The position numbers and the translations under genes are program-made. A stretch of DNA of 59,427 nucleotides, the filler included, from Squatina squatina (lineage: Eukaryota): the NCBI GenBank assembly GCA_031763465.1. It is 4 parts of 3 records of this genome, joined end to end, with 100 filler letters (N's around TTAATTAATTAA, not from the genome) between each part and the next. Parts side by side here need not be neighbours in the genome. Positions count along the whole stretch, not along the records: positions 13,915 to 29,222 come from JARFOE010000189.1; 3 more parts are not named here. One strand, given 5' to 3'. How positions within the stretch are numbered: the first letter of the stretch is position 1; each line of letters begins with the position of its first letter. Below, one piece after another: positions 1-59,427 of this stretch. The notes beneath the pieces were generated by a model. It did not search any database and was not told the origin of the DNA. It saw only the letters and a list, made by a program, of their open reading frames with translations.

Positions 1-2820
1 TATGAAACTTATCAGCTTTTTTTCACCTCCCTATTAAATTTGGACCTTCGATTACATTTACATTTTTGTTTTTTGTTTTTAAATTGACTATTACCTTCAT
101 TTAAAACATTACTTAGAACCTATAAATGAGGAATTCTGGACCCAAAAGACTTGCACTCTGCAACTGATCTATTCAAATCTCAAAAACACAAGCCTGATCT
201 CCCATTTTCTTCCACCGTCACCCCCATTCTAAAATGTACTGAATAGCATTGCCACTGGGCTTCTTTAGAATAATCGGGAAAAGTTATATTCAAGCCAATG
301 TGTTTCAATGTTCAGTCAATACACTTCATTCATCGTCTCAAACCTCTCCCACCACCATCACAATTAGTAATTAGACTTGTAATCGCCAATACTACACCTC
401 AATGCTTGTTTAAAATAATTCTCCAGGCGGAGCACATTTGGAATGACAATCTAATTGTACAGTAGGGTTTTTTCCACAGGCTTAATGGAATTAGTATGAA
501 ACTTGCATACACCCATTAGGCTTTACTGAAATCCTGGTGAAAACACATGTATATCCCTTCAATCTAGCATCAAAGCATTATTGGATGGTTTAAATTTAAA
601 CATTTTGATGGTAGAAATGCTTTCATAGTCCTGAAAGGAGGCATTATACTTAATGTTAAGCACAGAAGATTTTTAGATGCAAATTATTTTCATAGTGGAC
701 TACAGGTCATTAAGCTTCCCAATGTAAAACATTACTTAATTTCTGCAAGTGGTGCTGCATTAAAATCCAAAAGTACTTCTACAAAAGGAGCGTTTAAAAA
801 CCACAATGAAAATAGACACTGAAACCTGATCCCAATTTTACAAGGGAATTGTATGCTTTTATCAGAATTTTAGTGGAGATTGCTTTGAGATTTATAAAAT
901 ACACCATACAAAATGCTAACAGTGTGCCATTAGTTTCCTCAAAATTCTCACCCTAACCTTTACACAGAATTAATGTTTCACAAAAGTTAGCCGATTTATA
1001 GTTTTTGCAGCTGCCAGACGAGGTACCTCCATTTAGACTAATCTCAGGACTTGCATGTGTTTTTGTTTGGCTACAAATACTACTGTCTTAAAATTTTAAA
1101 GCAAGGGTCATCAAAAGAGCAGTGGAGGTTATTAGAATCAATGTTATGGCATGCTTTTCCTCCAGGTTTTGGCAGTCTTTTGTACTTCATCACATGGCAA
1201 GTACTGCTTGTTGTGTACTACCTTATCTGTAATGTACTCTCATTGAAAGAGAAATTAAAGACAAAAATCCATCCAGATCTTGTATCCACTGGCAGTAGAA
1301 ATTACAAAAATCTACCCGAATAGCTGAAGCACATATGCCTGCTGCTGTACTCTGTCCACTGAAAATGGGAGAATGCAGTGTGTTCTTTGAAGAAAATAGC
1401 ATTGTCAAATAGGACAATCTCAGAATTTCTGATAGTAAACAATTCCAAAAGTTAAACTAAGCAAGTTAAAAACGTCACTAAGCTGTACGTTGTTGCAGTC
1501 CCTCACTTGTTTGCTATACACTCAACCTCCAATGTACCAGTTCAGAAACCTGCATCTTACAGGTTAGTTACTTTTATTCTGAAATAAGCTCACATTACTT
1601 GTTCTTGCATATTTCAGGAGATTTGCACAAGCTGTTGGTTCAGAGGAAAGCTATTGCACACTTCAAGATACAGAAACAGTTATTACCTGTGGTACAAATG
1701 CATGTCAGAGTGTTAAAGCATAATATCAAAAACATTTCTGCTATCTAATAATTTAGAGAAATACAGTAACTGCACTCTTGGAGCTCAAGAGGAAAAAAGG
1801 TCACGATACATTTTAAACAAAGCAAAATTACCCATGTGTAATGCCAATCATTAGGTTTAACACTCTGGCTTCAGTGGGCTATTTTCCACACCACAACCCT
1901 CCCTCTCCTCTTCCCCTCCCCCTACAGCACATCAGCAGAACCAAGAATTTGAATCAGTTTCATGATCTATGCTGAAAATAAAACCTTCAAAAAAATTAAA
2001 ATAATTGCTGTACAGTGAAACAGAAAACTTTGACACTCACAGTTACCCTTTGTGATGGAAGAATATTTCAATACACCATCTGTATTTGAGTAAGAAGTAG
2101 ATGCTGCTCAACTTAACAGCAGATTGTTAACACCAGTTGCACCACAGAGATGAATTTCTAGGTAAACTGATAATTTTGAAAATTGTATTGACTATTGTTC
2201 CGATTAAAAGCAAATGTTGGGTTTGAAAATTCTACTTTTTCCTAGGAAGAGCAGACTGTATGCACATCTGTATTCCCAGGATAATTTTTATTCTTACCAC
2301 AGCAAAAAAAACCCTAAATAATTAAAGAATGATTAACGACTTTCTTGTTAGAGATAAGTTGAACCACAATGACAGTTCAAGGAAGATTTTTTTTATTCAC
2401 ATTGACCTGGTGTTACAAAACAAGTCAATAAGACTTTGATGAAACATTTTGGACCCAGCCAGCCAAAAATAGATAGAACAGGGTGTTACGAGATAAGGAT
2501 CTAGTTGACGCCTCCACTCCCTGCTTTTTAATAAAGCAAGTTAACCAATTAACTATTATTGAGAGGACTTTATAAAGTCAATTTATGTACTTCTCATGTA
2601 AAGGTGATATGTACAGCCATGAAAATGTTTGAATTTTATTAAACACACAATAGACCATATATCACAATGTATTCATTGCCATTCTGGGAATATAACGCAG
2701 CTAACCCTCAGTTGGCTATGCCTCTGAATTTCTGCCTCATGTTGAAATGAGGATTCCACCTGAGGCCCACAACAACAGAACTTCAATCACAGAAACTGAA
2801 GGGGCTGTTCAACGACAAAA

Positions 2821-2949
2821 GGAAACATTGTTTGTGGGGCTATGGGGAAGGAGTTGGGGAGTTGGGGACTAACTGGGCAGCTCTTGCAAAGAGCCGGCAC
2901 AGGCTCAAAGGGGCAAATGGCCTACTTCCGTGCTGTATGATTCTACGAG
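2821..2949 (+). mobile_element. CR1-type LINE 3' end
   Basis: ggctatggggaa...agagccggcacaggc...aatggcctacttccgtgctgtatgattctacga; the same tail occurs at 22770-22880 and 49550-49737. Confidence 0.75.
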
Positions 2950-3042
2950 ATGGAAGATATTTCTTGTTACACAGGTAGCGAGTGCTAGAAGAGTGTTCGA
3001 TGGACTGTTATTCAAACCTACAAATGGAATGGAAAGAATGGA

Positions 3043-3270
3043 CAGAACTTGCATTTGTATAACCCGTTTCATGAACTCAGGGTGGCCCAAATCGCTCTCA
3101 TGGCCAATGAAGTACTTTGGAAGTGCAGGCAATCTTGGTTTGTGGGCAAACACAGCAGCTGTAAGATCCCACAATCACCAATGAGATAAATTATCAAATA
3201 ATCTGCTTTAGTGATATTGGTTGAGGGACAAAGTTGGCCAGGAAGAACTCCCCTACTCTCCTTTAAATCA
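3043..3270 (-). mobile_element. DeuSINE (SacSINE1-like) 3' half with L2-type tail
   Basis: Similar to 7234-7330 and the reverse complement of 27648-27760 (acttgcattt...gccaatgaagtactttggaagtg...agatcccacaa). Confidence 0.65.
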
Positions 3271-3375
3271 GATCTTTGCTTGGAGAGCAGACAAAACTAA
3301 ATCCCATGTTTTGTGGAAGCAGAATTTTTGGAGTGGGTAACTTAACCCCTTGTGATCTCTGTAAACATTAAACGT

Positions 3376-3538
3376 AAGAACATAAGAATTAGGAGCAGGA
3401 GTGGGCCATACGGCCCCTCAAGCCTGCTCCGCCATTCAATGAGATCATGGCTGATCTTCAACCTCAACTCCACTTTCCCGCCCGATCTCCATCTTGATTC
3501 CCCTAGAGTCCAAAAGTCTATCGACCTCAGTCTGGAAT
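3376..3538 (-). mobile_element. CR1-type LINE 3' end
   Basis: taagaacataagaattaggagcaggagtgggccatacggcccctcaagcctgctccgccattcaat is the reverse complement of the tail at 17700-17774. Confidence 0.8.
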
Positions 3539-3638
3539 NNNNNNNNNNNNNNNNNNNNNNNNNNNNNNNNNNNNNNNNNNNNNNNNNNNNNNNNNNNNNN
3601 NNNNNNNNNNNNNNNNNNNNNNNNNNNNNNNNNNNNNN

Positions 3639-4061
3639 GAATAAGAGCAGATTCCTTCAGAAGAGGATAGGTTGTGTACAACAAGATACATACCATAATA
3701 CAACATAAAGTGGGATCCAAGAACAGCACCCAGCAGGGTCCAGCTTCTGGAATGGTTTCGCCATTTTCAGACATGTTTGACTGTGTGCCATTTAGATGTG
3801 TTCGATCAACACAATGATCATGTAGACACAGATTAACGCATGGGCCATTTGCAGGACATGGGTTCCAAACAAAGTAAAATATCAGTGCATTTACCACCAC
3901 TATGACAGAGCCTAGGGCATCGCCTAACACATGGAGAAAGACACCACGCATGTTCAGTTGCGATGCGGAGTCTTCTATATCTCCAAATTCATCACGATGG
4001 TCATCAAGAATAGAAATCCCATTCAGTTGCAGGCCCTCCATACTATTCTCCCTCAGTAGAT
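3639..4061 (-). CDS. SLC30A1: Zinc transporter 1 (ZnT1), coding exon 2, 3' part lost in gap
   Basis: Acceptor ttttaaacag|AT at 4061. Translation DLLRENSMEGLQLNG...QLNMRGVFLHVLGDALGSVIVVVNALIFYF...GPCWVLFLDPTLCCIMVCILLYTTYPLLKESALI matches the ZnT1 TM5-TM6 region, including the HxxxD zinc site and the Cys-rich loop. Confidence 0.97.
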
Positions 4062-5022
4062 CTGTTTAAAACAAAACACATTATTAGACACAACAGAAGT
4101 GTTTAAAGATCTGCAGCATTTCTTTCTCCCTCTCATCACCTTTTGAAACTCCAATTTAAATTTACTACTCCTTGATTTCCCATATAAAACACCATTCTTT
4201 AGGACTACAGACAGACAACCTACTGAAAAGCCCACCGTCAATAGTATGTTTGAACCAGGCACTGAATGTTCAGAGCTTGATCTACCACAGGATTTGTCCT
4301 TCATATAATACTTATTTAAAATGAAAAAACAAAACACATTCATAGCATTTAAACACACACACCTAAATCAAATGAGATTTCCACTTACTAATGTGTTAAA
4401 TATTTAATCATAGAGCTAATTAAATGAAGTTTGCAATAAGAGTCATTGGGAGAGGCAAAGGAGTTGAAAATGTTCTTTTCCCCTCTGAATCTTGGCAATG
4501 ATGGGATGGAACTTGCTTTTTCAAAGAATATGAGGAGATTTAGGAAATGGCTACTAAATTGGCAATTCNNNNNNNNNNNNNNNNNNNNNNNNNNNNNNNN
4601 NNNNNNNNNNNNNNNNNNNNNNNNNNNNNNNNNNNNNNNNNNNNNNNNNNNNNNNNNNNNNNNNNNNNAAATTACACCAAGACATCGCCAGGTAACGCTA
4701 CAGAAACAAGCTCGGGATCGAACCCTTACTATAATTCATAAGTTTTCTTCATTGGATTTTTTTCTGTGGACATAGCGTCGAATTCGGTACAGATAATGCC
4801 ATGACATTTTACTACGAGCAAATTACAACCAATCGATAAAAAAAACATTCCCAGGGATGTCACAAAGTGGAAAAAAACGGTTTTGATTGCTCTTCTAGAT
4901 CGTGGTTCCTGTTTCAGTGATTTCGAGCCCGACTCTGGAGTTGTTCTCCAGTTACGGTCACATCACATCCCCAGGGTTTTCCATTTGCACAAGACAACAA
5001 TACAAAAAAAAAGTGCATCTAC

Positions 5023-5492
5023 CGTTCACAAGCCGGGGGTCGCCGCAGCGCGGACCGAAGCCGTCCTGCTTGTCGGGGCTGACGCCGTTGATGGCGCTGC
5101 CGCTATTGACCAAGATGTTGATCTCCTCCTGGTTCAGGCTCGTCCCGTTGCCGGACAGCTTCTCGGCATCGCCCCTCTTCTTCCTGCGGAGCCAGTGGCC
5201 GCTCCGGGAGCCCGAGACGTGGGTGTGCGAGTGTCCGTGGGCCGCCGCCCCTCCTTCTCCCCCACCTCCTCCTGCTCCCCCGCCGCCGCCGCCGTGGAAC
5301 ATGCAGAGCCCCAGCAGGTTGACCAGCAGCCCGGCGGCTCCTACCCCGATCACCACCACCGCGTTCTGGATCTCCCGCGGCTCGCTGAAGCGCTCGATGG
5401 CCTCCAGCACGATGGTGAAGCAGAGCGCCGTCAGGAAGACGGCGTTGACCAGCGCGCCCATCACCTCAGCTCGGATCCAGCCGAACGTGTTC
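5023..5492 (-). CDS. SLC30A1: ZnT1 coding exon 1, 5' part lost in gap
   Basis: NTFGWIRAEVMGALVNAVFLTALCFTIVLEAIERFSEP...HGHSH (CDF signature and His-rich loop). Donor AAC G|gtagat at 5023, phase 1, joins exon 2 in frame as GAT (Asp). The exon is GC/CpG-rich. Confidence 0.97.
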
Positions 5493-5859
5493 NNNNNNNN
5501 NNNNNNNNNNNNNNNNNNNNNNNNNNNNNNNNNNNNNNNNNNNNNNNNNNNNNNNNNNNNNNNNNNNNNNNNNNNNNNNNNNNNNNNNNNNNCAGTAAGG
5601 CAGCAACATGCCACAAGACAATGTGACCCATGGCACTTGATTAGAAAGCAAGTGATTGATCTTTAGGATGCTGAAGGTAGGATGTTTGTTCTCATTTGTG
5701 TGTGTGGAAACAAAAATTGAGACTAATAAGAGATTCAAAATAGGAGATGTGCAGTTTAGCTTTAAAAGAAAAGGGATTGTCAACTTCATGATAGATCACC
5801 ATTCGACAGATCACTGATGCAGCTTTTCGCAGAATTAAAAAAAGTCTATTACAGACAAA

Positions 5860-6092
5860 TTAGCGCATACCCAAAAGTTGCCTGCTTTTTAATTGGTAAT
5901 TTTTTTCCATTTCACATAATGCTCTGGCACGGAGGTTAGCAGCTTGCAATCTTTTCTTCAGATCCAAGTTTTTTGGTTTATTAAGAAGTCGCTTTGTTGC
6001 ATCACTTTCCTTGAAGTGAATGTTTTCTTTACTTTCCCCTGCAAAATGAACTTTCTTCTTCCCGGGAGAGGATCCTGTGTCTACAGAATCAT
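5860..6092 (-). CDS. NEK2: NEK2 kinase, last coding exon (NEK2A-type C-terminus)
   Basis: Acceptor ctccgctag|AT at 6092. KKKVHFAGESKENI...LKKRLQAANLRARALCEMEKNYQLKSRQLLGMR* contains the KVHF PP1 motif, a KEN box and the terminal MR dipeptide. Confidence 0.96.
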
Positions 6093-6521
6093 CTAGCGGA
6101 GAAATCAAATGAAAAGAAAATCAGTTTCAGACATAGTTTAAGTTATGTGGATTCCAGCTTTTTAAAAAAAAAATGTACAAAGGCGATAAGAGGTTATCTC
6201 AACTGATGTAGTCTCAACTGATGATTTTTTTAAAAAATAGGGACCAGCTTTTTTTGGGATGGGGTGAGAAGAAAGGGAAAGAAGATGAAGGATGGAAAAA
6301 AATTAAAATTTTTCAGCTCTCACCAGATATATCATGTTTCACCATTAAAGACCACCACATAAGGCAGTCCTCAACCCCTACAAACCAAAATATGTTACCT
6401 TAGATCCAGAGCGCCCATAGANNNNNNNNNNNNNNNNNNNNNNNNNNNNNNNNNNNNNNNNNNNNNNNNNNNNNNNNNNNNNNNNNNNNNNNNNNNNNNN
6501 NNNNNNNNNNNNNNNNNNNNN

Positions 6522-6681
6522 ACCTAGTTTGACATTATGTTGCCCATCAAGAAAGACATTAGCAGGTTTCAGATCTCTGTGTAGCACTGTGCGACCACTT
6601 TCACTGCGTCTGTGACATTCTCGTAGGGCCAGAGCTAACTGAGCAAGTACACGCAAGGCAAAATCTTCCTCCAAATACCGC
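6522..6681 (-). CDS. NEK2: NEK2 kinase-domain exon with catalytic loop, truncated by gap
   Basis: Acceptor gtcttgcag|G at 6681. RYLEEDFALRVLAQLALALRECHRRSESGRTVLHRDLKPANVFLDGQHNVKLG, ending just before DFG. Confidence 0.95.
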
Positions 6682-7054
6682 CTGCAAGACAAATATGGAT
6701 TTTTAAAAAATAAAAAACAGTACTCTTGAAAATATTCAATAAGAAAAATTTCATAATATTTCTACAGCTCAGGAATTTTAAATAAAATATGCAACTCTGA
6801 AACCAAACAATGCAGGCAACACTGTCCACTCTAAAGGGATTATCCTCACCTATTATTATCTGTTGCAGCTCAAGTGTTATCTTAATTATTTAGCATATTG
6901 GAAATAATGTACTCTGGGAAGTTACAGTCCTTTATTCTTATTTTTTTTCTAGTGTCCTATTTTCTGCCTGGTGTTCATTCTGCTGGGACACAATCCCACA
7001 GTTACTATCCTGATTCCTCACCCAAATGGCTATTTTTAATTCATTAAAAAAAAT

Positions 7055-7133
7055 AAGAAAAACTGCAAATGCTGGAAGATGAAGAGTCCACCCAAAACAG
7101 TTCTCTCCACAGATGCTGTTTAACCTGCTGAGT
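7055..7133. mobile_element. Penelope-like element terminal fragment
   Basis: aaactgcaaatgctggaa...ctctccacagatgctg...acctgctgagt; related pieces at 17244-17300 and 46070-46232. Confidence 0.5.
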
Positions 7134-7233
7134 NNNNNNNNNNNNNNNNNNNNNNNNNNNNNNNNNNNNNNNNNNNNNNNNNNNNNNNNNNNNNNNNNNN
7201 NNNNNNNNNNNNNNNNNNNNNNNNNNNNNNNNN

Positions 7234-7541
7234 AGGTCCCACAAGCAACAATGAGATAATGACCAGATAATCTCTCTTTAGTAATGTTGGTTGACAGATA
7301 AATGTTGGCCAGAACACCCGGAAAACTTGTCTGCTCTTCAAATAGCAACACAGGACCTTTTACATCCACCCGAGAGGGCAGACAGGGCATCAGTTTAATG
7401 TCTCATCCAAAAGACACACTCTCCACCAATGCAGCATTCCCTCAGTACTACACTGAAGTGTTAACCTAGATTACGTGCTGAAATCTCTGGAGTGGGGCTT
7501 GATCCCATGACCTGACTCCGAGCCGAGAATGCTGCCACTGT
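7234..7541 (-). mobile_element. DeuSINE (SacSINE1/AmnSINE1-like) with tRNA-derived head
   Basis: Deu-domain-like core (ttttacatccacccgagagggcagacagggcatcagtttaatgtctcatccaaaagac...ccctcagtact) and a B-box-like head near 7495-7510. Confidence 0.75.
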
Positions 7542-7852
7542 TCTATGGCTGATCAATTGTACTGTCCTTCAGTTGGTCAACAAACCTGGAGAAAAGGGAT
7601 CCTTGCCTCTGGACCAGTTCCTCCCTGTGTTTTATAAAAGCAGTAAAGTTTTGTTTGGGTTGAAGTTCTTTATTATTTTGAAGCCATCTTATTGATTATA
7701 GTGGAGTGGAATCTGCTCGTCATATGCAGCTCAGAAATTTGACTGACTTTGTGTGAAAGCACATGGTGAACTTTAATGTAGCTTTATAGCTTTTGTTCAG
7801 ACTGTGATTTATGCCAGAGCAGTAGTAGAGATGCAGTAATTGCTCTCAACAT

Positions 7853-8110
7853 TTCTCGACCAGGGAGCAAGGATCAATCACTCCTGACTGCCATAGAGTG
7901 ACTCCTATTGCAAGGTGCATATGTGGGCATTGGTAAGGACAGGATCTGACTTGAATGTCATGCCTTCTCTCTTCTTCCCGCCCACCCCCAGGTGCTGCAA
8001 AAACTCACTGTAGGTTCATAAGAACGGTGGCTTGGAGGAGGAACCAATGGTCTAGCAGCGCCCGAGAGTCTCTGCTCTAGCAAGAGTCGTTACGTTCAAG
8101 ACTGGAGGAA
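7853..8110 (+). mobile_element. Old tRNA-SINE-like repeat (second family)
   Basis: Resembles the reverse complement of 56375-56640 and the piece at 22390-22510 (ctcctga...gtgggcattggtaaggacaggatc). Confidence 0.4.
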
Positions 8111-8379
8111 ATAATATTGGGGAGGGGAAGAGGAGCTTAGTACAACTAGTGCAAATAACAATTAAGGTTCAGTTAACAGAAAACTGAATTTCTAACTTCA
8201 GAAAATAGAACTAGACCACTTGATGCTTGAATTTCATTTCCACTTGTTTATTTTCTGAGTTATGGTTCTGCTTCCCTTCTATCCCATGAAAACATTCTAC
8301 ACATTTGTATATTGCATGTTTTAGGTGGGTTTTCAAGCTGATGGTGATCTATAACATATTTGCTATATGTACATCCTGC

Positions 8380-8912
8380 TTCTCGGCGACATCGTGTACA
8401 TGTACACTGACGACACCCAGCTCTACCTCACCACCACCACCTCTCGACCCCTCGCTATTTCTAAATGTCACACTGCTTTTTTGACATCTGGTCCTGGATG
8501 AGCTGAAATTTCCTCCAACTAAATATTGGGAATACTGAAGCCAGTGTCTTCGGTCCCCATCACAAACTTCGTTCCCTAGCCACCGACTCCAACCCTCTCT
8601 ATGGCAACTGTCTGAGGCTGAACCAAACTGCTCGCAACCTTGGTGTCATATTTGACCCCGAGATGAGCTTCTGACTACATCCGCGTCATCTGCCTTTTTC
8701 CACCTCTAGCATTACCTCAGGAATTCCCTCTCTAAATCTCTGACTCTTTCCTCCTTTAATACACTCCTACCTTTTTGACCAAACTTTTGGTCATCTGCCC
8801 TAATATCTCCTTATGTAGCTCGGTGTCACATTTTCTTTGATAACCGTCCTGTGAAGCGCCTTGGAACGTTTTACTAAGTTAAAGGCGCTATACAAATGTG
8901 AGCTGCTGCTGC
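8380..8912 (+). mobile_element. L2-clade LINE: degenerate RT C-terminus plus 3' tail
   Basis: MYTDDTQLYL (YADD-like), then FLQLNIGNTEA, RNLGVIFDPEMSF, and the L2 tail gtgaagcgccttggaacg...aaaggcgctatacaaatg. Confidence 0.85.
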
Positions 8913-8978
8913 TACGGGTATGAAGGGAGTTTTTACTGTGAACTGGTATCTTTCTGCAAATGTTTTTTTCTTTCCTAG

Positions 8979-9085
8979 TGGTTGAATGGGGAGATGACGT
9001 GAAAGCAATTACTGAAGATGAAACCATGGTCTTGGTGAATCATCAGGCAACAGGTGATGTCTGCACCCTCATGATGTGTCTCCAG
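8979..9085 (+). CDS. LPGAT1: Lysophosphatidylglycerol acyltransferase 1, internal exon truncated by gap
   Basis: Acceptor tttcctag|TG. VEWGDDVKAITEDETMVLVNHQATGDVCTLMMCLQ carries the acyltransferase NHxxxxD motif. Confidence 0.95.
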
Positions 9086-10638
9086 NNNNNNNNNNNNNNN
9101 NNNNNNNNNNNNNNNNNNNNNNNNNNNNNNNNNNNNNNNNNNNNNNNNNNNNNNNNNNNNNNNNNNNNNNNNNNNNNNNNNNNNNATATGATCCTATAGT
9201 AGTAAGTGGAAGATATTGTTTAAGGTACTTGATCCCTCTTGTTGTGGTCTTTAGTCTGTGTACTTAGCAGCTGCATATTTTAATTTAATATGCTGATGGT
9301 TTGCAGTACACTGTTCAGGCAATGTGATATTTACTGTAAGTGTTTAAGGGAAGGAGGGTTAGTATTCTGTGAAGTTGTTGAGAGGTGCTGGTGTTTACAG
9401 TGTGCATGGAGTGTTCGAAGTGGTGGTACCTACTCTGCATGGTTTAAGAATTGGTGGCATCACAGCAGTGTTTTGGTCTGTATTCCTGGTGGTGATCATT
9501 TTATTCTAAGCACTTCCGGGGTGAAGAATAAAAACTCGGCTCTGAAATCTGTTTGAACCATTTATTATTCAGTATTTACAGTTTCATTTAGATCTCTCTG
9601 CTCAAGGAAAACTTGGTGGAAGCAAAAGGTTTGATGATTCAAGTTGTGAATTGTATTATTTTTAGAGTGTAAATAATATGAGAGCACATTCAGGTCAGGG
9701 TATTCTGATCATGAATCATTCTAACCTACAAATGATTTCCAAGTGCTGTGAACTCTATGCCGTCCGTGCTGTTTATTTGAGTATTGCATTTTAGTTTGTA
9801 TAGCAAACATTTAGCCATGTTTGCAACCTAACTGCCTGCCAGTTTGGATCTTTTTAAATGTCTCAAAATCATTATGACCTCTGTATATGTCCCACAGCAA
9901 CAATCAACATCATATTAGCACACAGGCGCTTGAAGGACTACTCCAGATTGCAAGCAACTTGTATCTAATAAGATACACAAAATACTCCCCAATATCGTGC
10001 TCCTAGCACTCCTTTTTTTTTATTGTATCTGCAATTCCAAAATAATTAATCTGCGGCCGAGTGTAACACTATGNNNNNNNNNNNNNNNNNNNNNNNNNNN
10101 NNNNNNNNNNNNNNNNNNNNNNNNNNNNNNNNNNNNNNNNNNNNNNNNNNNNNNNNNNNNNNNNNNNNNNNNNTGTTTCCTTTTTATTTTTGTGGTGACA
10201 CAAGAACATATCTGACTCCAATATGAATCAATATAGGAGGCAAAGAAGAATGGAAATCTCCTCGTTTAGATTTTTTTTAAATTGTGTAAGGACAACCTAG
10301 TTACTTCCCTTAAGTGTTGTTTCTTTTGCCTCCCGGCTACAACTAACTCAAGTTTCCCAGTTGGTAAGTTTTGCTAACTCTTGACCGATCTGCTGAATGG
10401 GGTGTTGATGGAGTGTGTTCCATCTCGGAGGGAGGAAAAGTCAGTCCTGCCCTTAGGAAGTTTACACCCTGTCCACCTGTGACAGTGGCATCAATGATGA
10501 CCACAGCCCTCAGTAGACATGTTACTCCCTCAGGTGAAGGAATGTTAATTGTTGAAGTGGATTATTCATTGGATAAAATGTAAACAGAACATGCTCCCTT
10601 TTACCAAGATAACTGAAAAATTGTTTTTTTTTTTGCAG

Positions 10639-10793
10639 GAGCTTTCCCACCTCCCAAAGGTCAAACAACAGCGACTTCCAGAGCTATGACCCTTGACCCA
10701 TTGTGGCTCTTCCTAGTACAACTAATGGGATTTCTTTCTGGCTACATGTGGTATAACGTTCTGCAGTATTTGTATCACTGCGTGGGGCTCTAG
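10639..10793 (+). CDS. LPGAT1: LPGAT1 last coding exon (absent from the ORF track)
   Basis: Acceptor poly-T-gcag|GA. (G)AFPPPKGQTTATSRAMTLDPLWLFLVQLMGFLSGYMWYNVLQYLYHCVGL* matches the LPGAT1 C-terminus (GAFPP...FLSGYMWYN). Confidence 0.93.
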
Positions 10794-12314
10794 GAATTTT
10801 GAGAACTAAAACATTGAATTAGGACTTGAACCCAAGCACGTGTGTCAGTGTCCATGTGTGAATGTAAATGTTTCTTGAAGGATGATAAAAAAAGAGAAGG
10901 ATGGATTGGTTGCCTGTCATTTTTCGTCAAGATTTTTAGACTCAAATTTAAAATATTAATCCAGATCATCAAGTCTACAACCTGGTGTTGAGTTCTGACA
11001 TGTTTACGTGGTCCGTAAGCACCCTCTCTGTTTAATTATGCTGCATATCTACAGATGTCCTCTTTGAGGGAAAAAAACGTTGGAGAAAACTTCAAATTAT
11101 TGCAGTAAAATCCATACCATCACTTCCCATTGCTTCAGGAGGCAAAATTGCCAACAGACAAGAATGTCACAAGGAAGCCCAATCTGCTACTGTTCATGTT
11201 AAAATGATCCTGATGAGAAACTCGTCAGAGCTGCCACTGTTTTCTATGTTATTGGCAGTGAGAAGTGTTTGTTTCCCTTAGCAGTTATTCAATATACTTC
11301 ATTTTGCGATTCATTAAAAGGCTACTGGTCTAAAGCATCTAAAATTCTAGTGATCACAGGTCATTAATTGTGTCACAATAGCTGCAGGTAAAATAGTTGG
11401 GAAAGCTGAAAAAACATGCTTCATTCCAGTTCTCTAGTATGTATGATATGTTAAATCTGAGTAAGGTTTAATTGAAATGACCAAACAGTGATGCAGCCAA
11501 TCATGTAGTATCTTACAGTGAGTAAGAAGCTGCTAGTTGTAGTTAGTTCAGAACATTCAGCAGTAATGTTGCAGAATAGCCAGGCTGTCAGATAGAACTG
11601 AAAGTATTTGTTATAAAAGACTTCACACAATGGACTAGAAACAGCAAAAAAAAGTTTACAAAATAGTTGAAAGTACAGGTCACCTGAGTAACTTTTACTC
11701 TGCTCCTTTCTTAAACTCAGTGATTCTGGCCGCATCCTTTATTGTACACATTCTATAGTTCAGTTGGATTGTGTAGATGTTACTGATGGATTGTGTGAAT
11801 TGATGCAGATCATTTTTAATCTTGCTCCACAAATCTGTTGAAGCTGAAGTTTTAGCAGGGATATTTGTGGTTGTTCCAATTTGATGCTTGGAAGTCATGA
11901 CTTAATTTTCAAAAGATAAAGACATTTTGTGTCCAGATTCATCTCTTGAACTTCAATATTTCATTTTCAACTAATGGGCTGATAGCCTAGACGTTAAGAT
12001 GAACATTTCACTGTCCGACACTGGATTCTGCTACCCGCTTCAAGATCAGTTTCATTGTTCTTTGCCATTGGGACGAGCAAAATAGCTCACCTTGGCAAAA
12101 GGGAAAATGCATTACTATGTATTCTAGTGTTTGGGGACTGAAAGTAGACACACTGGTTTACTTATTACTTGCAGTATGTTGTGTGTCTTAAGTTAACTTT
12201 TTTTTTTAGTTATGGCGCTATTTGCTTCTCGCCCTTGTTTCCCCTGCCTTCCACCTTTGCTTTCTACTTTTCTGTCTTTCATTTCTATCCTTGTTTCCTT
12301 CTCCTCCGTCTCCC

Positions 12315-12404
12315 TGCACAGGTTCCCATCCCCCTGCCATGCCAGTTTAAACTCTCCCCAAACACCCCCGCTAGGATATCGGTCCTGGTCCTGCCTGGGA
12401 GTAA
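12315..12404 (-). mobile_element. CR1 ORF1-region fragment
   Basis: cccctgccatgccagtttaaactctccccaaacacccccgctaggatatcggtcc resembles, from memory, antisense CR1 ORF1 sequence. Confidence 0.35.
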
Positions 12405-13814
12405 NNNNNNNNNNNNNNNNNNNNNNNNNNNNNNNNNNNNNNNNNNNNNNNNNNNNNNNNNNNNNNNNNNNNNNNNNNNNNNNNNNNNNNNNNNNNNNNN
12501 NNNNCTTCTAATTACTACTAACAAAATACAGGCACAGTATTTACAGTTTTCAAAATTCAACTGGTTTGGTTTTATTTGAAACAAAAAAATAACTATGTGA
12601 TAGACAGCTGTTAAGCCATTCAAATCTACTTTTTTTTTTGCCCCCAACAGTGAACATAACACAAGTGATAATCAGGTGTGATAACTAAAGGCTGCTTGCT
12701 TCAAAATCCAACATTAAAAATATGAATTCAATTACAAGGAGAAAAGTCAGTGTTTCTCTTAGCTTAATTCACATCATGAAGTTTATACAACAGAAAACAA
12801 AAACTACAAAAGGTGTTTGTCACACACTCACTCTGTTGCAAACAGTTTTTTTTTTAAACTCAATATAAATCTTACCTGAATATGGCTTTTAACAATTTTC
12901 CTCCAGCATTTCTTGAAATAATTTTGAAAAACTTTTGAGCAGAAACTGCTCGAGGCTAAATAAAAATATTCCATCATTACTGAGCAAAACTGATGTGTCT
13001 CAGAAAATTAGGTACACCATACACGGTTAAAATTCGCAATTTAAATTTAGCTCAGGACTCGACTCTGGGCAAAAATATTAAGTCCAAGTCCAGACTTTTG
13101 GGAGAGGCCAAAGCCCTCAAGTAAAAGCTTTAAAAAAAGGGATTAAAAACATAGAAATGACAATTCAATGGATAAATTCAATTGCTGTGAATTTAAAAAA
13201 ATGTTTAAACTCTTATTTTGAACAAAACCTACTGAGAAAAGAAATGGTGGAGGAAAAAAATCTGAAAGCATTTTCAGCAATATGTGAGAACCCAGTGGCC
13301 AGATTGCAAAGAATATCAAGTTTATATAGACAAAGCCCATTTTAAATGTGGACAAAGGAAGTTATACTAAAAATGACACAGAATGTGTGACAAAATCATG
13401 ACAACAGGACGTCAAGTTGTGTAGATAGGAAATGGGTGTAACAGAAAATTAGATAGATAGATTTCCAAGGTTATGAAACCAATTCAATAATTTACAAGCT
13501 GAAACATGTCAAGAAGTGAGATAATGAAGGGTTCCGATTCAAAAAGGTAAGGCATATAAATGTAACAGAGATCCAATGGAGATATTGAGTGCTAAAATCC
13601 ATTGGCAGCTGCCAGGATCCAGAAGTATTAAGCACTACATACATCTGCAATTTATATTTGTCTTGTGTATTTCTGTACAGTATAGGTTACTCATCACCAG
13701 ATTGCAGGAAGTGGCCTTTACATAAAGAACTGTGCTCCATTATCTCAACTGCTTTTTATCTGAAAATTCTTAATTTCCAGAATTTACAATAAACCAAACA
13801 TATACTTTTTTTTT

Positions 13815-13914
13815 NNNNNNNNNNNNNNNNNNNNNNNNNNNNNNNNNNNNNNNNNNNNTTAATTAATTAANNNNNNNNNNNNNNNNNNNNNNNNNNNNNN
13901 NNNNNNNNNNNNNN
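13815..13914. other. Artificial scaffold-junction linker N44-TTAATTAATTAA-N44
   Basis: 12-mer with stops in all six frames at 13859-13870, centred in exactly 100 positions; the same structure occurs three times in the window. Confidence 0.95.
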
Positions 13915-14057
13915 AGGATGAACAGGGAGCAGAGGGGGAGCAACAGGGGGCAGAGGAGAGGAGGAAGAAGGAGCAGAGCAGGAGGAAGAGGGGGCTGTGA
14001 AGGAGGAGGAATAGGGACAGAGGAGGAGGAACAGGGGGCAGAGGAGGTGGTAGAGGG

Positions 14058-14882
14058 GCAGAGGAGGACCACGGGGCAGAGGAGGAGGAAGAGAGAGCAG
14101 GCAAGGAGAAACAGGGGGAAGAGGAGAAGGGTGAGGGCGCAGAGGAAGGCGAGGCTGAGGAAGAAGCTGAAGGGGCAGCAGAAAGTGAAGAAGTGGAGGA
14201 AAAGATTGAAAGTGTGAAGGCGGAGAAAGCCGAGGCTGTCCCAGAGGAAGCAAAGGATCAGACCAAGGAAGAAAGTAAGGAGGAGGAGGAAGCAGCCAAG
14301 GAGGAAGAGGCTGGTGAGGAGCCTGAAAAGGAAGCCATGGAAGATGGAGCTGCTGGAGACCAGGAGGATGCAAAGAAGGGTGAGGAAGTGGCAGAGGAGA
14401 AGGTCGTTTGTGAGAAAAAAGTTGAGGAAGTCGAAGAGGGAAAAGAAGCGCCAAGTGAAGACAAGTCACTGAAAGATGAAGACAAGGCAGAAGCTGAGGA
14501 CAAGAAAGATGATGCAAAGTCAAAAGATGAAGGCACAACCATCAATGGGGAGGCTGAGGGCAAGGCTGAGGAGGGAGGGGAAGACACGGATGAAAAGGAG
14601 GAAGACTCGCAGATCATTTCCAATGGTGTAGACAAAAGCCCTTCAAAGGAGGATGCCTTTGACTTGGGGGTTCTCCACACAACGACAGCAACAAAAACAG
14701 TTCACAAAGTTCTGGATGAAGGTGACGGGACCACGAAACACATCAAGGAGATAACCAAGTCTGTCACGGTAACTCAGACGGTGGAGGAGGTAGAAGAGAC
14801 AGTCCAGGAGACAATAGTGTCCACCAAGACGGTCGAGAAGACCTCACATGCGGTGCTAAAGAAAGAGGAGGCCAACGAGTGA
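14058..14882 (+). CDS. NEFM: Neurofilament medium chain, Glu-rich tail (last exon, partial)
   Basis: E/K/A/G-rich tail ending SNGVDKSPSKE...EGDGTTKHIKEITKSVTVTQTVEEVEETVQETIVSTKTVEKTSHAVLKKEEANE*, matching the conserved NF-M C-terminal domain (ITKSVTVTQ...VSTKKVEK-TSHA). Confidence 0.92.
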   Translation, partial: AEEDHGAEEEEERAGKEKQGEEEKGEGAEEGEAEEEAEGAAESEEVEEKIESVKAEKAEAVPEEAKDQTKEESKEEEEAAKEEEAGEEPEKEAMEDGAAGDQEDAKKGEEVAEEKVVCEKKVEEVEEGKEAPSEDKSLKDEDKAEAEDKKDDAKSKDEGTTINGEAEGKAEEGGEDTDEKEEDSQIISNGVDKSPSKEDAFDLGVLHTTTATKTVHKVLDEGDGTTKHIKEITKSVTVTQTVEEVEETVQETIVSTKTVEKTSHAVLKKEEANE

Positions 14883-15419
14883 ACCAAAGCTCATGAAGCG
14901 AAGGGGATGGCACTTGACAGCTAAAGATGCATGGGTGTGACAGCTTTTATGGCCTTTGATGGGTTCTCCCTCGAGGAGCTCCAGACTTCCCGTCCTTTCC
15001 TTTTGTGCAATAGAAGAAACTGCATGCAAGTTAACAATGTGCCCTCCACAGTGCCGAAAAACAAGGAACCACCGAACGAACCTAAACAACACAACCGAAA
15101 ACCAAACTGCATGGAAGAAATATGCACCGAATCGTGACAAGCAACACACATGTCCAAGAGAAGTTCTCTCGATCTGCTGGAGGGGCACTTTTGAGAAAGT
15201 CGAAAGATGTATTATGCAAAGAGTAAACTGAGCCAAAAAGTTTTTAAAAAACTAAAAAAAATAATCCTTAGCCTTAAACAGCTCATATTGATTAATATAT
15301 GTTTACCTCACGAGTGCTATTACAATGGACTTCCATTGGTGGGAGGGAGGATCGAGTGATCTTTCACCAATATGCCACAGTTTATCACCCCATGTGAAAC
15401 TTCACTGCAGTATTTGCTG

Positions 15420-15425
15420 AATAAA
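15420..15425 (+). promoter_or_regulatory. Probable NEFM polyadenylation signal
   Basis: AATAAA about 540 nt after the NEFM stop, followed by a GT/T-rich downstream element (cttgtttattg). Confidence 0.6.
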
Positions 15426-15930
15426 AGTCATATTCCAAAACTCAATGCCTTGTTTATTGATTTGAAAAAAAATAGGTGGAAGAGGGAGGAAGGGTCTCAT
15501 TAACAGAGCTTGTGACTACTTTTCCCTTCAGTTGGATTTCAAAAGCACACAAGTAGAGAAGCGAGAGATGGTTTCAATGGTGGGTGCAATCTCTGAACAG
15601 ATTTGTTCCCTGGAACAAGTCTTTGTTCTCCCAATGGTGCCAAATAATGAAGGGAATCTTAGTGACAGGGTCGGTACAGGAAGATGCTATTGCTGAGTTT
15701 GAAGACTGATGAGGCAAGTTTCAATATTGGGTTCATGTCGTTGGGGAAAAAGTTGTAAAGTGTTTCATAACAGTTGCCCATAAGGTGCAAATGTTTGAAA
15801 TCATCTCAATGGAAGTCAGAATTTCTATCTNNNNNNNNNNNNNNNNNNNNNNNNNNNNNNNNNNNNNNNNNNNNNNNNNNNNNNNNNNNNNNNNNNNNNN
15901 NNNNNNNNNNNNNNNNNNNNNNNNNNNNNN

Positions 15931-16070
15931 ACAGCACTGTGGGAGCACCTTCACCACATGGACTGCAGCGGTTCAAGAAGGAGGCTCATCACCACCTTCT
16001 CAAGGGCCACTAGGGATGGGCAATAAATGTCGGCCTTGCCAGCGACGCCCACGTCCCATGAATTAATGAA
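15931..16070 (+). mobile_element. LINE 3' end (CR1/L2 superfamily)
   Basis: ORF end [15 protein letters not shown] followed by gggcaataaatg...gacgcccacgtcccatgaattaatgaa. Confidence 0.6.
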
Positions 16071-16159
16071 TGTCAAATAAAAAATACTGTTTGGAACCCG
16101 GCGTCCTGCGCATGGGCCAGCTTTCAAAATACGTCCCAAATTACAAAGAGGATCCTTAC

Positions 16160-16301
16160 CGTACAGCTGCTGAATGGCTTTTCTGTCTGTCCGATCCAGC
16201 TCCATGCTTCTGCCCACCGCACTGTAGTTGGGCTGCATTATTGACCCCCTGCTGTATATATGAGGCAAGCCCAAGACATGCCCTATCTCATGGACGGCCA
16301 C
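16160..16301 (-). CDS. MMP21-like matrix metalloproteinase, zinc-binding catalytic exon (142 nt)
   Basis: Acceptor cactttttttag|GTG, donor TAC G|gtaagg. [48 protein letters not shown] has HExxHxxGxxH, the Met-turn SIMQP and the MMP21-type DRKAIQxLYG. Orthologue versus paralogue is unresolved. Confidence 0.9.
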
Positions 16302-16379
16302 CTAAAAAAAGTGAGGGAAATGCACAGACCATGGTTATTCCATGTTATGTGGGGAACTTGGGCTCTGAATCACAGCATC

Positions 16380-16673
16380 CTACATCACAGGAGGTGACCA
16401 TTCGGCCCATCGTCTCTGTGAAAGAGCGATCCAATTAATCCCACTCTCCCTGCTCTTTCCCCATAGCCTGCACGCTTTTCCCTTCAAGTATTGATCCAAT
16501 TCGCATTTGAAAGTTGCTATTGAATCTGCAGCCAGCAATTTTTGAGGCAGATCACTCCAGATCATCATAACACGCTGTGGAAAAAAACGGTTCCGTATGT
16601 CACCTCTGGTTCTTTTCCCAATTACCTTAAATCCGTGTCCTCTGGTTATTGGCCCTGCTGCTACTGGAAACAG
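16380..16673 (-). mobile_element. CR1 LINE 3' end inside the MMP intron
   Basis: Antisense ORF end ADSIATFKCELDQYLK plus the CR1 tail. Confidence 0.8.
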
Positions 16674-16675
16674 TA

Positions 16676-17143
16676 TGGGCGGCCAATTAGCACTCCGGCG
16701 TTAGTGCTAAATGGGCATTAGGGGTCAACGCCCGTTTTTGCCACTAAATTGAAATTTGCGATATTGGCTTAAGTTTAGCACTGGCGCTAAATGGGCACTA
16801 ATCAGGAGCGCTAGAAAAGTGGCGCTAGGCGCAAAACGGCCTCCGCGATGTCATCAGAGGGCGCACCACTCAAAATGGCCGCCCGACAAAGAATTGGCCT
16901 CAATTCTCTGGGCACTAAACGGACGGTGACAGCGCCTGGTCTTTTGGGGCGGTGACACCCGTGCTTACATTTCTATTAGGGCGCAAAATCATTGTGCATC
17001 ATTCCCTACCTTTTTTGATGCATAAATCCCCGTCGAGAGACCATAAAAAGCGTTTACTTCGTTATGCGTGACTTGAAGCAGCCATTTTTTGGAATTTTGG
17101 TGATTTTGGGTGACCTCTTGGAAAATGCAAAAATCGGGCTATT
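16676..17143. mobile_element. Terminus of a GC-rich Harbinger-like non-autonomous element
   Basis: Begins gggcggccaattagc and repeats gcgctaaatgggc motifs; the reverse-complement terminus ccaattagccgccc is at ~32872-32886. Confidence 0.5.
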
Positions 17144-17339
17144 NNNNNNNNNNNNNNNNNNNNNNNNNNNNNNNNNNNNNNNNNNNNNNNNNNNNNNNNN
17201 NNNNNNNNNNNNNNNNNNNNNNNNNNNNNNNNNNNNNNNNNNNCAATTTTTGTTTGTATTCTAGATTCCAGCATCCGCAGTATTTCGCTTTTGTATTGTT
17301 GCACAGTATTCATTATTGTTACAGGGAACATGCGCAGAA

Positions 17340-17774
17340 ATGATCGCTTGATACTGGGATGAGAAGTTTGTCTTCTGAGGAGAGATTGAGTAGATTGGGC
17401 CTCCGCTCTCTTGAGTTTAGAAGAATGAGAGGTGATCTCATTGAAACATACATGATTCTGAGGGGGAATTGACGGGGCAGATGCTGAGAAGTAGTTTGCC
17501 CTGGCTGGAGAGTCTAGAACCAGGGGTCATAGTCTCAGGATAAGGGATTGGCCATTTAAGACTGAGGTGAGGAGGAACTTCTTCACTCAGGGTGAGTCAC
17601 TGAGTATATTCAAGGCTTAGAAAGACCTTTTAGACTCTGGGAGAATCAAGGGATAAGATGATCTGGCGGGAAAGAGGAGTTGAGGTCGAAGGTCAGCCGT
17701 GATATTATTGAATGGAGGAGCAGGCTTGAGAGGCCGAATGGCCCACTCCTGTTCCTAATTCTTATGTCCTTATA
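17340..17774 (+). mobile_element. CR1 LINE 3' end
   Basis: LSRLGLRSLEFRRMRGDLIETY-type ORF2 end and the ggccgaatggcccactcctgttcctaattcttatg tail. Confidence 0.85.
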
Positions 17775-18105
17775 CAGTTCACGCGTATGGTAACAATTGT
17801 ATTCAGTAGTCAATATACACAGAAATTATTGCAGATAAAGTCAACACACAAAGAATTAGTAACAATCGTTACTGGTGAATCAGCATGAGCAGCAATAATT
17901 CTCTTCATGCAGGAATTCAAACTGAATAATAGCTATTTATCTATATATTAACTTTAATTCTGTTTGTTCTGTCCTGTCCATCTTCCCAATGTATCAGGTA
18001 GGAGCTTTCTAATTGGTTGAGCTTAGATTGAATCCTTCTGATAGGCTGAGATCTGTTCTTTATGATTGGTTCAGTGTTTTTGTTGTTTGTTGTTGCGCTG
18101 CTCAC

Positions 18106-18276
18106 CTTGCCAGTGGTGCCTGTAGTCGCAGGCACGGGTCAGGGCGATCATGGCTGCGATGTACAAGGGCATTAACATCACACACAGTCTCCAGCCTTTT
18201 CCACGGCCCCTTGACGTGAAGCAGTGGAGCTTCCCTCCCAGGTAGAAAGCTGTGAACCCCAGGCCGGCAAAAGCAA
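18106..18276 (-). CDS. PLPP5: Phospholipid phosphatase PLPP4/5 family exon (171 nt), PLPP5 by neighbourhood
   Basis: Acceptor ctactcgcag|TT, donor CAA G|gtgagc. [31 protein letters not shown]...[14 protein letters not shown] carries the PAP2 C3 motif. PLPP4 cannot be excluded on sequence alone. Confidence 0.8.
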
Positions 18277-20604
18277 CTGCGAGTAGAGTTGAAAGAACAA
18301 GATTCAAAAGACGATTCTGCCTGCCCAACCCGCCTTCCCTCCCAGGCACAAGGTGCTATGTCCATTCGGGAATAAAGGTGAAGGGTCAAAGCCAACAGCC
18401 CAGAACACCTAAGATTGGGAAAAGGAAAGTCAGGGAGGTCAATACCAAGGAGTTACACTTGTGGGCTTGGAAAAGAATGAATATACCAGTGTGCCCAAGA
18501 AATGCTGTAAGCTTTACAGCTCTGACTGCTCACGTGGCAAGTCACTGCCCTCATGCACAGTTGTGCTGTGTTACTGGGCACGACAATCCTCTCCAAAGAG
18601 CTATTTAGACAAGCCACGGCAAGACGCTTGGGAGCAAGTCACCAAGTCCTATCGCCCTGCCTGGGGAATGGCATGCAGTCACTGCTGCCACCAGCATTTT
18701 AGCAAAACACAGGTCGTATGCCTTATGAAATGTTCAGATGATGATGACTTGAACTGAGACAGCAACCCATTAGGTTAAGTCTTGTTTGTCAAAGCATGGC
18801 TTGCACCCAGCTGCAGACTTGTCCACAAGTGTTGGGAGTCTGCCACTTTGAAGGCAACAACTTGAGTTGATGCATTTAGAGCATCTCAGTGACATTTGGT
18901 CACATGAAACACTTGATATTTTTCTTTGCTTAAAAGGATATCACTATTAAAATGCTTGAAAGAACTGTGACATACAGAATGNNNNNNNNNNNNNNNNNNN
19001 NNNNNNNNNNNNNNNNNNNNNNNNNNNNNNNNNNNNNNNNNNNNNNNNNNNNNNNNNNNNNNNNNNNNNNNNNNNNNNNNNCCACAGACAGCCCTCTGCC
19101 TCCTCCCTCAACTGTCCATTTTTCATATGTCAGCTCACCCGTGAGGGGCTGCGTGCTATTCGATCATGACCACTTCCCAGTTGACTTTCAAGCACAGCCA
19201 TCAGCAGAGCGACTTATCTCCTCCTCCTCCTCCCCCCCAGCCCCTCTATCCCAATTGGCCAAGATCAGGTAATGGGCAGGAATCAAACCTGGCACTTTCT
19301 GTGCTGCAACCAGGCAATGTAGCTCACCAAATTTACCCATCCTTTTCATGATTCTATGCATTAAGCCCACGTCGATCTCCCATTCTATTTGGTTACTATT
19401 CCTACATTCAAATATGCTGCTCCCATTCCAGGGTTTGGTCTCAACTGAAACTCATTGCCTCCTTTCATCATGCATTCTCCACCTCACTCAAGCCGCCCTT
19501 CTCCCCTGTAGCCCACACTTGACTCGACTGAACTTAACTCCCCCATCAAGTTTCCCCACACCATCTCCAATGACCTGGATATCTACCAGGTTATCATTTT
19601 CCCCCCCATATATACCCACAAAACTGCCTGTTCTCATGAGCAAAACCCATACCACCCAAGAACCTGGACCTGACCAAAACATTGTTATCGACAGTAATGC
19701 TATTACTTCTGTTGTAGATGTGACTTGGGCCCCTCTTCCCCCAAACACCTTTACAAGTGTCCCCTGTTGAAACCAGTGGTAAATCTGGACTATTTGGGTA
19801 AAGTATAGATCAGATCCAACACTGATGGCAGTAAATTGCTAACAGTAATATGCAGACATGCCCAAAAGTCCTCAGAACGTGACCACTCTACAGGCTAAAA
19901 ATACCAATTCAATTTATTTACAGATAAAATACACAAAGAGTAAGACACAATGTTACTATTCCACTCTTGGCTCTGAGCATACCCACTTACAATTGCCACC
20001 AACAGGTCATGAGTGCCGTACGTGATCAATGTCAATCAAGTTCTCTGTCCCTTTGCACCATCATTCTCAACTCCAATTGGTTGATATTTGCCCCAACCTC
20101 TTACTTTATCAAGGATGACCTGTGGTACCTGGAATAAGCTGACAGAAAAACATGAATAAACCAACAGAGATAAGCCCCAAGTGCATCTGGGAATGGTAAG
20201 TGGACAGATCCAATTCCAACAATGACTGATATCAGAACTGATAATAATGACCAGAAACAAAGTTACTTTGCTCAGTTGGATATAAAATGGTACGGCATGA
20301 CTTCTCACAAATATCAAGTTCAATTTCAAAACAGCGGTTGCCTTTTATAACGAGCAGTAATTTATGTTGAATTTGGGCAAATGTCTGTGACATTAGAGGT
20401 GGAAAATACTAGAAAGAGGCAAAAGAGAAAACTTCAATACGCAACTCGTCAAATAAATGTCTTAAAACCCCTAAACGGATTTACAAAACCCGAAGAAAAA
20501 TAGCTAATGAGAATTAGCAGACCATGAAAGCAGAAATTTGCAAGCTCATGAAAACACAGCACAATTATGTTCACAAATATGAAGTAGAGCGACCAATTCC
20601 AGCT

Positions 20605-20610
20605 TTTATT
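20605..20610 (-). promoter_or_regulatory. Candidate ASH2L polyadenylation signal
   Basis: AATAAA on the minus strand about 780 nt after the ASH2L stop; a second candidate lies near 19915. Confidence 0.35.
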
Positions 20611-21384
20611 ACGGGATAGTGGCATCCAAATACAAGACTGCTTTGAGTGCACCCCATTTTGACTGATGGACCTCTGTCTGGCCTTCTTCCCATGGCCGTG
20701 AACCCACCCCGCCACAACATTCCTGCACAAGTATCGAATCACATTCACAAACCACACAGTGAGACGAGGCTTTTGCAGCATTTTTGTAATCTAATTCCTT
20801 CAATTACGTAGCTCCTCTTATTAACTTGTTTTTGTTTGTTTTGATGCAGAATTGGGCCCAAGTTTGCTGTCCTCCTGGTGCCCCTTCATTGAGCAGTTAG
20901 TTAAGTGACGGATGGTTAGGATTCCATGAAGCCGAATGCTTCTATGCTAATTAAATACCACTGTCATCGATCCAAGGCACTTAACAGCACAGGACCCATT
21001 CAATACCGAGAGTACACCACTCCATCCTATGCGTTGTTCAGCTTCAGGAAATGTATCATTGGGAGGCAGCAATCACATGTGACCAGACGATTGTGCTTGG
21101 GTCGTGGTTGGGGTGGGGAGGAGGAGGACGGAGGAGCAAAGAGCTCTTGTAACAGATCTGTACACATGACTTACACATGTATGCTGGCAATGGCACCAGG
21201 TAGAACAGTAATGGTGAACACTGGGGTTGGCTCACCTAAACCCAAGTACACTGACACGACGCCAACGTTGTTTGAGCCCAACATGATGGTTCCTGGTTCA
21301 AGTATCACTTCCATTAGGGTTAAGCTGCCCACAACTTCTTCAGCTACTTCTGAAGTCCCAGGGTTTCTCTGCATTAAAACGGAG

Positions 21385-21525
<141 letters not shown>

Positions 21526-22519
21526 TTAGTGGCGGGAGCTCCTGAAAATTGCAGCAGGAGCCTGCATGTGTCATCAGGTTTTNNNNNNNNNNNNNNNNNN
21601 NNNNNNNNNNNNNNNNNNNNNNNNNNNNNNNNNNNNNNNNNNNNNNNNNNNNNNNNNNNNNNNNNNNNNNNNNNNNNNNNNNNNNNNNNNNNNNNNNNNN
21701 NNNNNNNNNNNNNNNNNNNNNNNNNNNNNNNNNNNNNNNNNNNNNNNNNNNNNNNNNNNNNNNNNNNNNNNNNNNNNNNNNNNNNNNNNNNNNNNNNNNN
21801 NNNNNNNNNNNNNNNNNNNNNNNNNNNNNNNNNNNNNNNNNNNNNNNNNNNNNNNNNNNNNNNNNNNNNNNNNNNNNNNNNNNNNNNNNNNNNNNNNNNN
21901 NNNNNNNNNNNNNNNNNNNNNNNNNNNNNNNNNNNNNNNNNNNNNNNNNNNNNNNNNNNNNNNNNNNNNNNNNNNNNNNNNNNNNNNNNNNNNNNNNNNN
22001 NNNNNNNNNNNNNNNNNNNNNNNNNNNNNNNNNNNNNNNNNNNNNNNNNNNNNNNNNNNNNNNNNNNNNNNNNNNNNNNNNNNNNNNNNNNNNNNNNNNN
22101 NNNNNNNNNNNNNNNNNNNNNNNNNNNNNNNNNNNNNNNNNNNNNNNNNNNNNNNNNNNNNNNNNNNNNNNNNNNNNNNNNNNNNNNNNNNNNNNNNNNN
22201 NNNNNNNNNNNNNNNNNNNNNNNNNNNNNNNNNNNNNNNNNNNNNNNNNNNNNNNNNNNAAACATTAATTTGGGATCCCTTCTAATTGTTAATTCAAATA
22301 GGCTGAAGGAAATGAATTATTTCAAGCCAGCTTGAAAGCTCATTTGTAATGAGCTATGTTTTATTATATCAAGCCATGCGGACAAGGCAAGTTTGCAAGT
22401 TCGATCTCTGGTCTCCACTGAGCAGGTTGGGCTCAACTGGATTAGAATTTGGTGGCATTATAATTGGCCCCACTGCCCCTATTGCCAAGGAGTAGATAAT
22501 CACCTAGGATTTTTGATAG

Positions 22520-22880
22520 ATTGAAGATTGAAGTATTTAGATAGAGTAAATAAGGAAAACCTGTTTCCAATGGCTTAAGGGTCGATAACCACAGGGCACA
22601 GAATTAAGGTGATTGACAAAAGAACTACAGTCGACATGAGGAAAAACTTCTTTGTGCAGCATGTGGTTAGGTTTTGGAGTGAACTGTCTGACAGGGTGGT
22701 GGACACAGATTCAATAGTCGCCTTCAAAAGGGAATTGGATAAAAAATGAAAGAGAAAAAAAATTGCAGGATATGGGGAGAGAGCGGGGGAGTGGGACTGA
22801 CTGGATCGCTCTTCGAAAGAGCTGGCACAGACTCGATGGGCCGAATGGCCTTCTGAGTTGTACTATTCTACGATTCTATA
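22520..22880 (+). mobile_element. CR1 LINE 3' end
   Basis: ORF2-end remnant and the gggccgaatggccttc...ttctacgattcta tail. Confidence 0.8.
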
Positions 22881-23159
22881 AACATGTGAAAAGGACGAGT
22901 ACTTCAATCAAGGACAGTGAGTTATCACGCTCTGTGCTGTTGAGCAGTGAAACCGCAATGAACGGTCTTCATGTGCGCAATTCAAACACTGGTCACCTGG
23001 GTCTTTGGTCATCGATATTCCATGAATATGTGAAAGGGAGTGGTGGGTGGAAATTGGACCATTATAGATGATCAATGCTGCTGATGCATTAGTGAGAGAA
23101 AGCTGCTGCCAGCAACACCTCGTTCTAGCACATGTCCCAACTTCCAATGCTGTACTTAC

Positions 23160-23258
23160 TGTGCAGTTCTTGTACAAAGAAATTGCAGGATGATACACAC
23201 CGGCATACACATTTTCATAGGCAGTTCCTTCATTCTCTCCATTCTTATAAAATATCAT
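23160..23258 (-). CDS. ASH2L: ASH2L SPRY-domain exon (99 nt)
   Basis: Acceptor cctgatcag|ATG, donor ACA|gtaagt. [33 protein letters not shown]. Confidence 0.93.
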
Positions 23259-23319
23259 CTGATCAGGAAAAAAATATACTTAATGATTCAGCCAAGACAT
23301 CAGTTTTAGCAAGTCCAGT

Positions 23320-23790
23320 TTGGAAGAATAGGTGGTGATCTCACTGAAACATAAAATTAAGGAGCTTGACTGGATAGGCGCTGGGAAGATATTTCCCCTG
23401 GCTGGGGGAGTCTAGAACCAGGGGTCACAGTCTCAGAATAAGGGGTCNNNNNNNNNNNNNNNNNNNNNNNNNNNNNNNNNNNNNNNNNNNNNNNNNNNNN
23501 NNNNNNNNNNNNNNNNNNNNNNNNNNNNNNNNNNNNNNNNNNNNNNNATTTCTCATCATCCCAGACATAAACTGCCGACCCCTTATCCTTAAACAATGAT
23601 CCCCAGTTCCAGACTCTCCAACCAGGAGAAACAGCCTCTCAGCATCTATCCTGTCAAGCCCTCTAAGAATTTTATACGTTTCAATAAGATCAGCTCTCAT
23701 TCTTCTAAACTCCAGAGAGTATAGGCTCATTCTACTCATTCTCTCCTCATAGGACAACCCTCTCATCCCAGGAATCAATCTAGTGCATCT
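23320..23790. mobile_element. Two CR1 ORF2-end fragments (+ before the gap, - after it)
   Basis: Minus-strand translation TRLIPGMRGLSYEERMSRMSLYSLEFRRMRADLIETYKILRGLDRIDAERLF. Confidence 0.85.
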
Positions 23791-24064
23791 AGTTTCCTGC
23801 CACATCCATGTCCTTCCAGTGCTGGATACCAGCAGGGATCCATCAGCAATCTCTCAAGTACTGGAGGCAAATTTCACCTTGTCTCAGGCTTAAAGTTTAA
23901 AAGCCAGAGTAGCTGGGTTACGCAGTGACACATCTTTGCTGAGATAAGGTTCGTTGCTCAGTGCACAGACTCCACTCCGATTACAGCCACCACTTCGATT
24001 GCGTCTCCACTTTACCAGCATGCAATTGCACCTCTCGTCTTCTTACATGCAGCAGGATTCTTAC

Positions 24065-24160
24065 CTGGTCTAGCAGTCCAAACTTGGGGTACTCTTCCTG
24101 TGGGTCCTTGCTACCTGGATCTGGGTTCTCCTTCACCAAGAACACATCCCGCTCTTTGGT
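24065..24160 (-). CDS. ASH2L: ASH2L winged-helix-region exon (96 nt)
   Basis: Acceptor aaatttcag|ACC, donor CAG|gtaaga. [32 protein letters not shown]. Confidence 0.94.
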
Positions 24161-24489
24161 CTGAAATTTCAGAGACATCCCAGATCGGTTATGGGCTCCG
24201 CAAATTATCTCAACTGCAACAACCAGGTGGTAAAGAATTAAGACAAAAGCTTTTTGTACTTCATTGTAACACCTGCCTTCAACCTGTGGTAACAGTTGCT
24301 AGCTCTGCCACTGAGCTACTTGTATCTGGTTACTCAGTGTGGTCCCTCTCCCCAGATGCCAAGAACCCATGTGATGAGGCAGTACATTCTTTGAAGGGTT
24401 GTGTCAATCACCGCAAAGGGTACAATTTAAAAAGTTACAATACCAGCACAGAGCAAGCAAGGAACCTGCAATAATGCACACTTTGTGCA

Positions 24490-24583
24490 TCCCCACTTAT
24501 TTTGCCCCAAATCTGGCGGCCATGCCTCCAACCAAATAGGCCCTACGCTCTGGAATTTCCTCCCCAAACCTCTGCATCTCTCT
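24490..24583 (+). mobile_element. L2 LINE 3' fragment
   Basis: ggcggccatgcctccaaccaaataggccctacgctctggaatttcctccccaaacc is homologous to 28400-28455. Confidence 0.6.
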
Positions 24584-25904
24584 NNNNNNNNNNNNNNNNN
24601 NNNNNNNNNNNNNNNNNNNNNNNNNNNNNNNNNNNNNNNNNNNNNNNNNNNNNNNNNNNNNNNNNNNNNNNNNNNNNNNNNNNGGATGGATTCCATCAAT
24701 GGCAGGAAATATTTGCATATTCTTTTTTTTTAAGTAGAGCTGGTGGCTTGGAGAAGACACATGGGCTGATCTACAAGCCCAGCTGGAGAGCTTCCAGGAC
24801 CAAAGTTCCTCACTCTGGAGGAAACCACACGGTGTGCCTTAAATGTCCATCTCAAATTGGGCATCATCTCCTGTTAAGGCAAAACAAAAAGGTGTTCAGT
24901 GATCTTTTAATTATTCCAAGTTCAAGCAATGGTCAGATGACTGTCGTTTTCCTGCCCACCCCCACTCCCCCCCACCCAATCCCTCCATTCCACCCTCCAC
25001 CCCCAATCTATTCAGATGGTGCTCACTTTTGGTTCCACAAGCTAGCGCAAGCCTCCAATACCTCGTCCAATTTCTCATTCTTCACATGACTCGCAAGGGC
25101 AAATTTGGTTGCCTATCTGACCAGGAAGGAAGCACCACAGCACAGTCACATCCCGCGTTCCTCACACTCACCCATGGACGGGTCATCATGAGTCCTACTG
25201 GTGTTCCCCCTTGTGAGCCCATCAACATTGATGGGATCAACCAATTCAGCATGTGCTGTGAATCCAGCCTGGGAGTTATTGGTCCACCCGGCTTTGTAGG
25301 ACACTGGGTGGTTACTCACATTGGGTGAGTTTGAGGGAGATCATCAACCAAATTCTCTCCATTTTAGATTTCAACACTTATACAGAGTGTACAGGATTAG
25401 TAACCATGACAAAACATTAAATCATGATATGCCCAATTAATAACCTGGGCATAAAAACCAAGTACACAACAGATTTATGCCCAGGGTCCTTCCCCCTGCT
25501 CCTACATTAAACACACACACTTCCCTACCTCAGCCATGCTACCCAGGTTGGGGAGGCAGCAGCTTTCACACAAGGAGATCGAGACCGAGTGATCCACTGA
25601 TCACGAACATTTCACCACAGCGCTGGCTGTGATTTGGATAAACAGCACAGCCACAATCCATCTTGGTCGTGAACAGTTTGGTCAGGAGATTGAGAACAGC
25701 TGCTTGAGAAAGGAAACACGCTTTAACCATCTCAAGTTGCTCATTCCAAAGTGACAGAGCTGTTATACAGTGGTGCCTCCAGTTTGGACGGACTAAATCT
25801 ACAACAGTGCTGATGTTAAGCGGATGATACAAACTATTATCCTTGTCCTCAAATGCGTCCTTCACTGAAATCTGAGTTGCACTCCGGCCTCCGTTATTAC
25901 TTAC

Positions 25905-26078
25905 CGCCAGCTGCCTTCTCCTCATGGCTGTTCGCATGGTTTGCTGCCGGCTTCACCTTCTCTGTTGTACTCGGACTCGTGACACCCGGGATGTTTGGAA
26001 GGTCCCGCGGAGGAGTCCTGGCCACAGGGGAATTGCGGCATTCCATGAGGAATTTGCGGTCATAAATAATGCGGGTGC
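25905..26078 (-). CDS. EIF4EBP1: eIF4E-binding protein exon 2 (174 nt), 4E-BP1 by sequence and synteny
   Basis: Acceptor ttgcag|GC, donor G|gtaagt. [35 protein letters not shown] has the YxxxxL-phi motif and the SP/TP phosphosites. It lies next to ASH2L on the same strand, as in human. Confidence 0.92.
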
Positions 26079-26642
26079 CTGCAACATAAAAGCAATCCAC
26101 TGATAAGGTCAACAGGGACTGAGTGTGTTTCGCCAGGCTGCGCTGCCACGACGAGAAGACACTTGCTGTTGGAAACTTTTTTTGGCAACAAGAGACCAGA
26201 ATGTTCTGGTTGGATCCCCGGCCTGTCAATGGCACAGTAGTGTGAAGCACTTTTGAATCAGCCAGGGATCCTGTGGAGTTCACAACCCATTCTACTTGAA
26301 GTGTTCAGCCCACCAGACTAAGCACTGCAGAATACTCATCAGTTCAATACATAAATACCATGCATATTTGAAAATCTGTAGTTTGCCTTAAAAATTCACT
26401 CTCCAAAGGACCGCATTTCAAATGCTACTTTTAATTAACACCTCAAGGTCTTTATGATCTCGTGGTCCAATTCCCTGTCTGCATTGCCTTAGTACATTTG
26501 CTGTTTTCTTTCTGCCGTCCGCTCCCAAGAATTTCAATTTAGGTTCAACTCTCATGTCTTGTGGGAATCTTACCCTAGATATCTCCACCAGTTTTAGCAA
26601 AAGCAATACACACAGGAGGGGGAAACGGAGATGGAATCAAGA

Positions 26643-26840
26643 TAAGGTGACCAGACGTCCCGGTTTTGCTGTGACAGTCCGGTTTTTCATGAAACGCCCC
26701 GGTGTCCCGACAATTGTTTCAAAATTGCATAAATGTCACGGTTTTTATGTTTACTTGACTGCACTGTCCCGGCGGAGACCTGACTGCGCACGCGTAGACT
26801 GATTGTCCCAGTTTGGCAATCTTAAGATCTGGTCACCCTA
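26643..26840. mobile_element. hAT-Blackjack (MER94-like) non-autonomous MITE, 198 bp
   Basis: TIRs taaggtgaccaga and tctggtcacccta, repeated internal gtcccgg motifs, and an 8-bp TSD aatcaaga/aaccaaga (7 of 8). Confidence 0.85.
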
Positions 26841-27647
26841 AACCAAGAGTATATCTGAAAGGCAAGCCTGGCCAATTCAGTCCATCAAACAGACTTCAGT
26901 ATCTTGTTTCCGGCAGAGTCATGGCCATGCAACTGAAAGTTTAGTTCTGATGGTTTTCATAAACACGTGCGTGCTGTCTCTCTCACACACCCCATCTGCT
27001 TCCTTTCCCAGCCTTAGTCACTTATCAGCAGCAGACAGTGTTTTATGCTTATGGCTGTACTCTCAGTAGCACATGGAAAGTGTAACATTCTGCCAATCGC
27101 AATGTTGCAGAAGCAAGTCTTAGTGCAGCATCACAATTTCCATTATCTGAAGTCATGGAAGGGAGCACGCGGTGAAAACTATCAAAAATTGGGGTTGGGC
27201 GTATGTCCTGCAGGCACAGGATTGAAGGCAAGTGTGATCAAAACAGAAGAAATGTTACGTAAACCGCGCAGGAGGCAACTGCAAATGCAAGGCCTTGGCC
27301 TGTGAAAATGATGGCCAACAAACAGGAAGGTGGATAACTGGGGCATGGACAATGCAGGCCTCACGACAATACTGTCTGGGGTTTGGATTTGCAAAATATA
27401 GCGACTCATGCTGGGGTATGGCGATGGTACTTCACGTGGTAGCCGTAGGAGAAGATTGCACAGTGAGAGTGAAAAACTGGGGACTTAACTGGTGGGAGGG
27501 AGGGAATGGGGGAAAACATCACAATCAACCCAATTACCGAAACACATNNNNNNNNNNNNNNNNNNNNNNNNNNNNNNNNNNNNNNNNNNNNNNNNNNNNN
27601 NNNNNNNNNNNNNNNNNNNNNNNNNNNNNNNNNNNNNNNNNNNNNNN

Positions 27648-27760
27648 CTTGCTGTGCTTAAATTGGCTGCTGCGTTTACAACAGTGACGCCACTTCAAAA
27701 GTCCTTCATTGGCTGTGAAGGGCTTTGGGATGTCCTCAGGTTGTGAAAGGTGCTGCATTC
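27648..27760 (+). mobile_element. DeuSINE 3' tail
   Basis: cttgctgtgcttaaattggctgc...cttcattggctgtgaagggctttgggatgtcctcaggttgtgaaagg. Confidence 0.7.
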
Positions 27761-28298
27761 TTGTGGCAAAATAGAGAGACTTTTCCTGCGCAGCCGATGG
27801 TAGCATTTGCTGATGATGCTCAGAGACGGACGTGTTCCAGAACTGATACCCGTCACCTTAATGAGTCGGCAGTGCACTCCAATAAAAATTAAACAATGTT
27901 TATTTGGTTGAAAAATGATTAACAAGAAGATAAATAACTGACAGCAAGGACGAATTTTAATTCCTTTTTTAATACATGAACATTGCACGTGCCACGTGAT
28001 TCCACTTCCTATTCCTCTCTTCAGCAACATATCAGCAACATCAACAAACCAGTACAAAAATATTTTCTTCGCAATGAAAATATCTAACAGCAATTGTCAA
28101 TTCAAGATAAGAAAGGACAATACATTAATTAATTGATCTCGTTACTACATCTAGCAGTTATCTTACATTAAAATATATAAGGTATAAATTGACATATTGC
28201 ACAGCCGGAGCTGAGCAGCAATTGTGGAATACAAATACCCAGCACTTTATAATTCCTTAAAGGCCTGAAGGTGGATGAATAACCAACAGAAACATAAT

Positions 28299-28727
28299 GG
28301 GGGCAGTTTTAACCACCTGTTGGGAAACTAACGCTGGTTTTACTCTCTGCCTTCCAATTGTGGCCTCTTGGGCATCCCCTGATTTCCATCGCTCCACCAG
28401 TGGTGGCCGTGCCTTCAGCCGCCTGGGCCCGAAGCTCTGGAATTCCCTCCCTAAGCTCTGCTCCTTTAAGACGCTCCTTAAAACCCACCCCTTTGACCAA
28501 GCTTTTGGTCACCTGTCCCCCATGTCTCCTTACGTGNNNNNNNNNNTCGATGTTAAATTCTTTTGGTATCGCTCCTGTGAAGTGCCTTTTCTAAGTTAAA
28601 GGTGCTATATAAATGCAAGTTGTTGCCTGATTTTACTCTCCATTGAAGTCAACGGAGTGCGATAAGAAGACCGGCAATCCACCCAATCCCGGGGGTTCCC
28701 CGCCTGGGGATTTAGGTTAAACTTACC
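28299..28727. mobile_element. Harbinger-like MITE interrupted by an L2 3' fragment (28348-28626)
   Basis: TIRs ggggcagttttaacc and ggttaaacttaccc, core ctccattgaagtcaacggag, and a sister copy at 53441-53580. The L2 piece reads STSGGRAFSRLGPKLWNSLP and ends in the L2 tail. Confidence 0.7.
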
Positions 28728-29222
28728 CTTCAAAGACTTTCCAATTTATAATTTTCATTCTCATAGTAAGGGTTTTTCTCCTGTGAAATCGCTCATCCAT
28801 ATACCAAACGTCTCTGCAGACGTGATGTCTCATGTTTAGGAGTCCAATTAGTGGCAGAAGTAATGATGCTCTGCCCCAGGAGGCAGTTCGAAGAATATAT
28901 TTAAATTTTCTCCCCTCAAGGCACTTGCTGACGCTGAGGTTACAGCTCAACAAAAGCTCTCCAGCCCCACATTTAAGGAGCTTTTCTGCCTTTGTGAGCC
29001 TTAACGATGAGTGCAGACTATTTGATTGCAAGAACTGCCAGAGTAGAGCCTGCTCCTTCCCTCACCTGACTTCCATACAATTTCATCATAGGACACTGGA
29101 TAGCAATCAGGATTAGGGACCAAAGGCACTTTTTCCTTTTTCAAGCGTAGTAATGTTAAGGTAGTTTCAGCACCCACAGCCACCCAACCGAAATTGGCGA
29201 ATTGAACACAGACTACGGATCA

Positions 29223-29322
29223 NNNNNNNNNNNNNNNNNNNNNNNNNNNNNNNNNNNNNNNNNNNNTTAATTAATTAANNNNNNNNNNNNNNNNNNNNNN
29301 NNNNNNNNNNNNNNNNNNNNNN
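29223..29322. other. Artificial scaffold-junction linker N44-TTAATTAATTAA-N44
   Basis: 12-mer at 29267-29278. Confidence 0.95.
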
Positions 29323-29416
29323 AGAACATACTGTGTTCAAGGTTACAATTCACTTGACTGTTCGGCCAATGTATGCTTTAATGCCAACTCTTTTGTGTGA
29401 ATGCAGTTCAGCACTC

Positions 29417-29630
29417 ACCATGGCAGACAAACAAGTTATTTGCGAGCAGGCTACATTAAAAGTGATACTAGAAAAATAAGTAACGTGTCTGTATTTCATA
29501 AGCGGTTATATAGGGGCCTATTTGCATCCATGCATCTATCTATGCAAATGAGTGCTTAACTCGCTTTCTGGATTCAGTCTCATAAACATTTTGTGGTTGA
29601 GTTGCAGTTGTGAATTACGTCTCGATTGGC
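29417..29630 (-). promoter_or_regulatory. Pol II promoter (CCAAT, two octamers, TATA) with an ATG-only first exon of an unidentified gene
   Basis: Minus-strand order: CCAATC (~29624-29629), ATTTGCAT (29542-29549), ATGCAAAT (29520-29527), TATATAA (29506-29512), then tctgccATG|gtgagt with the ATG at 29419-29421. Confidence 0.65.
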
Positions 29631-29759
29631 AGCCCTCCATTAGTTGGGAGGAAATCGTGTGCAGTGGTTTAAAAGAATATTGCTGCAGTAAGGGGGCAAA
29701 GTGAAGTAAGCACAATTATCAACCTGCAGTCGTGTCAATCAGGAGTCATAGGAGCAGCA

Positions 29760-30545
29760 AGGAGTCCTGGTTTTCAGATGGGCTTCTGTGTCCACTTCCT
29801 TGCAGATGATCGTCAGATGTTGAGAGGATCGGATGTTCCTACTTCTTAGGGCCTTATGGTCTTATTATTATGCAAACTGGACAGGCAGTAGGGGGACAGC
29901 AAAAAGACAGTGATGGTGATGAGACAGTCACTCAATTTCACAGCCACAGCAATCAGCTCAGACTCTGACATTGCGTGTAATTTAGAGGATAGCATTGTTG
30001 TGGGATCTGCACATGGTGAGACATCGGATATGAGTGGCCTGCAGCCAGGAAAGGGGCCCAGAATAGTGCAGGCGCCAGCTCCCCGGAGGGTGAGGTCACA
30101 CGAGTTCTGCTATACAGGAGTCAGAAGAGGACTTCGATGGGGCAGCCGTCAGAAGAAGGCTGATGGGTATACACAGTAAAATGCTTGGTGCATTGGCAGG
30201 CCCACCAGAAAGCCTGGAGGAGTCCAGCACCAACATTGCACAGAGCTTAGCACAGAGATTGGAGTCCATTCTTTGTAGCATGAAAGTGATAGCCAACTCG
30301 AGCTACACACTTTTGAACCTAACCATGATGCAGCCTCTGATGGCCGATGTCTCAGCTTCCATTGCAGCACAAGCAACAACCACTGAACAACTGAATGCTG
30401 TTACAATGTGAAAAGTGGCTTGCAGTGTGTCACAGAAATTGAGCAATCTGTCTCCAACAGATTGCTAGGATTGCTGCGGCACTGCCCCGGAGGAGTGGCA
30501 GTGGCCTCATAGAGCACGAACCTGCTGTCCCCTCTCAGGAAGACA
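29760..30545 (+). mobile_element. Degenerate transposon-like coding remnant, probably Harbinger Myb/SANT ORF
   Basis: GC-elevated segment with broken ORFs (SSDSDIACNLEDSIVVGSAHGE; HSKMLGALAGPPESLEESSTNIAQ). The family assignment is from memory only. Confidence 0.4.
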
Positions 30546-31949
30546 NNNNNNNNNNNNNNNNNNNNNNNNNNNNNNNNNNNNNNNNNNNNNNNNNNNNNNN
30601 NNNNNNNNNNNNNNNNNNNNNNNNNNNNNNNNNNNNNNNNNNNNNTACACCAATTTTTAAGAGCTAGTCGACATATACAAAAATCTTGAAAAAATGGTGG
30701 TCGCCCAAACCCATGGTATGTGCAATGATCTGAGTTTCAAAATAAAAAATCCATTCTGGCGTAAATCATTGCATTGGAACTCCAGAGAGTCGTATTGTGG
30801 TAATTCAAAGTTCTTTCAAGTTTATTGCCTACTGTAAGTGCAGCTTTTATTTACATCAACACTCAATAATGCAGGAAGTCTGAAGGAAGAGGAAGAGCAG
30901 GCAGGGGAGCCTTTTACTCATATTGGTGCATTAAAAAAAAATTCTAGTCTGAAGGAAAGGTGCAGCTCATGGCAGTGGAAGGAAAGCATTGTTAGCCAAA
31001 GTTGTTCTGCAGCACTCGCTGATGTAAACCAGCAAAAGGAATAAACTTCCTTAGCAACATAGAGAAATTGCAGTTTCAAGCAGCAATCTAAATCAAAAGC
31101 CAACTGACGTACATTATTTAACATGTTCTCTTCAAGGATACACAAAAACTGGAAAATATTCCTGCACTCCCCTCTCCCCCTCCTCCCACATCACCATTTC
31201 ATAAGTTCCCTTCTGTCAAGAAAAAGAATGCTGGCTCAACCACCATGATCTCCCCAATCTACCATTTGTATACTTATGAAAACGCTGAAGACCGTGGATC
31301 GCTCCAGGCATTTAAAGCAATCTGTTGAGATATACCAAAAACCATGTTTACTTCATTCTTGCTACTGGGAAAACTAGACTATTGATTTCTACAAACTGGT
31401 TTTTAAGGCTGCACTGGCCCACAGAGCATTAACCTTTCAAAAGTACTTAGTATGATATCTTTCAGCTGGAATATCTTTAGCTTTTTTTCAAAGGTTCTTT
31501 TCTGACACAGAGTCAAATACAAATATATGCAAACTCACATTATGAAATATAAGCCTAAATTCTGATCCTTATCAAGCCTCAGTTTATTTCAGAGTAAAAT
31601 TATATTTAGCTTTTTATAGCTATCTTTCTGTAAATTGGGGTTTGCCTTTCGGAAAGTTTATATATCAACAAAATAATATTTGTAGACCTTTTCCAAGAAA
31701 TCTGCAGATGTGCAAAGGAACAGAGTTGACACATTAAACAACAGGCTAAATATGTTGAATGAAGCTTTTATAGCCTTGTTTTACTCTGTAATAGCTGTTG
31801 TGGTTAAGGGGGGAAAAAATGTTAATCATAGGTCAAATTCCAGCACTGTTTTTATCAATGAGGCTGCATGTTAGTCACCAATAGGATGTCATTCTTCTAC
31901 TGTGTTTTCCCACTTAGGTCATGGCCAGAACTGCGACAAAATCTTCTGG

Positions 31950-32170
31950 CAACTTATAATGTCTTCCTCATAATGATTGTCAGTGCTTCCAAATCTCATA
32001 AATGCCATCTATCCCTAGGGATTTATTTGTTTTGAGCCTGATAAGCCTGCCTAGGAGTTCCATCGCATTTAGAATAAAGTCACTGATTTTACTTGGGATA
32101 CCATTGTTTGGAGAGGGCATGTTGCTCATGTCTTCCCTTGTAAATACTTGGAGTAAGTAATCATTCAAAA
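31950..32170 (-). mobile_element. CR1 ORF2 fragment
   Basis: LNDYLLQVFTREDMSNMP...LKTNKSLGIDGIY. Confidence 0.7.
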
Positions 32171-32175
32171 CACAA

Positions 32176-32889
32176 AGGGGTCCCAATTGACTGGCACCAC
32201 GTTGGCAGCATTAGCTGCCAAAAAAAGGATCTGTTAGCACTGGGTTCAGGTTCCTGCAAAATAATGAGGCATTGGTCTCTTTGAAAAAACAATTCAGTGG
32301 TGGTGCTAACGGGGCTTAATGGGGGCGCTAATCAGCTCAACTATGGCTCTTAGAGGGAAAAGCAGTCTGAACTTGACCAATTCCACGAGCTTTGTATTTG
32401 GTGCTAATCTTTTTGCAGACCACTCCAGCCCTTAAAGGTAATGTGCAGCCTCACTTTTTGCTNNNNNNNNNNNNNNNNNNNNNNNNNNNNNNNNNNNNNN
32501 NNNNNNNNNNNNNNNNNNNNNNNNNNNNNNNNNNNNNNNNNNNNNNNNNNNNNNNNNNNNNNATGTCTGCCAAGCACAGCACTTGACAAGACAATCCCTC
32601 CTCACCCACCAACGATCTATGCTCTGACTGACCTAAGCATTGCTGAGGTGGCCCGACACTTGATAGCAGCTCCTTAGGTCGGTTGCAGAATTGGTCTGCT
32701 GAAAGAAGCTAAGTGTCATTAGTGCCAATAGTGCTGGTTTTTAGCACCAGTTTTTAATCTGCCCAAAACAAATTGTCTAAGAGACCAATTCTCCGGCTTA
32801 AAATAATGGTGCAAAATGGGCGCTAAATTTACACATTTTGGTCCCATAGTGCTACAAAGTTAAAAAAAAGTCCAATTAGCCGCCCATAT
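32176..32889. mobile_element. Harbinger-like non-autonomous element spanning a gap
   Basis: Termini ggggtcccaattgac and ccaattagccgccc, with gcgctaa motifs shared with 16676-17143. Confidence 0.45.
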
Positions 32890-32939
32890 AGTCTTAGACG
32901 CCTATGCTGTTTAAAAAAATGGTTGGTTGAATGTAGTAT

Positions 32940-33594
32940 ACATGAACATGACAGATTGGATGAATAAAACAATTGTTTCCACCGTTGACTTTCAACAGGC
33001 ATTTGATAAAGTACCAGATAACTGACTCATTTATAAAATTGATGCACACGGGATTAAAGGGATGGTGCTAACTTGAGTACATAATTGGCTAAGGGATAGG
33101 AGGAGTGAGTAGTGGTGAAGAGATGTTTTTCTGACTGGAGTGCAGTCTACAGTGGGGTCCCCCAGGGTTCGCTATTAGGACCATTGCCTTTCTTGTTATA
33201 TAGAAATAACTTGGGTATAGTGGAGTCCAATTTCAAAGTTTGCGGATGCCACAAAACTTGGCAATGCAATAAATATTGAGCTGGATAGTAGCAGACGTCA
33301 GGAAGGCACAGACTGGTGAAGTGGTTAGACACATGGCAGATACAATTTAATGCGTGTAAGTGTGAAGTGATGCACTTTGGGAGAAACAATATTGTGAGGC
33401 AGTATAATCTAAATAGTGCTATTTTAAGGGGGATGTGTGCAAGAACAAAGGGACCTGGGGGTGCATGCTCACAAGTCCTTGAAGATGGCAGAGCATGTTG
33501 ATAAGGTGGTTAAGAACGTGTATGGGATACTTGACTTTGTAAATAGGGGCATTGATAACAAAAACAAGGAAGTCATGCTAAACCTTTACAAAAC
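32940..33594 (+). mobile_element. CR1 LINE reverse-transcriptase fragment (degenerate)
   Basis: DFQQAFDKVP, SGVPQGSLLGP, SKFADATKL, KWLDTWQIQFNACKCEVMHFGR, QRDLGVHAHKSLK, with stops and frameshifts. Confidence 0.9.
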
Positions 33595-34880
33595 NNNNNN
33601 NNNNNNNNNNNNNNNNNNNNNNNNNNNNNNNNNNNNNNNNNNNNNNNNNNNNNNNNNNNNNNNNNNNNNNNNNNNNNNNNNNNNNNNNNNNNNNGCTCCG
33701 AACAGTATTCCAGGAGGGGATCATAAAAAAATATTCCAGTGTCATTGATCCACTATTCTTAAGCAGTGAATTGATAACAATTAGATTATAATGTACTACT
33801 TCAAGAAGATCATGAAATATTAGGAAAAGGGAATCCCCAAAATAAAGAGAAAAGCAACATAGAAAATTGGGGGAAAAACTACTGAAATATTCATCTAACT
33901 TGTTCATCACTAAATGTCAAAACTTACTTCAGCGAGATACAATTTTAACAGGTTTCTTTTTGTTTCAACTTTTCAGGCATTTATATATATTTGTGAAAAT
34001 AGCTTAGAGGTGGTGTGTCTAAGTTAAAGCAAAAAGAGTATCGCATTTTAAGCATGATGAAGGAATGATTGTATAAAATTGTGCTGCCTGATATATTCTC
34101 TTCATGGCAATCATTGTCTTTTTTTTTTCCACAGCAGTGAAATCTCAACAAAGCAAGGTTCCTCCTGAACAGAATATATTACTTGTGACTGGTGTCAAAA
34201 ACTATAAGAGCTAAGAGGCTTGAAACAGCATNNNNNNNNNNNNNNNNNNNNNNNNNNNNNNNNNNNNNNNNNNNNNNNNNNNNNNNNNNNNNNNNNNNNN
34301 NNNNNNNNNNNNNNNNNNNNNNNNNNNNNNNAGAGCTAAGAGGCTTGAAACAGCATGGAACTCGAATTTCATAACCTTTTAACATCATATCAGAGAGACT
34401 GTGCCATTAGTCCTCCACAAATAATGACTGGAACAGCCCCATAAGACTGACTGGTACTTACGGCCGACTCCACATTATTGCTCGGGGCACAAGAGCTGCT
34501 GCAGCTGCTGCACATCAACATTTAATCCAAAAAGTCTGCATAGAATGCAAGCAGCAAAATCTGACACATTTCTTCTCTAGTTTGAAGAACTCTACCAGAC
34601 GAAGCCCAGAAATCTGTCCCTGCTCTAAGGCTTTTGCACTGCTGTTCTGTAGCCAACGGCTGGTGGTGTATCAGAATGTGCCAGAGTAACTAAGCCATTG
34701 ATGTATGAGGAAACCAATTGAATCCCACTCTGAGCCCTCCTTGGCAATGTGGATGAGATTGTGATTTCACCATATGAGTAATCACAGCTGAAATCCCACA
34801 TCTTGCCTTGTACAATCTGGAGTTTAAACGCTGTTAAAACAATATGCTCAATCGATGTTAATGAATTAAAAAACAGGATT

Positions 34881-35320
34881 GGGGCTAAATTGGGCCATGT
34901 AGCGCCTGTTTTTTAGGCACCACACGGCCAAATAAGACACAAAAATGGGGTCCGAGATGTGCGTGTACAATTCCAACAGGAAGTGCGCAGGACGCCATCA
35001 TGGTAAAGGGGTTTGCACGCACGCGCCCAACGTGACTGGAAGAAAAAGAGAGGCTACGCACAACAAGCCTACGACAAGAGCCATGCTGCCATAAGGAACA
35101 TTATCGGCATCCTCAAGCAATACTTCCGTGGCCTGGACTGCTCTGGAGGTGCTCTGTAGAACTCAGCTGAATGGGTACCAAGATTTGTGGTAGTATATTG
35201 TAGGCTGCACAACCTCGCCATTATGACAGAACATCCCTTGCCACCACCTATCAGGCAAGAAACTGGGGAGCAGGAGCACAAGGAGGAGGAGGAGAATTTA
35301 GAGGAGGAGGAAGTACAAGA
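34881..35320 (+). mobile_element. Internally deleted Harbinger transposon: terminus plus transposase C-terminal remnant
   Basis: Terminus ggggctaaattggg at 34882. From 35058: AQQAYDKSHAAIRNIIGILKQYFRGLDCSGGAL*NSAEWVPRFVVVYCRLHNLAI (DDE_Tnp_4/HARBI1-like), with TAG at 35157-35159. Confidence 0.8.
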
Positions 35321-38300
35321 NNNNNNNNNNNNNNNNNNNNNNNNNNNNNNNNNNNNNNNNNNNNNNNNNNNNNNNNNNNNNNNNNNNNNNNNNNNNNNNN
35401 NNNNNNNNNNNNNNNNNNNNTTTGTGGGCAGTTTTATTCGAAGTCTGCGGCAAGCGCGTCCCTTTGCCACCGATCACAAAATCCGGGCCATTATGCATTA
35501 ACTAAGGATAGCTTTCTGGATTCAAACAGATAGAATAAATCAACTGCCCTTGGGGAAAAAGTGTACTTTCATGTGTATTTTTGCATTACACCCATGATAA
35601 CTATGCTGGCAGTGACAATCAAAATCACCACCTTCTGCTTTTCTGGATGGTTTTACGGTTCCCAACACATCCACACATATGTACCTTTCAATGCTTGATC
35701 AAATTGTCCTTGAGAGCCAACATCGACTAACATAAAACATCTGCTGTGGAGGTTTGTAACACTAATCAAAATCATCAATTTTAGGGAAAATGTTGCAACA
35801 CATTCTTCAGCTGTATAAAAAAGATTTCACAAAAATAATTACGACCTCTTCTGTATTAAAGGCAGTTCATTAGATTTTTTTTGCTTTACGAAGGGAAGTC
35901 TACATCAATTATCTGTACTGTAATATGAAATGCATGAAAGTTAACTATATTTTTCCTAATTGATTTGCATATCTCGGCAATATATGATCCCAGTAAAATT
36001 TCTGAAATAATTGGCACAGAATTTGCTGTCAGCGGCGAACCAATGACATTTGTCGCTGACCTCGATGAAAGCTGCCCACAAAATTCTCGTGATCCATGTG
36101 GCGTCAATTTCAGCTGACCCGATCTTTGTTTGAATCTGGTACCAAACCAAGTGAACCTCCAGTGTCCAGCAGTAGTGATGTGATAAAGTAGGCTAAACAG
36201 CCAATCACATTGAAGAATTCTCACAGACAGCAAATCAGGAAAAAAATGCACCAATTATAATTTACTTGTTATAAAATTTACAGAGAGCAAAATAAAGATT
36301 GGGAAATACACATAGGATTAAGGTAGAAGCTGAGATACCAGAAACAAATTTTNNNNNNNNNNNNNNNNNNNNNNNNNNNNNNNNNNNNNNNNNNNNNNNN
36401 NNNNNNNNNNNNNNNNNNNNNNNNNNNNNNNNNNNNNNNNNNNNNNNNNNNNTACTCTTAGCCACACATCTGCTTCACAGATTGGATTTGGATTTCACAC
36501 ATGGGAGCAATTAAGCCATTCCGTTGCATACTTACGAGCTGTTAACCATGAAGGAGACTGTTTGGCTGCATCCTGAACAAACTTAACCTGCATTGAGACT
36601 TTGCTATCATTGAAGAAAGATGAAGAAAACCAGCATGCTCGTTGTCCTTCTCAATGCAGGTATTAAAATGAATCAACAATTCCCCTTTTATTTGAGATCC
36701 CCTCTTGAGCTGTGCAAAGCAGATTACCACAGATAGTTGTACCCAGCACCATATTTCACTGGCGTGCCATTATTTATGAAGATGAGTAGAGTGCACAAGA
36801 TTCCCAAGTGAGTCTGCTAACAGTAAAATATCCTTTCTAAAGCGAGTGCTGCAATTCTGCTAACGCTGCCTACAATAGACAGTCTATTATGATGTATCTA
36901 AAATGTTGATGAAAATATTTAATGGATGACAGAGGATACCTTTGACTTGCTCCNNNNNNNNNNNNNNNNNTGCAAAATGACTCTCAATCTGCTTGCTGAT
37001 AAAATCTTCCACTATTACCACTGTTCTGCTGTCATAGTCTATTTGCCTCTCACCCCCCACCACCCCGGGTAGTCCCTTTCATCATGTTGCCACACTGTTG
37101 TTCAGGACCGCTCTCCTGTAAGTCACTTATACTTATTCAACAGTAGTTATCTATCGGGCAGTTTCCATAACTCAGAGAAATTGGTGCTCTGCATCTGAGA
37201 CTTCTGTCTTCCTCTTCTGCCCCTACATTTGGTCACCCTCTTTCTTCTAATTGTGAGCCATGTTTCCATGCAATATCATCCAGTTGTGGTACCACAATGA
37301 ATTGGAACATCAGTGCGTGGCACAAAATGTATTTGGATATTTGCTGGATGTTCCCCAGATCATTGAGCAGTAAAAAATGGAAGGTGGGCACTTCCTGAGG
37401 AAAATCAGTGGAACAGTGCACTCAGGGTGGTCTTCTGTACTTCTGAATACTATTGTCAGAAGCTTGAGAGCAAACTGCAGTAGGTGCATGACATGGAATG
37501 ATCATGGAATGAGGACAAAAATAAGTTTCTTCCCTTTGCTCTCTTAATTTCTATCTAGCACTGCAACAAAGATTAATTGCTGTAGTGATATTAGTTGTTT
37601 TCCAATGAAACAATGCCACATACCTGGCCTAAAATAGCGCATTTCAGCACCTTGTCAGCGAGTCTCACTATTGATTTCCACTATTTGCACAACAAACACC
37701 TTTCTAGGTGTTCAAATATCCCATTTTAAGTAATTTTCAGATTAAGCAAATTATAGGTCAACAGGAATAATGCTTAAAATGTATGCAATCCAAATCTAGT
37801 TTTAAAATAATAGCAAATAACATCATAAAATACATTTATCATTCTGAAACAGTTTTTGAAATAAGTAAAGATTTGTAAACTGCAGCATTAAGTAAATTAT
37901 TTTATTTTTCAATGTAAAACCAAATTTGGAAAACACTTTTACGACTTGAAGAAATTAGCCAATTTAAGATACCCCCACTAATAGATGGATAAAGTGTGCA
38001 TGTCACATGTTCCTGACACTCTGTTGTACATTACATGTCCTTTACAAAATACTTGCACCAGCTTACAGCCCTTGAAATGTTTATCATGCATGTTCATATT
38101 GAAGCAGGGCACAAATTCAGGCTGCAACTTACCACTGAAACTCTTCACACACTTAAATCTTAAAAGGGTTTCACAAAAAATTCCTAGCAAAACCCAGGAC
38201 ATGACATATCCATTTCTGGATCATTCCACTGCATTGCTGCCGGTTCACAGGCTCATGCAAATGCAGGACCACAAGTTTGCTGTCAACCACACTCCAGTAA

Positions 38301-38732
38301 ATTAAAATTCGCAAGGAAGATAACAGAAGGAGGTAAATGGTTAAGATAATTAACCAACAGGTCAAAGTTAATATAATCACTCATGGACGCTGCACTGCTG
38401 ATCTTATTCATAAGGTTAATTAGTGCATTATGAGAGGGATATTCATTGTTTGCATTCACATGGTAATGTAATCAGAGACTCATTCACTGTACTATTATAT
38501 CCACGACAGTACTGACACTCAGGCCAGCTGTAAAAACATCAAGATACGTCTGAAGCATGAACTTAGGAAAATTGGGACTAGCAAAAGAGCTTTAACCTAC
38601 AAAATCACTATAACAAATAGCATAATAAACAGGATAAAAATAAATTACTGCAATATACAAATGAATAGCAAGTACATTCAATTAAAATTCAATTATTTTG
38701 ACATGTTCCTAAACCAGCCTGTGCTATCAGGA

Positions 38733-38869
38733 AGAACATAGAACATAGAACATACAGCACATAACAGGCCCTTCGGCCCACGATGTTGTGCTGAACCTTT
38801 GTCCCAGATCAGAAAAACAAATTAATCTACACCCGCCATACCATTATCCATGCACCTGTCTAATAGCCG
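38733..38869 (-). mobile_element. CR1 LINE 3' end with (AGAACAT)n tail
   Basis: agaacatagaacatagaacatacagcacataacaggcccttcggcccac; the same tail is at 46235-46254. Confidence 0.7.
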
Positions 38870-41800
38870 NNNNNNNNNNNNNNNNNNNNNNNNNNNNNNN
38901 NNNNNNNNNNNNNNNNNNNNNNNNNNNNNNNNNNNNNNNNNNNNNNNNNNNNNNNNNNNNNNNNNNNNNAGAAACAAGGCAGTGGGAATGCAATTGATTA
39001 ATGAGATGGGTCACACGACACTGGTAGCAATAGTCACAAGAGCACCCCTCCAGCGCCTCTTTGCACCTCTCAGCACCTGCAACTGCGCCATGCCTGGATT
39101 TCACAGAAACTGTAACGAATTTAGCAACGCTCAGGCATTTCCAACGCCAGACGCATTGAGGGCGCTATTCCATGCTGCAGCGTTTGCAGCGCGCACCCAT
39201 GAATTACTAGCCCAAACAATTTTACCAAATACATTCAATCTTTGTTAGTACAGTTACAAATCATTGAACACGCAGCCTTCAGCCAATAAAGATCTGTCAC
39301 ATTGTAACCCTGAGTCAGGTCGATACGGCCCTATTTGGGGTAGAAAGGAAGCAAAATAAAGCACTATATGGAGGTGTGGGTTGACTGTGCGAGGAAGTAA
39401 CAGCTTCAGTTTTTCTCTATCAAACCAGCCTCACTTTAATGTCATAACTTTGTTTAAAATAAAGCAACTAGCCACTTATTGACAAAACAGGTTGTCAAAA
39501 GTGAGATTAACCAGAAACCAGGATTTGCAACATTGTGCGTCCCTCGTTTTAGCCTGATACCTTTTCACACCTCCCCGATTATGAGCAATAAGAATTAATT
39601 ACAAAATAAGAAAAGAACTAACTCTACTTATACTGAGCAATTTTTAAAATATGAATTATTTAACCCTTTTTACTTTTATGTAAACATAACAACGTGGTGT
39701 TCCTTTCTGTGTCAGGTTCCAGTACCTTGGATGTGTATCAGACGTTGGCCTCACCGCTCCTGATCTGCTGCTATGCTTGCTGTGGTATATTCTAATTACT
39801 TTTCCATGAAATTGTGAATTTGCCACTGGAGGATCGGGGAGCACAACCGTCTAACTTGTGGGGCTTGTTGCCAGCCTTGGCATTGCAGCGAATTCCGAGC
39901 GAATCTGTCTTCTGTACACACCAGGAACATGTCCGTATGTGCAGTCAGATGACTCTCATGCGAGGTTCTAAACAAGTGGAATAATAATATTTTTAGGCTC
40001 TGTCCATGTTCATCTTTTCCTAGACAGTCAGTTCTTGTTTAGCTCCCACACTTTGAAAAGCAATCAATTGGTGATTTATAATTTGCCACATTTACAAAGA
40101 TTGAAATGATGTTTCTTCCATTAAAGAATGCAGTGAATGGCTCTCCGCTCATTACAGAGACAGTTTGAAAGCAAATATAAGAGAGAATATGTAATTTGTG
40201 ACAGGAAATGCTGAATAACAGAGAGTGTAACAGACCAATTTTTAAATTTAATAGGTAAATGTAAAATCACGACAGTAGCTCTTGTGTTGGCAGGTAAGCT
40301 CAAAGAAAAAAATATAATGGCTGTTAATTATCCTACCAGGAACGATTTCAAGAAATTTCAGATGTGTGCTGGGGAAGGGAGGGTTGATCACTGTCTATAT
40401 TTCCCTATTTAGTCTCCAGCTCTCTGCAGAGAGGTTTCTGAAAGATAATGAGAGTGATTTAACATAAAACCACATCACATACCAGCAAGCACATCCTGCT
40501 CTCTCCAATACCTTGATATAAAGTCTGAGTGTAGGGTTACTGCGTATCATTTTGTGTCCAGTACTAACAAGCTGTTTTGGTTTACAGTGAAAATATTTCT
40601 ATTTTGGTTTTAGTTTTAACATGAGAGAAATAAAGGATGCTTTGAGAAGTCAAGGTGATTGGCCAATGTCAATATTTCAGGACATCACCAAAGCTGAAGA
40701 GAGTAGAAAAAGGATATGCACACTTCATGTCACCTTCAGCACCTGGGCAATAATTTGGTGGAGCAGATCACCCGTTCATTGTAGAACCTGCCCAACTTTT
40801 ATCCAATTGATTTTGATGGGATAAAAATCGAGCGGGTTCTCAAATGGGTGGGTAATCTGCTTTGCCATATTACCCAGCCAGNNNNNNNNNNNNNNNNNNN
40901 NNNNNNNNNNNNNNNNNNNNNNNNNNNNNNNNNNNNNNNNNNNNNNNNNNNNNNNNNNNNNNNNNNNNNNNNNNNNNNNNNTGACACAAAAAAAAATAAA
41001 AAAATAAGCCATTTCTGGATCCAACCAGGTGTGGCACACATTCAGAACCACGTAGTATTTATGCCAGTACAGACTATCTCCAAATTATTGACAGCATTGC
41101 AAATACATGGACAGATTGTTAAACCTGTGTTTTGCGAAGATTAAAAAAAAACACAGAAAGCGGCTGGCACATGGTCAAAGGTTATAGAAGGTGACAAGTG
41201 CAACGCTCGGACTTAACGTCACATTAAGTGCAACCCGCACATTTTTAAATTATACACCTAGAGTACATAAACGCTGTGTCCATCTTTGCACAAATCTGCT
41301 GGTTTACCAAGATTAAAGGACAACGTAAGCCCGCCTCCAGTAACATTGATTATACTCGAGTTATAAGTCTCCACAACAAATAGCCATATGCATAAGGTCA
41401 CAAAGTTGCTCTAAATTGTTAATTTAATGCTTCAGGTGAACATGCTTCGACCAGAAGTTTGGGATTTATCCGGTTGCTAATATAGTAAGGAATGGAGCCT
41501 TCGCTGTCTGTATGCTTATTTATATTAATATGTAAACGAAATATATTGGCGAAACAAGTCACGCCGTACGATCAGTTTTGACTAATGAATCCGACAAACA
41601 ACGAATTTTAAGCAAAGTCGTGGAGGCGTCCGACGAGAAGACTGGGACAGCGCCGTTTATTTACTGCAGTTAAACATCTCAGGCAGTTCGTTACCATTTG
41701 CCGGTGGTGTATTTCCATCCTCAATATATTCTCATTCTCCTTGAGATTTTTCAAACAGACTTGTACAATTAATTATAAATAATTACCACGGATTGATTCT

Positions 41801-42179
41801 GACTGTAAAGACAAACGCACAAAAAAGTACAGCAATACAAGTACTACGTGCTCAGCTTTCCGCAGGTTTTGCAGCAGATCCTCAGATTACAATTGAATAC
41901 TAACATCGAAATTGTACAGGAGAAAAGCGGGGAGAGCGTGGTGGGAAGCAACTAAAAACGAAAGCTGAATTAAGATATAGATTTGAAATAAAAGTAGAAC
42001 AGAAAGTAATGGAGACTTCCTAGAGCTGCATTATAAGCGAAGCCCGGAACCACTAGTTAACTGAAACATTACCAAAAAAACACACACACACAGTGAAGTA
42101 AAAGACGGAAGCAAAGAAAAAGAGACATTGAACAATTAACTTTATTTCCTGGTCTTGTAACGACATCATGTGACGGGCT

Positions 42180-42427
42180 TGAGTGGCAACATGTCGGGCA
42201 CGGAGAGTCAATGCCAGTTTGGCTGGCGGGAGCGCTCGCGCTCCTCCCATTGTCCCTGGAGCGCGCGCATTGGCGGGCCGCGCTGTCAGCCCCGTCGAGT
42301 TGGAACGCGGCCCTGGGGTCGGCGGCGCGCGCGATAGGCCGAGGCCATTGTCCCTCTCGGAAGGTTGGGGGCGGGTTTCCGTTCGCGCTCCGGCGCTGGC
42401 TCAGGCTCGCTCAGGCTCAGGGTGTGC
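42180..42427. promoter_or_regulatory. CpG island / promoter-like segment, truncated by gap
   Basis: Very high GC and CpG density (gcgcgcgc, ggggcggg GC-box) against an AT-rich background; CpGs are already raised from about 41500. Confidence 0.7.
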
Positions 42428-43384
42428 NNNNNNNNNNNNNNNNNNNNNNNNNNNNNNNNNNNNNNNNNNNNNNNNNNNNNNNNNNNNNNNNNNNNNNNNN
42501 NNNNNNNNNNNNNNNNNNNNNNNNNNNTACTTACACAACATAATCTATCTTGCTCTCAGAAGCCTAGATCTGGGTTGAATGCTTCTATTTACGGTACAAT
42601 ACTTCAAATATAAAGAGTGTACAAATTCTTGTATGTTAATGCAATAAAACTACTGTTTGCTAACTAGAGAAAATTGAATTAATGGATGAATTATCAAGAT
42701 CTGATAATCGTCTCCATTCTCAAAGATACATTTGCTTCTGCAGAGGGATTTAGCTGGTTTTCTGGTTTGCTTTATCATTTTATAGCAGCACTCCAGTAGC
42801 AGCAGGACAGGCTAGGAGAAACTATCATGGACAGTACACAAAAAAAGCTATGGATTTTACTAGCGAGTGAATGAATTACTGGTAAAGGTGCAAAAATGCA
42901 ATATTTATTTTCAGTTGAGAGTTTTATTCTTAAACAAGAAAAGGAGGAGCATGTGACCTCTGAGAAGCTCCCCTGCTGCAGGTTTAAACTTCATTTTAAT
43001 TTGCATACATGAACTGGTCTTTTTAAATCAGCTTCTCTATTATTTCTAATGCAAGCCCCTTCTGTGCTTGTTAGTTCAGCAGAATTACTTTTGTTCATTT
43101 ATTTCTGGCAGAACTTTTGGCAGTGTGTGGGCAAATTCCAGCACTTGAATCCTCTCCTCCAATCCATGAAGTTGGTGAAGCTTCATCCCACTTTGGACGC
43201 AGTCATGCTACGATTTTCATGTCACACAAGGTCTCTCTCTCTCTCTGCCTGTTCCCCTTTGGAATAACCCAGAGATCCCCCTCTAACCATTGGGGCTTTC
43301 TGCGCGTGGAGTGGTTTGGATGTTGCACTCTTGCCACACTTGCTCGAGGGTGACTCAATCCAATCTTTCACTTTGCTACAAAGG

Positions 43385-43484
43385 NNNNNNNNNNNNNNNN
43401 NNNNNNNNNNNNNNNNNNNNNNNNNNNNTTAATTAATTAANNNNNNNNNNNNNNNNNNNNNNNNNNNNNNNNNNNNNNNNNNNN
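43385..43484. other. Artificial scaffold-junction linker N44-TTAATTAATTAA-N44
   Basis: 12-mer at 43429-43440. Confidence 0.95.
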
Positions 43485-44589
43485 AGTCGAAAAATCCATA
43501 CATTAGACCCGCAACAAATTATGCTGTTCAAAACAACGGTAGCAGTATATACTTGAAAAAAATACCGACTCTATAAGCCGATATGCATCTTTCAACCAGT
43601 GTTCTGGCTTTATGCTTAGATTTCGTCACCGTTAAAGAGCACATGCAGGAAACAATATCCACGATATTTGCTCAAGCTGCTGATCTTATTAGCGAAATAA
43701 GCTTCAGCTTGTGCAGCATTTGCAAAAACCCCGGTATTTTTCAAGATAGTCTATGATTCGATAGTCCAAGTTGCAACTTCATAATAGAAAGTATGCAAGC
43801 TGCTAGCAAGAGCGCTCTCAAATTAACTCGGTCGCGCACTCAGCAATACATTTTTCATTGACAAAATCGGACACCACATAGTCTTTTGGGCTTTCATTTT
43901 CCAGACACGGTAAATCTTCTAATTATATAAACTGAATTGATTTTGCATTATCGGACCTTACTCAACGCCACTGTGTAGAAGGGTGCAAATAAATTCAGTT
44001 TACTGCAGTAAACTATTGCTTTTCATGTAAACAAGGTCATTATAGCGTTGAGACTTCCAAAGATATTTGCTGTTTATGTATACAAACTATGTTTCCTACA
44101 TTGTCACAAGTGCTGCATTTTAGGCACGTTTGTTGCATAATACAGGCACCCACAGTGAAGAACATGAAAACATACTAGATATTATTTCACAACTGCACAA
44201 AGAAACTGGGAACACTTGTCCAGTTGTTGCCATTTCCAAACACACTATGCATAAACGTGCAAAATCCTTGTACGTTCACACACCATGTTTTGAGATGTGA
44301 CTTTGCAACAAACAATTGGCTGTTAAACAAGCCATTAAAGCGCAAAACATAAGCAGATCCGTGCAGAATGCCATTGTGTCAGGCAGAATCTGGAGCGAGA
44401 TGCCAAGGCTAGGAGGCGGCAGGCTGCAATGCCTTTTGCTGCTGCTGTTGGGAGCTCGGTCAAGGCCTCGGCTCGGACTGAGCTCCAATNNNNNNNNNNN
44501 NNNNNNNNNNNNNNNNNNNNNNNNNNNNNNNNNNNNNNNNNNNNNNNNNNNNNNNNNNNNNNNNNNNNNNNNNNNNNNNNNNNNNNNNN

Positions 44590-45020
44590 AAATGAAGTGG
44601 GCCAAGTCGGTAATATAAAGGTAGGTGAATGTCTGAGAAACATGAACGCAACACTAGGTTCAATATAAAAATTGAAAAGTGTCAAGCATAAAAGTACTTG
44701 GCTGGAAAAGAAAACACATTTTAATGAGATAAAAAAAAGAACTATTCCAGATAAATTGAAAAGAAAAATTGACAAATAAGATAGTGTACAAACAATGGGA
44801 AACTTTCAAACTGGTGCTGACTTGGGTACAGACTAAACATATTCACACAAGAGATAAAGAGAGTTCAGCAAGAGCTCAAGTTCCTTGGATGAGTAGGGAA
44901 ATTAAAATTAAAATGAGTCAAAAAAGAGGCATCTGACAAATTAATACAAAAGAAAATCAGACAGAGTATAGAAAATATAGATGAGAAGCAAAAATGAAAT
45001 AAGAAAGGCTAAGAGAGGTT
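44590..45020 (+). mobile_element. CR1 ORF2 linker-region fragment (degenerate)
   Basis: A-rich remnant with QWETFK, RAQVPWMSREIKIKM and EIRKAKR-like segments. Confidence 0.55.
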
Positions 45021-46069
45021 TGCCAGAGATTTGGGTTTGCCAGAGATACTTTCTTTGGTTCAATTCAGAGGTAGCTAATCAATAGGAACTAATATTGCAG
45101 ATTGTCGCTTGGGTAATCACTCAATCTCACAGGGAAGAAATAAAATCCCCAGCTTGCAAAGCAAAACACCTGTAAAGAAGTATAAAGCATGATTGACAGC
45201 AACCATGCTAAAGAGAGCAGCTCATAGCCTTCTGTCATCCGAAATATACGAGCGCAGCATGGCATTGAGGAAGTGTGAAGGTGAGTCTATAAAAGAAAGA
45301 ACAAATTGGAATAAAAGTAGAGTTTCAAGAAAGTGTCACCATATATGGAAACAACCAGAATAAGTAATTCACAAAAACTGGGAACTTGCCTTTTGATTTA
45401 GATGATTTTAAAGACTTGCTTCTAAATAAAAATTACAAATAACTGTAGTTTTGATCACAATCGCAAGGCCTTTGGACAACTGTTATTTACAACAAGACCA
45501 AAAAAAATCTCCAAATCTGTTTGCTCTGTGCAGTTTCTAATGACATTCAGCCAGCAGGCAGGTTTAGCCCTATCAGAAATCTAGTTCATGCCATCCATCA
45601 TACAGCCATCCTGTTAAACTGTCACTAGCACCTTGACTTTTTTTCTTTTTGTGGTACTGTCTCATCAAGATGTTCTTAAAACTTGCACAATATTACATTA
45701 GCAGCCTTACATTGTGACAGATAATGTCCCTATTATTTTTACATTTTGACAGACGTTACCTTTTCCACTGCCATTTATTTTTCTGCAGGCTTATGTTTAA
45801 AATAATTGAGTATTTAAAATGAAAAACTTTGAAACAGCGATTCCTGCTTGCAGGGGTTAGACTGAATCTGCTGGTTGCTGGCACTCACTGGTTAGCTTGT
45901 CAGTCAGTTAAACAGCTATTGGATAGCTGCAGGATGGCACTGGTACCTGATTACAGAAACCGGGTAGTACATACTCAATCAGTACTAGTGACGCATTCCA
46001 GATTGGTGATCTAATGGAAGTCCTTACATGGACAAAAACACAGCCATATGTTTATAAAAATAAATACTA

Positions 46070-46232
46070 TTTGGAAATAAAAGCAGAACATGTTGGAAAT
46101 GCACAGCAGCTCAATCAAGAAAGGTTGATATTTCAACTAAAATTGAAATGCTAATCTGTCTTTCTATTTCAGATGTTAACTGAATTGCTATGCATTTTCA
46201 GCATTTTCTGCTTTTACTTCTGATTTCCAGCG
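46070..46232. mobile_element. Penelope-like inverted terminal repeat remnant
   Basis: aaaagcagaacatgttggaaatgca and tgcattttcagcattttctgctttt form an inverted pair. Confidence 0.55.
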
Positions 46233-47089
46233 TTAACATAGAACATAGAACATANNNNNNNNNNNNNNNNNNNNNNNNNNNNNNNNNNNNNNNNNNNNNN
46301 NNNNNNNNNNNNNNNNNNNNNNNNNNNNNNNNNNNNNNNNNNNNNNNNNNNNNNAAAATATTTGTGCCAATCCCCTTTGGCTTTTTTGTAAGATTTGAAT
46401 CAAGTCTCTGAAATCTGATGTAAGGAGCTAGTTAGTTTTATTCATTGTACCTCTACAATAATAAACGATCATTAATGCATAACTGCTAAAATTTGTCTAT
46501 GGCCAAATGTATGGTTTTATACAATGAAGAATGCCTTATTTGTAACATTACAGTATTTGGATATGAAGACCTGAGTAGTTATGCTCCAGCTAGTTTAATG
46601 ACTAAGTGCAGAGTGGCTTTATCGGGATCTCCTCATGGAGCCATTATGCACCAAGTTTTATTCACTCCACGGATTGTTGCATAAACTAACAGCTTGGCTG
46701 GTTTAGAAGTGTGAAAGTATTATTATTACAGGTGTAATTGGCTGTTTTTCTGGTCTCCCTGTATTTGCATTTGGCTTTCAATAATCCAGCCACAGGAAAT
46801 CATTTTGGCTGGTGGCTGTTTAAATCAACATTAAAATATTTCTTATTAAAAGAGGAAAATACACTCCCTACCCCCTTCACAACAGCCCATCCCCTCTGTT
46901 ACTGAAGTAACATAGCACTGATTTTTGTTCACACTGTGATCCTTATGTTAGCGGAGGGTCAGGGGAACTCAAATGTCATGTTCTGACACCAATCTCTGCA
47001 GGAAATATACGTATTTGAGAGATTTTTCTCTTGAGATGTTTTTTTTGTCGTGAAGAGCCTTGGATCTTCTGTTGAAATTTGAGGGATAC

Positions 47090-47300
47090 ACAGAAGTTGC
47101 AGCATAGAACCAGGCCGTTCAGCCCAACTGGTCTGTGCTTCTCCACAGAAGCCTCCTCTCACCCTACTCCATCTAACACTATCTGCATAACCTTATTCCT
47201 TTCCCCCTCATGTGCTTATCTCGCTTCCCCTTAAAGGCATCTATTCTATTCGCATCAACTACTCCATGTGGTAGCAAGTTCCATATTCTAACCACTGAGG
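47090..47300 (-). mobile_element. CR1 LINE 3' end
   Basis: acagaagttgcagcatagaaccaggccgttcagcccaac...ccatattctaaccact. Confidence 0.7.
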
Positions 47301-47420
47301 TTGATTTGCTCCCCCTCCAACCCCTACTACTTTTTTGCAAGAAATGTAATAAGCATGACTCGGTTTGAAATTTCTATGGGGTGGGGGAGAGGTGCTAAAT
47401 TATTAAGCTTTGGAGTTTAT

Positions 47421-47564
47421 GGGGGAGTATTTCCACTGGGTTGTCTCAATCTCCCACCACAATGTTAATGGAAGATTGGCAGAACCCGTGGAGAAACAGC
47501 ATAAACGGCAGTATTCAGAAGTTCGGGTGAAAGATCGGGAGAACCCCTGTGGAAATTCCAAGCC
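47421..47564. mobile_element. MITE with ~35-bp imperfect TIRs (Harbinger-like)
   Basis: Left end ggggagtatttccactgggttgtctcaatctcccacc aligns with the reverse complement of the right end, ggcttggaatttccacaggggttctcccgatctttcacc. Confidence 0.6.
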
Positions 47565-49549
47565 AATGTACTTTGTGATGGGTTTGGGGGTCTTCCCTTC
47601 TCGACTTATGTGAGTGAAAAGTTTACAACACTACTACCTCAGCCCTGGGTCCAGAAAATAAGCCTTTATATAGCTTTAAAAAAGTTTAAATGTCAAGGAA
47701 GAGATTTTTGAAAAAGCAATTGATTAGAAGGCATGAATATTTAGTATGCTTTAAAGAATTTGTGACTTATTGCAACTTTAATTAAATAATGTAGATTCAG
47801 AATAGTTGAGACTATTAAATATAAGGTATTAGAGACGGTTTCATAAATTAATGAAAGCATACCAGAAATCACTGGAGTGAGATGGTATGTTATATCCTTG
47901 TTCCATTTGGTGGAAGATTTGGACCACACTTAGTTCAATCCATGTCAATGTTTTCTCCTTGAACAGTCTAGATCTTGCCCTCGATTATGTTTTTCTATTT
48001 GACCATTCATTAAAAACTATGCTTCCTGCAGGTTATCTCCAGGTTTCTTTCCAGCAGTTGGTACAGCTCTACGCCTGGCTGTGTGCTGACCTGGAGCCTA
48101 TGGAGACAATCATCCTCAGTCATTGCTAGCGAGAGGTTTCAGAGCTTATAGTTATGGTTGGTGGTTTCTTGCAACTTTAGACAATTTAGTTTGTAAGTAG
48201 AGTAACAAGTACTATGGGCATAGCAGTTAAAAACTAGTTTTCATCAGGTGTTTTCATTAAGTATAATTTTCCACTCTCTCAAACCTGTGCTTGGCTTGAA
48301 AACATATAATTTGCAACAGGTCAAGCAATTGACTTGCAGCAGTTAAATCAGCTACATTGAACTGTTACTTCTGCATTTTAGATAACATTTTTCTGCCAGC
48401 ATTATGATTGACTTTATAGTTGAGTGAAGATTGGTGGTTGTCTATTTTTCTTGAAACATCTGCCCACATTGCTTTTCCATCTGCAAACTCTATGATGACC
48501 CCCAGAACTCCTCCCACAATGTCAGCAGCAGTTACATGTTCAAATAGTACTTACAGCATGCAATATAAAATTACAGACGAATCCTAACTATTTAATTTTC
48601 GAAGGACACCCTGACATTAAAACTCCCTCTTTAAGGAATACGGAAGAAGATTTCCTTTGTTCGCTATTTGTAGCAATGTTAAAATCATGTTCTTTACACG
48701 CGTATTTACAACTTTTCTACAAGTGGTGAATAGGTAAAATCTTCCCCCATGATTGATATTCCTAGACCAATGTAAGAGAGGGACCTGAACACTGTAACAG
48801 TGTGTTTAAGGTATCATTTATTAAGCATAGAAATATGATTAATATGTTTAACATAAAAAATAAAATTCAAAGCAGAGGACAGGAAGCTTGTCTAGACTAC
48901 TTACACCATTAATGCTTTATGGTGTTTATTTCTTTTACATAACCAATTATCGCTGGTCCTTTACAGTAGGGTAATTGGGTCACGTGTGGCCATCTATGGC
49001 TCATAAGTTTCTAAAATATCAGTTTTTTCCCAAACAATTAACTTTTCACATTTCCCAAAAATGTTACATTTTGTGTCATCAGTTATTCAGCAAAGAAAGT
49101 GAAGTGCGTAGCAAGTAGAATGTACAAGAAACGTTTAGCAGCGTCGATACTCCCACGCAAGGGTGGGTAGACTGACCACAGACTGTCATTTATGAAGTCA
49201 GTAAGCACTGTAACATTTCACTCCTGCGTAATCAGTTGCCAAACATTTTTATAATGCCTATATATAGAGAGATTAACAAAAAAACTACTGTTTGATTCAA
49301 CCATCTGTAGTGTTTATTTTTCAAATGTGGTAATACATAATTGATTTTTACCTGAACTCTCAAAATGAAGGCTGAATAAGTAAGACATCAGTGGGTTATA
49401 ATATGCCATATTGCTGATATGAGAACAAACTGCTGATTTTTGAACGCTTTTCTCTGGTTCGCTACCAATTCCCTTAAACCGCCTGCTTTTGAGTGGAATA
49501 ATTTGTAAGACAGTGCAATATTTAAAAAAAGGTTAATTATTTTGTATGC

Positions 49550-49737
49550 AACGTGGTGGAGGCAGATTTGGTTGTGGCTTTCAAAAGGGAATTGGATAAA
49601 TACCTGAAGGAAAAACATTTCAAGGCTACGGGGAAAGGATGGGGGAGTGAGACTAGCTGAAGTGTTCTTGCAGAGAACTGGCACGGGCTTGACGGGCCGA
49701 ATGGCCTCCTCCTGTTCTGTAACCATTCTATGATTCT
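49550..49737 (+). mobile_element. CR1 LINE 3' end
   Basis: AFKRELDKYLK plus the gggccgaatggcctcctcctg...ttctatgattct tail. Confidence 0.8.
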
Positions 49738-50644
49738 GTCATTCTAAATATCTCATCATACCCATGTAATTGAAGAGTACCTTGTCTTCGTCCACCTTTA
49801 AGACAGTCAGTCAGGTTTCTCTGGCTTCTATTTACAGTGTGGAACTGTAGGTTTAATACAGTGCTACAATTATATTATAAAATTGGTTTGAGATTGAATG
49901 TTGCAGAATGAAACACAGCCAGCAAATCTCGAGTTATGCTGCAGGCTGTGACTTGTACCCAGTCTGCCAGGAAAGAGCTCTGCATGTGTGTGATTAGGCC
50001 ACCTGAGCCCTTTTGGATCTGGCTTCCTATTGGACTGGCGGTATATGGCCTTCAGTAGGAATTTCACACTACTTGGCTTTAGCCTGTTTGAGAGTCAGAT
50101 TGGCACTTTTGTATCAATGCACACAGGTGGAACATTGGCTTTTGGACAGAAATCTTTATTGTTTGCAGGGAGCGGGTTGAGATTTCACCTGTCTAGATTT
50201 TCCACCATGTGTTTTCTGCAATGTTGGAAGTCATTAATTTATGAAACTAATTTATATTTGTCACAATATCTCACAGGTGCAATTTAGACCTACTCAATCC
50301 ATGTTTTAAAAATGTACAGAAATTTTCACCAGCTTTTCATGACTTGCCTTTGATTTTAATAGATGCAGCCATTGTGCTCTGAGGTGGAGCACTGGATCCC
50401 AGGAGGGAGGAGGAGATGATTCAAAGGAGCTACTTGTACAAGTGGAAGGATTTTGAGGTCACATTCACATTTCCCTGCTCAAGCACCTGGTATTTGAATC
50501 ACTTNNNNNNNNNNNNNNNNNNNNNNNNNNNNNNNNNNNNNNNNNNNNNNNNNNNNNNNNNNNNNNNNNNNNNNNNNNNNNNNNNNNNNNNNNNNNNNNN
50601 NNNNAATCTATAAATTGAGAAAACCTGTTCTTAATTGGAATAGC

Positions 50645-50760
50645 TTCTAATTCCTTTTACCAAAGGCGGGTAAATGGAGTTGTGGCACAGATGAACCATG
50701 ATCTAATTGAATGGCAGAACAGGCTCGAGGAGCTGAATGGTCTACTCCTCTTCCTATGTT
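50645..50760 (+). mobile_element. CR1 LINE 3' end
   Basis: ccatgatctaattgaatggcagaacaggctcgaggagctgaatggtctactcctcttcctatgtt. Confidence 0.75.
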
Positions 50761-53440
50761 GTTCCTTATTCAATGTGAAGCTATCTGTTAATTACCTTTT
50801 CTTCTCTTGACCGCCCAAAAAATCCCACTCGGCCTGACCAAAAGGGCAGGGAGCTGGCCTGTCCTAGGCATCCCCCATTGCTGCCCTGAAACTAACCATT
50901 AGGCAGCGCGTTAGTGTAGGACTGTGTGACTTTTTCCCGCAGAATTTCCCACCTTCTGACAGGGAAGTGCCTAGCCTCTGTGCAGAAACATCAGACATTA
51001 AGAACCTAGCGAGGGAAGGATTGTAAGCACGAATTCACATCAGTGCAGCATGCTGGTGCTCCAAGCCACTGCATTCTTAATCCACCTCACTTTAGTTGAA
51101 AATACGGCATTAATGACTAGTGGTTCCAATTCTTAATTTTCTACTGCAGGAATATGGTATGATACAATAGCTTTACAGAAAACTATATGAGAAGATGGAA
51201 CTAACAGAACTTTATGTGCCAGTAAGTCGCACTTTATGAAAATTAAAGAGACTTTTGTTTTGAGGTGAAACAGTTCTTAAGAAATGTTATTGACCCATTG
51301 TGCAGTTTTCTCAGTGTGGGCAAAGATTTTGTCTGTGTTGCAAGATCGTAAATCCATTCTTTATAAATATGTTTACAATTTTGCTACACCTAGTGTATGT
51401 ATTTTCATATATTGTACTTCTAGTATCTTACTAAATTTTGTGCTGCATATATTAATTTGTTTTAATAACTATTAGTTTATTTAACCATTTAAACCTGGTC
51501 TGTGTTTAATATCCACCAATGTAGAGAATATTTGAGAGAGTAGTGTCAGGAAATGATTAATCCAATAAATTTGTCACTGCTTGTAGAGTAATTGCCAATA
51601 CTTAGGGTAGAATCTCGGCTAAGGGCAGATTATTGGAAAGGAAATGCTTCCGGATTGTAGGGAATAATCTGCATTTACAGGAACCAGTACTGAGCCACTT
51701 AGAAGATAGAACAATTAATACTCAAATTGTGTCAGAATGTATCGGCAACATTAGTAATTCAGGGGGAGATGAGATGAGGTATCCGGACCAGCATGAGCCT
51801 AATGCAATGAACCAAATTGGATGTTCCCATTTTCTTTAAAAAATAAATTAATCAATAAAGATTAATGTTCATGATTTCATTTTTTTGTTGAAGTTGGGCG
51901 TGTTTATTATCTTGTTAAATTCTGTTATAGGTGTGAGGATAACACGTTAGTGGTTTTATTGGTTTTAATGTGGCTTTCTGTTTTTCACTTAGTGCGCTGT
52001 TGTGTGAATAAACATATCTGTTACATTCTACCATAATCTCTTTCTTTGCAACTAATGTGTATTGAGACTTGGAGTTGTTTAAGTAAATTGAATTTCAGTT
52101 AAACAAAATTGATTCTTCAGTTTTTTTCATTTGCCAGGTTATGAGCTAATTACAACTGTACTGAGTCTTATGAACAATTAGTGTTTTTACTTTGTGTGCA
52201 AATACATCTTCTTGAGGGTATAGTGCAAACATTTGTGGTTTTCTGCAATACATGTTTTTTTTTATGTTTGTGAATTGCAGACAATCGCAAAAGACCTTGA
52301 AAATTGCTCATGCAGCAGTTTAGAACCAGAATTGTGAAGAAAAGCAAAACTGTACAAACCCAAATAGTCATGTGAATCAGGGCAGATACAAACGTTTTTT
52401 TTTTAATGACTCCCATCTTTTTCTCCCTTCATAGGCACTTCCCCATTTCCCCATTCTTGGATCTCCAAAGCATGTACCATCTCTGGTCAATAGGATGATT
52501 GCTGCCACTCTGAAACCAGCCACTAGGCGGTATATAAGAGCANNNNNNNNNNNNNNNNNNNNNNNNNNNNNNNNNNNNNNNNNNNNNNNNNNNNNNNNNN
52601 NNNNNNNNNNNNNNNNNNNNNNNNNNNNNNNNNNNNNNNNNNGTTTTTAAAGGAGCTGTTGTCTTGTTAGGACCTTCTTGGAAAACAATTCCCATGGTCA
52701 CACTTCCTTGACACAATCATGTTGAGCCCAGCACAATAACCTGCTGATAGACAAAATTCACTATGTAGATTTTGTCTAATAACAACTTGGGCAGAATGAG
52801 AAGCAGTATTTACAAAGCCAACAAGATACCTCTGACAGCACAGGGTCTGTGGGAAAGATTAGAGTATGGTGAAAAAGTGAAGAATGTGGAGATCCACTGT
52901 GCTATGCCGTAGAGTGGTGGGATGGAGGTTCTTACACTGAGTTTCCCACACGCAGAGTTCCTTATCTCCGCCATGGGGAAGCACTGAGCAGAAACCAGCT
53001 TCTGTGAAAAGAGGGAGGAAAATTTAGGAGTAAGGTCACCCCAGGCCACACACCTCCTAGTTGTAATTCTCTTGCTTGCCCTCTTGCCTGAAAGTGGGTG
53101 TCATCAAGAAAGTAAAATGAGTAAAGATAAGTTAATTTAATTGCACAAGGTGGTGTTAAAGCCTTTATTCTGTCATCTTTATTGAAAAAAATAATTAAAA
53201 CAGAAGTAAAAACTGAGCGGTACAGTGACTGTGCTGCAACATCGATTTCTACTCATTACTCCTCAAGTAGGAAGCTCGATCACAGCTGTGGCTTTAAGGA
53301 TTGATCAGACATGATGTGGTTGAATTCTGATGCACCACATCTTGGCATATACTGTATGTTACATCCAAATGCAGAAGATGTATTCAACAAAGCAAACACT
53401 GATTGTGCTCAGAATCTTGCCATGACCTCTAACTCTAAAA

Positions 53441-53580
53441 GGAGTTATTTTAACCTTGCCCACCAGTTGGGAGATGAACAGGTTGACTTCAATGGAGAGT
53501 AAAACCGGGTGGGGTGTTAAACAGGCACGGACTCGAACCTGCCTGATTCCCATCAGGCGGGTTAGGTTAAAATTAGTCCC
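53441..53580. mobile_element. Harbinger-like MITE, sister of 28299-28727
   Basis: TIRs ggagttattttaacct and aggttaaaattagtccc; core ttgacttcaatggagagtaaaa. Confidence 0.6.
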
Positions 53581-54054
53581 GAAGACTCACGGAGAGAGTT
53601 GCTTACAAATTGACAAATTGTACAAAATAACTTGGACTGACCTAGTGACATTTCAGGGAAATTGTGCTGAAAATTACACACAAGATGGTGCACGGAAAAA
53701 ATTAACACTCATTAGAGTGAGTTTGATTGGCTTAGAATTGGATTAAAAACCCATGATAAACAACTGGTTTGCTTCAGTTGCTAACTTGTAATGGAAAAAA
53801 AACGAGCCTTTCTTTAAATACCAACAGGCTGGTGGTGACAATGAAATCCAAGGTGGGCGGTATTTATCTAGATGTTAGCCCACCTTTTTGGGTCACCATT
53901 ACGTAAATAAATGCAGAAAACATGGTAATGAGCTGCAACCGTTGATTCTTACTTTATTTGGCTGACAGGAACTTTTTCCAAAGCTCAACATCGCCAGCAT
54001 TTTTGAGTAGTGAACTGCCCAGTCTGTGCACTTTTTAAATTCACTTGCACTTTT

Positions 54055-54545
54055 ATCGCCTCACACACACAAAATGCTGTCACACACAGAATACACAGTG
54101 AGACACAATCACACAAGTGCACAGAACCCACAGTCACACCCATACATATTACAGTCACACACACACGTAACACACAGCCACACAAACAGGACACACAGTC
54201 ACACACACAAAATTCCATCACACACAGAACAAACAGTGACAAGCAAAGAAACACACAGCACCCACAGTCACACAGAGTCATACACACACACACACATACA
54301 CACACCACACAGTCACAAACCCAAACCGAATATTCATATGCACTGAACACACAGGCATGCACAGTTACACAGCAGAAATCATTGTCACGCACAAACAGAA
54401 CACACAGCCACACAAACACTGAACACATGCTCACAGAATACAGTCACACACAACACAAACAGTCACATGCACAGAACACTCAGTCGCACACATACAGAAC
54501 ATAGTCACACACGCACGCACATAACATACAGCCACAGAAACAGAA
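54055..54545. repeat. Degenerate (CA)-rich tandem repeat
   Basis: Recurring cacacagtcacac and cacaaacagaa units running into a gap. Confidence 0.9.
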
Positions 54546-54649
54546 NNNNNNNNNNNNNNNNNNNNNNNNNNNNNNNNNNNNNNNNNNNNNNNNNNNNNNN
54601 NNNNNNNNNNNNNNNNNNNNNNNNNNNNNNNNNNNNNNNNNNNNNTTTA

Positions 54650-55420
54650 ACACTACATTCCTGCTTTTGTATTTTATCATCTAGAAATGAAGCCCAGTAC
54701 TTTTTTTTTGCATTTTTATGGCCTTATGAACATGTGTTGTTACTTTTAGTGATTTATGTACCTGTATTCACAGATCTCTTTGTTCCACTACCCCATTTAG
54801 TTTCTGAGCTTGCAAGCAATAAGTGGTCTCCTTACTTCTAAAAAAGTGAACAATTCCACTTTGCCATATTAAATGTAATTTACCATCACCCACACTGCAA
54901 GCCTGTTTATGCCTTCCTATATTTTGCTACAGTCTTCCATTTTATTAGCTATACACTTCAATTTGGTAACACCAACAAATTTTGACACCATGCCTCCAAT
55001 TTCTAAGTCCTATTCATTTATGCACATGGTGAACAACAGTGGTCCCAGCATAGATCCCTGTGGGACACCACTTCCCACTTTCTGTCAATCTGAGAAACTT
55101 CCCTTAACTCCTACCCTGTTTTCTTTTTTGTAGCCATCTTTAAATCCATTCTGCGAGCTGCCCCATCTCCACACGCCCTGACCTTTGTCACGAGACTCTT
55201 ATATTGCGCCTTAACATTTCCATGTTAACACTTCCATTTCTGCCACATCCACTGCATTGCTTGTCTACTCTGTTACTTGTTCAATGAATTCAATAAGGTT
55301 GGTTAAACATCACTTTCCTTTTAGAAATTCATGCTATTCTAAATTCTTCATTTCTAGATGTTTTGTTAACTGATCTTTTAGCAAAGATTCGAATATCTTT
55401 CCTACCATGACATTGACAAT
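54650..55420 (-). mobile_element. CR1 LINE RT fragment (degenerate)
   Basis: Antisense SGVPQGSMLGPLLFTMCINE*DL...VSKFVGVTKL. Confidence 0.85.
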
Positions 55421-56094
55421 TTATCAAGATTCTGTCTGCATTACTGCTTATTATTAGTAACCACATCCACAGAACAGCATCCTGTCCTCCTCCAAGAGAA
55501 ACCATATATTTCTCTACTCTCTAAAACACTGCTTTTATATGCACATTGAGGGTGGCATTCTATCGATGGGGTAAAGGTTGCATTTGACTTCATGCATAAC
55601 ATCAACGAGGGAGAATGCACTTCAAAAATCTTGGTAATTGAACTACATAATTACAAATAGACCATTATTACATGATACATTACTGAGAAATGTAATAGGA
55701 TTCAAATTCACAGCCTGTTCTATTTCATTTTAATTGGATTGCCAACTGACTGCTCTATTCTTGCCTCCATATCAACTGAAAAAACATTCCCTGATGTCAG
55801 TGCCCTTTTTAATATTGTTTACATTCCAAAATCAACCATCTGCCACTTAGACCCGATGCTGAGCCATCAGTGTCTCAAAACAGGGTCTGACGTGACTTTT
55901 CAGGTTATTTATGAGGTGCACCTTTTTATTTATATATATCTCCTTTTAAAATGGAGCAATATCTATCTCTACATAGCTCCATTTTTAAAAGAAGCCCTCA
56001 GTGTAAACAGACAGAAAATTTAAATAGAGAACCATGATAATAAAAGTCTAAAGGGGACACATCACGGAGCATGTTACTTAATCAGGATTTATGA

Positions 56095-56235
56095 TTGAAG
56101 GATGGGGGATAAATGGATATGGGAATAGGGCAGGTACACGGGATTAGGACTACTGTTGGTGTGGAGGACAAACACCAACATGGACTGGTTGGGCCGAATG
56201 CTTTGTTCCTGTGTTGTACTTTCTGTGCAATTCTC
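56095..56235 (+). mobile_element. CR1 LINE 3' end
   Basis: gtgtggaggacaaacaccaacatggactggttgggccgaatg...gtgttgtactttctgtgcaattct. Confidence 0.7.
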
Positions 56236-56374
56236 TGATAAAAGGGATCTTTTATTCTTTCTTAAAATNNNNNNNNNNNNNNNNNNNNNNNNNNNNNNNN
56301 NNNNNNNNNNNNNNNNNNNNNNNNNNNNNNNNNNNNNNNNNNNNNNNNNNNNNNNNNNNNNNNNNNNNGCTTAG

Positions 56375-56640
56375 GCTGTGAGCATTGGAAAGCAATTCAA
56401 ATATGGGAAGGGTATCACAGCTAAGCTGAATCCTATGCTCACCCGATGTCCACCCAGTCACTTTCCTGCATAGTCATCAGGAGTGAGATTCCTCTCCCTC
56501 GCCCAAGGTCAAGGAGGCCAATTATAGCATCCCCACTGCAACCTTGACTAAGATCACCAAACTCAATACAGACCATGGATCATATCTTGAAAATTCCTGG
56601 TCTATATGGCATGGTACTGTGTCATCCAGGAGCATTTATC
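56375..56640 (-). mobile_element. tRNA-SINE-like repeat (second family), 5' half
   Basis: gaggccaattatagcatcccc...cagaccatggatc...ttcctggtctatatggc is the reverse complement of the 22390-22510 type sequence. Confidence 0.45.
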
Positions 56641-59188
56641 GACAGTTGAAGTTCTTTTAAGTTAATAAGGTGACAAGAATCAAGGTGGACAGTCAGGTGG
56701 GAAGGATCTCCAAGGAAGCAAAATCCATAATTTCTAAAGACACTGGGAAAAGAGCCTAACTAGCAATTAAAAGACAGTTAAAATGTACACAAATTAACAC
56801 AACATTGGTTGATCTTTTAAATTCTATAACGTATGGCTGCAAGAACAACCCAATAGTAAGCAGACGCCACTGTATTTTTGTTGAGGTATTTCAACTCTGG
56901 CAGAAACCTTAGAGTCAGAAACCTATTAGTTGACCAATGTACGCTACAATTTAACCCTTCCCTACCCTTCAAAAAAATTAGACCTACAAAATACCATTCA
57001 AAATAAGCCATTCTTTCAAATAAATATATATGTATATACAGTTGTTGCTTTACAGAATCGGTTGATTTTTTTCGTATAAAATCTGCAAAGACTAATTTCT
57101 TGCATTAATGAAAATGGAGTAAATTATAGAGAGAACCACAGAACATTTGTTTGTTCACAGCATATTGGAATAAACTAAACAATAAAACTAATCCTAACAT
57201 TGTGATGTAGACATGCTTCTGCAGTCCTCAAAAGGATCCAACACTTAAAGTTTTAAGGGAACTGTTGAACATAACAGCTGACTACAACTATATGACTACC
57301 CTTTTACTGGAGGGAACACTTTTTTTTTAAAAAAGAGCTTTCTTCTGACCCAAGCAAGTAAAACAAGCTGCTCGATAGGGGTTCTTATCCGATTGTTTTA
57401 ATCCAGCTTATATACATCCTTCAAAAAAGGACACCATCTCTAACAAAAATACTTGTTTCGACATAATGGTTGTAACTTCCACAATTCTAATGACCTATCT
57501 CCCACCAAAGACTGAGTGAGAGGGCGTGAGCGTGTCTGGCTGAGCATCTGATTACAATGGTCAGCCAGGCACTGAATTTATCAAAGCAACCAACATTTCT
57601 CTTATTTCACATTAACTAATTCTCTGTGGATCCTTCGCCGATGCTAATTTAGAGAATGTAAACAATTACAGTACTGTTAACTCCACCTGGCCCAGCTGCA
57701 TCTCTTGCAAGCCCATCCATGCTCCATGCTAAGAAAAAAATAAAGTGCAATTCGTCCAACTTGATGTCTTCAAACAAGGTCCATTATAATTATGAAGACA
57801 TACTTTCAAACTTGATTTTTGGAANNNNNNNNNNNNNNNNNNNNNNNNNNNNNNNNNNNNNNNNNNNNNNNNNNNNNNNNNNNNNNNNNNNNNNNNNNNN
57901 NNNNNNNNNNNNNNNNNNNNNNNNTTGGAAGAATATCACTGCGCTAAAATCCAGAGGGGCATTATTTTGTGGTAGCCAAATCAACATTTAAAAAAAAACT
58001 TTAGAAAAGCTTATTTAGAGCAATACACATTGATGTTTCAACAAATCTGTACTTCAGTCTTGGACAAATCAACAATTCTTCTGCAGATATACTGTAGAGC
58101 TGATCTTTAGGACAGGATGAAGAAAACACACAAGGGTGATTCTATGATCCAGTGCTCCCAGGAAACATCAGGCTACACACCCACGATTTCTTGTGATATG
58201 CACATTGCAAGTACTGTTCTCCGAGTGTGCTGGATCACCCCATATGTTTCATGAATGTCATTTATTATTTCAGATTCAGCTTTCCCGTATAACTGCTATG
58301 CCAGAGGTGATTTTCTATATATTATATATCTATTTAACATTTAAAACTTCAAGGTTGTGTGCCACATATCACCTATATCAAAGTAAAACAGAGTTACTGT
58401 AGTGGCACCACCAATGAAGATAGCTAACTGCTGCATTTTTTTATAAAAACTTCTGGAATTTAAAAAAAAGTTTCTCTTACTGCAGGATAAACAGTTTGTG
58501 CAAGAAGAGTATGGAATAACAATGCTCAATGCACTCCATTTGCTTTCACATTAGTGACCTCAGAGATTAATATTGCTAGATGCTTCTGCAGAACTCTCCA
58601 AAATATGCAGCGCACAGAATCTTTTTTTTTATTAGCATAGAGCTCTGGACAACAACCTTTACTGCAGGTCTGACCCAGTTAAAGAATAGAATAGTTAACA
58701 TATGGTGACCAAAGGAAAATACTGCTAGCCTCCAAGGCACAAGTTAGCATCCGGCATTATGAGCGATTAAGTCCATAACAGGTAAAAATGATCAGTGGGG
58801 CCCAACACTCAGTTTGTTTTCGGTTTAGATAGTCCCTTCTCTCCTTGTAACATCTTAACTGAACTGTAGTTTCATACAAATAATTTATTGCCACAATTTT
58901 ATCTAAAACATCTCTCAAATCTAATTGGTGATTGAACTAAAATATGCATGGAATGAAATTAAATACTAACCTATTTAAAAAAAAAACTAAAAACAAAGTT
59001 TGTCTGATGTACAAGGCTGCAATGGAGATGTACAGAAATCCATTTCCAGAACACAACAGAGAGGCCCAAACACTGAATTAAGTTATCCATAACAGGTCAT
59101 CTTCCAATAAGATCAGTCTTTGTGTGAGTAAGCAATAGTCTTGGGGCATGTAGCGTAGAAGCGATGGCCCACGCTTCCCATTGCCTCA

Positions 59189-59401
<213 letters not shown>

Positions 59402-59427
59402 TTACTAAATTTCACCAGTCATACTTA

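Follow-up and report, generated by a model that had tools for sequence, protein, structure and literature searches.

Introduction

The matrix metalloproteinase MMP21 is encoded by a human heterotaxy gene and has been proposed to act as a flow-carried left-right signal (bioRxiv 10.1101/2024.10.13.618030). Its subfamily has been described by a PRCGxPD cysteine switch, an insert and an RxKR/RxRR furin site (PMC2656525). MMP21 has been stated not to have amplified in vertebrates and to be single-copy (PMC1867822), and a published catalogue gives one human gene in this group. A second MMP21-like gene of Xenopus, MMP N3, lies on a separate scaffold and was read as a possibly amphibian-specific duplicate (PMC2656525). 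Loss of Xenopus mmp21 alone is reported to result in heterotaxy, and work in frogs found the catalytic Glu to be dispensable and the zinc site to be needed. Reptiles are reported to have lost MMP21 along with the ciliated organiser. In nearly every vertebrate the Nodal-related gene Nodal2 has been located between EIF4EBP1 and ASH2L; it is described as absent from mammals and as kept in birds and reptiles.

An exon of MMP21 type is located in the window, by which we mean the whole analysed stretch of 59,427 nucleotides (filler included) from Squatina squatina assembly GCA_031763465.1. The original prediction regarded it as part of a second MMP21 ohnologue in a block of 8p-type genes. The analysis indicates, with a probability that we put at about 85%, that the exon is the intact zinc core of a distinct MMP21 paralogue, here called copy A, which is one of four that likely stem from two early genome duplications and encodes a predicted secreted, furin-activated zinc protease.

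Results and Discussion

The exon and its contig

The exon comprises 142 nt on the minus strand, with 47 open codons and one additional base, and is entered in phase 0 and left in phase 1 (Table 1). Its translation contains a stretch of 18 residues and DRKAIQQLY. The HExGHxxGxxH zinc motif and the Met-turn, a hallmark of family M10A, are present, and the exon matches Pfam Peptidase_M10 (E 2.4e-14, profile positions 112-158 of 159). In alignments to MMP14 and MMP2 the zinc helix, Met-turn, specificity loop and last helix were all matched. Thus, the predicted intact exon with canonical splice sites and Met-turn is borne out by the AG and GT borders, the open frame and the Pfam match. The closest database matches are five shark 'MMP21-like' proteins with 83-89% identity (56 of 58 candidates passed), and no MMP21 entry occurs among the 58 PDB sequences matched by the exon. 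With sawshark A 43 of 47 residues are identical, compared to at most 36 of 47 with any of 25 canonical MMP21 proteins. A look-up of sequencing runs with the exon listed no run and no RNA source.

The contig harboring the exon maps once, with 100% identity, to scaffold C189 (C189:1282281-1283493, at 1.282 Mb). It is flanked by gaps on both sides, as the original prediction had cautioned in stating that the exon sits on a contig of its own and that its adjacency comes from scaffolding. Four stretches were packed into the window, with joints at 13815, 29223 and 43385. As the neurofilament tail, the exon, the phosphatase, ASH2L and EIF4EBP1 are all located within stretch 2 (13915-29222), they follow the order of scaffold C189, which the packing did not create. 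Stretch 1 carries zinc-transporter and kinase exons on the minus strand (3640-5491 and 6522-6761), which we take to be SLC30A1-like and NEK2-like and which have no relation to copy A.

Table 1. Position of copy A and neighboring features in the window, and of related pieces elsewhere in the assembly
Feature	Position	Strand	Remarks
Neurofilament gene, Glu-rich last exon	14001..14882	+	tail-to-tail with copy A
Contig with the zinc exon	15931..17143		100-N gaps at both ends; high-copy repeat ~16676-17143
Donor GTAAGG, phase 1	16154..16159	-	fits phase-1 acceptor of next exon (unplaced contig C802935)
Zinc-binding exon of MMP21 copy A	16160..16301	-	three zinc His, catalytic Glu, Met-turn, S1' loop, last catalytic helix; inside shark clade A, 100/100
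Acceptor, polypyrimidine tract and AG, phase 0	16302..16345	-	fits phase-0 donor of preceding A-type exon (unplaced contig C380997)
PLPP4/5-type phosphatase exon	18188..18355	-	assigned to PLPP5 by context of its paralogue; Atlas: PAP2-family lead only
ASH2L exon, SPRY domain piece	23148..23258	-	E 0.0018, below curated cut-off
ASH2L exon	24065..24172	-	PDB ASH2, E 2.5e-14
ASH2L-EIF4EBP1 interval, Nodal2 site in other vertebrates	24300..25899		100-N gap 24584-24683
EIF4EBP1 exon 2	25900..26079	-	PDB 4E-BP1, E 4e-22
MMP21-type zinc exon	C189:6.596 Mb		68%
MMP21-type zinc exon	C692795, unplaced		68%
MMP21-type zinc exon	C46:8.305 Mb		cut by a gap
A-type piece, start of exon 2	C273406
A-type piece, exon before the zinc exon	C380997
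A-type piece, exon after the zinc exon	C802935
A-type pieces, last two exons	C956086, C673648		ending in TGA

Four MMP21-type genes and their neighborhoods

A genome search with the exon gave nine matches from 14 candidates, namely four MMP21-type zinc exons, including the exon in the window, and five exons of other MMPs. A full-length query likewise recovered the last exon and the penultimate one in four copies each. The four genes occupy four related neighborhoods: M beside EDRF1, UROS and DOCK1, A (the exon in the window) beside NEFM, PLPP5, ASH2L and EIF4EBP1, D beside DOCK2 and UBLCP1, and C beside dysferlin and MOGS. The proposed 'second' ohnologue is therefore one of a set of four. The assembly consists of 1.15 million contigs with approximately 45-66% N in the fetched regions, and copies M, C and D also lack some exons in it. 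In copy D, six residues are inserted close to the end of the first hemopexin exon (C46:8308192-8308470).

Copy M is located at C189:6.587-6.604 Mb. The distance between its large exon and a UROS exon (HEM4 over the cut-off) is about 1 kb, EDRF1 lies on the side opposite UROS, and a DEAH-helicase, presumably DHX32, follows; a DOCK1-type exon is found 0.28 Mb away. A motif search of C189:6.65-6.85 Mb, a region with 62% N, did not reveal ADAM12. A genome-wide Pfam search for UROS was empty, yet its last exon was found locally beside M, so that blanks in genome searches of this assembly carry little weight. The exon in the window is not MMP21 itself: canonical MMP21 is the separate gene M between EDRF1 and UROS. 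A single MMP21 locus beside UROS, to which the exon would map, is thus contradicted by the different MMP21 exons that adjoin UROS, and the proposal of a separate paralogue in an 8p-type block stands.

Within 200 kb of scaffold, copy A is accompanied by a GDA1/CD39 exon and a neurofilament gene on one side and by a PLPP exon, ASH2L, EIF4EBP1, a Rho-BTB gene, PEBP and a BAR gene on the other, which we take to be the human 8p genes ENTPD4, NEFM, PLPP5, ASH2L, EIF4EBP1, RHOBTB2, PEBP4 and BIN3. For NEFM, RHOBTB2, PEBP4, BIN3, ENTPD4, ADAM19, SOX30 and CYP26B1 Pfam gives the family level, and the gene names are presumed; WDR11 and BAG3 were recognised by eye, their families being unconfirmed by Pfam. 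All human map positions used for the loci are likewise our assumptions. The neurofilament gene was called NEFM on the presumed identity of its tail, and its long first exon is located just beyond the window (C189:1277460-1278368; Filament, E 1e-80).

Two PLPP4/5-type exons are present in the genome (both of two candidates). The second one, at C189:5.29 Mb, sits amid MCMBP (Pfam) and DDHD-domain exons as well as BAG3-like and WDR11-like exons, and we take MCMBP, SEC23IP and WDR11 to reproduce the human PLPP4 order. As this paralogue occupies the MCMBP-SEC23IP-WDR11 context, the phosphatase in the window was assigned to PLPP5, a distinction that Atlas did not make. The possibility that the phosphatase near the exon is PLPP4 in a 10q26-like context did not hold, the PLPP4-type context being at 5.29 Mb instead, 1.3 Mb from M.

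Copy D is surrounded by DOCK2 (PDB), UBLCP1, an ADAM gene with zinc motif and an HMG-box gene, the latter two presumably ADAM19 and SOX30 of 5q33-35. The neighborhood of copy C rests on one placed exon, around which a P450, dysferlin, a semaphorin, an intermediate-filament gene and a family-63 glucosidase were found; the P450 is presumably CYP26B1 and the glucosidase MOGS of 2p13. The divergent filament gene at this locus (C1:23.99 Mb, L089:1723-2859, minus strand) has one long first exon, is 42% identical to the A-side gene and is arranged tail-to-tail with C as NEFM is with A. Atlas named it to family level only, and it may be a further neurofilament/internexin ohnologue. Pieces of a URGCP-like very large GTPase spread over several frames also occur near copy C (C1:24.016-24.019 Mb, L091:5822-9021, plus strand). 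Paralogous flanking genes thus connect A with M (PLPP5/PLPP4), D with M (DOCK2/DOCK1-type) and A with C (neurofilament-type), all within one scaffolded assembly.

State of copy A in this assembly

The exon in the window is the only placed exon of A. Five further A-type pieces were located on unplaced contigs (Table 1); all of them are open, and they are mostly 76-92% identical to sawshark or sevengill A. Splice phases agree from C380997 to the last exon. No exon 1 was found in the assembly, nor was most of exon 2, and a genome search for the cysteine-switch and furin part of exon 2 gave three matches from 14 candidates, all of which belong to the other copies. The exon on C802935 (232-495, L039) is mixed: the 5' half resembles copy A and the 3' half copy C, with the switch at a motif common to both. 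This is probably an assembly collapse at the shared motif; gene conversion is the alternative. Intactness is consequently observed for the exons that are present and inferred for the whole A gene, as the switch and furin part is missing and C802935 is half C-type.

The missing exons, the mixed exon and a contig that was joined across gaps of unknown size could also be explained by a decaying remnant of A in Squatina, or by an erroneous placement of the contig during scaffolding. We regard this as most improbable. The placed exon and the five pieces are open and close to their shark orthologues, the assembly is fragmented and N-rich enough to deprive M, C and D of exons as well, and the tail-to-tail neurofilament layout recurs at copy C. 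This recurrence is the best in-genome argument for a correct placement of the exon's contig and weakens the concern that it is misplaced.

Origin of the four copies

Sequences were obtained by three protein searches (two of which gave the best 120 of 502 and the best 120 of 563), a profile-library search and name look-ups. The trees comprise chosen subsets of about 350 retrieved proteins, 86 in FastTree and 50 and 39 in IQ-TREE; two short rows were dropped, and most teleost and frog rows were omitted as redundant. All of these trees yielded four clades, and the IQ-TREE runs with different taxa agree. In the 39-protein tree the support (UFBoot/SH-aLRT) was 99/98 for M, 100/99 for A, 100/98 for C and 99/97 for D, with C and D as sisters at 100/97. 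Every clade contains cartilaginous and bony vertebrates in roughly species order. Copy A groups with MMP21 and the MMP21-like proteins of cyclostomes and amphioxus, apart from other MMPs, and is positioned outside the mammalian MMP21 clade. Single Squatina exons take their expected places in A, M, C and D, and the window exon is found within shark A (100/100), nearest to the sawshark and sevengill-shark proteins. In a 400-column tree the amphioxus root landed within bony-vertebrate M, so that M is not one clade there. Clade HMM scores mis-sorted the short pieces C10119 and C273406 with respect to their identities, and for this reason short exons were assigned by tree. A duplication confined to sharks was also considered, and the constraint uniting shark A with shark M was rejected (p-AU 8.5e-9).

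Four clades that predate the split between sharks and bony vertebrates, together with pre-duplication outgroups, agree with the proposed whole-genome-duplication paralogue. The pairing of M with A, which is expected under two doublings, was recovered in the best tree with a support of just 37/71, and both alternative placements of A, M and C+D survive (p-AU 0.26 and 0.21). Such a result would also suit a segmental or same-chromosome duplication that copied MMP21 early, ahead of the shark/bony split, with a later move of A and without any whole-genome duplication. The same can be said of the location of A and M, which are 5.3 Mb apart on C189 and share one chromosome in two lamniforms, white shark and basking shark (P0350/P0352 and P0003/P0076). 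Such an origin is nevertheless highly improbable: A and M are on different records, distinguished by length, in ten of the 12 species with chromosome-scale records for both (Heptranchias, Heterodontus, Scyliorhinus torazame, sterlet, beluga sturgeon, Erpetoichthys, Polypterus, Protopterus, Rhinatrema and Bombina), their flanking genes are paralogue pairs, and the four copies are about equally diverged, with 56-59% identity in the sevengill shark (Heptranchias). In addition, the Nodal and Nodal-related blocks have been published as products of genome duplication.

Two early genome duplications are therefore the preferred origin. The records that carry the four copies of Heptranchias measure 53.47, 53.38, 198.6 and 74.0 Mb, and in several species A is found on a record of 10-25 Mb. 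In Bombina, A and D share one 1160 Mb record; the same species has near-identical C-type records, P0168 and P0311, on different chromosomes (1167 and 1451 Mb). In Squatina the 8p-type segment (C189:1.2-1.4 Mb) and the 10q26-type segment (5.2-6.9 Mb) occur on one scaffold. Two sister chromosomes from a genome duplication may later have fused in lamniforms, with C189 either sharing this fusion or having been ordered on such a genome.

Distribution of copy A

Copy A was found in sharks, rays, bichirs, sturgeons, paddlefish, lungfish, caecilians, frogs and tuatara. Retention in cartilaginous fish had been proposed, but A is not confined to them, given its presence in bichirs, sturgeons, lungfish, caecilians, frogs and tuatara. 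All four copies are kept in Heptranchias (sevengill), Carcharodon (white shark), Bombina (fire-bellied toad) and Squatina squatina. Among the matches listed, clade A includes no mammal, teleost, bird, turtle, crocodile or squamate, and the two named mammals and eight named teleosts in the 86-protein tree all belong to M. For human, this agrees with the single gene of the published catalogue. For the elephant shark (Callorhinchus, P0068), canonical MMP21 alone was retrieved among the matches listed. Three teleost models (P0037, P0129, P0328) fuse UROS to MMP21; these are probably annotation artefacts of the tight head-to-tail linkage, with read-through as the alternative.

The tuatara protein (Sphenodon punctatus, P0315/P0343), which is termed 'Matrix metallopeptidase 21' in UniRef, falls into clade A. 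It is the only MMP21-type gene of tuatara, and the only sauropsid MMP21-type protein, among the matches listed. The assumption that it represents true MMP21 was rejected when it was forced into M (p-AU 8.7e-5).

Protein features and the loop after the Met-turn

Each of the 12 A proteins from sharks and rays carries the PRCGVPD cysteine switch, the furin site and the MMP21-type catalytic-domain Cys, and hemopexin repeats were detected in them where scanned. The extra catalytic-domain Cys (H-L/F-G-C) occurs in all 21 A proteins and also in the A-type exon on C380997. The cysteine switch was found in three of nine bony-vertebrate A models. It is absent from P0007, P0161, P0307, P0316, P0164 and P0171, and in Rhinatrema the motif is aligned with Pro in place of Cys; either these genes have truly lost latency control or the gene models are at fault. 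The AlphaFold model of sevengill-shark A (P0058, mean pLDDT 72), an orthologue of the window's protein, fits MMP catalytic domains with an rmsd of about 2 Å and also hemopexin domains.

The loop that follows the Met-turn lines the S1' pocket of MMPs. A loss of Trp in this loop had been predicted. The residue is indeed absent from the exon, but it does not mark the paralogue: Trp is present in 21 of 25 M proteins and also in 6 of 21 A proteins, and it is missing from coelacanth MMP21 as well. It was consequently rejected as a marker of clade A, being relaxed rather than diagnostic. Other positions separate the clades more clearly. Pro at Tyr+2 is found in 25/25 M, 14/14 C and 3/3 cyclostome proteins and in 2/21 A proteins, Gly at Tyr+4 in 18/21 A and 2/25 M, and Phe before Glu-Leu in 23/25 M and 0/21 A. 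This Phe corresponds to the one with which the specificity loop of MMP14 and MMP2 ends, and the Trp position is just ahead of the last helix. Across clade A the loop was thus remodelled by loss of Pro and Phe and gain of Gly at unchanged length. These changes are a better basis than Trp for the suggestion that the S1' pocket or substrate preference of A may be altered relative to MMP21, which is a reasonable inference from the alignments.

Proposed role of copy A

Based on the biochemistry of MMPs, the zymogen of A is predicted to be cut by furin in the Golgi and secreted in its active form; the His triad encoded by the exon would hold the zinc and the Glu would activate water. Substrates would most likely be selected by the remodelled S1' loop and the hemopexin domain. 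We lean slightly towards a role of A as a diverged extracellular protease that would not do the job of MMP21 as a flow signal at the ciliated left-right organiser. This is suggested by tuatara, which keeps A while reptiles reportedly lost MMP21 with the organiser, and by Xenopus, in which loss of mmp21 is not covered by the second MMP21-like gene.

The neighborhood of A raises the alternative that the copy has the same origin but shares a left-right role, in the organiser or early embryo together with its neighbor Nodal2, as a back-up for MMP21 or in its place. About 8-10 kb of scaffold separate A from the ASH2L-EIF4EBP1 interval, the site of Nodal2 in other vertebrates, and both genes are missing from mammals, among the matches listed in the case of A, and present in a reptile. 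Furthermore, one review reports Dand5 to be missing from most of the sharks and all of the rays that it examined, which hence have a different left-right module. A shared role seems unlikely to us, as linkage by genome duplication does not imply a common function, Nodal2 is reported in birds and reptiles whereas A was found in tuatara alone among the matches listed, and the S1' loop is remodelled. The Squatina interval (Table 1) contains no assembled TGF-beta domain, and none of 33 genome TGF-beta matches is on C189. An unplaced 620-bp contig (C1133705, L133) carries a mature-domain exon that we take to be of Nodal type.

A bolder version of this alternative, which we consider quite improbable, holds that the duplications copied a linked left-right module, with MMP21 and Nodal1 on the 10q-type chromosome and A and Nodal2 on the 8p-type one. 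A would then be a Nodal2-side laterality protease with its own substrate pocket, still acting where the organiser was remodelled, as in Dand5-less sharks and rays and in tuatara.

Comparison with known systems

A four-member family revises the view of MMP21 as a single-copy gene, three copies having apparently been lost on the way to mammals. Tables of presence and absence of left-right genes can be misread where paralogues carry the label 'MMP21', as in tuatara. Four natural MMP21 variants with conserved loop differences also provide a means to ask which surface carries the signal. The proteins themselves are already in RefSeq as 'MMP21-like'. The interpretation of A as a hidden ohnologue is well supported, and the quartet, the mislabelled tuatara gene and the Nodal2 neighborhood add to its interest. 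Neither an MMP21 quartet nor the tuatara case was met with in the full-text literature searched, though figures or supplements, such as those of the Nature Genetics study of the left-right module or of Kajikawa et al., may already show MMP21-like paralogues or the tuatara.

Canonical MMP21, as represented by guinea pig (P0018), coelacanth (P0010) and Squatina M, and copy A have the zinc motif, Met-turn, exon borders and furin site in common, as well as the long insert after the cysteine switch, the extra catalytic-domain Cys and the hemopexin domain. They share approximately 57% identity in the trimmed alignment of the sevengill shark. A differs in forming a separate clade at a separate locus and in the Pro, Gly and Phe positions of the loop. 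The RefSeq and UniRef entries 'matrix metalloproteinase-21-like' of sharks, rays, bichirs, sturgeons, lungfish and amphibians include the A orthologues; the one label spans clades A, C and D and some true MMP21, and some clade-A genes are named MMP21 (tuatara P0315/P0343, Microcaecilia P0008).

Xenopus MMP N3 has been held to be possibly amphibian-specific, whereas the MMP21-type trees presented here consist of pan-gnathostome clades. The Kazald1-4 quartet (PMC12955574) is a case of the same kind in different genes, namely overlooked ohnologues of two duplications with differential loss; the paper on it has 0 occurrences of MMP21, and sharks are described as keeping two Kazald genes, compared to all four MMP21-type genes. 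The hidden paralogy of Nodal1 and Nodal2 (PMC12344233, bioRxiv 10.1101/483974) is likewise of the same kind, and Nodal2 belongs to the block that adjoins copy A.
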